Part shown: piece after piece, positions 1 through 352 of the stretch
How the letters are laid out: each line of letters starts with the position of its first letter
Numbering within the stretch: the stretch's first letter is position 1
Origin: Escherichia coli
GTDB taxonomy: Bacteria; Pseudomonadota; Gammaproteobacteria; Enterobacterales; Enterobacteriaceae
Assembly (NCBI RefSeq): GCF_003334255.1
Contig: NZ_QOWU01000256.1
DNA length: 352 nucleotides
Strand: one strand, 5' to 3'
Translations under genes and position numbers: made by a program
The notes under the pieces: model-generated
What the model saw: the letters and a program-made list of their open reading frames with translations, nothing else
Told to the model about the DNA's origin: nothing
Database searches by the model: none

Positions 1-12
1 GTCGCGGTTTTC

Positions 13-153
13 CTACTGCTTACACTGTAAGAACGCCGCAAACTCCGCTCCCCACAAATTCAGCCGGAACTCACACAACGAGCCGTGTAACATCCAGATG
101 GTGAAGATTACCGTCATACAAATTGTGACGGTGATGAGCGATTTTTGCGACAT
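13..153 (-). CDS. hok: Hok/Gef-family type I toxin, small inner-membrane protein, 46 aa (HokA-like)
   Basis: Minus-strand ATG at 153..151 and TAG stop at 15..13. An in-frame TAG lies 10 codons upstream (183..181) with no other start between, so the start is unambiguous. AGGAG Shine-Dalgarno (plus 163..167) sits 9 nt upstream of the ATG. Translation: MSQKSLITVTICMTVIFTIWMLHGSLCEFRLNLWGAEFAAFLQCKQ. Short polar N-terminus (MSQK), an ~18-residue hydrophobic segment, then a tail with the SLCE and AAFL.CK motifs characteristic of Hok/Gef proteins. Family assignment is from recalled HokA/HokE sequences, not a database search. Symbol is family-level only; the paralog is not assigned. Confidence 0.85.
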   Translation of the reverse strand: MSQKSLITVTICMTVIFTIWMLHGSLCEFRLNLWGAEFAAFLQCKQ

Positions 154-256
154 AACGCTTGTCTCCTGAGTGGAGAGGCGCTAACCTACTACTTGTGAAG
201 GTTGTACGGTCAGGGCCTCGGGTTAACATTAAAGTTGACTCGGGGCCTTTCCACAT
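71..256 (-). CDS. mok: mok-like overlapping reading frame (61 aa), probable translational-coupling ORF, not an independent protein
   Basis: The ORF from the supplied track (MWKGPESTLMLTRGPDRTTFTSSRLAPLHSGDKRYVAKIAHHRHNL...). It starts 103 nt upstream of the hok ATG, runs across the hok Shine-Dalgarno and start, and ends at TGA 73..71 inside hok in a different frame. This is the arrangement known for mok in plasmid R1 hok/sok. Its His/Arg/Thr-rich sequence has no recognisable fold. Start is uncertain: a GAAGG lies only 4 nt before the ATG at 256, and an alternative in-frame ATG exists at 229..227. Confidence 0.45.
   Translation of the reverse strand: MWKGPESTLMLTRGPDRTTFTSSRLAPLHSGDKRYVAKIAHHRHNLYDGNLHHLDVTRLVV
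159..187 (+). promoter_or_regulatory. Candidate sigma70 promoter for a Sok-like antisense RNA
   Basis: Plus strand: -35-like TTGTCT (159..164), 17-nt spacer (165..181), -10-like TAACCT (182..187) with T at position 1, A at 2 and T at 6. Predicted start around 191..195. The -35 overlaps the hok Shine-Dalgarno region on the opposite strand, as I recall for the Sok promoter in R1. Hexamers are moderate matches only. Confidence 0.4.
163..167 (-). promoter_or_regulatory. Shine-Dalgarno (ribosome-binding site) of hok
   Basis: Minus-strand AGGAG (plus-strand ctcct at 163..167) with a 9-nt spacer to the hok ATG at 153. Confidence 0.6.
194..252 (+). ncRNA. sok: Candidate Sok-like cis-encoded antisense RNA (type I antitoxin), about 57-60 nt
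   Basis: Lies between the candidate promoter (159..187) and a stem-loop plus TTT (214..250). Predicted architecture is a roughly 20-nt unstructured 5' tail (194..213) followed by a single 3' hairpin. It is fully complementary to the mok/hok mRNA from 4 nt downstream of the mok ATG to about 60 nt further on. Size and layout resemble Sok of plasmid R1 (about 64 nt). Ends are approximate. Confidence 0.4.
214..252 (+). terminator. Stem-loop with short U-run; putative intrinsic terminator and structural domain of the antisense RNA
   Basis: Plus-strand 214..227 (GGCCTCGGGTTAAC) pairs with 234..247 (GTTGACTCGGGGCC): 14 bp, 11 Watson-Crick plus 3 G-U wobbles (218/243, 221/240, 224/237), 6-nt loop ATTAAA (228..233), followed by TTTCC (248..252). 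On the minus-strand transcript the three wobbles become A-C mismatches. The U-run is only 3 nt, so termination efficiency is uncertain. Confidence 0.35.
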
Positions 257-306
257 CAGGCCTTCAGGTTCTCCCTCCAGCCATCAGCCGAAAGGCACCC
301 GCGCAT

Positions 307-335
307 AATCTACGATTTTTGCCCTGCACGGGCAA
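307..335 (-). promoter_or_regulatory. Candidate promoter for the mok/hok mRNA
   Basis: Minus strand: -35-like TTGCCC (revcomp of plus 330..335), 17-nt spacer, -10-like TAGATT (revcomp of plus 307..312). Predicted start near plus 300, giving an mRNA beginning GGGUGCCUUUCGGC... about 44 nt upstream of the mok ATG. Weak hexamers; the true promoter could lie beyond the right edge. Confidence 0.3.
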
Positions 336-336
336 C

Positions 337-352
337 AAAAAACCCGCCATCA
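337..352 (-). terminator. Possible 3' arm and T-tract of an intrinsic terminator for an upstream minus-strand gene, truncated by the window edge
   Basis: Minus strand reads ...TGATGGCGGG TTTTTTGTT: a GC-rich segment (plus 343..348) followed by a T6 tract (plus 337..342). The matching 5' arm would lie beyond position 352 and is not visible. Confidence 0.2.

Follow-up and report, generated by a model that had tools for sequence, protein, structure and literature searches.

A stretch of Escherichia coli DNA of 352 nt, the whole of which is referred to here as the window, carries a hok-like toxin gene at one of its edges. [quoted passage not shown] The open reading frame (ORF) of 46 amino acids is of the Hok/Gef type and runs on the minus strand from window position 153 to 13, with a TAG stop at 15..13, as read from both the ORF list and the sequence. 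The first-pass annotation had placed the edge of the window 12 nt past this stop, with the 3' UTR cut off, and direct reading agrees: exactly 12 nt follow the TAG (GAAAACCGCGAC, window 12..1). This truncation is a property of the window boundary and no statistical feature; a chance test is inapplicable to it. Of these 12 nt, nine form a linker and the last three, GAC, open the 5' arm of a conserved stem-loop that extends beyond the window edge. The features at this end of the window are:

13..153, minus strand: hok-like toxin ORF, 46 aa, MSQKSLITVTICMTVIFTIWMLHGSLCEFRLNLWGAEFAAFLQCKQ (profile matches and RefSeq)
13..15, minus strand: TAG stop codon of the toxin ORF (direct reading and ORF list)
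4..12, minus strand: 9-nt linker that separates the stop codon from the 3' stem-loop, GAAAACCGC (read from the sequence; nearly invariant in 23 homologues)
1..3, minus strand: GAC, start of the 5' arm of the stem-loop (the rest lies outside the window, at L014 3678-3696)

That the fold-back element, the terminator and the context cannot be judged from the window, as had also been claimed, holds true, and the flank was taken from a viral contig, L014. An exact-pattern scan of viral contigs located the whole window in this one contig without mismatch (L014 3326-3677, hok on the + strand). Window positions 1-15 are very likely the start of the 3' UTR of a hok-family type I toxin mRNA from a 933W-type Stx prophage, with an R1-like 3' architecture and switch.

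Genomic setting and toxin family

L014 is collinear with the 42.1-56.5 kb segment of the Shiga-toxin phage 933W, without any inserted element, and no IS element was found within about 3 kb of the hok locus. The hok locus belongs to the phage late region, where it is flanked by lom and L0129, and the surrounding genes are all co-directional. Near-identical DNA is present in 1551 of 5426 complete E. coli genomes, where it is almost always chromosomal, and in 198 phage records, mostly of Stx-converting phages. The context is that of a 933W-type Stx prophage and not of a plasmid. In the reference 933W record (AF125520, about 45,455-45,860; L035 about 5456-5860), the locus between lom and L0129 is unannotated.

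The toxin is assigned by its sequence to the Hok/Gef family. It matches Pfam HOK_GEF (PF01848, E = 4.7e-8, residues 8-44) and phrog_251 (E = 2.8e-24), and the identical protein of near-identical loci is annotated in RefSeq as 'Hok/Gef family protein' (WP_000078907.1). The NCBIfam Hok and HokA models match only below their cut-offs. The best of them is NF007290 (HokA), with E = 9e-10 and 38 bits, far under the curated cut-off of 89 bits, and the toxin was not retained as a HokA equivalog. The likeness to the chromosomal hokA of E. coli K-12, compared by protein model only, is thus limited to a best NCBIfam match with a below-cut-off score. The R1 system likewise has a Hok/Gef toxin; in comparison, the present toxin, of 46 aa, is more HokA-like, and it is encoded by a prophage and not by a plasmid.

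Phage 933W carries a further hok-family locus, hokW-sokW, which was characterised experimentally (Stx2 phage 933W/Sakai prophage 5; Takada et al. 2021, PMC8621323). The two loci share the phage type, the toxin family and the order of a hairpin followed by a fold-back element (fbi), the hokW fbi GCACCCGC being complementary to its own 5' GCGGGUGC. There is no obvious terminator before the next gene in hokW-sokW either. On the other hand, hokW-sokW lies at 58.46-58.79 kb of 933W, in contrast to about 45.46-45.86 kb for the present locus, and encodes a 51-aa Gef/RelF-like toxin together with an annotated mokW. Some phage records label the present locus 'MokW-like', but its identity with the published hokW-sokW was rejected, as the position in 933W, the toxin sequence and the 5' end all differ; the published HokW has 51 aa, starts with MKQQKAM and has the 5' end GCGGGUGCUUGAGGC, none of which is matched here. 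933W-type Stx phages hence possess a second hok cassette.

A literature search found no paper on the present hok locus. It is an undescribed but ordinary member of the well-known hok system, with two modest peculiarities, the absence of a terminator after the fbi and the absence of a conserved mok. Beyond annotation, its importance is small.

The 3' UTR and its pairing with the mRNA 5' end

In the L014 flank, the stop codon is followed, after the linker, by a stem-loop of 9 bp (GACGGGGAC-GAAA-GUCCCCGUC). Conservation was assessed by counting the pairs in an alignment of 23 distinct homologues, which were drawn from Stx phages, P2-like prophages and plasmids. The stem is 100% paired across this set, and two-sided changes occur at four of its nine pairs (A-U to G-C; C-G to A-U or G-C; G-C to A-U). 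In R1, mutations breaking the equivalent terminal stem abolish the truncated mRNA and toxicity (PMC9841398). By analogy, the stem-loop would shield the 3'-trimmed hok mRNA as its terminal stem and would mark the point at which processing stops. When read on the opposite strand (window 1-14, plus; L014 3697-3664, minus), the hairpin followed by CGGTTTTCCT is terminator-like in every homologue; no transcription is known toward the hairpin.

The R1-type 3' fold-back element that was to be sought in the flank is present. The fbi is an 18-nt sequence, UCAGCCGAUAUGGCACCC, located at L014 3713-3730, i.e., 48-65 nt past the stop codon and 17 nt past the stem-loop, and it is complementary to the predicted 5' end of the mRNA, GGGUGCCUUUCGGCUGA (window 300..284). 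The first-pass annotation had proposed looking in about 150 bp of flank for a complementary region followed by a terminator; the complementary element was found, while the terminator was not found in L014. Nor does an unrelated gene abut the stop codon in place of a complementary element, since the fbi is present and lies upstream of the probable start of L0129. The order of a G+C-rich stem-loop and a 5'-complementary fbi is that of R1, where the element likewise ends about 64-65 nt past the stop. In the R1-like hok (L034) and in hokW (L033), this distance is about 62-65 nt, compared to about 65 nt here.

Both MFE and ensemble folds of transcripts of 358 nt and 479 nt pair nucleotides 1-7 and 10-17 with L014 3713-3730, with a probability of 0.76-1.0 per tac-fbi pair and fold z-scores of -6.3 (358 nt) and -6.0 (479 nt). 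The complementarity is significant: the duplex between the 5' 20 nt and a 3' UTR of 130 nt has an energy of -30.9 kcal/mol, and none of 1000 dinucleotide shuffles of the 3' UTR performed as well (mean -18.5, sd 2.6). This test is conservative: even the short fbi of the R1-like locus fails to reach significance (205/1000). The tac-fbi pairing of 7 + 8 bp that yields this energy is much longer than the 7 bp of R1. Moreover, in a cross-matrix of three distinct hok 5' ends, each prefers its own 3' UTR.

Among the 23 homologues, pairing reaches 98.8% and 92.3% in the two tac-fbi helices, compared to 32-52% when the partners are slid by 1-3 columns. Changes within the clade are one-sided only, for the most part C to U with a resulting G-U pair, and the set contains no compensatory tac-fbi change; covariation proper is seen only between hok subfamilies. 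Because the 5' partner is invariant within the clade (23/23), the support for this pairing comes from the cross-family comparison and from the boundary of the cassette.

This boundary is the strongest independent evidence for the fbi. In records from three contexts, BLAST homology to the P2-like prophage and plasmid copies ends at query position 391, corresponding to L014 3730, the last base of the fbi. The conserved mobile unit delimited by these alignments therefore extends from the promoter or tac to this element. Over that span, the P2-like cassettes (at the ogr/attR end; they follow ogr, next to the attachment site) and those of IncI, IncC and IncF plasmids share 78-83% nucleotide identity with the present locus, from the promoter or +1 onward. 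Their 5' end is identical, and they have the same stem-loop with the compensatory changes. Many of the P2-like and plasmid matches begin at the proposed +1 or 2 nt before it.

Promoter, leader and predicted switch

The window contains the complete 5' half of a hok-type regulatory region, with the 3' partner just outside. The features upstream of the toxin ORF are the following:

331..352, minus strand: 3' half and T-run of the upstream lom terminator (terminator-like site L014 3317-3337, then TTTTGTTGCC)
307..335, minus strand: probable hok promoter, -35 TTGCCC (335..330), 17-nt spacer, -10 TAGATT (312..307) (from reading of the sequence)
284..300, minus strand: tac-like 5' end of the hok mRNA, mRNA nt 1-17, the partner of the fbi (with the probable +1 at 300)
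242..252, minus strand: ucb-like box, GGAAAGGCCCC (partner in the folds: the GAGG region for the long form, tac for the trimmed form)
216..219, minus strand: GAGG, placed like the mok Shine-Dalgarno (SD) of R1 (predicted partner: the ucb-like box for the long form, the dcb-like CCUC for the trimmed form)
175..178, minus strand: dcb-like CCUC (predicted to pair with GAGG in the trimmed form)
159..253, plus strand: probable Sok-like antisense gene, -35 TTGTCT (159..164), -10 TAACCT (182..187) (by analogy with the R1-like locus L034)

The mRNA 5' end is placed at window position 300, where three indications converge: position 1 of the Rfam model RF01794 aligns there; it lies 7 nt past the TAGATT -10 box, in a promoter whose hexamers, but not whose spacer, are kept in the P2-type homologues; and the plasmid homologues start 2 nt upstream. 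A consensus promoter scan did not report the hok promoter, whose score is under the threshold of the scan. The intrinsic terminator of lom (L014 3317-3347) is cut by this other edge of the window, with loss of its 5' arm, and its T-run overlaps the probable hok -35 box (335..330).

A putative antisense gene opposite the leader would be a further likeness to R1. By analogy, the Sok-like RNA would be about 60 nt long and would end in a hairpin near 213..250; its promoter hexamers and the terminal hairpin were picked by eye. The consensus scan reported no promoter at this gene, and the Rfam sok model (RF01794, sok/hok-leader) scores 35.8 bits on the region, against a gathering score of 59. For the 3' region Rfam offers no model, and its remaining weak hits are noise.

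A difference from R1 is the absence of a conserved mok frame. No ATG, GTG or TTG is present between GAGG and the hok AUG. A 61-aa ORF starting at AUG45 (window 256..71, minus strand) overlaps the hok start, but it was rejected as mok, as it is not conserved: it is open across the start in only 4 of the 23 homologues. Judging from these alignments, the hok clade of the present locus seems to lack an R1-type mok; therefore, translational unlocking may differ from that of R1.

The RNA is predicted to adopt a two-state fold. With the fbi included, the ucb-like box (252..242), which is invariant in the 23 homologues, pairs with the GAGG region (219..216). In the RNA trimmed as far as the stem-loop, nt 49-59 become the partner of the 5' end, and the partner of GAGG moves from nt 54-59 to nt 123-126 (CCUC). 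The other boxes that take part in these alternative pairings are likewise invariant in the homologues. This corresponds to the rearrangement described for R1, from tac/fbi and ucb/SD to tac/ucb and SD/dcb (PMC9841398), and the predicted pairings of both the long and the trimmed forms are thus shared with that system.

In the switch proposed on this basis, the fbi would close the transcript into a ring by pairing with tac, the 17 nt at the 5' end of the mRNA. As in R1, the ucb-like box would hold the GAGG region in this closed form, so that the mRNA would be neither translated nor accessible to the antisense RNA. Slow 3'-to-5' exonucleolytic trimming would then remove the fbi and stop at the stem-loop. 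The 5' end would refold onto the ucb-like box, forming the tac stem, and the leader would open. The opened mRNA would either be destroyed after pairing with Sok or be translated into the membrane toxin, whose toxicity is likewise assumed by analogy.

The junction with L0129 and alternative readings

The start of the neighboring gene L0129 is annotated within the fold-back element, probably wrongly. In RefSeq and in the 933W record, its ATG is L014 3722, 56 nt past the toxin stop, at the head of a 133-aa ORF (L014 3722-4123). The phrog_610 profile (124 positions) aligns from residue 9, which is the second methionine (L014 3746), a start that has a ribosome-binding site and that other annotators have chosen. 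Because of the profile alignment and this supported start, the real start is most probably the second methionine, 80 nt past the stop and 15 nt past the fbi, and the annotated one is probably 8 codons too long.

Between the fbi and this next gene, the terminator scan found no intrinsic terminator in L014. The P2-type and plasmid homologues, on the contrary, have kept a canonical hairpin and T-run terminator 22-27 nt past the fbi, and R1 differs from the present locus in the same respect. In the Stx-phage copy, the start of L0129 stands where that terminator would be. On the hok strand, the closest terminator-like hairpin lies inside L0129, about 100 nt past the fbi (L014 3826-3856, GCCUGC...GCAGGC then UUUUGCUUU). 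It is kept in most 933W-type copies, with one variant breaking a pair, and the hok transcript may in reality end there.

An unlikely reading, albeit one with several points in its favor, is that the hok of the Stx phages is a terminator-less variant in which the lock has ceased to operate in the R1 manner. The toxin would be made from the 5' part of a polycistronic mRNA with L0129 or by read-through of the late operon, and its expression would depend on prophage induction and not on the slow 3' trimming of a discrete mRNA. The 15 nt from the fbi to L0129 do hold no terminator, unlike the P2-type and plasmid copies with their site at 22-27 nt; lom, hok, L0129 and all the flanking genes lie on one strand; and hokW-sokW of the same phage type makes its toxin when the prophage is induced (PMC8621323). 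Furthermore, the open tac-ucb form is predicted for transcripts of 700 nt or more, a result that is soft evidence only, as fold predictions for long RNAs are unreliable and the length series is inconsistent at 420 nt, where MFE and ensemble disagree. However, the fbi, the stem-loop and tac are equally conserved in the 933W-type copies, which argues that the lock is still under selection, and transcripts ending at the hairpin and U-run 100 nt past the fbi are predicted to be closed.

It is conceivable, though improbable, that the cassette was joined to L0129 exactly at the 3' edge of the fbi, without a terminator, with the hok RNA as the leading portion of a longer transcript. The lock, or its loss in long RNAs from read-through or from the late operon, would then couple Hok, and possibly L0129, to prophage induction, so that the phage would carry beside hokW-sokW a second, differently wired hok locus assisting lysis. 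If the terminator-less fusion changes toxin switching, it could, speculatively, bear on the timing of lysis and on the release of phage and Shiga toxin in EHEC.

Compared to the R1-like switch, it is very unlikely that the stem-loop at window position 1 is a plain terminator, whether it serves hok or a transcript of the other strand, with the complementary element outside the hok mRNA. The scan does call the hairpin terminator-like on the + strand of the window, with the tail CGGTTTTCCT at window 5..14. On the hok strand, however, the hairpin is followed by AACTGGTTGC, without a T-run, and no converging gene is present on the other strand in the Stx-phage context. Moreover, the element 17 nt past the hairpin is kept in every context, the cassette homology runs exactly to its end, and the R1-like locus has the same order of hairpin and fbi.

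That the fbi is simply the start of L0129 and its complementarity to the hok 5' end incidental is hardly credible: RefSeq and the 933W record do place the ATG of the 133-aa ORF within the element (L014 3722), but the PHROG profile aligns from residue 9 and other annotators start there, the element is also kept where L0129 is missing altogether, in P2-like prophages and plasmids, and none of the 1000 shuffles matches the duplex.

Other arrangements are found at the edge of the cassette. In L009 and L011/L016 (e.g., L011 6940-8416), the sequences diverge right past the fbi (GGCACCCGTTTGT...), and an AT-rich stretch followed by a 398-aa ORF takes the place of L0129, which makes a third junction at this edge of the cassette. 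L030, a 1-Mb record labelled as a plasmid, contains two tandem hok cassettes of the clade (498-872 and 1220-1594) at a distance of 720 bp; they follow ogr in a P2-like element, and each has its own fbi and terminator. An E. albertii plasmid carries a decayed relative (L031 1201-1500), with a stop at the second hok codon and deletions in the ORF, and without the stem-loop or the fbi. Finally, the 25 nt past the fbi in the P2-type copies (..ACAGACATGAACAACAAAC..) resemble the region of the ribosome-binding site and start of L0129 (..GAGAGAATGGACGACAAAA..; L014 3731-3760). This likeness may be residual homology, the L0129 start having been built from the spacer upstream of the cassette terminator, or it may be due to chance.

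What the first reader, a model, noticed from the sequence alone, without database searches (positions are those of the whole stretch)
13..335. Complete-looking hok/mok/sok-like type I toxin-antitoxin module packed into about 320 bp
Four elements sit in the relative positions expected for a hok/sok locus: a Hok-family toxin ORF, an upstream overlapping frame, an antisense promoter overlapping the toxin ribosome-binding site, and an antisense stem-loop RNA. Nothing in the reading frames suggests the toxin is disrupted, so the module may be functional.
Basis: partly seen in the sequence, partly recalled or inferred. Interest (0 to 1): 0.7.

Follow-up and report, generated by a model that had tools for sequence, protein, structure and literature searches.

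The report
Known prophage hok/sok toxin-antitoxin locus
The window holds most of an already catalogued Hok-family toxin gene and its antisense Sok-type RNA, carried next to lom in 933W-like Shiga-toxin phages. It is ordinary, except that the "mok" leader frame seen here is not conserved in relatives and the 3' regulatory end of the module lies outside the window.

Summary
The finding is real but ordinary, and two of its claims need correcting.

**What holds up**
- The minus-strand ORF 153..13 is a Hok/Gef toxin (Pfam E=4.7e-8; PHROG 251 E=2.8e-24).
- It is identical to peptide 72_1589 of a published Hok catalogue, which was cloned and reported toxic.
- The plus-strand Sok elements are present. 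The promoter is TTGTCT(159-164)-17 nt-TAACCT(182-187), with the same -10 and geometry as the annotated sokW of phage 933W.
- A 15-bp hairpin at 213-248 is far more stable on the Sok strand than on the mRNA strand, in all 28 family variants.

**Corrections**
- The 61-codon "mok-like" ORF (256..71) reaches the hok start in only 5 of 56 family representatives. 933W's own copy has no such frame, so mok is not a conserved part of this subfamily.
- The module is not complete within 13..335. The conserved 3' hairpin and the fbi element that pairs with the mRNA 5' end lie at mRNA +298..+353, beyond window position 1. They are present in the source contig.

**Context**
- The locus sits between lom and L0129 of 933W-like phages.
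- It is distinct from the published hokW-sokW locus of the same phages.

**Verdict:** already known, low interest. The only modestly novel angle is possible mok-independent control.

The parts
337..348 (-). 3' half and T-run of the intrinsic terminator of the upstream lom gene (GGCGGGTTTTTT). Not part of the module; it marks the module's upstream border.
   Evidence: Terminator-like site at L001 6361..6341 on the - strand. lom is annotated just upstream. Homology among family members in other contexts stops at the -35.
307..335 (-). Predicted hok mRNA promoter: -35 TTGCCC (335..330), 17-nt spacer, -10 TAGATT (312..307), then 6 nt to the predicted +1.
   Evidence: Read from the sequence. TTG of the -35 and TAnAnT of the -10 are kept at fixed spacing in family copies whose upstream flanks are unrelated. 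Not mapped experimentally.
284..300 (-). mRNA 5' end (predicted +1 = G300) and tac-like element GGGUGCCUUUCGGCUGA.
   Evidence: RF01794 model position 1 aligns at 300. The element is nearly invariant in the family. It pairs with the fbi element outside the window: 96.7% and 79.9% of cells paired in the two helices, the second with compensatory changes. It is closed 5'-3' in the MFE of the full-length RNA.
259..282 (-). Small leader hairpin (GGCUGG...GAAGGCC) inside the tac/ucb stem.
   Evidence: RNAalifold consensus pairs 18-22/39-43 and 26-28/33-35. Pair 26-35 occurs as GC:25, GU:19 and AU:11.
242..257 (-). ucb-like box GAAAGGCCCC (251..242), complementary to the mRNA 5' end, plus the upstream AUG at 256..254. 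On the + strand this stretch is the 3' arm and tail of the Sok hairpin.
   Evidence: Inverted repeat I4, 90% complementary. It forms the tac/ucb stem in the RNAalifold consensus and in the MFE of the 3'-truncated RNA.
71..256 (-). Present here, but judged fortuitous.
   Evidence: ORF listed. It has no NCBIfam or PHROG hit. From the same AUG the frame stops after 1-29 codons in most relatives and reaches the hok AUG in 5 of 56. Five representatives lack the AUG and eight have AUG followed directly by a stop.
159..187 (+). Sok promoter: -35 TTGTCT (159-164), 17-nt spacer, -10 TAACCT (182-187). The -35 overlaps the hok SD.
   Evidence: Same hexamers and spacing as upstream of the annotated sokW RNA of 933W. 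A -10 mutation in sokW abolishes antitoxin activity (PMC8621323). The -10 block is the most conserved segment.
194..253 (+). Predicted Sok antisense RNA, about 60 nt: an unpaired 5' tail of about 18 nt followed by a 15-bp hairpin (213-248) and UUU. The ends are predicted, not mapped.
   Evidence: The TSS is placed by analogy with sokW, 6 nt after the -10. Fold is -28.6 kcal/mol, z=-4.5. The hairpin is more stable on this strand in 28 of 28 unique variants, mean -21.8 vs -13.4 kcal/mol.
175..219 (-). Predicted Sok-target hairpin of the processed mRNA (+82..+126), closed by GAGGC/GCCUC, with a hypervariable upper stem and loop.
   Evidence: Forms in the MFE of the truncated RNA. All 36 unique family variants fold as one hairpin with compensatory changes in the upper stem, mean z=-4.1. 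The segment +89..+113 is the most variable of the locus at 0.75 bits.
163..178 (-). hok ribosome-binding region: anti-SD CCUCUCC (178..172), a short loop, and SD AGGAG (167..163).
   Evidence: The SD is paired with the anti-SD in the full-length MFE. In-silico P(unpaired SD) is 0.01 full-length, 0.12 truncated and 0.01 truncated with the Sok site blocked. This is weak evidence, because the hokW control does not reproduce textbook behaviour.
13..153 (-). hok toxin gene, 46 aa: MSQKSLITVTICMTVIFTIWMLHGSLCEFRLNLWGAEFAAFLQCKQ.
   Evidence: Pfam PF01848 E=4.7e-8 and PHROG 251 E=2.8e-24. Annotated 'Hok/Gef family protein' WP_000078907.1 in RefSeq. Identical to 72_1589, which was cloned and was not among the three non-toxic constructs. 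dN/dS is about 0.26.
1..3 (-). First 3 nt (GAC) of the conserved 3'-UTR hairpin GACGGGGAC-GAAA-GUCCCCGUC. The rest of the hairpin and the fbi element (CAGCCGAUAUGGCACCC) lie beyond the window.
   Evidence: Continuation read in the source contig L219 and in L001. The hairpin is 99.6% paired, with 5 pairs showing compensatory changes.

Best explanation
The window carries a Hok-family type I toxin-antitoxin locus. It is a moron inserted between lom and the L0129-like gene of 933W-like (Sepvirinae) Shiga-toxin phages. It is separate from the hokW-sokW locus of the same phages.

Shown or strongly supported:
- A weak constitutive-type promoter (335..307, minus strand) would give a hok mRNA of about 353 nt starting at G300.
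- In the full-length RNA the 5' tac-like element pairs with a 3' fbi-like element that lies outside the window, and the hok SD is held by an upstream anti-SD. This RNA is expected to be inert.
- From the opposite strand, the promoter at 159-187 would give a Sok RNA of about 60 nt (about 194-253). It consists of a free 5' tail and a strong hairpin, and is fully complementary to the hok leader (+48..+107).
- The toxin is a 46-aa inner-membrane peptide of the Hok/Gef family, and the identical peptide kills E. coli on induction.

Inferred from the R1 paradigm and from folding:
- Slow 3' trimming removes the fbi element, and tac re-pairs with the ucb-like box (251..242).
- The leader then refolds into a target hairpin (219..175) whose loop is recognised by the Sok 5' tail.
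- The Sok-mRNA duplex is then cleaved by RNase III and translation is prevented.
- When Sok, which is presumed unstable, is no longer made, the processed mRNA is translated and Hok damages the membrane.

Departure from the paradigm: the overlapping mok frame present in this window is not conserved in the subfamily. Sok most likely controls hok here without translational coupling to a leader ORF. The likeliest route is that Sok prevents the target hairpin from sequestering the anti-SD, which then re-closes the hok SD, acting together with duplex cleavage. I put about 0.9 on 'hok/sok-type locus with a Sok antisense RNA', about 0.7 on 'mok is not a functional part', and about 0.35 on the specific SD-switch mechanism.
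For: - Toxin identity. The identical peptide was tested.
- Genomic place and distinction from hokW.
- Exact source contig.
- hok under purifying selection: 46 aa in 54 of 56 representatives, dN/dS about 0.26, and codon-position entropy 3>1>2.
- Sok promoter identical in -10 and geometry to annotated sokW. The sokW -10 mutation abolishes antitoxin function: PMC8621323.
- Sok hairpin strand asymmetry in 28 of 28 variants. Window z-scores of -4.5 vs -1.4.
- tac/fbi pairing and the 3' hairpin, with covariation and clean slide controls.
- Full-length MFE closed 5'-3', z=-6.8.
- Truncated RNA forms the tac/ucb stem and the target hairpin.
- mok not conserved.
- RF01794 hit in the right strand and register.
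Against: - No transcript data were available. The promoters, TSSs, Sok 3' end and 3' processing are all predicted.
- The Sok -10 (TAACCT) matches the consensus at only 3 of 6 positions, and the generic scan did not call either promoter.
- The Sok hairpin is followed by only three U residues, so it is a weak terminator.
- RF01794 scores 35.8 bits, below its gathering score of 59.
- The family sample was retrieved with a pattern in the hok 3' coding region, so it is biased, and its sequences are related. The p-values are therefore inflated.
- The in-silico SD accessibility change is small (0.01 to 0.12), and the same calculation on the bona fide hokW locus does not reproduce textbook behaviour. 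The mok-independent switch is therefore weakly supported.
- In this particular window a 61-codon frame with an SD-like GAAGG is present, so coupling in this lineage cannot be excluded.
Confidence: 0.75

Rival explanations
1. A fully canonical hok/mok/sok locus. In this lineage the 61-codon ORF (256..71) is a working mok whose translation opens the hok SD, and Sok acts by blocking mok initiation.
For: The ORF exists, overlaps hok in another frame, and ends inside hok as mok does. Its AUG has an SD-like GAAGG 4 nt upstream and abuts the predicted Sok 3' end, so a duplex could occlude it. The same ORF recurs in 5 of 56 representatives.
Against: The frame is closed in 51 of 56 representatives, including 933W's own copy, and hok stays intact in 54 of the 56. 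Eight representatives have AUG followed directly by a stop, and five have no AUG. About 20% of sequences would keep this frame open by chance. In the true mokW the AUG sits in the Sok 5'-tail target, whereas here it sits at the other end of the Sok region. The predicted protein has no family hit.
Confidence: 0.15
2. An inactive relic. The toxin gene is intact, but the locus is not expressed or not regulated, like several chromosomal hok copies of E. coli K-12.
For: Both promoters are weak by consensus. One family copy is split by an IS element (L017). One copy lacks the 5' part of the module (L188). No expression data were found.
Against: dN/dS is about 0.26, with 46 aa kept in 54 of 56 representatives. 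Both promoters, tac, fbi and the Sok -10 are kept across unrelated genomic contexts. Compensatory changes maintain three helices. The window's elements match the family consensus, and the peptide is toxic when expressed.
Confidence: 0.08
3. Chance resemblance: a short hydrophobic ORF and a GC-rich hairpin with no relation to hok/sok.
For: The ORF is only 46 aa, the Rfam hit is below its gathering score, and the generic promoter and terminator scans found nothing.
Against: PHROG 251 E=2.8e-24 and Pfam E=4.7e-8. There are matches in 1750 of 5426 E. coli genomes, annotated Hok/Gef. The RF01794 hit has E=1e-6, covers the full model length, and lies in the correct register.
Confidence: 0.01

Closest known systems
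hok/mok/sok of plasmid R1 (type I toxin-antitoxin paradigm; described in PMC9841398 and PMC4147584)
   Same: Hok-family membrane toxin (30% identity). A long, structured mRNA with 5'-3' tac/fbi pairing, a ucb-like box and a 3' hairpin. A cis-antisense Sok of about 60 nt, made of a 5' tail plus hairpin, whose promoter overlaps the hok SD region. A target hairpin in the leader.
   Different: The toxin is 46 aa, not 52. There is no conserved mok frame and no start codon in the Sok 5'-tail target. The locus is carried by phages, not a plasmid. RF01794 scores only 35.8 bits.
hokW/mokW/sokW of phage 933W / Sp5 (AF125520 58460-58734; Takada et al. 2021, PMC8621323)
   Same: Found in the same phage genomes. 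The Sok -10 hexamer TAACCT and the -35/-10 spacing are identical, and the overall architecture is the same. hokW-sokW was shown experimentally to be a type I TA that aids phage release.
   Different: It is a different locus, about 13 kb away near the right end of the phage genome. HokW is 51 aa and 37% identical over 35 aa. It has an annotated mokW whose AUG lies in the Sok tail target. RF01794 scores 113.5 bits there. The locus in the window is unannotated in AF125520 and untested as a system.
Hok cluster 72 (peptides 72_1589 and 72_1621) of Escalera-Maurer et al., bioRxiv 10.1101/2025.08.07.668861
   Same: 72_1589 is identical in sequence to the window's toxin. The cluster is listed as a high-abundance cluster. 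The peptide was cloned under an arabinose promoter and is not among the three non-toxic constructs.
   Different: That study dealt only with coding sequences. It explicitly did not define the Mok, Sok or mRNA elements.
tisB/istR-1 (type I TA without a leader ORF; summarised in PMC4147584)
   Same: A possible functional analogy only. The antitoxin pairs well upstream of a structurally closed toxin SD, and no overlapping leader ORF is needed.
   Different: There is no sequence relationship. IstR-1 is divergently encoded and acts at a ribosome standby site. Nothing here shows a standby mechanism.

Membership tests
[quoted passage not shown] | Toxin belongs to the Hok/Gef protein family (PF01848) | tested here: met
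   Pfam HOK_GEF E=4.7e-8, residues 8-44. PHROG 251 at 85.8 bits over the full length.
[quoted passage not shown] | The peptide is toxic when expressed | not testable with these tools
   From the literature: the identical peptide 72_1589 was cloned (LRP157), and only 19_179, 60_1482 and 69_1540 of 45 constructs were non-toxic.
[quoted passage not shown] | A cis-encoded antisense Sok RNA with its own promoter, complementary to the hok leader | tested here: met
   This holds at sequence level only. The promoter at 159-187 is homologous to the sokW promoter. A hairpin is selected on the Sok strand in 28 of 28 variants, with z=-4.5. The transcript itself has not been observed.
[quoted passage not shown] | [quoted passage not shown] | tested here: not met
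   An ORF is present in the window (256..71), but it reaches hok in only 5 of 56 representatives and is absent in every frame in 933W's copy. The functional requirement was not testable.
[quoted passage not shown] | Long-range tac/fbi pairing of the mRNA 5' and 3' ends | tested here: met
   The two helices are 96.7% and 79.9% paired, the second with compensatory changes, and slid controls give 33-52%. The MFE is closed 5'-3'. The fbi element lies outside the window but is present in the source contig.
[quoted passage not shown] | 3' processing followed by refolding (tac/ucb stem, target hairpin) | tested here: inconclusive
   Predicted by RNAalifold and by the MFE of the truncated RNA. Processing itself cannot be tested here.
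Rfam RF01794 (sok; in fact the hok-leader model) | Score at or above the gathering threshold of 59 bits | tested here: not met
   35.8 bits, E=1.1e-6, covering the full model 1-157 on the mRNA-sense strand. The bona fide hokW locus scores 113.5 bits on the same relative strand.
NCBIfam NF007290 HokA (equivalog) | Score at or above the curated cut-off of 89 bits | tested here: not met
   38.4 bits. It is a Hok-family member but not HokA.
hokW-sokW locus of Sp5/933W (Takada 2021) | Same locus or an orthologous toxin | tested here: not met
   hokW lies at 933W 58460-58615, while the window's homologue lies at 933W 45459-45812 in the lom-L0129 gap. The toxins are 37% identical over 35 aa.

The most novel reading that the evidence does not exclude
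This widespread, phage-borne Hok subfamily (cluster 72: 46-aa toxins in 933W-like, P2-like and lambdoid prophages and some plasmids) has dispensed with mok. Sok would control hok directly through an RNA switch. In the processed mRNA the target hairpin captures the anti-SD and frees the hok SD. Sok pairing would dissolve that hairpin so that the anti-SD re-closes the SD. The hypervariable yet structure-preserving loop and upper stem would act as an address that keeps co-resident copies orthogonal.
Probability: 0.3. Interest if true: 0.45.

Novelty: already known. Interest (0 to 1): 0.22.

Why it matters
It matters mainly for annotation. 933W-like Shiga-toxin phages carry two different hok/sok-type loci, and only one of them (hokW-sokW) has been studied. 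The second, described here, is unannotated in the reference 933W record.

If the mok-independent control were confirmed, it would show that translational coupling to a leader ORF, a textbook feature of hok/sok, is not obligatory in the family. It would also give a natural set of orthogonal Sok/target pairs. Otherwise this is one more copy of a very common prophage moron.

Tried and rejected
1. The generic sigma-70 and terminator scan of the window found nothing. The promoters were instead identified by homology with sokW and by conservation.

Only the E. albertii hit (L024) looked relevant, and it was not followed up.

3. I first assumed the locus was the published hokW-sokW. Primer sequences in PMC8621323 and the 933W annotation showed that is a different locus.

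4. I looked for any alternative mok in all frames, with ATG, GTG and TTG and, in a subset, CTG, ATT, ATC and ATA starts. No start or frame was consistent.

5. In-silico SD accessibility in full-length, truncated and Sok-bound states changed in the expected direction. The hokW control did not behave as the literature describes, so I treat this as weak evidence only.

6. Weak Rfam hits (Hrs1, CRISPR-DR12, P9; E=4-9) were dismissed as chance.

7. Literature searches for this specific locus (hok + lom + Shiga; T1TAdb) found no study of its RNAs.
Full report
**What is in the window**

The window has five ORFs of at least 20 aa. The minus-strand ORF 153..13 encodes MSQKSLITVTICMTVIFTIWMLHGSLCEFRLNLWGAEFAAFLQCKQ.
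- It matches Pfam HOK_GEF (E=4.7e-8) and PHROG 251 'MokW-like host killing' over its whole length (85.8 bits, E=2.8e-24).
- It scores 38.4 bits on the NCBIfam HokA equivalog, far below the cut-off of 89. It is therefore a Hok-family protein but not HokA.
- It is 30% identical to R1 Hok and 37% identical over 35 aa to HokW.

**Where it comes from**

- The window is 100% identical to IMG/VR contig IMGVR_UViG_2657245500_000006 (L219 3326-3677). That contig is syntenic with the tail/lom region of phage 933W.
- It is 99.4% identical to an E. coli prophage and to Escherichia phage PhiR5_2, and about 91-96% identical to many Stx-converting phages.
- In all of these it lies between lom and the L0129-like gene.
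- In the original 933W record (AF125520) this 429-bp gap is unannotated, although 933W has a 91% identical copy there. RefSeq/PGAP annotates the ORF as 'Hok/Gef family protein'.
- Related copies at 77-85% identity occur in other settings: at the end of P2-like prophages after ogr, between J and the tail-fibre gene of lambdoid prophages, on an IncI1 plasmid, and, in one case, split by an IS element.
- Matches occur in 1750 of 5426 complete E. coli genomes, with up to 9 places per genome.

**It is not the published hokW-sokW**

- Takada et al. (PMC8621323) showed that hokW-sokW of Sp5 is a type I TA that aids phage release.
- Their primers and the 933W annotation place hokW/mokW/sokW at 933W 58460-58734.
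- That locus encodes a 51-aa toxin (MKQQKAM...) and lies about 13 kb from the locus studied here.
- These phages therefore carry two different hok-type loci.

**The toxin is already known and tested**

- The catalogue of Escalera-Maurer et al. (bioRxiv 10.1101/2025.08.07.668861) lists the identical peptide as 72_1589, in a 'high-abundance cluster'. It was cloned as LRP157.
- Of 45 constructs tested, only 19_179, 60_1482 and 69_1540 were non-toxic.
- The authors state that they did not define the Mok, Sok or mRNA elements.

**Family sample**

I gathered copies from E. coli genomes, plasmids and IMG/VR. I reduced them to 56 representatives below 97% identity and aligned them with L001 as alignment A1. 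There are two caveats. The IMG/VR copies were retrieved with a 22-nt pattern in the hok 3' coding region, so that stretch is invariant by construction. The sequences are also related, so significance values are inflated.

**hok is under selection**

- The ORF is 46 aa in 54 of 56 representatives.
- Pairwise dN/dS over the first 38 codons is about 0.26 and below 1 in all 843 pairs.
- Column entropy is highest at codon position 3 and lowest at position 2.

**The Sok side**

- On the plus strand, TTGTCT (159-164), 17 nt, TAACCT (182-187) has the same arrangement as upstream of the annotated sokW RNA of 933W, which is TTGCCT, 17 nt, TAACCT, 6 nt, +1.
- In sokW a -10 mutation abolishes antitoxin activity.
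- The -35 overlaps the hok SD (AGGAG, 167..163).
- The block containing the -10 is the most conserved part of the locus (0.11 bits).
- By analogy the Sok start is near 194-195.
- Plus strand 192-255 folds into a free 5' tail followed by a 15-bp hairpin (-28.6 kcal/mol, z=-4.5). The opposite strand gives z=-1.4.
- Across the family the hairpin is more stable on the Sok strand in all 28 unique variants (mean -21.8 vs -13.4 kcal/mol). Several pairs are G-U on that strand and become C-A mismatches on the mRNA strand.
- This asymmetry is good evidence that the plus-strand RNA structure is selected.
- The hairpin is followed by only UUU, so the 3' end is uncertain.

- RF01794 ('sok') does not hit the plus strand. 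It hits the minus strand 300..142 over the full model at 35.8 bits (E=1e-6), below the gathering score of 59.
- On the bona fide hokW locus the same model scores 113.5 bits, also on the hok-mRNA-sense strand, running from the mRNA 5' end to the hok start.
- The model is therefore a model of the hok leader. The window is a divergent leader in the correct register that fails the curated threshold.

**The mRNA and its ends**

- Homology between family members in unrelated contexts begins at the -35 (TTGCCC, 335..330; -10 TAGATT, 312..307) and ends at GGCACCC, about 52 nt beyond window position 1.
- The 5' end GGGUGCC...CGGCUGA (300..284) pairs with CAGCCG...GGCACCC at +336..+353. The two helices are 96.7% and 79.9% paired, the second with compensatory changes.
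- A 3'-UTR hairpin at +298..+319 is 99.6% paired, with 5 of 9 pairs showing compensatory changes. Slid controls give 33-52% paired.
- The full-length RNA from the near-identical L001 folds closed 5' to 3' at -150.3 kcal/mol, z=-6.8, with the hok SD paired to an upstream CCUCUCC.
- The window ends 3 nt into the 3' hairpin. The rest follows directly in the source contig.
- The module is thus about 390 bp, and it is cut by the window, not by biology.

**Refolding**

- RNAalifold on A1 and the MFE of an RNA lacking the last 34 nt both give a stem between the 5' end and GAAAGGCCCC (251..242). This is the analogue of the tac/ucb stem of the processed R1 mRNA.
- The truncated RNA also forms a hairpin at +82..+126 (219..175), closed by GAGGC/GCCUC.
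- All 36 unique family variants of this segment fold as that single hairpin, with compensatory changes in the upper stem (for example UAC/GUA, CUUC/GAAG, UUCUUC/GAAGAA) and a mean z of -4.1.
- Its 5' arm and loop are what the Sok 5' tail is complementary to. The segment +89..+113 is the most variable in the locus (0.75 bits).
- In the two tandem copies in one contig (L207), the hok CDS (141/141) and the -10-to-ATG region (41/41) are identical, but the tail target differs at 8 of 20 positions. The copy pairs in L238 and L019 show the same local divergence, though their CDSs also differ.

**The 'mok' frame**

- The 61-codon ORF 256..71 starts at an AUG at mRNA +45 and overlaps hok in the -1 frame.
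- From the same AUG the frame ends after 1-29 codons in most relatives. It reaches the hok AUG in only 5 of 56 representatives. Eight have AUG followed directly by a stop and five have no AUG.
- 933W's own copy has no upstream ORF in any frame with any start-like codon.
- About 20% of sequences would keep a 34-codon frame open by chance.
- In the true mokW the AUG lies within the first 9 nt of the Sok-complementary region. The corresponding region of this family has no conserved start codon.
- The predicted 61-aa protein has no NCBIfam or PHROG match.
- In R1, mok translation up to the hok SD is required for hok translation (PMC9841398; PMC4147584). That requirement cannot hold for most members of this subfamily.

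**How it probably works**

- The parts shared with R1 are inferred by homology and folding. These are the inert full-length mRNA, 3' trimming, refolding, Sok pairing through its 5' tail to the target loop, and RNase III cleavage.
- Sok covers +48..+107 and ends about 25 nt upstream of the hok SD, so direct occlusion is unlikely.
- A possible mok-independent route follows from the folds. In the processed RNA, GAGGC of the target hairpin takes GCCUC away from the anti-SD. Sok pairing would release it so that it re-closes the SD.
- Partition-function estimates give P(SD unpaired) of 0.01 (full-length), 0.12 (truncated) and 0.01 (truncated with the Sok site blocked). The change goes in this direction in 55 and 56 of 57 sequences respectively.
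- The same calculation on hokW does not reproduce the textbook picture. I regard this mechanism as a hypothesis, not a result.

**Biological role**

The role is unknown. By analogy it could stabilise the prophage, exclude other phages, or, like hokW-sokW, contribute to lysis after induction. None of this was testable here.

**Verdict**

- The locus is a known, widely distributed and annotated kind of element, and its toxin has been tested.
- The new points are descriptive: it is a second hok locus of 933W-like phages, mok is not conserved, the Sok target is hypervariable but structure-preserving, and the true module boundaries are now defined.

Noticed in passing
L004 7460-7813 (= AF125520 45459-45812) and L004 20461-20735: Phage 933W carries two different hok-type loci. 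One is the annotated hokW/mokW/sokW near the right end. The other is an unannotated copy, 91% identical to the window, in the lom-L0129 gap.
   Followed up: yes
window 142-300 (-); L004 20611-20785 (-): Rfam RF01794, named 'sok antitoxin', matches the hok-mRNA-sense strand from the mRNA 5' end to the hok start, even in the bona fide hokW locus (113.5 bits). It is a model of the hok leader, antisense to Sok.
   Followed up: yes
L207 4318-4682 and 5040-5404; also L238 and L019: Tandem copies of the module occur in one contig. In L207 the two copies have identical hok CDS (141/141) and -10-to-ATG region (41/41), but their Sok 5'-tail targets differ at 8 of 20 positions. This suggests diversification of the antisense recognition region between co-resident copies.
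   Followed up: partly
L001 5948-5964 (just beyond window position 1): The annotated start codon of the downstream L0129-like gene (L001 5956) lies inside the fbi element (CCGAUAUGGCACCC). No terminator-like site follows the fbi element in this phage context, whereas in the copies examined at the end of P2-like prophages (L009-L013, L016) a hairpin with a T-run follows it. The hok mRNA may read into L0129, or the annotated start may be wrong.
   Followed up: no
window 1-10 (+), continuing to L001 5981-6004: Read on the plus strand, the hok 3'-UTR hairpin is followed by CGGTTTTCCT and scores as an intrinsic terminator. It could stop transcription converging on hok.
   Followed up: no
window 337-352 (-): The window's right end holds the 3' half and T-run of the lom terminator (full site at L001 6361..6341).
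   Followed up: yes
L017 271-1597: A family copy in E. coli A39 is interrupted by an IS (integrase core domain pseudogene) between the leader and the hok gene.
   Followed up: no
L188 around 9946: One IMG/VR copy lacks the promoter and tac region, with unrelated sequence upstream of the ucb-like box. It appears to be a 5'-truncated, probably dead copy.
   Followed up: no
A1 columns 108-121 with 347-360 (mRNA about +100..+113 with +322..+335): RNAalifold predicts a long-range helix between the region just upstream of the Sok -10 and the 3' UTR, with compensatory changes (pair 121-347 as AU:28 and GC:23; pair 120-348 as GC:40 and AU:9). This is possibly the analogue of a dcb-type lock in the full-length mRNA.
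   Followed up: partly
L024 9946-9960: The 15-mer from the mRNA 5' end also occurs in Escherichia albertii NBRC 107761. The other hits listed for that scan were in unrelated phyla and looked like chance matches.
   Followed up: no

Follow-up and report, generated by a model that had tools for sequence, protein, structure and literature searches.

The stretch of E. coli DNA analyzed here (352 nt, hereafter the window) very probably carries the greater part of a type I toxin-antitoxin module of the hok/sok kind, which sits in a Sepvirinae (Stx-phage-like) prophage with lom on one side and the following late-region gene on the other. Judged by its profile matches and conserved residues, a 46-aa open reading frame (ORF) on the minus strand is a Hok/Gef family membrane toxin gene. 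Judged by the pattern of substitutions among its relatives, this frame, and not an overlapping 61-aa frame, is the gene under selection. We assign the transcript ends, the antisense RNA (Sok), the structural switch and the role for the phage by analogy, and these parts of the reading are tentative. Records already exist of the gene, of its family and of toxicity for the exact peptide, and in this respect the finding is correct but ordinary.

A Hok/Gef family toxin gene in the shorter of two overlapping frames

The initial annotation had proposed that the likely functional gene is a 46-aa toxin ORF with an ATG at 153 and a strong Shine-Dalgarno (SD) sequence. The coordinates, the sequence and the description of this ORF all proved correct. 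In the sequence, an AGGAG at 167–163 lies 9 nt 5' of the ATG (153–151). The same annotation had read Hok motifs in the product, and had named a similarity search and a transmembrane prediction as ways to check this reading. The similarity was borne out by profile searches. Pfam PF01848 (HOK_GEF) matched the 46-aa ORF with an i-E of 4.7e-8 (33 bits), residues 8–44 aligning onto model positions 6–42 of 42, and PHROG 251 ("MokW-like host killing") matched over the full length with an E of 2.8e-24. The NCBIfam matches consisted of the HokA equivalog and the Hok subfamily models only; the best was HokA NF007290 (38.4 bits, E 9.1e-10), which does not reach its curated cut-off of 89, and the Hok subfamily model, at 23 bits against a cut-off of 73, was likewise below threshold. 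PADLOC returned no match.

Conserved residues point in the same direction. According to the text of a survey by Escalera-Maurer et al., 2026 (bioRxiv 10.1101/2025.08.07.668861), the residues M1, C16, T18, L30, C31, E32 and E41 are kept in >80% of 1264 Hok peptides. All seven are present in the 46-aa peptide, as M1, C12, T14, L26, C27, E28 and E37, and so is a second cysteine near the C-terminus (C44), where the family has Cys or Tyr. Among 33 subfamily members, C27 and C44 are invariant and conservation reaches at least 90% at L26, E28 and E37; C12 and T14 are variable. A protein search found 56 relatives from Escherichia, Shigella and Salmonella, mostly of 46 aa and mostly named "Hok/Gef family protein", which hardly vary in their C-terminal half (SLCE...GAEFAAFLQCKQ). 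Since Cys27 and Cys44 are hard-coded, TadA recoding would not be needed.

Hydropathy was calculated on the Kyte-Doolittle scale with a 17-residue window. The best window of the 46-aa peptide, at 2.32, covers residues 6–22 (LITVTICMTVIFTIWML), a value similar to the corresponding maxima of HokA (2.51) and HokW (3.22), and this N-terminal hydrophobic stretch is predicted to form a transmembrane helix. In length the peptide falls within the ~45–55 aa of the Hok family, and it shows the family layout of a single hydrophobic helix, here predicted, at the N-terminus and a polar tail at the C-terminus. The further suggestion that the sequence is not identical to any K-12 Hok paralog, and may be HokA-like, also held: the nearest paralog is HokA, at 46% identity, and the score against the HokA model is below the cut-off. 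By these sequence comparisons, the peptide is a HokA-like member of the Hok family and not HokA itself or another K-12 paralog.

The two overlapping frames were compared across 80 related loci (L005–L084) from IMG/VR, which were found with an alignment of the 33 subfamily members and one of which (L021) contains the window exactly. The 80 loci hold 22 distinct coding sequences, whose variable sites in the hok frame number 12/4/22 at codon positions 1/2/3. The closest relatives differ at 11 sites, of which 10 leave the Hok peptide unchanged and the eleventh makes the last codon a stop, whereas in the 61-aa frame all 11 change an amino acid and third codon positions are the least variable. The 61-aa ORF is the longest in the window, starts with ATG and has a GAAGG 4 nt 5' of that ATG (256), all of which would suit a true coding gene overlapped by an incidental 46-aa frame. 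Nevertheless, its product is hydrophilic and has no recognisable feature, NCBIfam and PHROGs gave no family match for it, an ORF from the same ATG is kept in only 5 of the 80 loci, and in most close relatives the ORF from this ATG stops after 8–15 codons. The synonymous pattern, the missing family match and the poor conservation of the longer ORF together argue that the short frame is under protein-level selection, and we regard a coding 61-aa gene as scarcely credible.

The earlier preference for the short frame is thus supported by the substitution pattern. The longer frame is not the selected gene, but neither is it simply a rival, since it occupies the position and the relative frame of mok in the R1 system. 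Two more small ORFs lie antisense to or upstream of the leader, one of 49 aa (TTG start, 159–308, plus strand), for which an NCBIfam search gave no match, and one of 28 aa (264–350, minus strand).

Promoters, mRNA folding and a predicted antisense RNA

To delimit the module, 48 distinct 510-nt stretches were aligned. The conserved block extends from window position 335 to ~53 nt past the low end of the window, that is, from the -35 of the predicted hok promoter to a 3' fold-back element (Table 1). Homology among the 48 variants begins at this -35, and the flanks are unrelated in a distant group that comes from other genomic contexts. A terminator scan of the surrounding locus (L001) found AACCCGCTGTGATGGCGGGTT followed by TTTTGTTGCC on the minus strand at L001 6361–6341, which corresponds to window 361–341, and the Ail/Lom CDS ends just 5' of this terminator.

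Table 1. Features of the module in window coordinates, or in coordinates of the surrounding locus (L001) where a feature lies beyond the window.
Feature	Coordinates	Strand	Description
Upstream lom intrinsic terminator, 3' arm and T-run	337..352	-	hairpin begins outside the window
Predicted hok promoter	307..335	-	-35 TTGCCC (335-330), 17-nt spacer, -10 TAGATT (312-307)
5' mRNA end, tac-like element (predicted)	284..300	-	GGGUGCCUUUCGGCUGA
61-aa ORF, mok position	71..256	-	ATG start; overlaps hok in another frame
ucb-like internal box	242..254	-	GUGGAAAGGCCCC; candidate alternative partner of the 5' element
Leader hairpin, hok strand	214..247	-	in minimum-energy fold; complementary to the predicted Sok stem-loop
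Hypervariable leader segment	193..212	-	column identity 40-70% between blocks >90% conserved
Hok SD hairpin	162..176	-	AGGAG (167-163) held by anti-SD UCUCC (176-172)
hok-family toxin gene	13..153	-	46 codons, ATG start, TAG stop at 15-13; product MSQKSLITVTICMTVIFTIWMLHGSLCEFRLNLWGAEFAAFLQCKQ
3' stem-loop after hok stop	1..3 (first 3 nt only; cut by the window)	-	GACGGGGAC-GAAA-GUCCCCGUC
3' fold-back element	L001 5965-5948	-	UCAGCCG AUAU GGCACCC; 35-52 nt beyond the window end
Predicted Sok promoter	159..187	+	-35 TTGTCT (159-164), 17-nt spacer, -10 TAACCT (182-187)
Predicted Sok-like RNA, ~58 nt	194..252	+	5' single-stranded tail of ~14-18 nt, 16-bp hairpin (214-247), UUUCC

The hok promoter site matches the consensus at 8/12 positions, and hok transcription is predicted to start near G300. 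A consensus promoter scan with a threshold of 9/12 listed neither the hok nor the Sok promoter; for hok, the omission follows from the 8/12 match. The -10 block of the predicted Sok promoter is >90% conserved, its -35 reads TTGCCT, TTGACT or TTGCTC in relatives, and its position agrees with that of sokW relative to hokW in phage 933W. Both promoters are candidate assignments, for which we relied on location, conservation and analogy.

When the predicted mRNA was folded as a 356-nt molecule, the 5' element (GGGUGCC..CGGCUGA) paired, at minimum energy (z -5.9), with the fold-back element. Across 40 distinct sequences, 94.9% of the cells of this 5'-3' pairing were paired, compared with 21–44% in slid controls. 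Covariation behind the closure was looked for in the same 40 sequences and almost none was found; the complementarity is conserved instead. The RNAalifold consensus paired window 300–287 not with the 3' element but with 254–242 (alignment columns 1–14 with 47–59), which makes the internal box a candidate second partner of the 5' element. Because its 12 pairs are essentially invariant in the 40 sequences, the support for this pairing is also conserved complementarity rather than covariation.

We noted that the fold-back element overlaps the start codon given by PGAP (L001 5956–5954) to a downstream 133-aa hypothetical gene. Relatives from other contexts keep the fold-back element and have ATAAGG or AAGTGG in place of the ATG. 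The annotated 133-aa start may be wrong, since a second in-frame ATG lies 10 codons downstream and has an SD-like stretch, GGTGAGAG.

Nearer to the coding sequence, the hok SD is predicted to be held in a hairpin with a local fold of -12.1 kcal/mol (z -2.8), which recurs in the full-length fold, and the CUCC/CUCU...GGAG arrangement is present in all variants. The leader hairpin has a conserved stem and a variable loop. In the 3' stem-loop that follows the hok stop codon, two pairs are changed on both sides in 18–20 of the 40 sequences, and covariation is limited to this stem-loop and a few local pairs. On the opposite strand, the complement of the 3' stem-loop (window 1–12 plus L001 5981–6004, plus strand) forms a terminator-like hairpin followed by CGGTTTTCC; no plus-strand gene is annotated upstream of it.

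The predicted Sok-like RNA folds at -28.6 kcal/mol (z -4.75), and its termination is uncertain because its U-run is only 3 nt long. The hypervariable leader segment is mosaic, in that close variants combine a few alternative versions of it, and this pattern points to recombination, or to diversifying change, where Sok is predicted to bind. The segment would be the target of the Sok 5' tail and, as such, a specificity determinant. Rfam RF01794 ("sok") matches 300..142 on the minus strand over the full model, with 35.8 bits and an E of 1.1e-6, not reaching the gathering threshold of 59. On the hokW leader of 933W (L004), this model scores 113.5 bits on the hok strand (L004 38611–38785, minus strand). 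As that match lies on the hokW strand while the annotated sokW is opposite, RF01794 marks the hok leader and not the antisense RNA, hence its match in the window is no evidence for a Sok RNA.

Genomic context, proposed mechanism and role

The window DNA is present in 1551 of 5426 complete E. coli genomes, where it is almost always chromosomal, with a median of one copy and a maximum of seven. In the two genomes checked, RefSeq/PGAP annotates an identical protein (WP_000078907.1, "Hok/Gef family protein") at the exact coordinates. Its neighbors in both are an Ail/Lom gene on one side and, on the other, hypothetical genes in a row and then one for a giant LPD38/LPD5-domain protein, with tail-fibre genes adjacent. 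There are also 198 matching phage records, mostly Stx-converting Sepvirinae, and E. coli prophages and Stx phages share this location after lom and before the gene that follows it. Among the best 25 of the 198 phage records, 20 have no annotated feature under the match; one RefSeq phage record labels the 46-aa ORF "MokW-like host killing". In the 933W reference, the gap between lom and ST933Wp67 (45428–45856; L004 25429–25857), which is the location of the module in related phages and prophages, is unannotated.

These records bear on the initial expectation that annotation with a size threshold would miss the toxin. The expectation holds for length-filtered ORF tracks and for several phage records, older or annotated by their submitters and including the 933W reference, which lack this gene, but not for RefSeq genomes, in which PGAP calls WP_000078907.1. 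That the ORF track lacks the 46-aa gene is due solely to the minimum length set for it. In practice this is a matter of annotation hygiene, in that type I toxins drop out of ORF tracks that start at 60 aa and an overlapping non-coding frame appears in their place.

The exact 46-aa peptide is, moreover, entry 72_1589 of a high-abundance cluster in Table S2 of the Escalera-Maurer et al. survey, and it was cloned there as pAZ3-72_1589 for a toxicity assay (bioRxiv 10.1101/2025.08.07.668861). The survey text gives 42 of 45 tested homologs as toxic and names 19_179, 60_1482 and 69_1540 as the non-toxic ones; by that text, the exact peptide is reported to be toxic when overexpressed, which in effect supplies the check that the initial annotation had called for.

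By analogy, the Hok peptide would insert into the inner membrane via its N-terminal helix, and the cell would be killed or lysed. The ~355-nt mRNA, starting at ~300, would at first be closed, with the 5' element and the fold-back element paired and the SD sequestered in its hairpin. Trimming of the 3' end back to the stem-loop would then allow the 5' element to switch to the box at 254–242, and the leader would open. The Sok-like RNA (plus strand, ~194–252) could pair with the opened leader, resulting in decay or in a block of translation. In this variant, the 61-aa ORF may serve as a mok-like leader ORF that brings ribosomes to the hok start; most relatives have no such ORF.

In R1, the mok AUG is at 116–118 and the hok AUG at 174–176, an offset of 58 nt (mod 3 = 1), and hok needs mok translation that reaches the hok SD (PMC9841398). 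The ATG of the 61-aa ORF lies 103 nt before the hok ATG, and this offset mod 3 is also 1. Across the 80 related loci (region 1300–1500 of each), no ATG/GTG/TTG ORF enters hok from upstream in 56. The upstream ORFs of the remaining loci start with an ATG at 130 nt (12 loci), an ATG at 103 nt, as in the window (5), a TTG at 46 nt (5) or other TTG codons (2). An in-frame mok of the mokW kind was considered as well, and is ruled out because a TAG within the conserved GGTTAGCGCC closes that frame ten codons 5' of the hok ATG. We conclude that mok is present but doubtful for the window and is no defining part of the 46-aa subfamily, and that the R1 scheme cannot apply unchanged across this subfamily. 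The absence of a conserved mok poses a modest question about the reach of the R1 regulatory scheme.

That 56 of the 80 loci have no mok, and yet show strict purifying selection on the peptide and conserved RNA elements, raises the idea that the 46-aa subfamily (cluster 72) opens the hok SD independently of mok. The module might also gate translation of the downstream gene, an idea that comes from the Stx-phage context, where the fold-back element overlaps the start codon annotated for the late gene that follows. We consider this extension improbable; if true, a mok-independent module would be a variant of the R1 paradigm not described for this locus.

For the phage, the module might serve in prophage retention or as an aid to lysis. 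It lies inside the late/tail gene block and in the same orientation, directly after the lom terminator, and hokW-sokW of the same phage type raises phage release approximately two-fold after mitomycin C (PMC8621323). Both observations would suit a module that acts chiefly in phage lysis or release, expressed from late read-through transcripts, as has been proposed for hokW, and not as a retention (post-segregational killing) device. However, the module has a promoter-like site of its own and a terminator upstream, and read-through transcripts from lom would have another 5' end. We hold such a role to be possible, though on the unlikely side.

Alternatively, the module might be an evolutionary relic, its peptide toxic if forced and its native locus silent after decay of the mok coupling, with no role in the prophage. 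The 56 loci with no ORF entering hok from upstream fit this account, given that R1 requires mok translation. So do earlier tests of chromosomal hok loci, in which, as cited in the survey text, hokA, hokB and hokC gave no post-segregational killing (bioRxiv 10.1101/2025.08.07.668861). Individual losses are also seen: L016 has unrelated DNA at 1281–1400 in place of the promoter and the 5' element, and L046 ends its coding sequence with TAG where others have CAG as last codon (1636–1638), leaving a peptide of 45 aa. Against a relic stands the strict purifying selection on the peptide (10/11 sites synonymous among close relatives, with a C-terminal half nearly invariant in Escherichia, Shigella and Salmonella). 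Conservation as a block across insertion contexts is also seen for the RNA and promoter features, namely the promoter, the 5' element, the internal box, the hairpin around the SD, the 3' stem-loop and the fold-back element, and the window itself has an ORF in the mok position. Decay to a relic appears quite unlikely to us, and we retain the reading of the window as most of a hok/sok-type toxin-antitoxin module.

Comparison with known Hok systems

The closest counterpart is survey peptide 72_1589 (60%-identity cluster 72), which is identical in protein sequence to the 46-aa product. Its cloned DNA has two synonymous differences from the window, CTT for CTC at codon 6 and GTT for GTA at codon 15. 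In its text, the survey covers coding sequences only and does not define mok, Sok or the mRNA ends. Among named paralogs, HokA of K-12 comes nearest: it shares 21 of 46 residues with the window peptide, along with the motifs MxQK, WM, SLCE and AAFL.CK, and both of its cysteines are hard-coded too. In the survey's clustering at 60% identity, by contrast, HokA belongs to cluster 93 and the window peptide to cluster 72, and the hokA site also differs in that it adjoins cspA and is disrupted by IS150 in K-12.

The likeness to the hok/sok (parB) system of R1 extends to the layout of the whole module. Each encodes a small membrane toxin and has a tac-like 5' element complementary both to a 3' fold-back element and to an internal box, which in our case are candidate alternative partners. 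In each, too, the SD is hidden (by prediction here), the leader ORF that overlaps hok keeps to one relative frame, and the stop codon is followed by a stem-loop. The parallel would be completed by a short antisense RNA, predicted in our case, that consists of a hairpin and a single-stranded tail. By analogy, every feature of the module would have its counterpart in R1, namely tac, fbi, ucb, the hidden SD, the protective 3' stem-loop and Sok (PMC9841398). By contrast, R1 Hok has 52 aa against 46 aa and shares 30% identity with the window peptide, and its leader ORF begins 58 nt upstream of hok rather than 103 nt, the leader ORF being absent from most relatives of the window. A further difference from R1 is that the fold-back element here overlaps the start codon annotated for the following gene. 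Moreover, the R1 module resides on a plasmid and that of the window on a prophage, where its regulation is proposed by analogy.

The other relevant system is hokW-mokW-sokW (933W, Sp5), which is of the same family and occurs in the same type of host phage. That the window locus is itself the published hokW-sokW is ruled out by the 933W annotation and the primers, as hokW encodes 51 aa, starts MKQQKAM and is 13 kb away; the 2021 study concerned hokW only, with primers that encode MKQQKAM...VDYESEK (Takada et al., PMC8621323). HokW is HokD-like and 33% identical to the 46-aa peptide, and hokW lies near attR (933W 58460–58734), whereas the window module follows lom. In 933W, mokW (L004 38461–38673, minus strand) is an in-frame N-terminal extension of hokW with a common stop codon, while in R1 and in the window hok and the ORF at the mok position are read in different frames, hence the relation of the leader ORF to hok differs between Hok subfamilies. 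In short-tailed Stx phages of this type there are two hok modules, unrelated to each other: one is hokW, close to attR, and the other is the present one after lom. Since only hokW has been studied, the phenotypes of hokW deletion may be buffered by the post-lom module.

Follow-up and report, generated by a model that had tools for sequence, protein, structure and literature searches.

Among described type I toxin-antitoxin modules, those closest to the locus analysed here are hok/mok/sok (parB) of R1 and two chromosomal counterparts in Escherichia coli K-12, hokC/mokC/sokC and hokB/mokB/sokB. In the R1 leader a GAGG sequence (105-108) precedes the mok AUG (116-118), the hok AUG is at 174-176, and translation of mok as far as the hok Shine-Dalgarno (SD) sequence is required (PMC9841398). 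Curated annotation of K-12 places the mokC AUG 8 nt in from the 5' end of sokC and the mokB AUG 10 nt in from that of sokB, and alignment of hokC and hokB puts both 7-8 nt downstream of the same GAGG. The paradigm drawn from hok/mok/sok is that the antisense RNA acts only indirectly, by way of the mok frame. In tisB/istR-1 the antisense RNA binds far upstream of the site where ribosomes load on the toxin message, and no leader ORF takes part in repression; that system is not homologous to the module described below, for which a standby-site mechanism is no more than a possibility.

A further point of comparison is 24B_1 of phage Phi24B, a 20-nt "microRNA-size" RNA (TAACGTTAAGTTGACTCGGG) represented by 2223 small-RNA reads and assigned to the "lom-vb_24B_43 region", for which an "80-nt precursor" was detected by RT-PCR, a promoter, p24B_1, was predicted (-35 TTGACT, -10 CGCTAACCT), and a deletion of 189 nt was constructed (PMC4426718, PMC10732415). 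In reports on 24B_1, these two among them, the RNA is regarded as a regulator that acts in trans and hok/sok goes unmentioned, and our literature search found no link between the two; the locus reported here, on the same strand at the same site, is of the hok/Sok type.

We analysed a 352-nt stretch of E. coli DNA, hereafter the window, which probably comprises the greater part of a type I toxin-antitoxin module of the hok/Sok family that has no conserved mok frame, and in which Hok synthesis would be controlled by RNA folding and antisense duplex formation and not by mok initiation. A prophage of E. coli DETEC-S792 and phage PhiR5_2 share 99.4% identity with the window, and many Stx-converting phages share 90-96%. 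In its relatives the locus is always located directly 3' of lom in a lambdoid (Stx-type) prophage setting; of 5426 complete E. coli genomes, 1750 carry homologues, at up to nine copies per genome and with about 2860 chromosomal copies in total, and Salmonella has homologues as well. Relatives were collected with an alignment of 31 Hok relatives as query, giving a comparison set of 89 sequences (53 unique) from phage contigs, species-representative genomes and annotated records. As this set consists mainly of phage contigs whose sequences are related to one another, the counts and pN/pS values derived from it do not represent independent events. Features of the window are collected in Table 1.

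Table 1. Coordinates of predicted and aligned features in the 352-nt window
Feature	Position	Strand	Remarks
lom terminator, 3' half and T-run	337..352	-	cut by the edge of the window
Putative hok promoter	335..307	-	-35 TTGCCC (335..330), 17-nt spacer, -10 TAGATT (312..307)
hok mRNA 5' leader	300..154	-	Rfam RF01794 match at 300..142
tac-ucb 5' hairpin of processed mRNA	300..242	-	MFE fold; holds ATG256 and its GAAGG
mok-like ORF, 61 codons, unconserved	256..71	-	-1 frame relative to hok; begins with ATG, MWKGPESTLMLTRGPD...
ATG256	256..254	-	in ucb arm of 5' hairpin; GAAGG at 265..261, 4-nt spacer
ATG229	229..227	-	codon 10, in frame; lineage-specific; in hairpin loop
Conserved GAGGC	219..215	-	aligned with mok SD of hokC; positioned like that of R1; no start codon after it
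Hypervariable stretch, target of Sok 5' tail	196..210	-	from alignments; carries most frame-breaking indels
Anti-SD GCCUCUCC (179..172), loop, hok SD AGGAG (167..163)	163..179	-	from folds; conserved in alignment
hok toxin gene, 46 aa and stop	153..13	-	Pfam HOK_GEF, PHROG 251; relatives annotated Hok/Gef
Putative Sok-like antisense promoter	159..187	+	-35 TTGTCT (159-164), 17-nt spacer, -10 TAACCT (182-187)
Sok-like antisense RNA	194..256	+	single-stranded 5' tail of about 18 nt followed by hairpin 212-249; 3' end about 250-274
Counterpart of 24B_1, TAACATTAAAGTTGACTCGGG	224..244	+	one substitution and one extra A relative to 24B_1

The toxin gene is recognized by Pfam HOK_GEF (PF01848; E = 4.7e-8) and by PHROG 251 (E = 2.8e-24); its score against NCBIfam HokA (38.4 bits) is under the cut-off of 89. 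A Hok/Gef toxin is thereby common to the window and the R1 and K-12 systems, whose proteins are longer (52 aa for R1 Hok and about 50 aa for HokC and HokB, versus 46 aa here). Within the comparison set, pN/pS of hok was 0.30 where the locus has no -1-frame start codon and 0.28 where it has one, from pairs that are not independent; by this measure the toxin is clearly maintained by purifying selection in both classes, with or without the frame.

Like those of the known systems, the leader aligns with RF01794 over the full model, but at 35.8 bits (E = 1e-6) it stays below the gathering score of 59, against 118 and 110 bits for the K-12 hokC and hokB leaders. In the K-12 loci the match lies on the sense strand and sokC and sokB are annotated on the other; the model describes the sense leader from the mRNA +1 to the hok AUG, and the Rfam "sok" hit was for this reason rejected as evidence regarding the antisense strand. 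A consensus scan of the window detected neither promoter nor terminator, and both promoters were consequently assigned by homology and spacing only. The candidate hok promoter agrees with the consensus at 8 of 12 positions, under the scan threshold, and places +1 at position 300, the first base of the Rfam match. Upstream, in a prophage copy 99.4% identical to the window (L001), CCCGC-TGTGATG-GCGGG-TTTTTT stands directly 3' of lom; downstream, the last 65 or so nt of the hok mRNA, including the fbi element, fall beyond the end of the window.

Predicted folds of this leader reproduce those of R1, hokC and hokB: a tac-ucb hairpin, pairing of the 5' and 3' ends, GAGGC paired to a downstream box, and the hok SD held in a hairpin. 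A consensus fold of 41 leader variants showed compensatory changes at 6 of 30 pairs, three of them in the tac-ucb helix, where the pair formed by the G of ATG256 is one of those affected. In this fold 98.9% of cells were paired, compared with 32-54% when partners were slid, and its covariation score was reached by none of 500 shuffles. It pairs the conserved GAGGC with GCCUC (179..175), and the hok AGGAG faces CUCUCC of the anti-SD. End-to-end pairing was examined in L001, the window lacking the 3' end: there, GGGUGCC..GGCUG at the mRNA 5' end pairs with CAGCC..GGCACCC about 365 nt downstream (tac/fbi), and the full-length fold has an MFE of -150 kcal/mol (z = -5.2). Truncating the 3' end opened the hok TIR further in 32 of 34 relatives in these folding calculations.

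On the opposite strand the window contains the elements of a cis-antisense RNA like that of R1, hokC and hokB, with a single-stranded 5' tail followed by a long hairpin, and with a promoter that overlaps the hok SD region. This promoter was not detected by the consensus scan; its spacing agrees with that of the R1 sok promoter, and transcription from it would begin near 194/195. Positions 212-249 of the plus strand fold into a 16-bp hairpin with its loop at 228-233, and the segment 194-256 has a predicted energy of -28.6 kcal/mol (z = -4.75). Its complement folds weakly (-14.2 kcal/mol, z = -1.33), since C.A mismatches take the place of three G.U pairs; given this asymmetry, the functional hairpin is that of the antisense RNA. 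The lower stem is conserved, with a compensatory change from G-C to A-U in the Salmonella relatives.

The relation to Phi24B shows that such an RNA is made in a relative. The lom-vb_24B_43 region can be aligned with the window over its whole length, and its 46-aa Hok, unannotated in the Phi24B record, is identical; the 24B_1 sequence has an exact match there, antisense to hok and on the strand opposite lom (positions 293-312 of the minus strand in our Phi24B locus, L105), and corresponds to the loop and 3' arm of the antisense hairpin. The antisense promoter of the window occupies the same position as p24B_1, from which its -35 differs in reading TTGTCT where Phi24B has TTGACT. An antisense RNA starting near 194 had been predicted from the window alone, and this prediction is borne out in Phi24B, where the 2223 reads lie on the hairpin and the proposed promoter is p24B_1. 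[quoted passage not shown]

The initial annotation of the window also described a mok-like frame at 71-256 with a second in-frame ATG at 229..227, a description confirmed by the ORF listing; the frame overlaps the hok ORF. It had further placed ATG229 at the loop-stem junction of the sense version of the hairpin, as we also find, that version being weak, and had stated that an antisense RNA spanning 194..252 pairs with mok codons 3 to about 21. The latter is essentially right, the paired segment beginning midway through codon 2 and taking in the frame up to and including codon 21 when the 3' end is set at 252, which is a guess. This arrangement was seen as fitting a model in which the antisense RNA blocks mok initiation and with it coupled translation of hok. 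Spelled out, the frame would be a working mok equivalent: ribosomes entering at ATG256 (or at ATG229) would read through the leader and open the hok ribosome-binding site, and the antisense RNA would occlude the start. We regard this as unlikely, and evaluate it below against the reading we favor, that the frame is a by-product.

Several observations speak for a working mok. The ORF is intact in the window, and when the leader was shuffled 20,000 times preserving dinucleotides, an ATG-initiated ORF reading into hok in the -1 frame arose in 12% of shuffles, and one beginning at least 60 nt upstream in 3.8% (p of about 0.04); intactness and this low rate both count against a by-product. By itself, however, a 61-codon ORF is mildly unusual and not compelling. 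GAAGG stands 4 nt 5' of ATG256, a spacing that is short and tells against the proposal. At the canonical Sok length of 57-64 nt the antisense RNA would stop no more than a few nt from ATG256, and a transcript of 80 nt, as proposed, would extend over it; and there is the requirement in R1 for mok translation up to the hok SD (PMC9841398). In favor of a by-product, the 61-aa product belongs to no NCBIfam or PHROG family and had no homologue among 5.8 billion proteins searched. We rejected as evidence for mok the open -1 frame within hok (to +83), which ends at a conserved TGT-GAG junction (Cys27-Glu28): few codons of the hydrophobic toxin segment are able to give rise to a stop in the -1 frame.

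Comparison with relatives tells against this proposal. ATG256 is kept in 51 of 53 unique variants, as is the GAAGG upstream, a point against a by-product, yet the ORF that it opens reaches hok with 61 codons in only 6 of the 53 (eight sequences, including the window); in the other 45 variants with ATG256 it stops after 1, 8, 10, 15, 17, 19, 21, 22 or 24 codons. Early termination results from stops and from indels that are not multiples of three, located in the hairpin loop and in the hypervariable stretch at about 210..196. In 32 of the 53 variants (59 sequences) the -1 frame has no ATG, GTG or TTG at all. The full frame is missing from the common allele of Stx2a phages (L002 type) and from Phi24B, where the conserved ATG opens an ORF of 8 codons only, and it has been lost even from relatives encoding an identical Hok, while selection on Hok is equal in its absence. 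ATG229 fares no better as a start: it has no SD and, of the 53 variants, is found in 3, namely the window, L001 and L039, being private to the lineage of the window and created by a C>T change in the hairpin loop, the same change that forms the substitution within the 24B_1 counterpart; other variants read ACG, CTG or TTG there. Judged by these alignments, the lom-adjacent subfamily of 46-aa Hok proteins does not conserve the 61-codon frame, and the proposal that this frame is the mok equivalent whose initiation the antisense RNA blocks goes unsupported.

Conservation of ATG256 itself has another explanation. In the tac-ucb stem the G of this codon has C14 as its partner, and the two covary, the pair changing from C-G to U-A in Salmonella. 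In all seven Salmonella variants ATG256 is replaced by AAA or AAG, a replacement accompanied by a compensating change in the pairing partner, and no comparable ORF is present. Being paired and covarying in the 5' hairpin, the ATG owes its conservation to RNA structure, and its partial pairing, together with that of GAAGG, in a hairpin backed by covariation weighs further against its use as a start.

The position at which mok begins in the known systems leads to the same result. The GAGG within the conserved GAGGC is 66 nt from hok in the window, versus 69 nt in R1. R1, hokC and hokB have an AUG 7-8 nt after it, under the Sok 5' tail and 8-10 nt in from the Sok 5' end; in the window no ATG, GTG or TTG occurs 3-13 nt after it, the same holds for 57 of 58 relatives, and no overlapping frame is conserved. 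ATG256 instead lies at the 3' end of the antisense RNA, the reverse of the geometry in R1 and in the curated K-12 mok/Sok pairs, in which the mok AUG is near the Sok 5' end. The claim that antisense RNA controls initiation of this frame finds no support here either: the canonical site is without a start codon in nearly all relatives, and the start proposed in its place is at the opposite end of the antisense RNA. A search of the literature for mokW found nothing relevant.

A second alternative supposes that a flexible, short leader ORF beginning at the overlapping ATG/GTG (256..252) is the mok equivalent, with the 61-codon form as one variant, and that the anti-SD hairpin is melted by ribosomes finishing 27-46 nt 5' of hok. 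Among 36 leaders of the E. coli type, about 32 have an ORF that begins at this start and ends between -46 and -27 or enters hok, which keeps such an ORF under consideration, and all three frames close just 5' of the anti-SD. The cluster of stops is, however, accounted for by the -10 and start region of the antisense RNA on the opposite strand; the common L002-type allele and alleles L055 and L060 have no such ORF, its start is absent from all Salmonella relatives, and where present that start is buried inside the tac-ucb hairpin. We judge this alternative quite improbable. It is more improbable still that live modules are confined to copies whose frame is intact, as in the window, and that the many others are silenced relics: chromosomal hok loci of K-12 are reported inactive, and the intact frame occurs in a minority of variants that spans three different hypervariable alleles, but its share is close to that expected from chance frame retention, and the frameless copies keep all RNA elements and an intact 46-codon hok under purifying selection and make antisense RNA.

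We therefore favor the reading in which the frame of the window is probably a lineage-specific by-product, present because an ATG conserved for pairing has, by chance, stayed in frame through a hypervariable stretch that is prone to indels and is the target of the antisense RNA. For annotation, an intact mok-like ORF in a single copy is weak evidence unless compared with relatives.

Under this reading, the minus strand would give rise to a hok mRNA of about 365 nt, inactive at full length with its 5' end paired to its 3' end; 3' trimming would allow the 5' end to fold into the tac-ucb hairpin, and Hok would be translated from its own AGGAG. From the plus strand, a short Sok-like RNA starting at about 194/195 would pair with the leader, and the duplex would most likely be cleaved by RNase III. 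Blocking of initiation in the mok frame would not be the source of control. In the lineage of the window, the duplex may also free the anti-SD to pair with the hok SD again, as folding weakly suggests for that lineage, where the hok SD hairpin goes back to the closed state of the full-length mRNA: the unpaired probability of the hok TIR was 0.44 in the free leader and 0.28 with leader positions 45-106 bound by antisense RNA, and 0.31-0.51 and 0.27-0.35, respectively, across the group to which the window belongs. Folding of a group with 76% identity showed no such closing of the TIR upon Sok binding. Refolding of the hok SD was for this reason rejected as a general mechanism, the calculations supporting it for the close group of the window.

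More tentatively, and with somewhat less than even confidence, we suggest that the whole lom-adjacent subfamily of 46-aa Hok proteins, in Stx and lambdoid phages and in Salmonella, may be independent of mok, its antisense RNA controlling hok directly by duplex cleavage or refolding, and that 24B_1 may be a processing fragment of its Sok-like antitoxin RNA. A widespread natural subfamily in which toxin, RNA switches and antisense RNA are retained while the frame is not would offer a direct test of whether coupling to mok is dispensable. The mapping of 24B_1 onto the antitoxin RNA of the module also changes how its mutant and overexpression phenotypes are read. The published 189-nt deletion takes out the hok promoter, leader and SD along with the antisense gene, and the plasmid used for 24B_1 "overproduction" contains the whole locus; if our suggestion is correct, the altered lysogeny and induction seen with the deletion and the drop in ATP seen with the plasmid would reflect, at least in part, loss or multicopy dosage of an entire toxin-antitoxin module.

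The locus was also considered as hokW-sokW of Sakai prophage 5 (Sp5) and this identity was rejected. HokW is a different protein of 51 aa from a different locus, beginning MKQQKAM (primer YO-357; PMC8621323), whereas the Hok of the window begins MSQKSL and its gene adjoins lom. The label "MokW-like" found on relatives stems from PHROG 251, a family of Hok proteins.

In the Sok-like antisense hairpin at the hok locus, the loop together with the 3' arm is the published "microRNA-size" RNA 24B_1 of the Stx phage Phi24B, and the antisense promoter is p24B_1, the promoter predicted for that RNA. The published 24B_1 papers examined make no mention of hok/sok, and Hok is left without annotation in the Phi24B record (HM208303). 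Because the published delta-24B_1 deletion takes out the antisense gene together with the promoter, entire leader and SD of hok, and the pUC18_24B1 "overproduction" insert holds a complete hok/sok module including hok, the toxin module may, speculatively, have a part in the reported 24B_1 phenotypes, namely the drop in ATP and the effects on lysogeny.

Coordinates of features in the window and in the Phi24B locus (L105)
Feature	Sequence	Position	Strand	Remark
24B_1 counterpart	window	224-244	+	
24B_1	L105	293-312	-	
delta-24B_1 deletion	L105	186-373		
pUC18_24B1 insert	L105	74-638		
RF01794 match	window	142-300	-	hok mRNA leader to hok AUG
Hypervariable stretch	window	~196-210	-	columns 94-108 of the leader alignment (A3)
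Antisense -35	window	159-164	+	TTGTCT; TTGACT in Phi24B
Terminator of upstream lom	window	337-352	-	intrinsic; 3' arm and T-run only

The Rfam model RF01794 carries the name "sok antitoxin", but in the window and in two further loci (L098, L099) it is the sense strand that it matches, not the strand annotated as sokC/sokB; a match to this model is no guide to the antisense strand.

Within the leader, near-invariant sequence flanks on both sides an indel-rich, hypervariable stretch that coincides exactly with the pairing site of the antisense 5' tail. Genomes carry up to nine copies of the hok locus, and the stretch looks like antisense-target specificity diversified between co-resident copies. 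Some Salmonella enterica contigs contain two tandem copies of the window's hok subfamily, approximately 490 bp apart (L091, 1001-1631; L092, 1001-1635), and these differ in their hypervariable stretches.

The base at which the antisense -35 differs between the window and Phi24B falls, on the other strand (164..159), just past the hok SD (GGAGACAAG versus GGAGTCAAG), so that one substitution can act on transcription of the antitoxin as well as on the region where ribosomes bind the toxin mRNA.

The window itself starts within the lom terminator. Identical or near-identical copies (Hok identity 100% and 74-76%) also occur in assemblies labelled Xanthomonas pisi, Planococcaceae and Collinsella (L005, L006, L008), where the contigs that carry them are no longer than 4.2 kb; the copies are most likely enterobacterial phage DNA, present through contamination or mis-binning.

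Follow-up and report, generated by a model that had tools for sequence, protein, structure and literature searches.

A periplasmic location of the C-terminal tail has been reported for two Hok toxins, HokC from PhoA fusions (PMC8509063) and HokB (review, PMC8309996). HokB residue C46 forms DsbA-dependent dimers; pore formation, depolarisation and persistence all require these dimers, which are undone by DsbC and DegQ (PMC8309996; PMC12214031). Recoding of Tyr29 to Cys by mRNA editing makes HokB far more toxic, and the toxicity of this C29 form is abolished by C46S or C14S; deletion of dsbA also removes it, and DsbA brings it back (PMC12214031). Non-reducing blots indicate an intramolecular C29–C46 bond in edited HokB; with C29 present the 60-kDa DTT-sensitive dimer bands weaken or vanish, and in the C46S variant the freed C29 cross-links with other proteins (PMC12214031). 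HokA, in which both cysteines are encoded, is stated to be toxic without editing (bioRxiv 10.1101/2025.08.07.668861).

In a survey covering 1264 unique Hok peptides, the first tail position was Cys in 92% and Tyr in 4.8%, and the second was Cys in 34% and Tyr in 62%, with the Tyr codons located in the TadA editing motif TACG (bioRxiv 10.1101/2025.08.07.668861). In the numbering of Hok from plasmid R1, residues M1, C16, T18, L30, C31, E32 and E41 were more than 80% conserved across the same peptides (bioRxiv 10.1101/2025.08.07.668861). Cys substitution is tolerated in some cases: Hok R1 C16A and C31A kept their toxicity on overexpression in drop assays (bioRxiv 10.1101/2025.08.07.668861), and every substitution of HokC Cys15 was tolerated (PMC8509063).

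Here we describe a Hok locus in a 352-nt stretch of Escherichia coli DNA (contig NZ_QOWU01000256.1), referred to below as the window. Its longest ORF is a hok-family toxin gene at 13..153 on the minus strand (46 codons followed by TAG), with the 46-aa translation MSQKSLITVTICMTVIFTIWMLHGSLCEFRLNLWGAEFAAFLQCKQ. The protein matched Pfam HOK_GEF (PF01848, E = 4.7e-8; residues 8-44 cover positions 6-42 of the 42-position model) and PHROG 251 (E = 2.8e-24), and PGAP labels the ORF 'Hok/Gef family protein' (WP_000078907.1). Its size and architecture, 46 aa with one N-terminal helix and a 23-residue tail, fall within the Hok/Gef pattern of about 50 aa and a tail of more than 20 residues. Alignments with HokA–E show that all seven family-conserved residues are found in it, as M1, C12, T14, L26, C27, E28 and E37. 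The minus strand of the window carries a type I toxin-antitoxin locus of the hok/sok type.

The best NCBIfam match was the HokA model NF007290 at 38.4 bits, and assignment as a HokA equivalog was rejected, this score being far under the curated cut-off of 89. The peptide belongs instead to a separate 46-aa cluster, cluster 72 (Table S2, bioRxiv 10.1101/2025.08.07.668861). An identical peptide, 72_1589 from plasmid LRP157, is listed among the tested Hok homologues in Table S2 of that 2026 preprint; 42 of 45 peptides in the screen were toxic, the non-toxic ones being 19_179, 60_1482 and 69_1540, and so not 72_1589 (bioRxiv 10.1101/2025.08.07.668861). A single-sequence phmmer search against 1.84 billion representatives gave only 16 matches, from which two long repeat proteins (P0060 and P0067) were discarded as false positives. 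HokA-like relatives could be reached only with a profile search. No solved structure was found for any relative, a literature search by RefSeq protein accession returned nothing, and no papers on the cysteines of this exact peptide were found in the searchable literature.

Three Cys codons, all TGT on the minus strand, are present in the gene: Cys12 at 118-120, Cys27 at 73-75 and Cys44 at 22-24, so that the interval 22-75 spans exactly the Cys44 codon to the Cys27 codon. The first-pass annotation had placed Cys27 and Cys44 in the C-terminal tail and Cys12 in the hydrophobic segment, and the codon positions, hydropathy and an AlphaFold2 model all agree with it. A transmembrane helix is predicted from hydropathy and AlphaFold2 over codons 5-23 (85..141, minus strand), holding Cys12 and Trp20 (94-96), and is followed by the tail of codons 24-46 (16..84, minus strand). 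Mean Kyte-Doolittle hydropathy was 2.1 over residues 5-22 and near neutral over residues 24-46. The tail would be periplasmic by homology with HokC, through its PhoA fusions, and with HokB; the earlier statement that this is the location of the tail in Hok proteins agrees with what has been reported for both (PMC8509063; PMC8309996).

The AlphaFold2 model, built on a 93-sequence alignment, had a mean pLDDT of 73 overall and contained a helix at residues 3-23 (pLDDT about 80). In the tail it predicted, at low to moderate confidence (pLDDT 62-70), a beta-hairpin of residues 28-33 and 36-41. In this model Cys27 and Cys44 would flank the tail hairpin, and Cys12 would sit inside the single hydrophobic helix; in a strict hairpin register Cys27 is opposite residue 42, not 44.

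The description of the tail as Trp-rich did not hold. W34 is the only Trp among the 23 tail residues, the other Trp of the protein (W20) being at the helix end, and the probability of at least one Trp in 23 residues is about 0.29. Position 34 is not conserved (Gly in 67 and Trp in 52 of 151 aligned homologues). Trp enrichment was rejected for these reasons, although Trp is indeed lacking from the tails of K-12 HokA–E and of HokW.

The tail cysteines are conserved. When homologues were aligned to the family profile, position 27 was Cys in 144/151 and Tyr in 4/151, and position 44 was Cys in 132/151 and Tyr in 5/151, so that Tyr was the chief substitute for Cys; position 12 was Cys in 105/151, Leu in 18/151 and Phe in 14/151. 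In the 93-sequence alignment positions 27 and 44 were each at least 90% conserved. An alignment with Hok family members had been proposed as a check on Cys conservation, and in it both tail Cys are kept. At a background of 1.1% Cys, at least two Cys in 23 residues would occur with a probability of about 0.03; chance is a weak argument for the tail Cys pair, and conservation is a strong one.

We compared the tail positions with those of the K-12 paralogues, taken from the MG1655 record, and with HokW. The two positions are 17 residues apart in the window protein, HokA, HokB and HokC/D/E/W alike. Cys27, in an L-C-E motif, is equivalent to Hok R1 C31, HokA C29 and HokB Y29; Cys44 is equivalent to C46 of HokA and HokB and to the TAC-GAA tyrosine of HokC/D/E/W. 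HokA (E. coli K-12 b4455) resembles the window protein in having both tail Cys encoded in the DNA (C29 as TGT, C46 as TGC). The two proteins also have in common a Trp where the helix ends and the motifs S-L-C-E and A-A-F-L-x-C-K. They differ in that the window protein is a prophage-borne protein of 46 aa, HokA is a 50-aa product of a chromosomal locus, and identity is 43%. In K-12 HokB (26% identity) C46 (TGC) aligns with Cys44, and the edited position 29, aligned with Cys27, is a Tyr codon (TAC then G) that needs TadA editing, unlike the TGT of the window gene. HokC, HokD, HokE and HokW show the reverse arrangement, with Cys at the first tail position and Tyr at the second (TAC-GAA). The paralogues are thereby in line with the survey of 1264 peptides.

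The TACG motif is absent from the entire coding sequence of the window gene, and both tail Cys codons are TGT; both cysteines are therefore hard-coded, as in HokA. By homology with HokA, mRNA editing would not be needed to obtain them. Cys codons alternate between TGT and TGC among the paralogues, and a cluster-72 relative has TGC at position 27 (Table S2, bioRxiv 10.1101/2025.08.07.668861). The copy in phage 933W differs from the window gene at 7 synonymous and 0 non-synonymous codons, which points to selection on the protein. The TGT/TGC variation, together with the family-wide pattern of Cys or editable Tyr, argues for selection acting on the amino acid. A separate observation came from contig DBLSYH010000020.1 (1-941) of GCA_054811745.1, which holds three tandem 46-aa hok genes spaced by about 474 bp. 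Residue 27 of the middle gene is Tyr, but its codon context, TAT-GAG, is no TadA TACG site; it was rejected as an editing site and looks like a plain Cys-to-Tyr mutation.

We hypothesized that the window toxin forms an intramolecular Cys27–Cys44 disulfide, made by DsbA and independent of editing, that gives its fully toxic form, and we put the probability of this reading at roughly 0.55. The N-terminal helix would insert in the inner membrane and leave the 23-residue tail in the periplasm, where DsbA would oxidise Cys27 and Cys44 within one monomer. The resulting disulfide would close the base of the short beta-hairpin, and the closed peptide would be a compact, protease- and DsbC-resistant, fully toxic form. 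The window toxin would then be fully active without mRNA editing; in HokB and in HokC/D/E/W, TadA would have to edit one TAC-G tyrosine to Cys. The presence of the Cys pair, as first noticed, is confirmed, and the interpretation given to it, that the tail cysteines could pair intramolecularly or mediate oligomerisation, is supported by homology and by the literature, both modes having been published for HokB (PMC8309996; PMC12214031). The disulfide-dependent dimerisation of HokB mentioned in the first-pass annotation corresponds to the reported DsbA-dependent C46 dimers (PMC8309996).

The second of these modes is the basis of an alternative in which the tail cysteines act mainly between monomers, through Cys44–Cys44 or mixed bonds, giving dimers or oligomers that build a membrane pore as unedited HokB does. 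Cys44 aligns with HokB C46, and Gef was reportedly described by Poulsen and colleagues in 1991 as a disulfide-linked dimer. The HokB C46 dimers, dependent on DsbA, reversed by DsbC and DegQ and required for pores, depolarisation and persistence, are the published precedent (PMC8309996; PMC12214031). These dimers, however, were observed with Tyr at position 29, and when Cys is at this position the 60-kDa bands fade or vanish (PMC12214031). Both Cys are hard-coded in the window protein, so an intramolecular partner would always be at hand, and we regard the intermolecular reading as improbable.

The substitution data bear on a second alternative, in which the cysteines are conserved yet dispensable for killing, and serve a secondary role in peptide stability, in turnover control or in meeting constraints of the overlapping, structured hok mRNA. 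Membrane damage would then come from the helix and tail without a disulfide, in keeping with the persisting toxicity of Hok R1 C16A and C31A. The first tail Cys is not universally required for killing, given that Hok R1 C31A is toxic on overexpression. In an article of 2021 on Hok/Gef cysteines in FEMS Microbiol Lett, Wilmaerts and colleagues reportedly found reduced killing upon Cys/Tyr substitutions in Hok, HokA and HokE, which is hard to square with the toxic C31A variant of the preprint. Further points in favour of dispensable cysteines are that HokC Cys15 is fully substitutable (PMC8509063) and that a natural C27Y variant, with its non-editable TAT codon, occurs in the tandem array described above. 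Against it, C46S or the loss of DsbA abolishes the toxicity of C29-HokB (PMC12214031), Cys is kept with differing codons (TGT/TGC) in paralogues with different mRNAs, and a lost Cys is almost always replaced by a Tyr encoded as TAC-G, and so editable to Cys, which implies selection on the amino acid. On balance this reading seems to us unlikely.

The possibility of an mRNA constraint was considered together with the structure of the locus outside the toxin frame. A Shine-Dalgarno sequence, AGGAG, read from the sequence at 163..167 (minus strand), lies 9 nt before the hok ATG, and its GGAG is invariant in 7/7 aligned loci. An overlapping mok-like ORF of 61 codons, out of frame with hok, extends over 71..256 (minus strand); its ATG does not vary among 7 diverged loci, and the arrangement is that of K-12 mokB/hokB. 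The hok mRNA leader, the region that a Sok antisense RNA would target, was located at 142..300 (minus strand) by Rfam RF01794, with a score of 35.8 bits (E = 1.1e-6) that is under the gathering score of 59. Although named 'sok', RF01794 matches the hok-sense strand, and so it models the hok mRNA leader, not the antisense RNA.

The mRNA 5' sequence GGGUGCC, at 294-300 (minus strand), is invariant in the 7 aligned loci and pairs with a conserved GGCACCC located about 60 nt past the left edge of the window, as read from a 99.4%-identical E. coli locus (L001, 5947-5953). The 361-nt full-length RNA of that locus gave an MFE fold with 5'-3' pairing and a z-score of -5.1, and the 5'-3' fold-back was also present in the consensus fold of the 7 loci. 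The fold-back, the mok ATG and a hairpin after the hok stop are kept in seven loci with up to 20 amino-acid differences in Hok. This hairpin (L001 5981-6004; alignment columns 303-325) follows directly on the stop and shows compensatory changes, such as two neighbouring G-C pairs replaced by A-U, which supports a real RNA stem. In 933W-like phages, GGCACCC overlaps the start codon, ATG, of the ORF that follows (ATGGCACCC...).

At its 3' end the coding sequence has a stretch of ~35 nt, window 16-50 (codons 35-46, GGAGCGGAGTTTGCGGCGTTCTTACAGTGTAAG), that was near-invariant across loci with 12-20 amino-acid changes elsewhere. In the consensus fold, UUUGCGGC (codons 38-40) is paired with the hok start region GUCGCAAA, and the Cys44 UGU codon is predicted to share a small hairpin with the stop codon. 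The near-invariance in nucleotides of this 3' third of the gene, its predicted pairing with the hok start and the predicted hairpin over Cys44 and the stop codons all count in favour of cysteines that are dispensable for killing. From the near-invariance and the predicted pairing, part of the conservation of the Cys44 codon within the subfamily may be at the RNA level. The intramolecular disulfide remains the reading that we prefer.

A putative hok promoter, chosen by eye at 307..335 (minus strand), consists of TTGCCC (330-335), a 17-nt spacer and TAGATT (307-312); with 8/12 matches it is under the scan threshold and can only be suggested. At 336..352 (minus strand), GGCGGG and the T-run after it appear to be the 3' half of a terminator belonging to the lom-family gene upstream, corresponding to a terminator-like site in L001. 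By analogy with sokB, sokC and sokW, Sok is expected to begin on the plus strand around 246-248, some 8-10 nt into the mok frame. The scan reported no sigma-70-like Sok promoter on the plus strand in window 230-306, and by-eye candidates there were weak and not conserved. Over hok the plus strand has a single ORF (98-169, 23 aa), which is opposite the helix-coding part and looks like a chance ORF. In K-12 it is the 3' ends of hokA and hokB that have tiny proteins, YsaE and YncP, annotated on the opposite strand (L003 901-972; L004 877-945).

In plan the locus resembles hok/sok of plasmid R1, a post-segregational killing system: in both, a mok frame overlaps the toxin gene, the leader is structured, and the 5' and 3' ends of the mRNA fold back on each other. 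The window protein also contains the equivalents of R1 C16, T18, L30-C31-E32 and E41. It is unlike R1 Hok in that the latter has Tyr48 at the second tail position (numbering of bioRxiv 10.1101/2025.08.07.668861), and, compared with R1 hok/sok, the window locus fits the Rfam leader model below threshold only.

To place the locus in its genomic setting, we examined its occurrence in phages, plasmids and complete genomes. In short-tailed Stx-converting (933W-like) prophages it lies between a lom-family gene, annotated upstream as Ail/Lom family, and the gene that follows. Matches were found in 198 phage records and 34 plasmid records; of 5426 complete E. coli genomes, 1551 had a match. Phage 933W (NC_000924) encodes an identical 46-aa protein at 45660-45800 (L008 5661-5801), which is unannotated in the reference record and falls in the gap between lom and ST933Wp67. 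Phage 933W has two Hok loci, this lom-adjacent copy and the annotated hokW/mokW/sokW at 58460-58734. The toxic HokW is an inner-membrane protein that aids phage release, and the hokW deletion study makes no mention of the second hok locus of 933W (PMC8621323). HokW/sokW (933W / Sp5) is likewise a type I toxin-antitoxin locus of the Hok family, in an Stx prophage of the same kind. It differs in position (933W 58460-58615, against 45660-45800 for this locus) and in subfamily, HokW being a HokD-like protein of 51 aa.

The tail Cys pair, its dependence on DsbA and its link to toxicity were already known from publications on the Hok family, and what the first-pass annotation hypothesized and proposed as experiments has counterparts in published studies of close paralogues. 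The finding is correct, but it is an ordinary one. RefSeq already labels the locus Hok/Gef, and the peptide has already been listed in a catalogue and formed part of a toxicity screen. Two consequences concern the phages and the subfamily. The second hok locus of 933W-type Stx phages, missing from the annotation, could mask the phenotypes of hokW deletions, and in this subfamily nature provides a counterpart to HokB/C/D/E that does without editing, of use in testing why some Hok genes encode Tyr and depend on editing.

A doubtful but further-reaching possibility is that the lom-adjacent Hok is permanently in a high-toxicity form, with periplasmic disulfide formation (by DsbA) and reduction as its sole post-translational switch, so that Stx prophages would hold two differently gated Hoks. 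If this were true, these prophages would carry one editing-independent Hok and one, HokW, that depends on TadA, and killing or assistance to lysis would depend on how oxidised or reduced the envelope is.

Follow-up and report, generated by a model that had tools for sequence, protein, structure and literature searches.

The locus described here raises the question of why one short inverted repeat should fold into a tight hairpin in the RNA of one DNA strand and into a loose one in the RNA of the other. The repeat lies beside a toxin gene in a stretch of 352 nucleotides from Escherichia coli (RefSeq assembly GCF_003334255.1, contig NZ_QOWU01000256.1), which is referred to below as the window. 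Hok is a small hydrophobic membrane toxin, and hok/sok is the paradigm of type I toxin-antitoxin systems. Very probably, a Sok-type antitoxin RNA, antisense to hok, ends in the plus-strand hairpin as its 3′ stem-loop, which acts as terminator and stabiliser, and the minus-strand copy of the same sequence is a switchable stem of the hok mRNA.

The window belongs to E. coli prophages of the Stx-converting and lambdoid kinds and carries a type I locus of the hok/sok type. Its toxin reading frame matches the Pfam family Hok/Gef (PF01848; E = 4.7e-8); among NCBIfam models, the HokA equivalog scores best, at 38 bits against a cutoff of 89, and RefSeq labels the product as a Hok/Gef family protein. 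The DNA shares 99.4% identity with prophage DNA in E. coli chromosomes, where it adjoins lom directly on the downstream side; the annotated neighbours are all minus-strand phage genes. Of 5426 complete E. coli genomes, 1551 carry related copies, as many as seven in a single genome, and 198 phage records, mostly of Stx-converting (Stx2a) phages, contain them as well. Further copies occur on some plasmids and in Salmonella, E. albertii and Citrobacter. The distance between the repeat and hok is fixed, and the element travels with hok into plasmids and into different prophages. Enrichment of hok genes in prophages has been described previously (10.1101/2025.08.07.668861). In the RefSeq and phage records of the locus that were examined, only the toxin is annotated and a Sok RNA annotation is absent; a full-text literature search for the peptide and for the hairpin sequence found no paper containing either.

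The Rfam family RF01794, named 'sok antitoxin (CssrC)', contains a homologous hairpin and gives a full-length alignment to the minus strand of the window, from 300 to 142 (35.8 bits, E = 1.1e-6), a score that does not reach the gathering threshold of 59 bits. In K-12, this model matches the hok strand, opposite the annotated sokC and sokB. Because it was built on the hok strand, RF01794 describes the leader of the hok mRNA and not the Sok RNA. The features placed in the window are collected in Table 1.

Table 1. Features of the 352-nt window, with position, strand and the basis on which each was placed.
Feature	Position	Strand	Basis
hok toxin ORF, 46 aa, Hok/Gef family, HokA-like	13..153	-	ORF list; Pfam; RefSeq
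mok-like 61-codon ORF overlapping hok	71..256	-	ORF list; not conserved in subfamily
Predicted Sok promoter: -35 TTGTCT (159-164), 17-nt spacer, -10 TAACCT (182-187)	159..187	+	Positional homology with sokB and R1 promoter regions
Stem GAGGC (219-215) / dcb GCCUC (179-175), enclosing Sok-target hairpin	175..219	-	hok leader fold; Rfam alignment consensus structure
Predicted Sok 5′ tail, recognition region (GUGAAGGUUGUAC...)	195..213	+	Fold; complementarity to hok leader loop
Sok stem-loop (probable)	214..247	+	Folds; homology to SokC, SokB and R1 Sok 3′ stem-loop; covariance model
Mirror hairpin, ucb/anti-SD arm paired with GAGG arm, closed-state element	214..247	-	Predicted full-length hok mRNA fold
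Short U-tract UUUCC, predicted Sok 3′ end region	248..252	+	Sequence reading; homology to SokC/SokB ends
hok mRNA 5′ end and tac element (GGGUGCCUUUC)	290..300	-	RF01794 alignment start at 300; inverted repeat; folds
Predicted hok promoter: -35 TTGCCC (335-330), 17-nt spacer, -10 TAGATT (312-307)	307..335	-	Sequence reading

In the plus-strand RNA, nucleotides 214-252 form a single hairpin of 14 bp, composed of the 5′ arm GGCCUCGGGUUAAC (214-227), the loop AUUAAA (228-233) and the 3′ arm GUUGACUCGGGGCC (234-247). Three of its pairs are G-U wobbles (U218-G243, G221-U240 and U224-G237), and the stem can be extended to 16 bp through A212-U249 and G213-U248. The minus-strand RNA carries A-C mismatches at all three wobble positions. 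A sequence-only reading had reported this 14-bp repeat, with its three positions paired as G-U in one transcript and mismatched as A-C in the other, and folding bears it out. The plus-strand hairpin reaches -24.5 kcal/mol (z = -6.7), with none of 200 dinucleotide shuffles equally stable, as against -12.1 kcal/mol (z = -2.6) and 4 equally stable shuffles of 200 for the minus-strand RNA of the same region. The difference that the same reading expected between the two strands of 190-255 is about twofold (-29.4 versus -14.7 kcal/mol) and recurs in every homologue; over 160-260, the energies are -48.6 and -35.3 kcal/mol. Likewise, a covariance model of the hairpin scores 66.6 bits on the plus strand versus 15 bits on the minus strand.

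A hairpin of this size could in principle arise by chance, and the small size of the window is the one point that speaks for such an origin. The best 39-nt hairpin anywhere in the window, on either strand, has an energy of -25.8 kcal/mol, whereas the best hairpins of 200 dinucleotide shuffles of the whole window average -16.0 kcal/mol (sd 2.5). None of the local and none of the whole-window shuffles reaches the observed energy, and hundreds of loci conserve the element, so that chance is effectively refuted.

The repeat might instead act as DNA, as a palindrome that binds a protein, serves recombination or extrudes as a cruciform, and its setting as an inverted repeat within a mobile element would suit such a role. 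As DNA, however, only 11 of the 14 positions are complementary and the element contains no exact complementary run longer than 4 bp; the repeat search did not list it. Folding with DNA parameters is weak, at -9.1 and -3.8 kcal/mol for the two strands, the minus strand being no better than shuffled sequence (z = -0.8). Moreover, the homologues keep the RNA pairing, wobbles included, and not the palindrome. A function at the DNA level is therefore scarcely credible.

Immediately after the stem, at 248-250, the plus-strand RNA reads UUU. The sequence-only reading had taken this TTT as consistent with the 3′ end of a short RNA; the tract is there, but it is too short for a generic terminator scan, which needs at least five T in eight bases. 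That scan left the hairpin unflagged and found nothing on either strand of the window. The stem is very strong, yet it is followed by a U-tract of only 3 nt, versus the roughly five or more Us that are typical of an intrinsic terminator.

The asymmetry between the strands extends across the family. Among 88 related loci, the hairpin occurs in 13 variants, several of which have different inner stems and indels. On the Sok strand, these variants fold with -11.7 to -24.3 kcal/mol and contain one to three G-U pairs each, and on the hok strand they fold with -6.9 to -14.1 kcal/mol and contain none. The weakest Sok-strand hairpin (-11.7 kcal/mol) belongs to one divergent copy, L061, and the other twelve range from -17.9 to -24.3 kcal/mol. 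The same asymmetry is seen in SokC, SokB, R1 Sok, a plasmid copy from E. marmotae and a divergent phage copy; across SokC, SokB, R1 Sok and the window hairpin, one to four G-U pairs are found on the Sok strand and zero on the hok strand. When 24 distinct hairpins were aligned with a covariance model for which 16 of the set had served as input, the Sok strand showed 80 G-U or U-G cells and not a single A-C or C-A cell. A wobble is present in at least one sequence in 10 of the 16 paired columns, and A-C in none of them, which corresponds to a rough two-sided p of 0.002 with the columns treated as independent. The plus strand has no local G/T bias around the hairpin, which rules out base composition as the cause of the asymmetry.

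Substitutions among the homologues are mainly informative through their direction. The one-sided changes convert U-G to C-G and G-U to G-C or A-U, and all of them keep the pairing on the Sok strand. Double-sided covariation is weak, with two pairs showing a double-sided change. In a MAFFT alignment, covariation was no better than in shuffles, the control reaching it in 242 of 500 cases. In the model-fitted alignment, shuffles reached the cell-based measures in 6-7 of 500 cases, which is marginal support, and matched the number of pairs with a double-sided change in 468 of 500. RNAalifold kept only the invariant outer stem of the alignment. Since this outer stem is nearly invariant, it is uninformative on covariation, and demands of the hok mRNA on the same sequence confound its conservation. 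The asymmetry is thus supported by the one-directional wobble pattern together with homology, and not by classical covariation. In a decayed copy with a truncated hok, the hairpin is lost. HokA is the nearest toxin family with a name, but its chromosomal locus adds little: the hairpin on the Sok side there is weak and degenerate (-14.2 kcal/mol, z = -1.7) and was not detected by the covariance model built here.

The hairpin would form the 3′ part of a predicted plus-strand Sok RNA of about 56-58 nt, with its start near 195 and its end near 250-252. Folding of 195-252 leaves nucleotides 1-13 unpaired, followed by the 16-bp hairpin. This free 5′ tail could base-pair with the loop that the target hairpin presents in the folded hok leader, as the two are complementary. 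The segment 195-213 is among the less conserved parts of the leader (0.78 in 42 unique homologues). The start at G195 is suggested by analogy with the spacing in sokB, in which the -10 box is followed by 7 nt and then a G. The putative -10 hexamer TAACCT is invariant in the 42 unique homologues and matches the consensus at three of six positions; a promoter scan flagged nothing on either strand of the window. At the other end, conservation across 248-256 is 0.99 in the same 42 homologues. The annotated ends of SokC and SokB lie 8-11 nt past the homologous stem, and the U-tract of annotated SokB is also interrupted; the exact 3′ end given here for the window is a prediction. Because the generic scans found nothing, the assignments of the Sok and hok promoters and of the terminator derive entirely from homology. 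At this locus, the promoter and the ends of Sok, its expression and its way of repressing Hok are inferences.

The strong GC-rich stem followed by Us might also be a terminator or processing signal of some other plus-strand transcript that is not Sok. No plus-strand gene lies upstream, however, and since the annotated neighbours are all on the minus strand, the plus-strand hairpin terminates no protein-coding gene. The constant distance from hok and the joint movement with hok into plasmids and different prophages also speak against a signal that belongs to another transcript, and such an origin is very unlikely.

The minus strand carries the second use of the repeat. In the hok mRNA, the mirror hairpin contains the mismatches C243-A218, A240-C221 and C237-A224. 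It forms in the predicted full-length mRNA of 357 nt, the sequence of which was taken from the related locus L001, when the 5′ tac element pairs with the 3′ fbi box. This box, GGCACCC, lies past the left end of the window and was seen 3′ of hok in L001; its pairing with GGGUGCC (300-294) is part of the predicted full-length fold (z = -6.0). When the hok leader (300..142) is folded alone, the mirror hairpin dissolves and tac pairs with ucb (251-242), GGG-UGCCUUUC being joined to GAAAGGCCCC. The loop of the Sok-target hairpin, CCUUCAC, is complementary to the predicted 5′ end of Sok. Modelling therefore predicts both states of a switch, from a closed form with tac/fbi and ucb/SD pairing to an open form with tac/ucb and SD/dcb pairing. 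The putative -10 box of hok ends 6 nt upstream of G300, and the hok promoter falls below the threshold of the promoter scan.

A closed/open switch of the hok mRNA has been described for R1 (PMC9841398). In that system, the substitutions A106G and C74T each convert an A-C mismatch of the hok stem to a Watson-Crick pair, and toxicity is lost with the mRNA locked in the closed state (PMC9841398). The R1 pair C74-A106, with the numbering checked on the verified R1 sequence, is the homologue of C243-A218 in the window, which is the U218-G243 wobble on the Sok strand. Because of this match, the weak mirror hairpin has a function of its own, and since the A-C mismatches of the R1 hok stem are functionally needed, the asymmetry reflects selection on both transcripts and not on the plus-strand RNA alone.

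These results also allow the remaining claims of the sequence-only reading to be placed. Its view that substitutions in homologues should preserve plus-strand pairing stands in that the pairing is kept and no A-C appears on the Sok strand, whereas double-sided covariation is weak. Its argument for selection on an RNA structure and not on a DNA palindrome survives, as the DNA repeat is poor, but the plus-strand RNA as sole target does not, as the hok stem is functional in R1. That the minus-strand stem is also functional is the point that it missed. The antisense RNA that it proposed opposite the toxin is supported by homology, as the hairpin is the positional counterpart of the 3′ stem-loop in SokC, SokB and R1 Sok, which all run antisense to hok.

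A functional role for the hok stem leads to the question of whether that role alone could account for the element. The repeat might work solely in the hok mRNA, as the stem of the closed state, with the plus-strand hairpin as a by-product or relic and with no functional Sok. The mirror hairpin in the predicted full-length mRNA and the functional R1 counterpart (PMC9841398) are compatible with this, as are the weak match of the Sok promoter and U-tract to consensus and the view of Gerdes and co-workers, cited in 10.1101/2025.08.07.668861, that chromosomal hok loci are inactive. However, transversions and C-U or A-A mismatches would weaken the hok stem equally, and yet the homologues show 80 G-U and no A-C cells, a pattern that holds across lineages with different inner stems. 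The invariance of the -10 hexamer and of the UUUCC tail also speaks against a relic. Furthermore, more than 1500 genomes could hardly keep an intact toxin gene if no antitoxin accompanied it, and chromosomal hok of R1 is lethal without Sok (PMC9841398). A role confined to the hok mRNA is hence improbable, and the reading in which the repeat serves both a Sok RNA and the hok mRNA is retained.

In the textbook arrangement, a mok frame overlaps hok, and its translation, to which that of hok is coupled, is what Sok targets directly. The 61-codon reading frame that overlaps hok (Table 1) was rejected as a conserved mok: of 84 related loci, 76 have a frame of 8-24 codons from the conserved AUG, and in just 8 does it extend into hok. 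No start codon follows GAGG in the window. The HokA-like phage-borne subfamily thus lacks a conserved mok frame. The conserved AUG (256-254), 4 nt past the predicted 3′ end of Sok, opens a short leader ORF whose length varies. Without a conserved mok in the subfamily, the R1 route, in which Sok blocks translation of mok, is not simply transferable. It is conceivable, though rather doubtful, that the phage-borne HokA-like subfamily represents a hok/sok system without mok, in which Sok would act on the RNA switch, on mRNA stability or on the leader ORF. If that were true, the one-way pattern of G-U and A-C could be a general design rule for overlapping sense and antisense RNAs, by which a single DNA hairpin encodes two tuned stabilities.

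The structure, its asymmetry, its conservation across the family and its homology to annotated Sok RNAs are direct observations of this analysis. The mechanism into which they fit would run as follows. By analogy with R1, the Sok 5′ tail of about 13 nt would pair first with the target loop in the hok leader, and pairing would then spread. RNase III would cut the resulting Sok-hok duplex, as in R1 and hokW-sokW, and Hok would not be made; the transcription of Sok and the formation of the duplex at this locus are likewise carried over from those two systems. In Sok, the strong terminal hairpin would end transcription and shield an RNA that is short and unstable, and the 5′ tail would stay available for the target loop of hok. 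On the minus strand, the ucb/anti-SD stem would hold the full-length hok mRNA closed and untranslatable. After 3′ processing, the mirror stem would have to melt, so that ucb is free to pair with the 5′ tac. With three positions that read as G-U in Sok but as A-C in the hok mRNA, one piece of DNA encodes both a strong antitoxin hairpin and a weak, switchable hok stem. A wobble on one strand that is an A-C mismatch on the other is the only type of imperfection that serves both RNAs.

Several consequences follow for the family. The analysis would place an unannotated, predicted antitoxin RNA in a toxin locus of about 29% of complete E. coli genomes, a locus that is also carried by most of the Stx2a-converting phages in the phage collection searched. 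The asymmetry of G-U and A-C illustrates how two overlapping transcripts use the same inverted repeat at different stabilities and agrees with the mutational data from R1. The subfamily departs from the textbook model in that a conserved mok frame is missing, and the current understanding of hok/sok is not overturned.

Among the closest known systems is the hok/sok (parB) locus of plasmid R1, the sequence of which was verified by 100% identity to many plasmids. R1 Sok is cis-antisense to the hok leader and, like the RNA predicted here, begins with a free 5′ tail that leads into a single long stem-loop and ends in a U-rich tail. The outer stem GCCUCG...CGGGGC is identical in both, as is the U-G pair opposite the adenine of GAGG, and the logic of tac, fbi, ucb and dcb is the same as in the window. 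In R1 too, the wobbles are confined to the Sok strand, which has three G-U pairs (-23.0 kcal/mol), whereas the hok strand has zero (-11.4 kcal/mol). The two systems differ in that the R1 stem comprises 17 bp with another inner half, as against 14 bp in the window, and in that the mok start lies 7 nt after GAGG in R1, where Sok blocks mok translation, whereas the window has no such start. Moreover, R1 hok/sok is plasmid-borne and its Sok was mapped experimentally, whereas the window locus is phage-borne and its Sok is predicted from sequence.

The chromosomal relatives SokC and SokB of K-12 (RefSeq ncRNA b4413 and b4429) share the position and orientation relative to hok and the outer stem. As annotated in RefSeq, both lie on the strand opposite hok, and in each a short 5′ segment precedes a GGCCUCGG...CGGGGC stem-loop, after which a U-rich tail follows. 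The Sok strand of each contains four G-U pairs and the hok strand zero, and the pairs at stem positions 5 and 8 are shared with the window hairpin. SokC and SokB have other inner stems and loops, however, and mokC and mokB are annotated at their loci; in hokC and hokB, the mok start codon follows GAGG, as in R1. The hokC and hokB leaders score 118 and 110 bits on RF01794 versus 35.8 for the window, and their toxins are of the HokC and HokB types, in contrast to the HokA-like 46-aa toxin studied here.

A third comparison concerns hokW-sokW of the Sakai prophage Sp5, in which the antitoxin RNA sokW has its own promoter and acts in a manner partly dependent on RNase III and Hfq (PMC8621323). As a hok/sok module in an Stx2 prophage (PMC8621323), it resembles the locus described here in its setting. 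The published hokW-sokW was considered as an identity for the window and rejected. HokW is a HokC-like protein of 51 aa (MKQQKAM..., from primer YO-357) and has a different leader sequence; because of its length and its likeness to HokC, hokW-sokW is a different paralogue. Hok/sok itself, the enrichment of hok in prophages and hokW-sokW were thus already known, and what is added to them is a HokA-like phage-borne member of the family with a predicted Sok.

The Rfam family RF01794, though named 'sok antitoxin', models the strand of the toxin mRNA, and its model ends at the hok AUG. The two matches in the K-12 hok/sok loci (L089 and L091; 118 and 110 bits) fall on the strand opposite the sokC and sokB ncRNAs annotated by RefSeq. 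Because the family is built on the toxin-mRNA strand, pipelines relying on RF01794 would assign 'sok' to the wrong strand.

Features of the window and of related loci
Feature	Coordinates	Strand	Remark
RF01794 match	window 300..142	minus	
RF01794 match, K-12 locus L089	402-554		
RF01794 match, K-12 locus L091	567-718		
Conserved AUG	window 254-256	minus	just outside predicted Sok 3' end
ORF opened by conserved AUG	window 256..71	minus	61 codons in window
CCCGC-tgtgatg-GCGGG then TTTTTT	window 334-352 and beyond; 4334-4365 in prophage locus L001	minus	
Predicted hok -35	window 335-330		
Predicted hok -10	window 312-307		
Sok 5' tail and hok target loop	window 195-211		
Sok hairpin loop	window 228-233		
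CGATTTTTGC	window 139-148		first hok codons
CGATTTTTGC	window 313-322		hok promoter spacer

On the toxin strand, the hok leader carries a conserved AUG, with GAAGG 4-5 nt upstream of it. The ORF that it opens is 8-24 codons long in 76 loci and extends to hok in only 8; these mostly short lengths therefore indicate that this hok/sok subfamily has no conserved mok. Farther upstream, the GC-rich inverted repeat and its T-run are likely the intrinsic terminator of the preceding lom (Ail/Lom) gene. This putative terminator directly precedes the predicted hok promoter. An exact 10-nt direct repeat, its two copies spaced 174 nt apart, probably arose by chance.

Conservation across the leader is uneven among 42 unique homologues, reaching 0.93-1.0 in the arms of the outer stem and in the -10 hexamer, whereas the Sok 5' tail with the hok target loop (0.78) and the Sok hairpin loop (0.59) are among its less conserved parts. 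Up to 7 copies occur per E. coli genome, and at one locus (L056) a tandem pair (24-130 and 490-603) has differing tails. Together, the variable tails and loops and the multiplicity of copies may reflect diversified Sok specificity among paralogues.

Hok loci were also found on short contigs filed under unrelated taxa, namely Xanthomonas pisi (L003, a contig of 857 nt), a Planococcaceae MAG (L005) and a Collinsella MAG (L006). Their Hok proteins are 74-100% identical to that of the E. coli prophage in the window, and contamination or mis-binning of those assemblies is the probable explanation.

Two copies are decayed. An E. albertii plasmid copy (L092, 408-520) has a truncated hok and a destroyed Sok hairpin. 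In the other (L020), unrelated sequence has taken the place of the region upstream of ucb, so that neither tac nor the hok promoter is present; the Sok side is intact. The chromosomal, core-genome hokA locus of O145:H28 (L099, 490-562) retains the -10 hexamer of the window, TAACCT. The hairpin on its Sok side folds weakly (-14.2 kcal/mol, z = -1.7), which is consistent with earlier views of chromosomal hok loci as degenerate.

Follow-up and report, generated by a model that had tools for sequence, protein, structure and literature searches.

Positions 159-187 on the plus strand of the E. coli stretch analysed here (352 nt, hereafter the window) are very probably the σ70 promoter of a Sok-type antisense antitoxin RNA in a prophage-borne hok/sok locus. 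Sequence, conservation, geometry, fold and homology are shown below, and from them we infer that the promoter is active here, where its RNA starts and how the toxin is regulated. The overlap between the Sok promoter and the toxin ribosome-binding site is an ordinary feature of the family, occurring here in an uncharacterised prophage paralogue. The original prediction had placed a candidate −35 (TTGTCT) at 159..164, with a −10 (TAACCT) downstream of it, and these coordinates are all correct when checked against the sequence. The elements of the locus, with the evidence for each, are as follows:

13..153, minus strand: hok-family toxin ORF, 46 aa, MSQKSLITV… (ORF list, Pfam, PHROG, RefSeq)
71..256, minus strand: mok-like leader ORF, 61 codons, in the +1 frame relative to hok (ORF list)
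159..164, plus strand: predicted Sok promoter −35, TTGTCT, a 4/6 match to TTGACA (sequence, conservation, geometry)
163..167, minus strand: hok Shine-Dalgarno (SD) sequence AGGAG, 9 nt upstream of the ATG (sequence; phage P27 record)
165..181, plus strand: promoter spacer, 17 nt (sequence, alignment)
172..187, minus strand: predicted hok-mRNA structural elements inside the Sok promoter (MFE leader fold; Rfam RF01794 consensus)
182..187, plus strand: predicted Sok promoter −10, TAACCT (TANNNT), a 3/6 match (sequence, conservation, sokW identity)
195..252, plus strand: predicted Sok-like antisense RNA, ~58 nt, starting at G195 (annotated sok 5' ends, fold, conservation)
307..335, minus strand: predicted hok mRNA promoter, TTGCCC (335-330), 17 nt, TAGATT (312-307) (PWM)

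Judged from its sequence, the locus is an uncharacterised, prophage-borne copy of a hok/sok-type toxin–antitoxin system and belongs to a known family. The 46-aa ORF, whose ATG lies at 153-151 on the minus strand, has the marks of a small Hok/Gef-family membrane toxin, matching both Pfam PF01848 HOK_GEF (E=4.7e-8, model positions 6-42 of 42) and PHROG 251 (E=2.8e-24); its RefSeq name is 'Hok/Gef family protein' (WP_000078907.1). With the NCBIfam HokA equivalog it scores 38 bits, so far under the cut-off of 89 that it represents a distinct subfamily. The window shares 99.4% identity with prophage DNA in the chromosome of E. coli, strain DETEC-S792 being an example, and with phage PhiR5_2. For many Stx-converting phages, in which the locus adjoins lom and tail-fibre genes, the figure is 91-96%, as it is for the prophage copies of the EHEC strains Sakai and EDL933. 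A match to the window was present in 1551 of 5426 complete E. coli genomes, with at least 80% query coverage of the locus in 1540 (~28%), and more than 40 phage contigs encode one and the same Hok protein (100% identity). Almost unchanged, this enterobacterial prophage locus also turned up in assemblies labelled Xanthomonas pisi, a Planococcaceae MAG and a Collinsella MAG, most likely through contamination or mis-binning; our scan of genome contigs yielded seven loci, some of them from contaminated MAGs. For comparison we assembled 87 related loci from E. coli and Shigella prophages, Salmonella, Citrobacter and E. albertii, which reduced to 50 distinct sequences, the window included.

Stx-converting phages carry two distinct hok/sok loci ~13 kb apart (at 15544-15897 and 28698-28741 in AP004402.1; at 46265-46618 and 59419-59462 in KP682372.1). 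One of the two is hokW/sokW, which has been characterised, and the other is the lom-adjacent 46-aa paralogue, which phage pipelines mislabel 'MokW-like'. We rejected an identification of the window with hokW/sokW, as the phage records would suggest, because the primers of Takada et al. place hokW in the other paralogue.

The pair TTGTCT-17-TAACCT supplies both hexamers of a σ70 promoter within the usual 16-18 nt spacing; the predicted −10 lacks a TG extension, and the spacer contains the remainder of the hok SD complement (165-167) and a conserved GAGGCGC (175-181). A strict consensus scan of the window, with thresholds of at least 4/6 per hexamer and at least five T after the stem, returned no promoters and no terminator. 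Since a weak −10 and a short U-run fall foul of such thresholds, we instead used a PWM together with shuffled sequences. By this measure the predicted Sok promoter scored 9.4 bits, equal to sokW, and ranked second among 3240 sites in the window, only the hok promoter scoring higher (11.6 bits). An equally good site occurred anywhere in the window in 357 of 1000 dinucleotide shuffles (36%), and at the place of the Sok promoter (−10 starting at 175-195, plus strand) in only 14 of 1000 (1.4%). As a bare motif, the hexamers are thus weak and not beyond chance; in context, with place, rank and conservation taken together, the site is more than chance.

A further conserved block lies just upstream. 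The sequence GATTTTTGCGACAT (140-153), which on the minus strand is the hok start codon and codons 2-5, is nearly invariant, synonymous sites included: 11 of its 14 positions do not vary and the other three each differ in one of the 50 sequences. Relative to the predicted Sok promoter it covers about −42 to −55, the usual place of an UP element, and its invariance could reflect such an element or, equally, a constraint from translation initiation or RNA structure.

When the reference hok/sok loci were read on the Sok strand from the complement of the hok ATG, the flagged hexamers of the window fell at the place of the Sok promoter in every member read:

R1-type: −35 TTGCGC, spacer 17, −10 TATCCT
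sokB: −35 TTGCCG, spacer 17, −10 TAAGAT
sokC: −35 TTGACC, spacer 17, −10 CACTCT
sokE: −35 TTGCCT, spacer 17, −10 TACCAT
sokX: −35 TTGCCT, spacer 17, −10 TAACAT
sokW: −35 TTGCCT, spacer 17, −10 TAACCT
window: −35 TTGTCT, spacer 17, −10 TAACCT

The annotated RNA 5' ends of sokB, sokC, sokE, sokX and sokW all lie 7-8 nt past the homologous −10. Across the paralogue set TATCCT, TAAGAT, TACCAT, TAACAT and TAACCT, only −10 positions 1, 2 and 6 are fixed, which is the signature of σ70 recognition and not of base pairing.

Experimental work on two of these relatives bears on the function of the site. Sok-promoter point mutations in R1, whose Sok is described as unstable and as having a strong promoter, abolish Sok on northern blots. 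In phage 933W, where the sokW −10 (TAACCT) is identical to that of the window, a sokW 'pro-less' allele with a changed −10 unmasked HokW toxicity, and growth recovered in part when sokW was provided in trans (Takada et al. 2021, PMC8621323). From primer YO-421 and the 933W sequence, we deduced that this change was TAACCTA to GAGCCGG, converting the −10 to GAGCCG. The phages in question (933W, Sp5; PMC8621323) carry both hokW/sokW and the present locus, at the ~13 kb distance given above; HokW differs in being a 51-aa RelF/Gef-like paralogue, and sokW in having an R1-type promoter register and the mokW ATG inside the Sok tail.

Within the subfamily, no σ70-like site on the Sok strand outscored the homologous one in 48 of the 50 distinct relatives; its spacer was 17 nt in 42 of these and 18 nt in six. 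TAACCT was identical in 299 of 300 alignment cells and the TTG of the −35 in 149 of 150, and even the most divergent copies (Salmonella, Citrobacter, E. albertii) keep TAACCT unchanged. Variation was found at −35 positions 4-6, in the first half of the spacer and in the three bases 3' of the −10; the −35 variants of the subfamily are TTGTCT, TTGCCT, TTGACT (with an 18-nt spacer) and TTGCTC. A decayed copy on E. albertii plasmid pEA5_1, in which Hok is cut to 33 aa, has its −35 degraded to TTTTCT and its Sok hairpin broken and retains TAACCT. This copy is a natural control in favour of the promoter, in that a truncated Hok is found alongside a lost TTG and a lost hairpin.

The RNA that this promoter would produce has the expected anatomy. 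The 5' ends of sokB, sokE and sokX are a G located 8 nt past the −10 and preceded by TT, and the annotated sok 5' ends 7-8 nt past the −10 point to G195 in the window, in agreement with the start at 191..195 that had been proposed. ACTTG (191-195) is conserved and is followed by ~17 hypervariable bases, a conserved 16-bp hairpin (212-249) and UUU. The predicted elements of the RNA are a 5' tail at 195-207, single-stranded in the MFE fold, the hairpin at 212-249 and a short U-run (UUU) on its 3' side at 248-250; the fold of 195-253 has a free energy of −28.6 kcal/mol and a z-score of −5.07. This predicted tail and hairpin correspond to the anatomy of Sok, with its single-stranded recognition tail and terminator hairpin, and the hypervariability of the tail fits a specificity region, as expected. 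Covariation in the hairpin is sparse within the subfamily, with double changes in two of ten pairs, too few to be informative. A candidate cis-encoded antisense gene inside the toxin leader and upstream of the toxin ORF, with a predicted promoter and terminator hairpin of its own, can be recognised in the sequence of the window. For this locus and the 46-aa subfamily, a literature search turned up neither transcripts nor mapped 5' ends nor reporter assays, and it gave no usable 5'-end data for the sok genes of O157 prophages; Sok annotations of the T1TAdb type are computational.

On the opposite strand, the predicted hok promoter would place the 5' end of hok mRNA near G300, the position at which the Rfam leader model begins. 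RF01794 matches the leader over its full length (model positions 1-157, window 300-142, minus strand) with 35.8 bits and E=1.1e-6, below the gathering score of 59 and below the 84-118 bits of the reference loci. The sub-threshold score marks a divergent subfamily, not a non-member, and it means that standard annotation would miss the locus. RF01794 bears the name 'sok antitoxin'. In all of the reference loci its match lies on the hok-sense strand and runs from hok mRNA +1 as far as the hok AUG; this strand is opposite to the annotated sokB, sokC and sokE genes. We therefore rejected the idea that a minus-strand match contradicts a plus-strand Sok, the model being one of the hok-sense leader.

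A tac/fbi-like pairing of the two ends of hok mRNA is visible as sequence complementarity between the 5' GGGUGCCUUUCGGCUG (window 300-285) and CAGCCGAUAUGGCACCC. The latter is found in the genome copy of 99.4% identity, ~40 nt outside the window. In the 3' untranslated region of hok mRNA there (L001 3950-3990, minus strand; ~40 nt left of position 1), a GACGGGGAC-GAAA-GTCCCCGTC hairpin is followed by CAGCCGATATGGCACCCG, which is complementary to the mRNA 5' end (window 300-285) and thus resembles fbi, outside the window. At its other end, the right edge of the window (337-352, minus strand; L001 4337-4366) cuts a terminator-like hairpin, CCCGC…GCGGG plus TTTTTT, downstream of lom. This lom-side terminator ends immediately before the hok −35, so that the hok promoter directly follows the terminator of the upstream gene.

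The MFE fold of the leader assigns the Sok promoter DNA a second role in hok mRNA. In this predicted fold, UCC (174-172) pairs with the SD (164-166), GCCUC (179-175) pairs with GAGGC (219-215) in a dcb-like helix, and the complement of the −10, GGUUAG (186-181), pairs with CUGACC (213-208); the helices of the fold recur in the RF01794 consensus. Inside the promoter spacer there is also an inverted repeat, CTCC (163-166)-TGAGT-GGAG (172-175), kept as CTCC-N5-8-GGAG in most relatives, which in hok mRNA would form a small hairpin sequestering the hok SD. On these models the stronger multiple coding is located at the −10 and in the spacer, where hok mRNA helices are predicted, and not at the −35/SD contact. 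For R1, Le Rhun et al. placed a Sok-promoter mutation in dcb and cautioned that the toxin mRNA is changed when the antitoxin promoter is mutated, so the principle of promoter/mRNA multiple coding is already published.

The leader ORF begins just 3' of the Sok terminator (ATG 256-254), and its frame runs through the hok SD and start codon. An ORF starting with ATG, GTG or TTG and reaching the hok start was present in only 17 of 40 distinct leaders of the 46-aa subfamily. The commonest relatives, whose Hok is identical, have no leader ORF that reaches hok, owing to frame-breaking indels and a stop in the hypervariable region of the Sok tail.

The original prediction likened the arrangement to that of hok/sok of plasmid R1, and this held for its type, with a Sok promoter inside the hok leader, and not for its register, which is that of sokE and sokX. 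As in R1 (parB; read from an R1-type IncFII plasmid copy), the Sok promoter of the window lies inside the hok leader and is convergent with the hok promoter, its −35 touches the hok SD, its −10 region doubles as an hok-mRNA element (dcb in R1), and Sok consists of a short 5' tail and a terminator hairpin that starts with GCCTCG. In R1, sokB, sokC and sokW, however, the SD complement flanks the −35 on its upstream side (CTCC directly followed by TTGNNN, sharing TT), whereas in the window, sokE and sokX it extends across the 3' half of the −35 into the spacer; the Sok promoter of the window is 8 bp nearer the hok ATG than that of R1. The mok start codon of R1 is inside the Sok 5' tail, whereas the leader ATG of the window (256-254) is just past the Sok 3' end. 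Hok has 46 aa in the window and 52 aa in R1, which scores 87 bits with the Rfam model. The closer likeness is to sokE and sokX of E. coli K-12, where TTGCCT-CC puts the SD complement (CCTCC) in the register of the window and the RNA begins with a G, 8 nt past the −10, with TT before it; the hokE leader likewise has an ATG just 3' of the Sok hairpin. Nevertheless, HokE (50 aa) and hokX (a remnant) are other Hok paralogues, and these loci are chromosomal, whereas the window locus is prophage-borne, and only distantly alignable with it outside the motifs.

The sharing of DNA between promoter and ribosome-binding site proved real but small. The −35 and the SD overlap on opposite strands by two nucleotides (163-164), as read directly from the sequence, and the phage P27 record has an annotated RBS at the equivalent of window 162-167. 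Counted from the first base of the CAT complementary to the hok ATG, CTCC begins at offset 13, and the SD-to-ATG spacing is the same as in R1, hokC and hokW. Of the 50 relatives, 49 keep the SD complement CTCC, one clade having its register moved by 1 nt; in hokA the −35 and the SD complement are 4 nt apart. Contact between −35 and hok SD is a trait of the family whose register is not fixed. The further claim that one element would be hard to mutate without the other was overstated, as natural variants change the shared positions. These are −35 positions 5-6, the least informative of the hexamer, and C163 suits both elements, so the two signals are compatible and not mutually constraining; with TTG (159-161) outside the SD, and with the core of the SD (165-166) inside the spacer, the elements can be mutated separately. 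Our literature search gave nothing usable by way of an explicit published statement of the −35/SD overlap.

Could the conservation that we attribute to the promoter have another cause? The block 172-187 may be kept only for leader codons and for hok mRNA structure, namely the anti-SD, the dcb-like helix and a target stem, with the likeness to hexamers incidental and the antisense RNA arising elsewhere or being absent. The GCCUC/GAGGC and GGUUAG/CUGACC pairings, present in both the MFE fold and the Rfam consensus, favour such an account, as do the statement that the −10 region of R1 Sok is in dcb and the persistence of TAACCT in the decayed pEA5_1 copy; the invariance of TAACCT and GAGGCGC could indeed owe much to opposite-strand helices and to the leader ORF. 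The −10, however, never varies while its pairing partner does (208, 211), and TTG 159-161 is conserved with no pairing role in the fold. The plus strand offers no other σ70-like site upstream of the hairpin, and the geometry matches five annotated sok genes. We therefore regard mRNA structure as a very unlikely sole cause; it does not exclude the promoter in any case, dual coding being the norm of the family. An antisense start from a different site, TTGTAC (202-207), 16 nt, TAACAT (224-229), is barely credible, and we rejected this site on conservation and position. Although it is the third-best PWM site in the window (8.0 bits), its −35 is in the part that varies most (202-207), its −10 reaches over the loop of the hairpin and the upper part of the 5' arm, and a start inside the 3' arm would give an RNA with neither hairpin nor tail; a counterpart is absent from the reference loci.

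The Sok promoter might also be genuine in origin and the copy a regulatory relic with no present function, comparable to several hok loci of K-12. Many chromosomal hok loci are degenerate (Fozo 2010), hokA and hokC of K-12 are flanked or cut by IS elements, and the leader ORF is absent from most close relatives. In the window, by contrast, the hok promoter, leader ORF, SD, toxin ORF, Sok promoter and hairpin are all intact, the genome copy has an fbi-like box, and the invariance of Hok in more than 40 phage contigs and the presence of the locus in 1540 of 5426 complete E. coli genomes are not what a relic would lead one to expect, so we give this explanation little credence. Somewhat less improbable, though still unlikely, is that a functional Sok controls Hok independently of mok, for example through duplex-triggered decay or by locking a leader fold that sequesters the SD, and not by the mok coupling of R1. 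This idea arises because most close relatives have no leader ORF reaching hok and because the predicted Sok covers neither the leader start nor the hok SD. On this reading, the Sok promoter of the 46-aa subfamily has slid 8 bp toward the toxin start, bringing an SD/anti-SD hairpin inside its spacer.

We favour a Sok promoter acting much as in R1. RNA polymerase would start at about G195 and stop past the 212-249 hairpin, producing an RNA of ~58 nt whose entire length would be complementary to the hok mRNA leader (mok codons 2-20). If R1 is a guide, the hok promoter would be weak and constitutive and would give rise to a stable, folded mRNA, and the unstable Sok would pair through its single-stranded 5' tail with the processed form of this mRNA. 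Once paired, the leader ORF (256..71) would go untranslated, and with it the coupled hok ORF, and the duplex would be marked for cleavage. Loss of the prophage, or a shut-off of Sok transcription, would then release Hok. Since Sok is encoded within the hok leader, the DNA of its promoter would have a second reading, in hok mRNA, on the opposite strand: the −35 and the beginning of the spacer would give the hok SD, the spacer an anti-SD and a dcb-like box, and the −10 one side of a leader helix. Because the leader start codon lies past the predicted Sok 3' end and not in the tail, control may depart from that of R1 in its details.

The significance of these findings beyond annotation is slight. 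They supply coordinates for an unannotated, predicted Sok-like RNA and its promoter, in a paralogue carried by ~28% of complete E. coli genomes and by many Stx-converting phages. Across the family, the position of the promoter relative to the hok SD varies, which tempers the idea of a rigid interlock between promoter and RBS. Changes in the −10, unlike those in the −35/SD region, will alter a predicted helix of hok mRNA.

Follow-up and report, generated by a model that had tools for sequence, protein, structure and literature searches.

The hok/sok (parB) system of plasmid R1 consists of a Hok/Gef toxin gene, an upstream reading frame that overlaps it, and the antisense RNA Sok, which has its own promoter (TTGCGC-N17-TATCCT) and a long terminator hairpin. 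The hok mRNA starts with a G behind a weak promoter whose -10 element occupies -12 to -7 (TGGTCA-18-TATGAT-6-G(+1), a sequence that was recovered here at 100% identity from p1658/97). The full-length R1 transcript is about 398 nt long, compared with about 353 nt for the mRNA described below. Its 5' end forms a hairpin in the nascent transcript and carries the tac element, which pairs with either the 3' fbi box or the ucb box. Closure of the molecule by tac/fbi pairing is a hallmark that defines full-length hok mRNAs, and substitutions at -12, -11 and -7 of the R1 hok -10 element, found as suppressor mutations, abolish function (PMC9841398). In E. coli K-12, the chromosomal hokA gene, which is split by IS150 (loci L073 and L074 of our collection), shows the arrangement TAGAAT-6-GGGTGCTTGAG, with an mRNA beginning GGGTGC, and the terminator of glyS, the gene upstream, lies about 100 nt before its promoter. 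On lambdoid prophages, hok has a functional precedent in hokW/sokW of the Stx2 prophage Sp5, for which the native promoter was not mapped (PMC8621323). Phage morons, such as lom of phage lambda, possess their own promoter and terminator, are found at the edges of late operons and are expressed from the repressed prophage (PMC3594210), and in an LF82 lysogen the genes whose transcription greatly exceeds the prophage background include a prophage hok gene (PMC9928086).

A type I toxin-antitoxin module of the hok/sok type is encoded on the minus strand of the 352-nt stretch of E. coli DNA analysed here (referred to as the window). Each of the elements listed above for R1 has a counterpart at this locus, the mRNA start, its pairings, and Sok with its promoter, which is analogous in layout to that of R1, being predicted. 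The two systems nevertheless differ in that the Hok proteins share 30% identity, the R1 gene resides on a plasmid and the present one on a prophage, and the R1 hok promoter, unlike the present one, has no terminator directly upstream. The resemblance to the chromosomal hokA gene extends to the same -10 to +1 geometry and a nearly identical mRNA 5' end, although at the prophage locus the upstream terminator abuts the -35 element. Positions 297-352 of the minus strand very probably represent the terminator of lom abutting the promoter of hok, that is, the point at which two accessory units with separate transcription meet at the end of the tail region of a lambdoid prophage. A lom gene that brings its terminator and, behind it, a hok gene that brings its promoter agree with the moron pattern, the term moron being understood as an organisational concept and not as a sequence family. 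The published literature on hok, lom and morons supplied general context; mapped 5' or 3' transcript ends for this locus or its close relatives were not found there, including by full-text search with the 5' sequence and its complement.

The hok/sok module and its distribution

The coding and antisense elements of the module are as follows.

13..153, minus strand: hok toxin gene, 46 aa, Hok/Gef family, HokA-like (Pfam PF01848; RefSeq WP_000078907.1)
71..256, minus strand: mok-like frame of 61 codons overlapping hok, start codon uncertain (ORF list; frame retained in diverged loci)
159..187, plus strand: predicted Sok promoter, with -35 TTGTCT at 159-164, a 17-nt spacer and -10 TAACCT at 182-187 (conservation)
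195..252, plus strand: predicted Sok antisense RNA, with a 5' recognition region that varies and, after it, a long terminator hairpin that does not (-28.6 kcal/mol)

Assignment of the toxin to the Hok/Gef family was based on a match of residues 8-44 to the Pfam model PF01848 (HOK_GEF; E = 4.7e-8). The best NCBIfam match, NF007290 (HokA), reached 38.4 bits against a curated equivalog cutoff of 89, and the protein is thus HokA-like but not HokA. Identity with the published hokW/sokW was also considered and rejected, as HokW has 51 aa and the published primers encode the termini MKQQKAM...DYESEK, whereas the present protein begins MSQKSLITV. The mok-like frame, of a kind that hok translation depends on in the hok/sok scheme, opens at mRNA position +45, next to the ucb box and upstream of the Sok target, compared with a start at about +116 for R1 mok. 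Two further open reading frames, one of 28 codons on the minus strand (350..264) and one on the plus strand (159..308), both of which span promoter and leader elements and are without support, were regarded as spurious.

The TTG and TAACCT motifs of the predicted Sok promoter were kept in all 30 sequence variants compared, giving the pattern TTGnCT-N17-TAACCT. Among the same variants, the predicted 5' recognition region of Sok (195-210, plus strand) was hypervariable while being flanked by the invariant promoter and terminator hairpin, which would fit a diversification of antisense specificity among co-resident copies.

Among 5,426 complete E. coli genomes, 1,551 contain sequence 80-99% identical to the window, as do 198 phage records, many of which come from Stx-converting phages; the annotation in those records is 'Hok/Gef family protein' at most. 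The locus is an ordinary, textbook arrangement, its family is well known, and at the level of genes it has already been catalogued. For comparative purposes, use was made of a viral contig containing the exact window (L004, in which window position x corresponds to 1757-x), of an E. coli locus with a 99.4% identical copy (L001), and of 69 viral loci that were collected with the 61-aa overlapping frame as the query and then anchored on the leader.

Several of these loci showed rearranged copies. Complete hok/sok modules occur as tandem pairs, with a separation of about 470 nt, in L017 (968-1340 and 1438-1743) and also in L030, L031 and L066; all four are P2-like prophage contigs in which the modules directly follow a D/Ogr-like gene pair, and the first of the two promoters in L017 overlaps the Ogr-like ORF at its end. 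In L071, an ORF for a 362-aa transposase-like protein on the opposite strand (1552-2640) interrupts the hok module about 95 nt into the mRNA, and this copy is probably inactivated in the same way as K-12 hokA. In L008, the promoter and the first part of the leader (183-252) lie about 1.2 kb away from the remainder of the module (1494-1813), which suggests an insertion in the leader.

A predicted intrinsic terminator behind the upstream lom gene

The elements located at the right edge of the window, all on the minus strand, are listed below.

354-361 (window-equivalent, 2-9 nt past the edge), minus strand: 5' arm of the terminator, AACCCGCU (L004 sequence)
349-353, minus strand: terminator loop (fold)
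341..348, minus strand: 3' arm of the terminator, GGCGGGUU (terminator scan on L001, fold, arm in L004)
337..342, minus strand: U-tract TTTTTT, followed by G and then TT, ending 1 nt short of the -35 hexamer
330..335, minus strand: -35 element TTGCCC of the hok promoter, its TTG kept at this position in all contexts examined
319..335, minus strand: perfect inverted repeat TTGCCC-GTGCA-GGGCAA over the -35 element and spacer (second predicted hairpin)
307..312, minus strand: -10 element TAGATT (TAnnnT), 17 nt past the -35 element and 6 nt before G300

The initial annotation, made from the window alone, had interpreted GGCGGG (348-343) followed by TTTTTT (342-337) as the 3' half of an intrinsic terminator. 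Both strings occur at these positions, and the complementary arm that such a terminator demands beyond position 352 was located in L004, where AACCCGCU occupies the window-equivalent positions 361-354 and the minus strand around position 352 reads ...TTCTGAtctgtatccgacaacatgtcatAACCCGCTG/TGATGGCGGGTTTTTTGTTGCCC. The resulting hairpin is AACCCGCU-GUGAU-GGCGGGUU followed by the U-tract. A terminator scan of L001 called AACCCGCTGTGATGGCGGGTT+TTTTGTT, and the 41-nt stretch containing the hairpin folded at -15.5 kcal/mol (z = -3.1) with an 8-bp stem. With a stem of 8-9 bp containing 5-6 G:C pairs, a loop of 3-5 nt and UUUUUUGUU directly behind it, and with its location past a stop codon, the element has the make-up of an intrinsic terminator. 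The hairpin begins 22 nt past the stop codon of the upstream gene, which encodes an Ail/Lom family outer-membrane protein according to RefSeq and whose copy in L004 matches Rck/OmpX models. Since the complementary arm is present beyond position 352 and lies 22 nt past the Ail/Lom stop codon, the interpretation as the 3' half of a terminator was upheld, and the terminator was assigned to the neighbouring gene. Further upstream on the same strand, RefSeq annotates tail-tip fibre genes, so that the tail genes, lom and hok are all co-oriented. In scans of the window alone, no terminator was called and no promoter was called at a threshold of 9/12; given the weakness of the promoter and the truncation of the terminator at the window edge, these scans carried no information.

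The lom unit would accordingly be predicted to end in a Rho-independent terminator of which the 3' arm and U-tract (348-337) lie inside the window and the 5' arm outside. A terminator acting on the plus strand or in both directions was also considered for 297-352 and rejected, as neither of the two hairpins is followed by a T-run on that strand; no functional element was predicted on the plus strand of this segment.

Relation of the terminator to the hok module

The initial annotation had further suggested that the combination of terminator and promoter insulates the module from read-through of the neighbouring gene. If transcription terminates at the U-tract and initiates at G300, both of which are predicted from the sequence, then hok would be insulated from lom transcription in the lysogen, and as a functional reading for the lysogenic state the suggestion appears reasonable. 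As a built-in property of the module it could not be maintained. While the terminator was present in all 49 loci with the lom context, no terminator was found within about 230 nt upstream of the module in 8 other contexts, and L017 has one at -76 only. As 8 contexts do without an upstream terminator, insulation is not a requirement of the module, and the terminator mostly belongs to lom and is no fixed component of the hok module.

It was also possible that the terminator is instead the integral, mobile left end of the hok cassette, serving as a built-in insulator, and is not the terminator of lom at all. In its favour, a closely similar hairpin is seen in L071 and L044, P2-like prophages in which the module is located downstream of ogr and a terminator (AAACCGGC...GGCCGG-T6-R-TTG; L071 1396-1420) abuts the hok -35 element, with the same 1-nt junction as in the lom context and a compensatory C:G to G:C swap in the stem. 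The two hairpins may be homologous or convergent. However, the BLAST match to L071 and L044 does not begin until the transcription start, any GC-rich stems with a T-run behind them tend to look alike, and a mobile left end is at odds with the 8 contexts in which no terminator lies within about 230 nt and with L017, where the only one lies at -76. A terminator that moves with the cassette in some lineages was therefore retained, in view of the resemblance between the ogr-context and lom-context hairpins, as a minority explanation that is unlikely overall; assignment of the terminator to lom is preferred.

A further idea concerns the fate of the insulation after prophage induction. In lambdoid prophages, hok directly follows the co-oriented tail and lom genes, and in P2-like prophages it directly follows the co-oriented D/ogr; the terminator is fused to the -35 element in both. 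Insulation by the terminator would fail against the Q-antiterminated late transcription known from phage lambda, if that biology applies to this prophage. It is conceivable, though rather improbable, that the terminator insulates hok only in the lysogen and that late transcription reads into hok after induction, coupling Hok output to the lytic switch, as has been reported phenomenologically for hokW. Such read-through would yield 5'-extended hok transcripts with tac in an internal position, and the hok promoter could be occluded. In a weaker form of the same idea, the terminator would simply travel with the cassette as its built-in insulator.

The hok promoter and predicted transcription start

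Immediately past the U-tract, the minus strand reads TTGCCC (335-330), a 17-nt spacer (329-313), TAGATT (312-307), 6 nt and G300, exactly as initially annotated. Both sigma-70 hexamers are recognisable, their spacing falls within 17 +/- 1 and the predicted start lies within 6-8 nt of the -10 element, but the score is weak: compared with TTGACA/TATAAT, the hexamers match at 8 of 12 positions (4/6 each). An equally good pair was obtained in 56% of dinucleotide shuffles of the window, with a mean of 0.79 pairs per shuffle. As the consensus match alone was not above chance, the verdict on the promoter rests on sequence outside the window.

Promoters of the collected loci were compared by anchoring on +1, as a MAFFT alignment mis-registered R1 and the contexts with an 18-nt spacer. 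The pattern TTGnnn-16/18-TAnnnT-6/7-GGGTGCC was found to be kept in at least 10 contexts with unrelated sequence upstream of about -36, examples being TTGCCG-17-TACAGT, TTGAAA-18-TAGAAT, TTGCGC-17-TACATT and TTGGCG-16-TAAACT. By eye, TAnnnT was retained in every context, and an automatic pick recovered it in 12 of the 13 promoter variants tabulated. The presence of the same geometry in at least 10 independent contexts, as well as in K-12 hokA and R1 hok, indicates that TTGCCC-N17-TAGATT is the conserved promoter of the module.

The elements of the mRNA 5' region are the following.

300, minus strand: predicted transcription start +1 (G) of the hok mRNA (Rfam model start; fbi complementarity; 7 nt past the last -10 base)
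284..300, minus strand: tac element, 5' end GGGUGCCUUUCGGCUGA (folds of 44, 64 and 355 nt; consensus structure)
242..252, minus strand: ucb box GGAAAGGCCCC, pairing with tac in the truncated active form (fold, consensus structure, Rfam structure line)

The Rfam model RF01794 aligned over its full length (model positions 1-157) to 300..142 of the minus strand, with model position 1 falling on window position 300, at a score of 35.8 bits (E = 1.1e-6) that does not reach the gathering threshold of 59 bits; the match is a diverged relative of the seed sequences. Although named 'sok antitoxin', this model describes the mRNA leader and not the antisense strand, since the match lies on the hok-mRNA strand, where the consensus extends from the 5' end of the hok mRNA to the hok AUG.

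A second line of evidence was provided by the 3' fbi box, GYCGAWAWGGCACCC, which was conserved in every context and in which GGCACCC is exactly complementary to +1 to +7. The boundaries of homology are in agreement with this. Copies in the lom context were homologous throughout the extended locus by BLAST, whereas in the other contexts BLAST homology began 1-21 nt upstream of G300 and ended at, or at most 5 nt past, the 3' box. By eye, the similarity of these other contexts extends to the -35 element, and homology stops just upstream of it. With three independent lines, namely the promoter geometry, the start of the Rfam model, and the fbi complementarity together with the homology boundary, pointing to the same place, the 5' end would lie at or next to G300, as had been proposed, and the weak promoter TTGCCC-17-TAGATT is predicted to start the hok mRNA at or within about a base of this position.

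The leader had been noted to be shorter than that of R1, raising the possibility that the real promoter lies outside the window. From +1 to the hok AUG the leader spans 147 nt, compared with 173 nt in R1, a difference of 26 nt. Because the leader is genuinely shorter than that of R1, no promoter outside the window is needed to account for its length, and over about 400 nt of upstream sequence the promoter scan called nothing stronger on the minus strand.

These observations also bear on the possibility that TTGCCC/TAGATT is a chance match and that the hok mRNA is instead produced by transcription running in from lom or the phage late operon, or by an outside promoter, with its 5' end beyond position 352. 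The 8/12 match, the ease with which shuffled sequences produce an equal pair, the failure of the window scan to call a promoter and the co-orientation of the tail genes, lom and hok would all be compatible with such an origin. It would not, however, account for the conservation of hexamers and spacing behind entirely different upstream genes, nor for the fact that homology and tac/fbi complementarity both begin at G300; moreover, a good intrinsic terminator separates lom from hok, and no better minus-strand promoter exists upstream. A chance match was consequently judged highly improbable, and TTGCCC/TAGATT is retained as the hok promoter.

The inverted repeat that covers the -35 element and spacer (335-319) was kept only in lom-context copies, where the 2 arm substitutions seen were transitions, and is probably incidental. 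That it is instead an operator placing the hok promoter under repressor control in this prophage lineage seems very improbable, since, despite its perfect 6-bp arms centred on the -35 element and spacer and its retention in the lom-context variants with only transitions in the arms, by our own estimate chance would produce a repeat of this arm length at about the 5-10% level in a region of this size, it is missing from all other contexts that keep the same promoter, and we know of no operator consensus that fits TTGCCC-N5-GGGCAA. The heptamer GTGCAGG of the repeat also occurs in the R1 hok promoter, at nearly the same position (1-nt offset).

Predicted structures of the mRNA 5' end

An mRNA starting at G300 would begin GGGUGCCUUUCGGC. 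For its tac element, three alternative partners were predicted, namely positions 273-282, which give the hairpin of the nascent transcript, the ucb box at 242-251, and the 3' fbi box outside the window. Folding of the first 44 nt yielded a 10-bp hairpin in which nt 6-15 pair with nt 19-28 (-16.7 kcal/mol), corresponding to the transient structure of the nascent R1 transcript. When the first 64 nt were folded, this was replaced by a tac/ucb stem pairing nt 1-11 with nt 50-59 (-32.4 kcal/mol, z = -4.3), which was also the consensus structure over 14 variants, with 0 compensatory pairs. In the minimum-free-energy fold of 355 nt (-150.8 kcal/mol, z = -5.3), nt 1-7 and 10-17 pair with the 3' GCCGAUAUGGCACCC region, the molecule being closed by GGGUGCC:GGCACCC and UCGGCUGA:UCAGCCGA. 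Changes in tac and fbi across contexts were mostly wobble-compatible, with two giving mismatches. As no compensatory pairs were present in the consensus fold, support for the tac/ucb/fbi stems consists of conservation and energy and not of covariation.

A small 3-bp hairpin, GCC-UUUC-GGC, had initially been assigned to the 5' end of the mRNA. While possible on paper, it was absent from every predicted minimum-free-energy or consensus structure. It cannot form in L071 and L044, where the 5' end, GCCUUCGAC, reads GCC-UUC-GAC, whereas by our own reading the longer 5' hairpin is kept there through a G:C to A:U change.

Taken in the order of synthesis, these folds suggest that the first 11-17 nt of the hok mRNA constitute tac, which in the growing transcript would initially pair with the sequence just downstream of it. 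Once the mRNA has reached its full length of about 353 nt, tac would pair with the 3' fbi box to give an inert form, and 3' trimming would allow it to pair with ucb, giving a translatable form that can be bound by Sok.

The fbi box was also found to contain the annotated ATG of a downstream coding sequence, WP_000035556.1 (L001 position 2956, window-equivalent -44; GATATGGCACCC). A second ATG in the same frame, 8 codons further on, is served by a better Shine-Dalgarno sequence (GGTGAGAGA), and the annotated start may be too long or, alternatively, the tac/fbi stem may sequester the start codon.

Implications

The importance of these results beyond annotation is small, and no concept is changed by them. 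They do, however, define the left end of a hok/sok module that is widespread among prophages, with its promoter at 335-307 and its start at about position 300, and indicate that the toxin is organised as a separate transcription unit following the lom terminator. Knowledge of this boundary should be useful for the design of reporter and deletion constructs and for the reading of RNA-seq data over Stx and lambdoid prophages.
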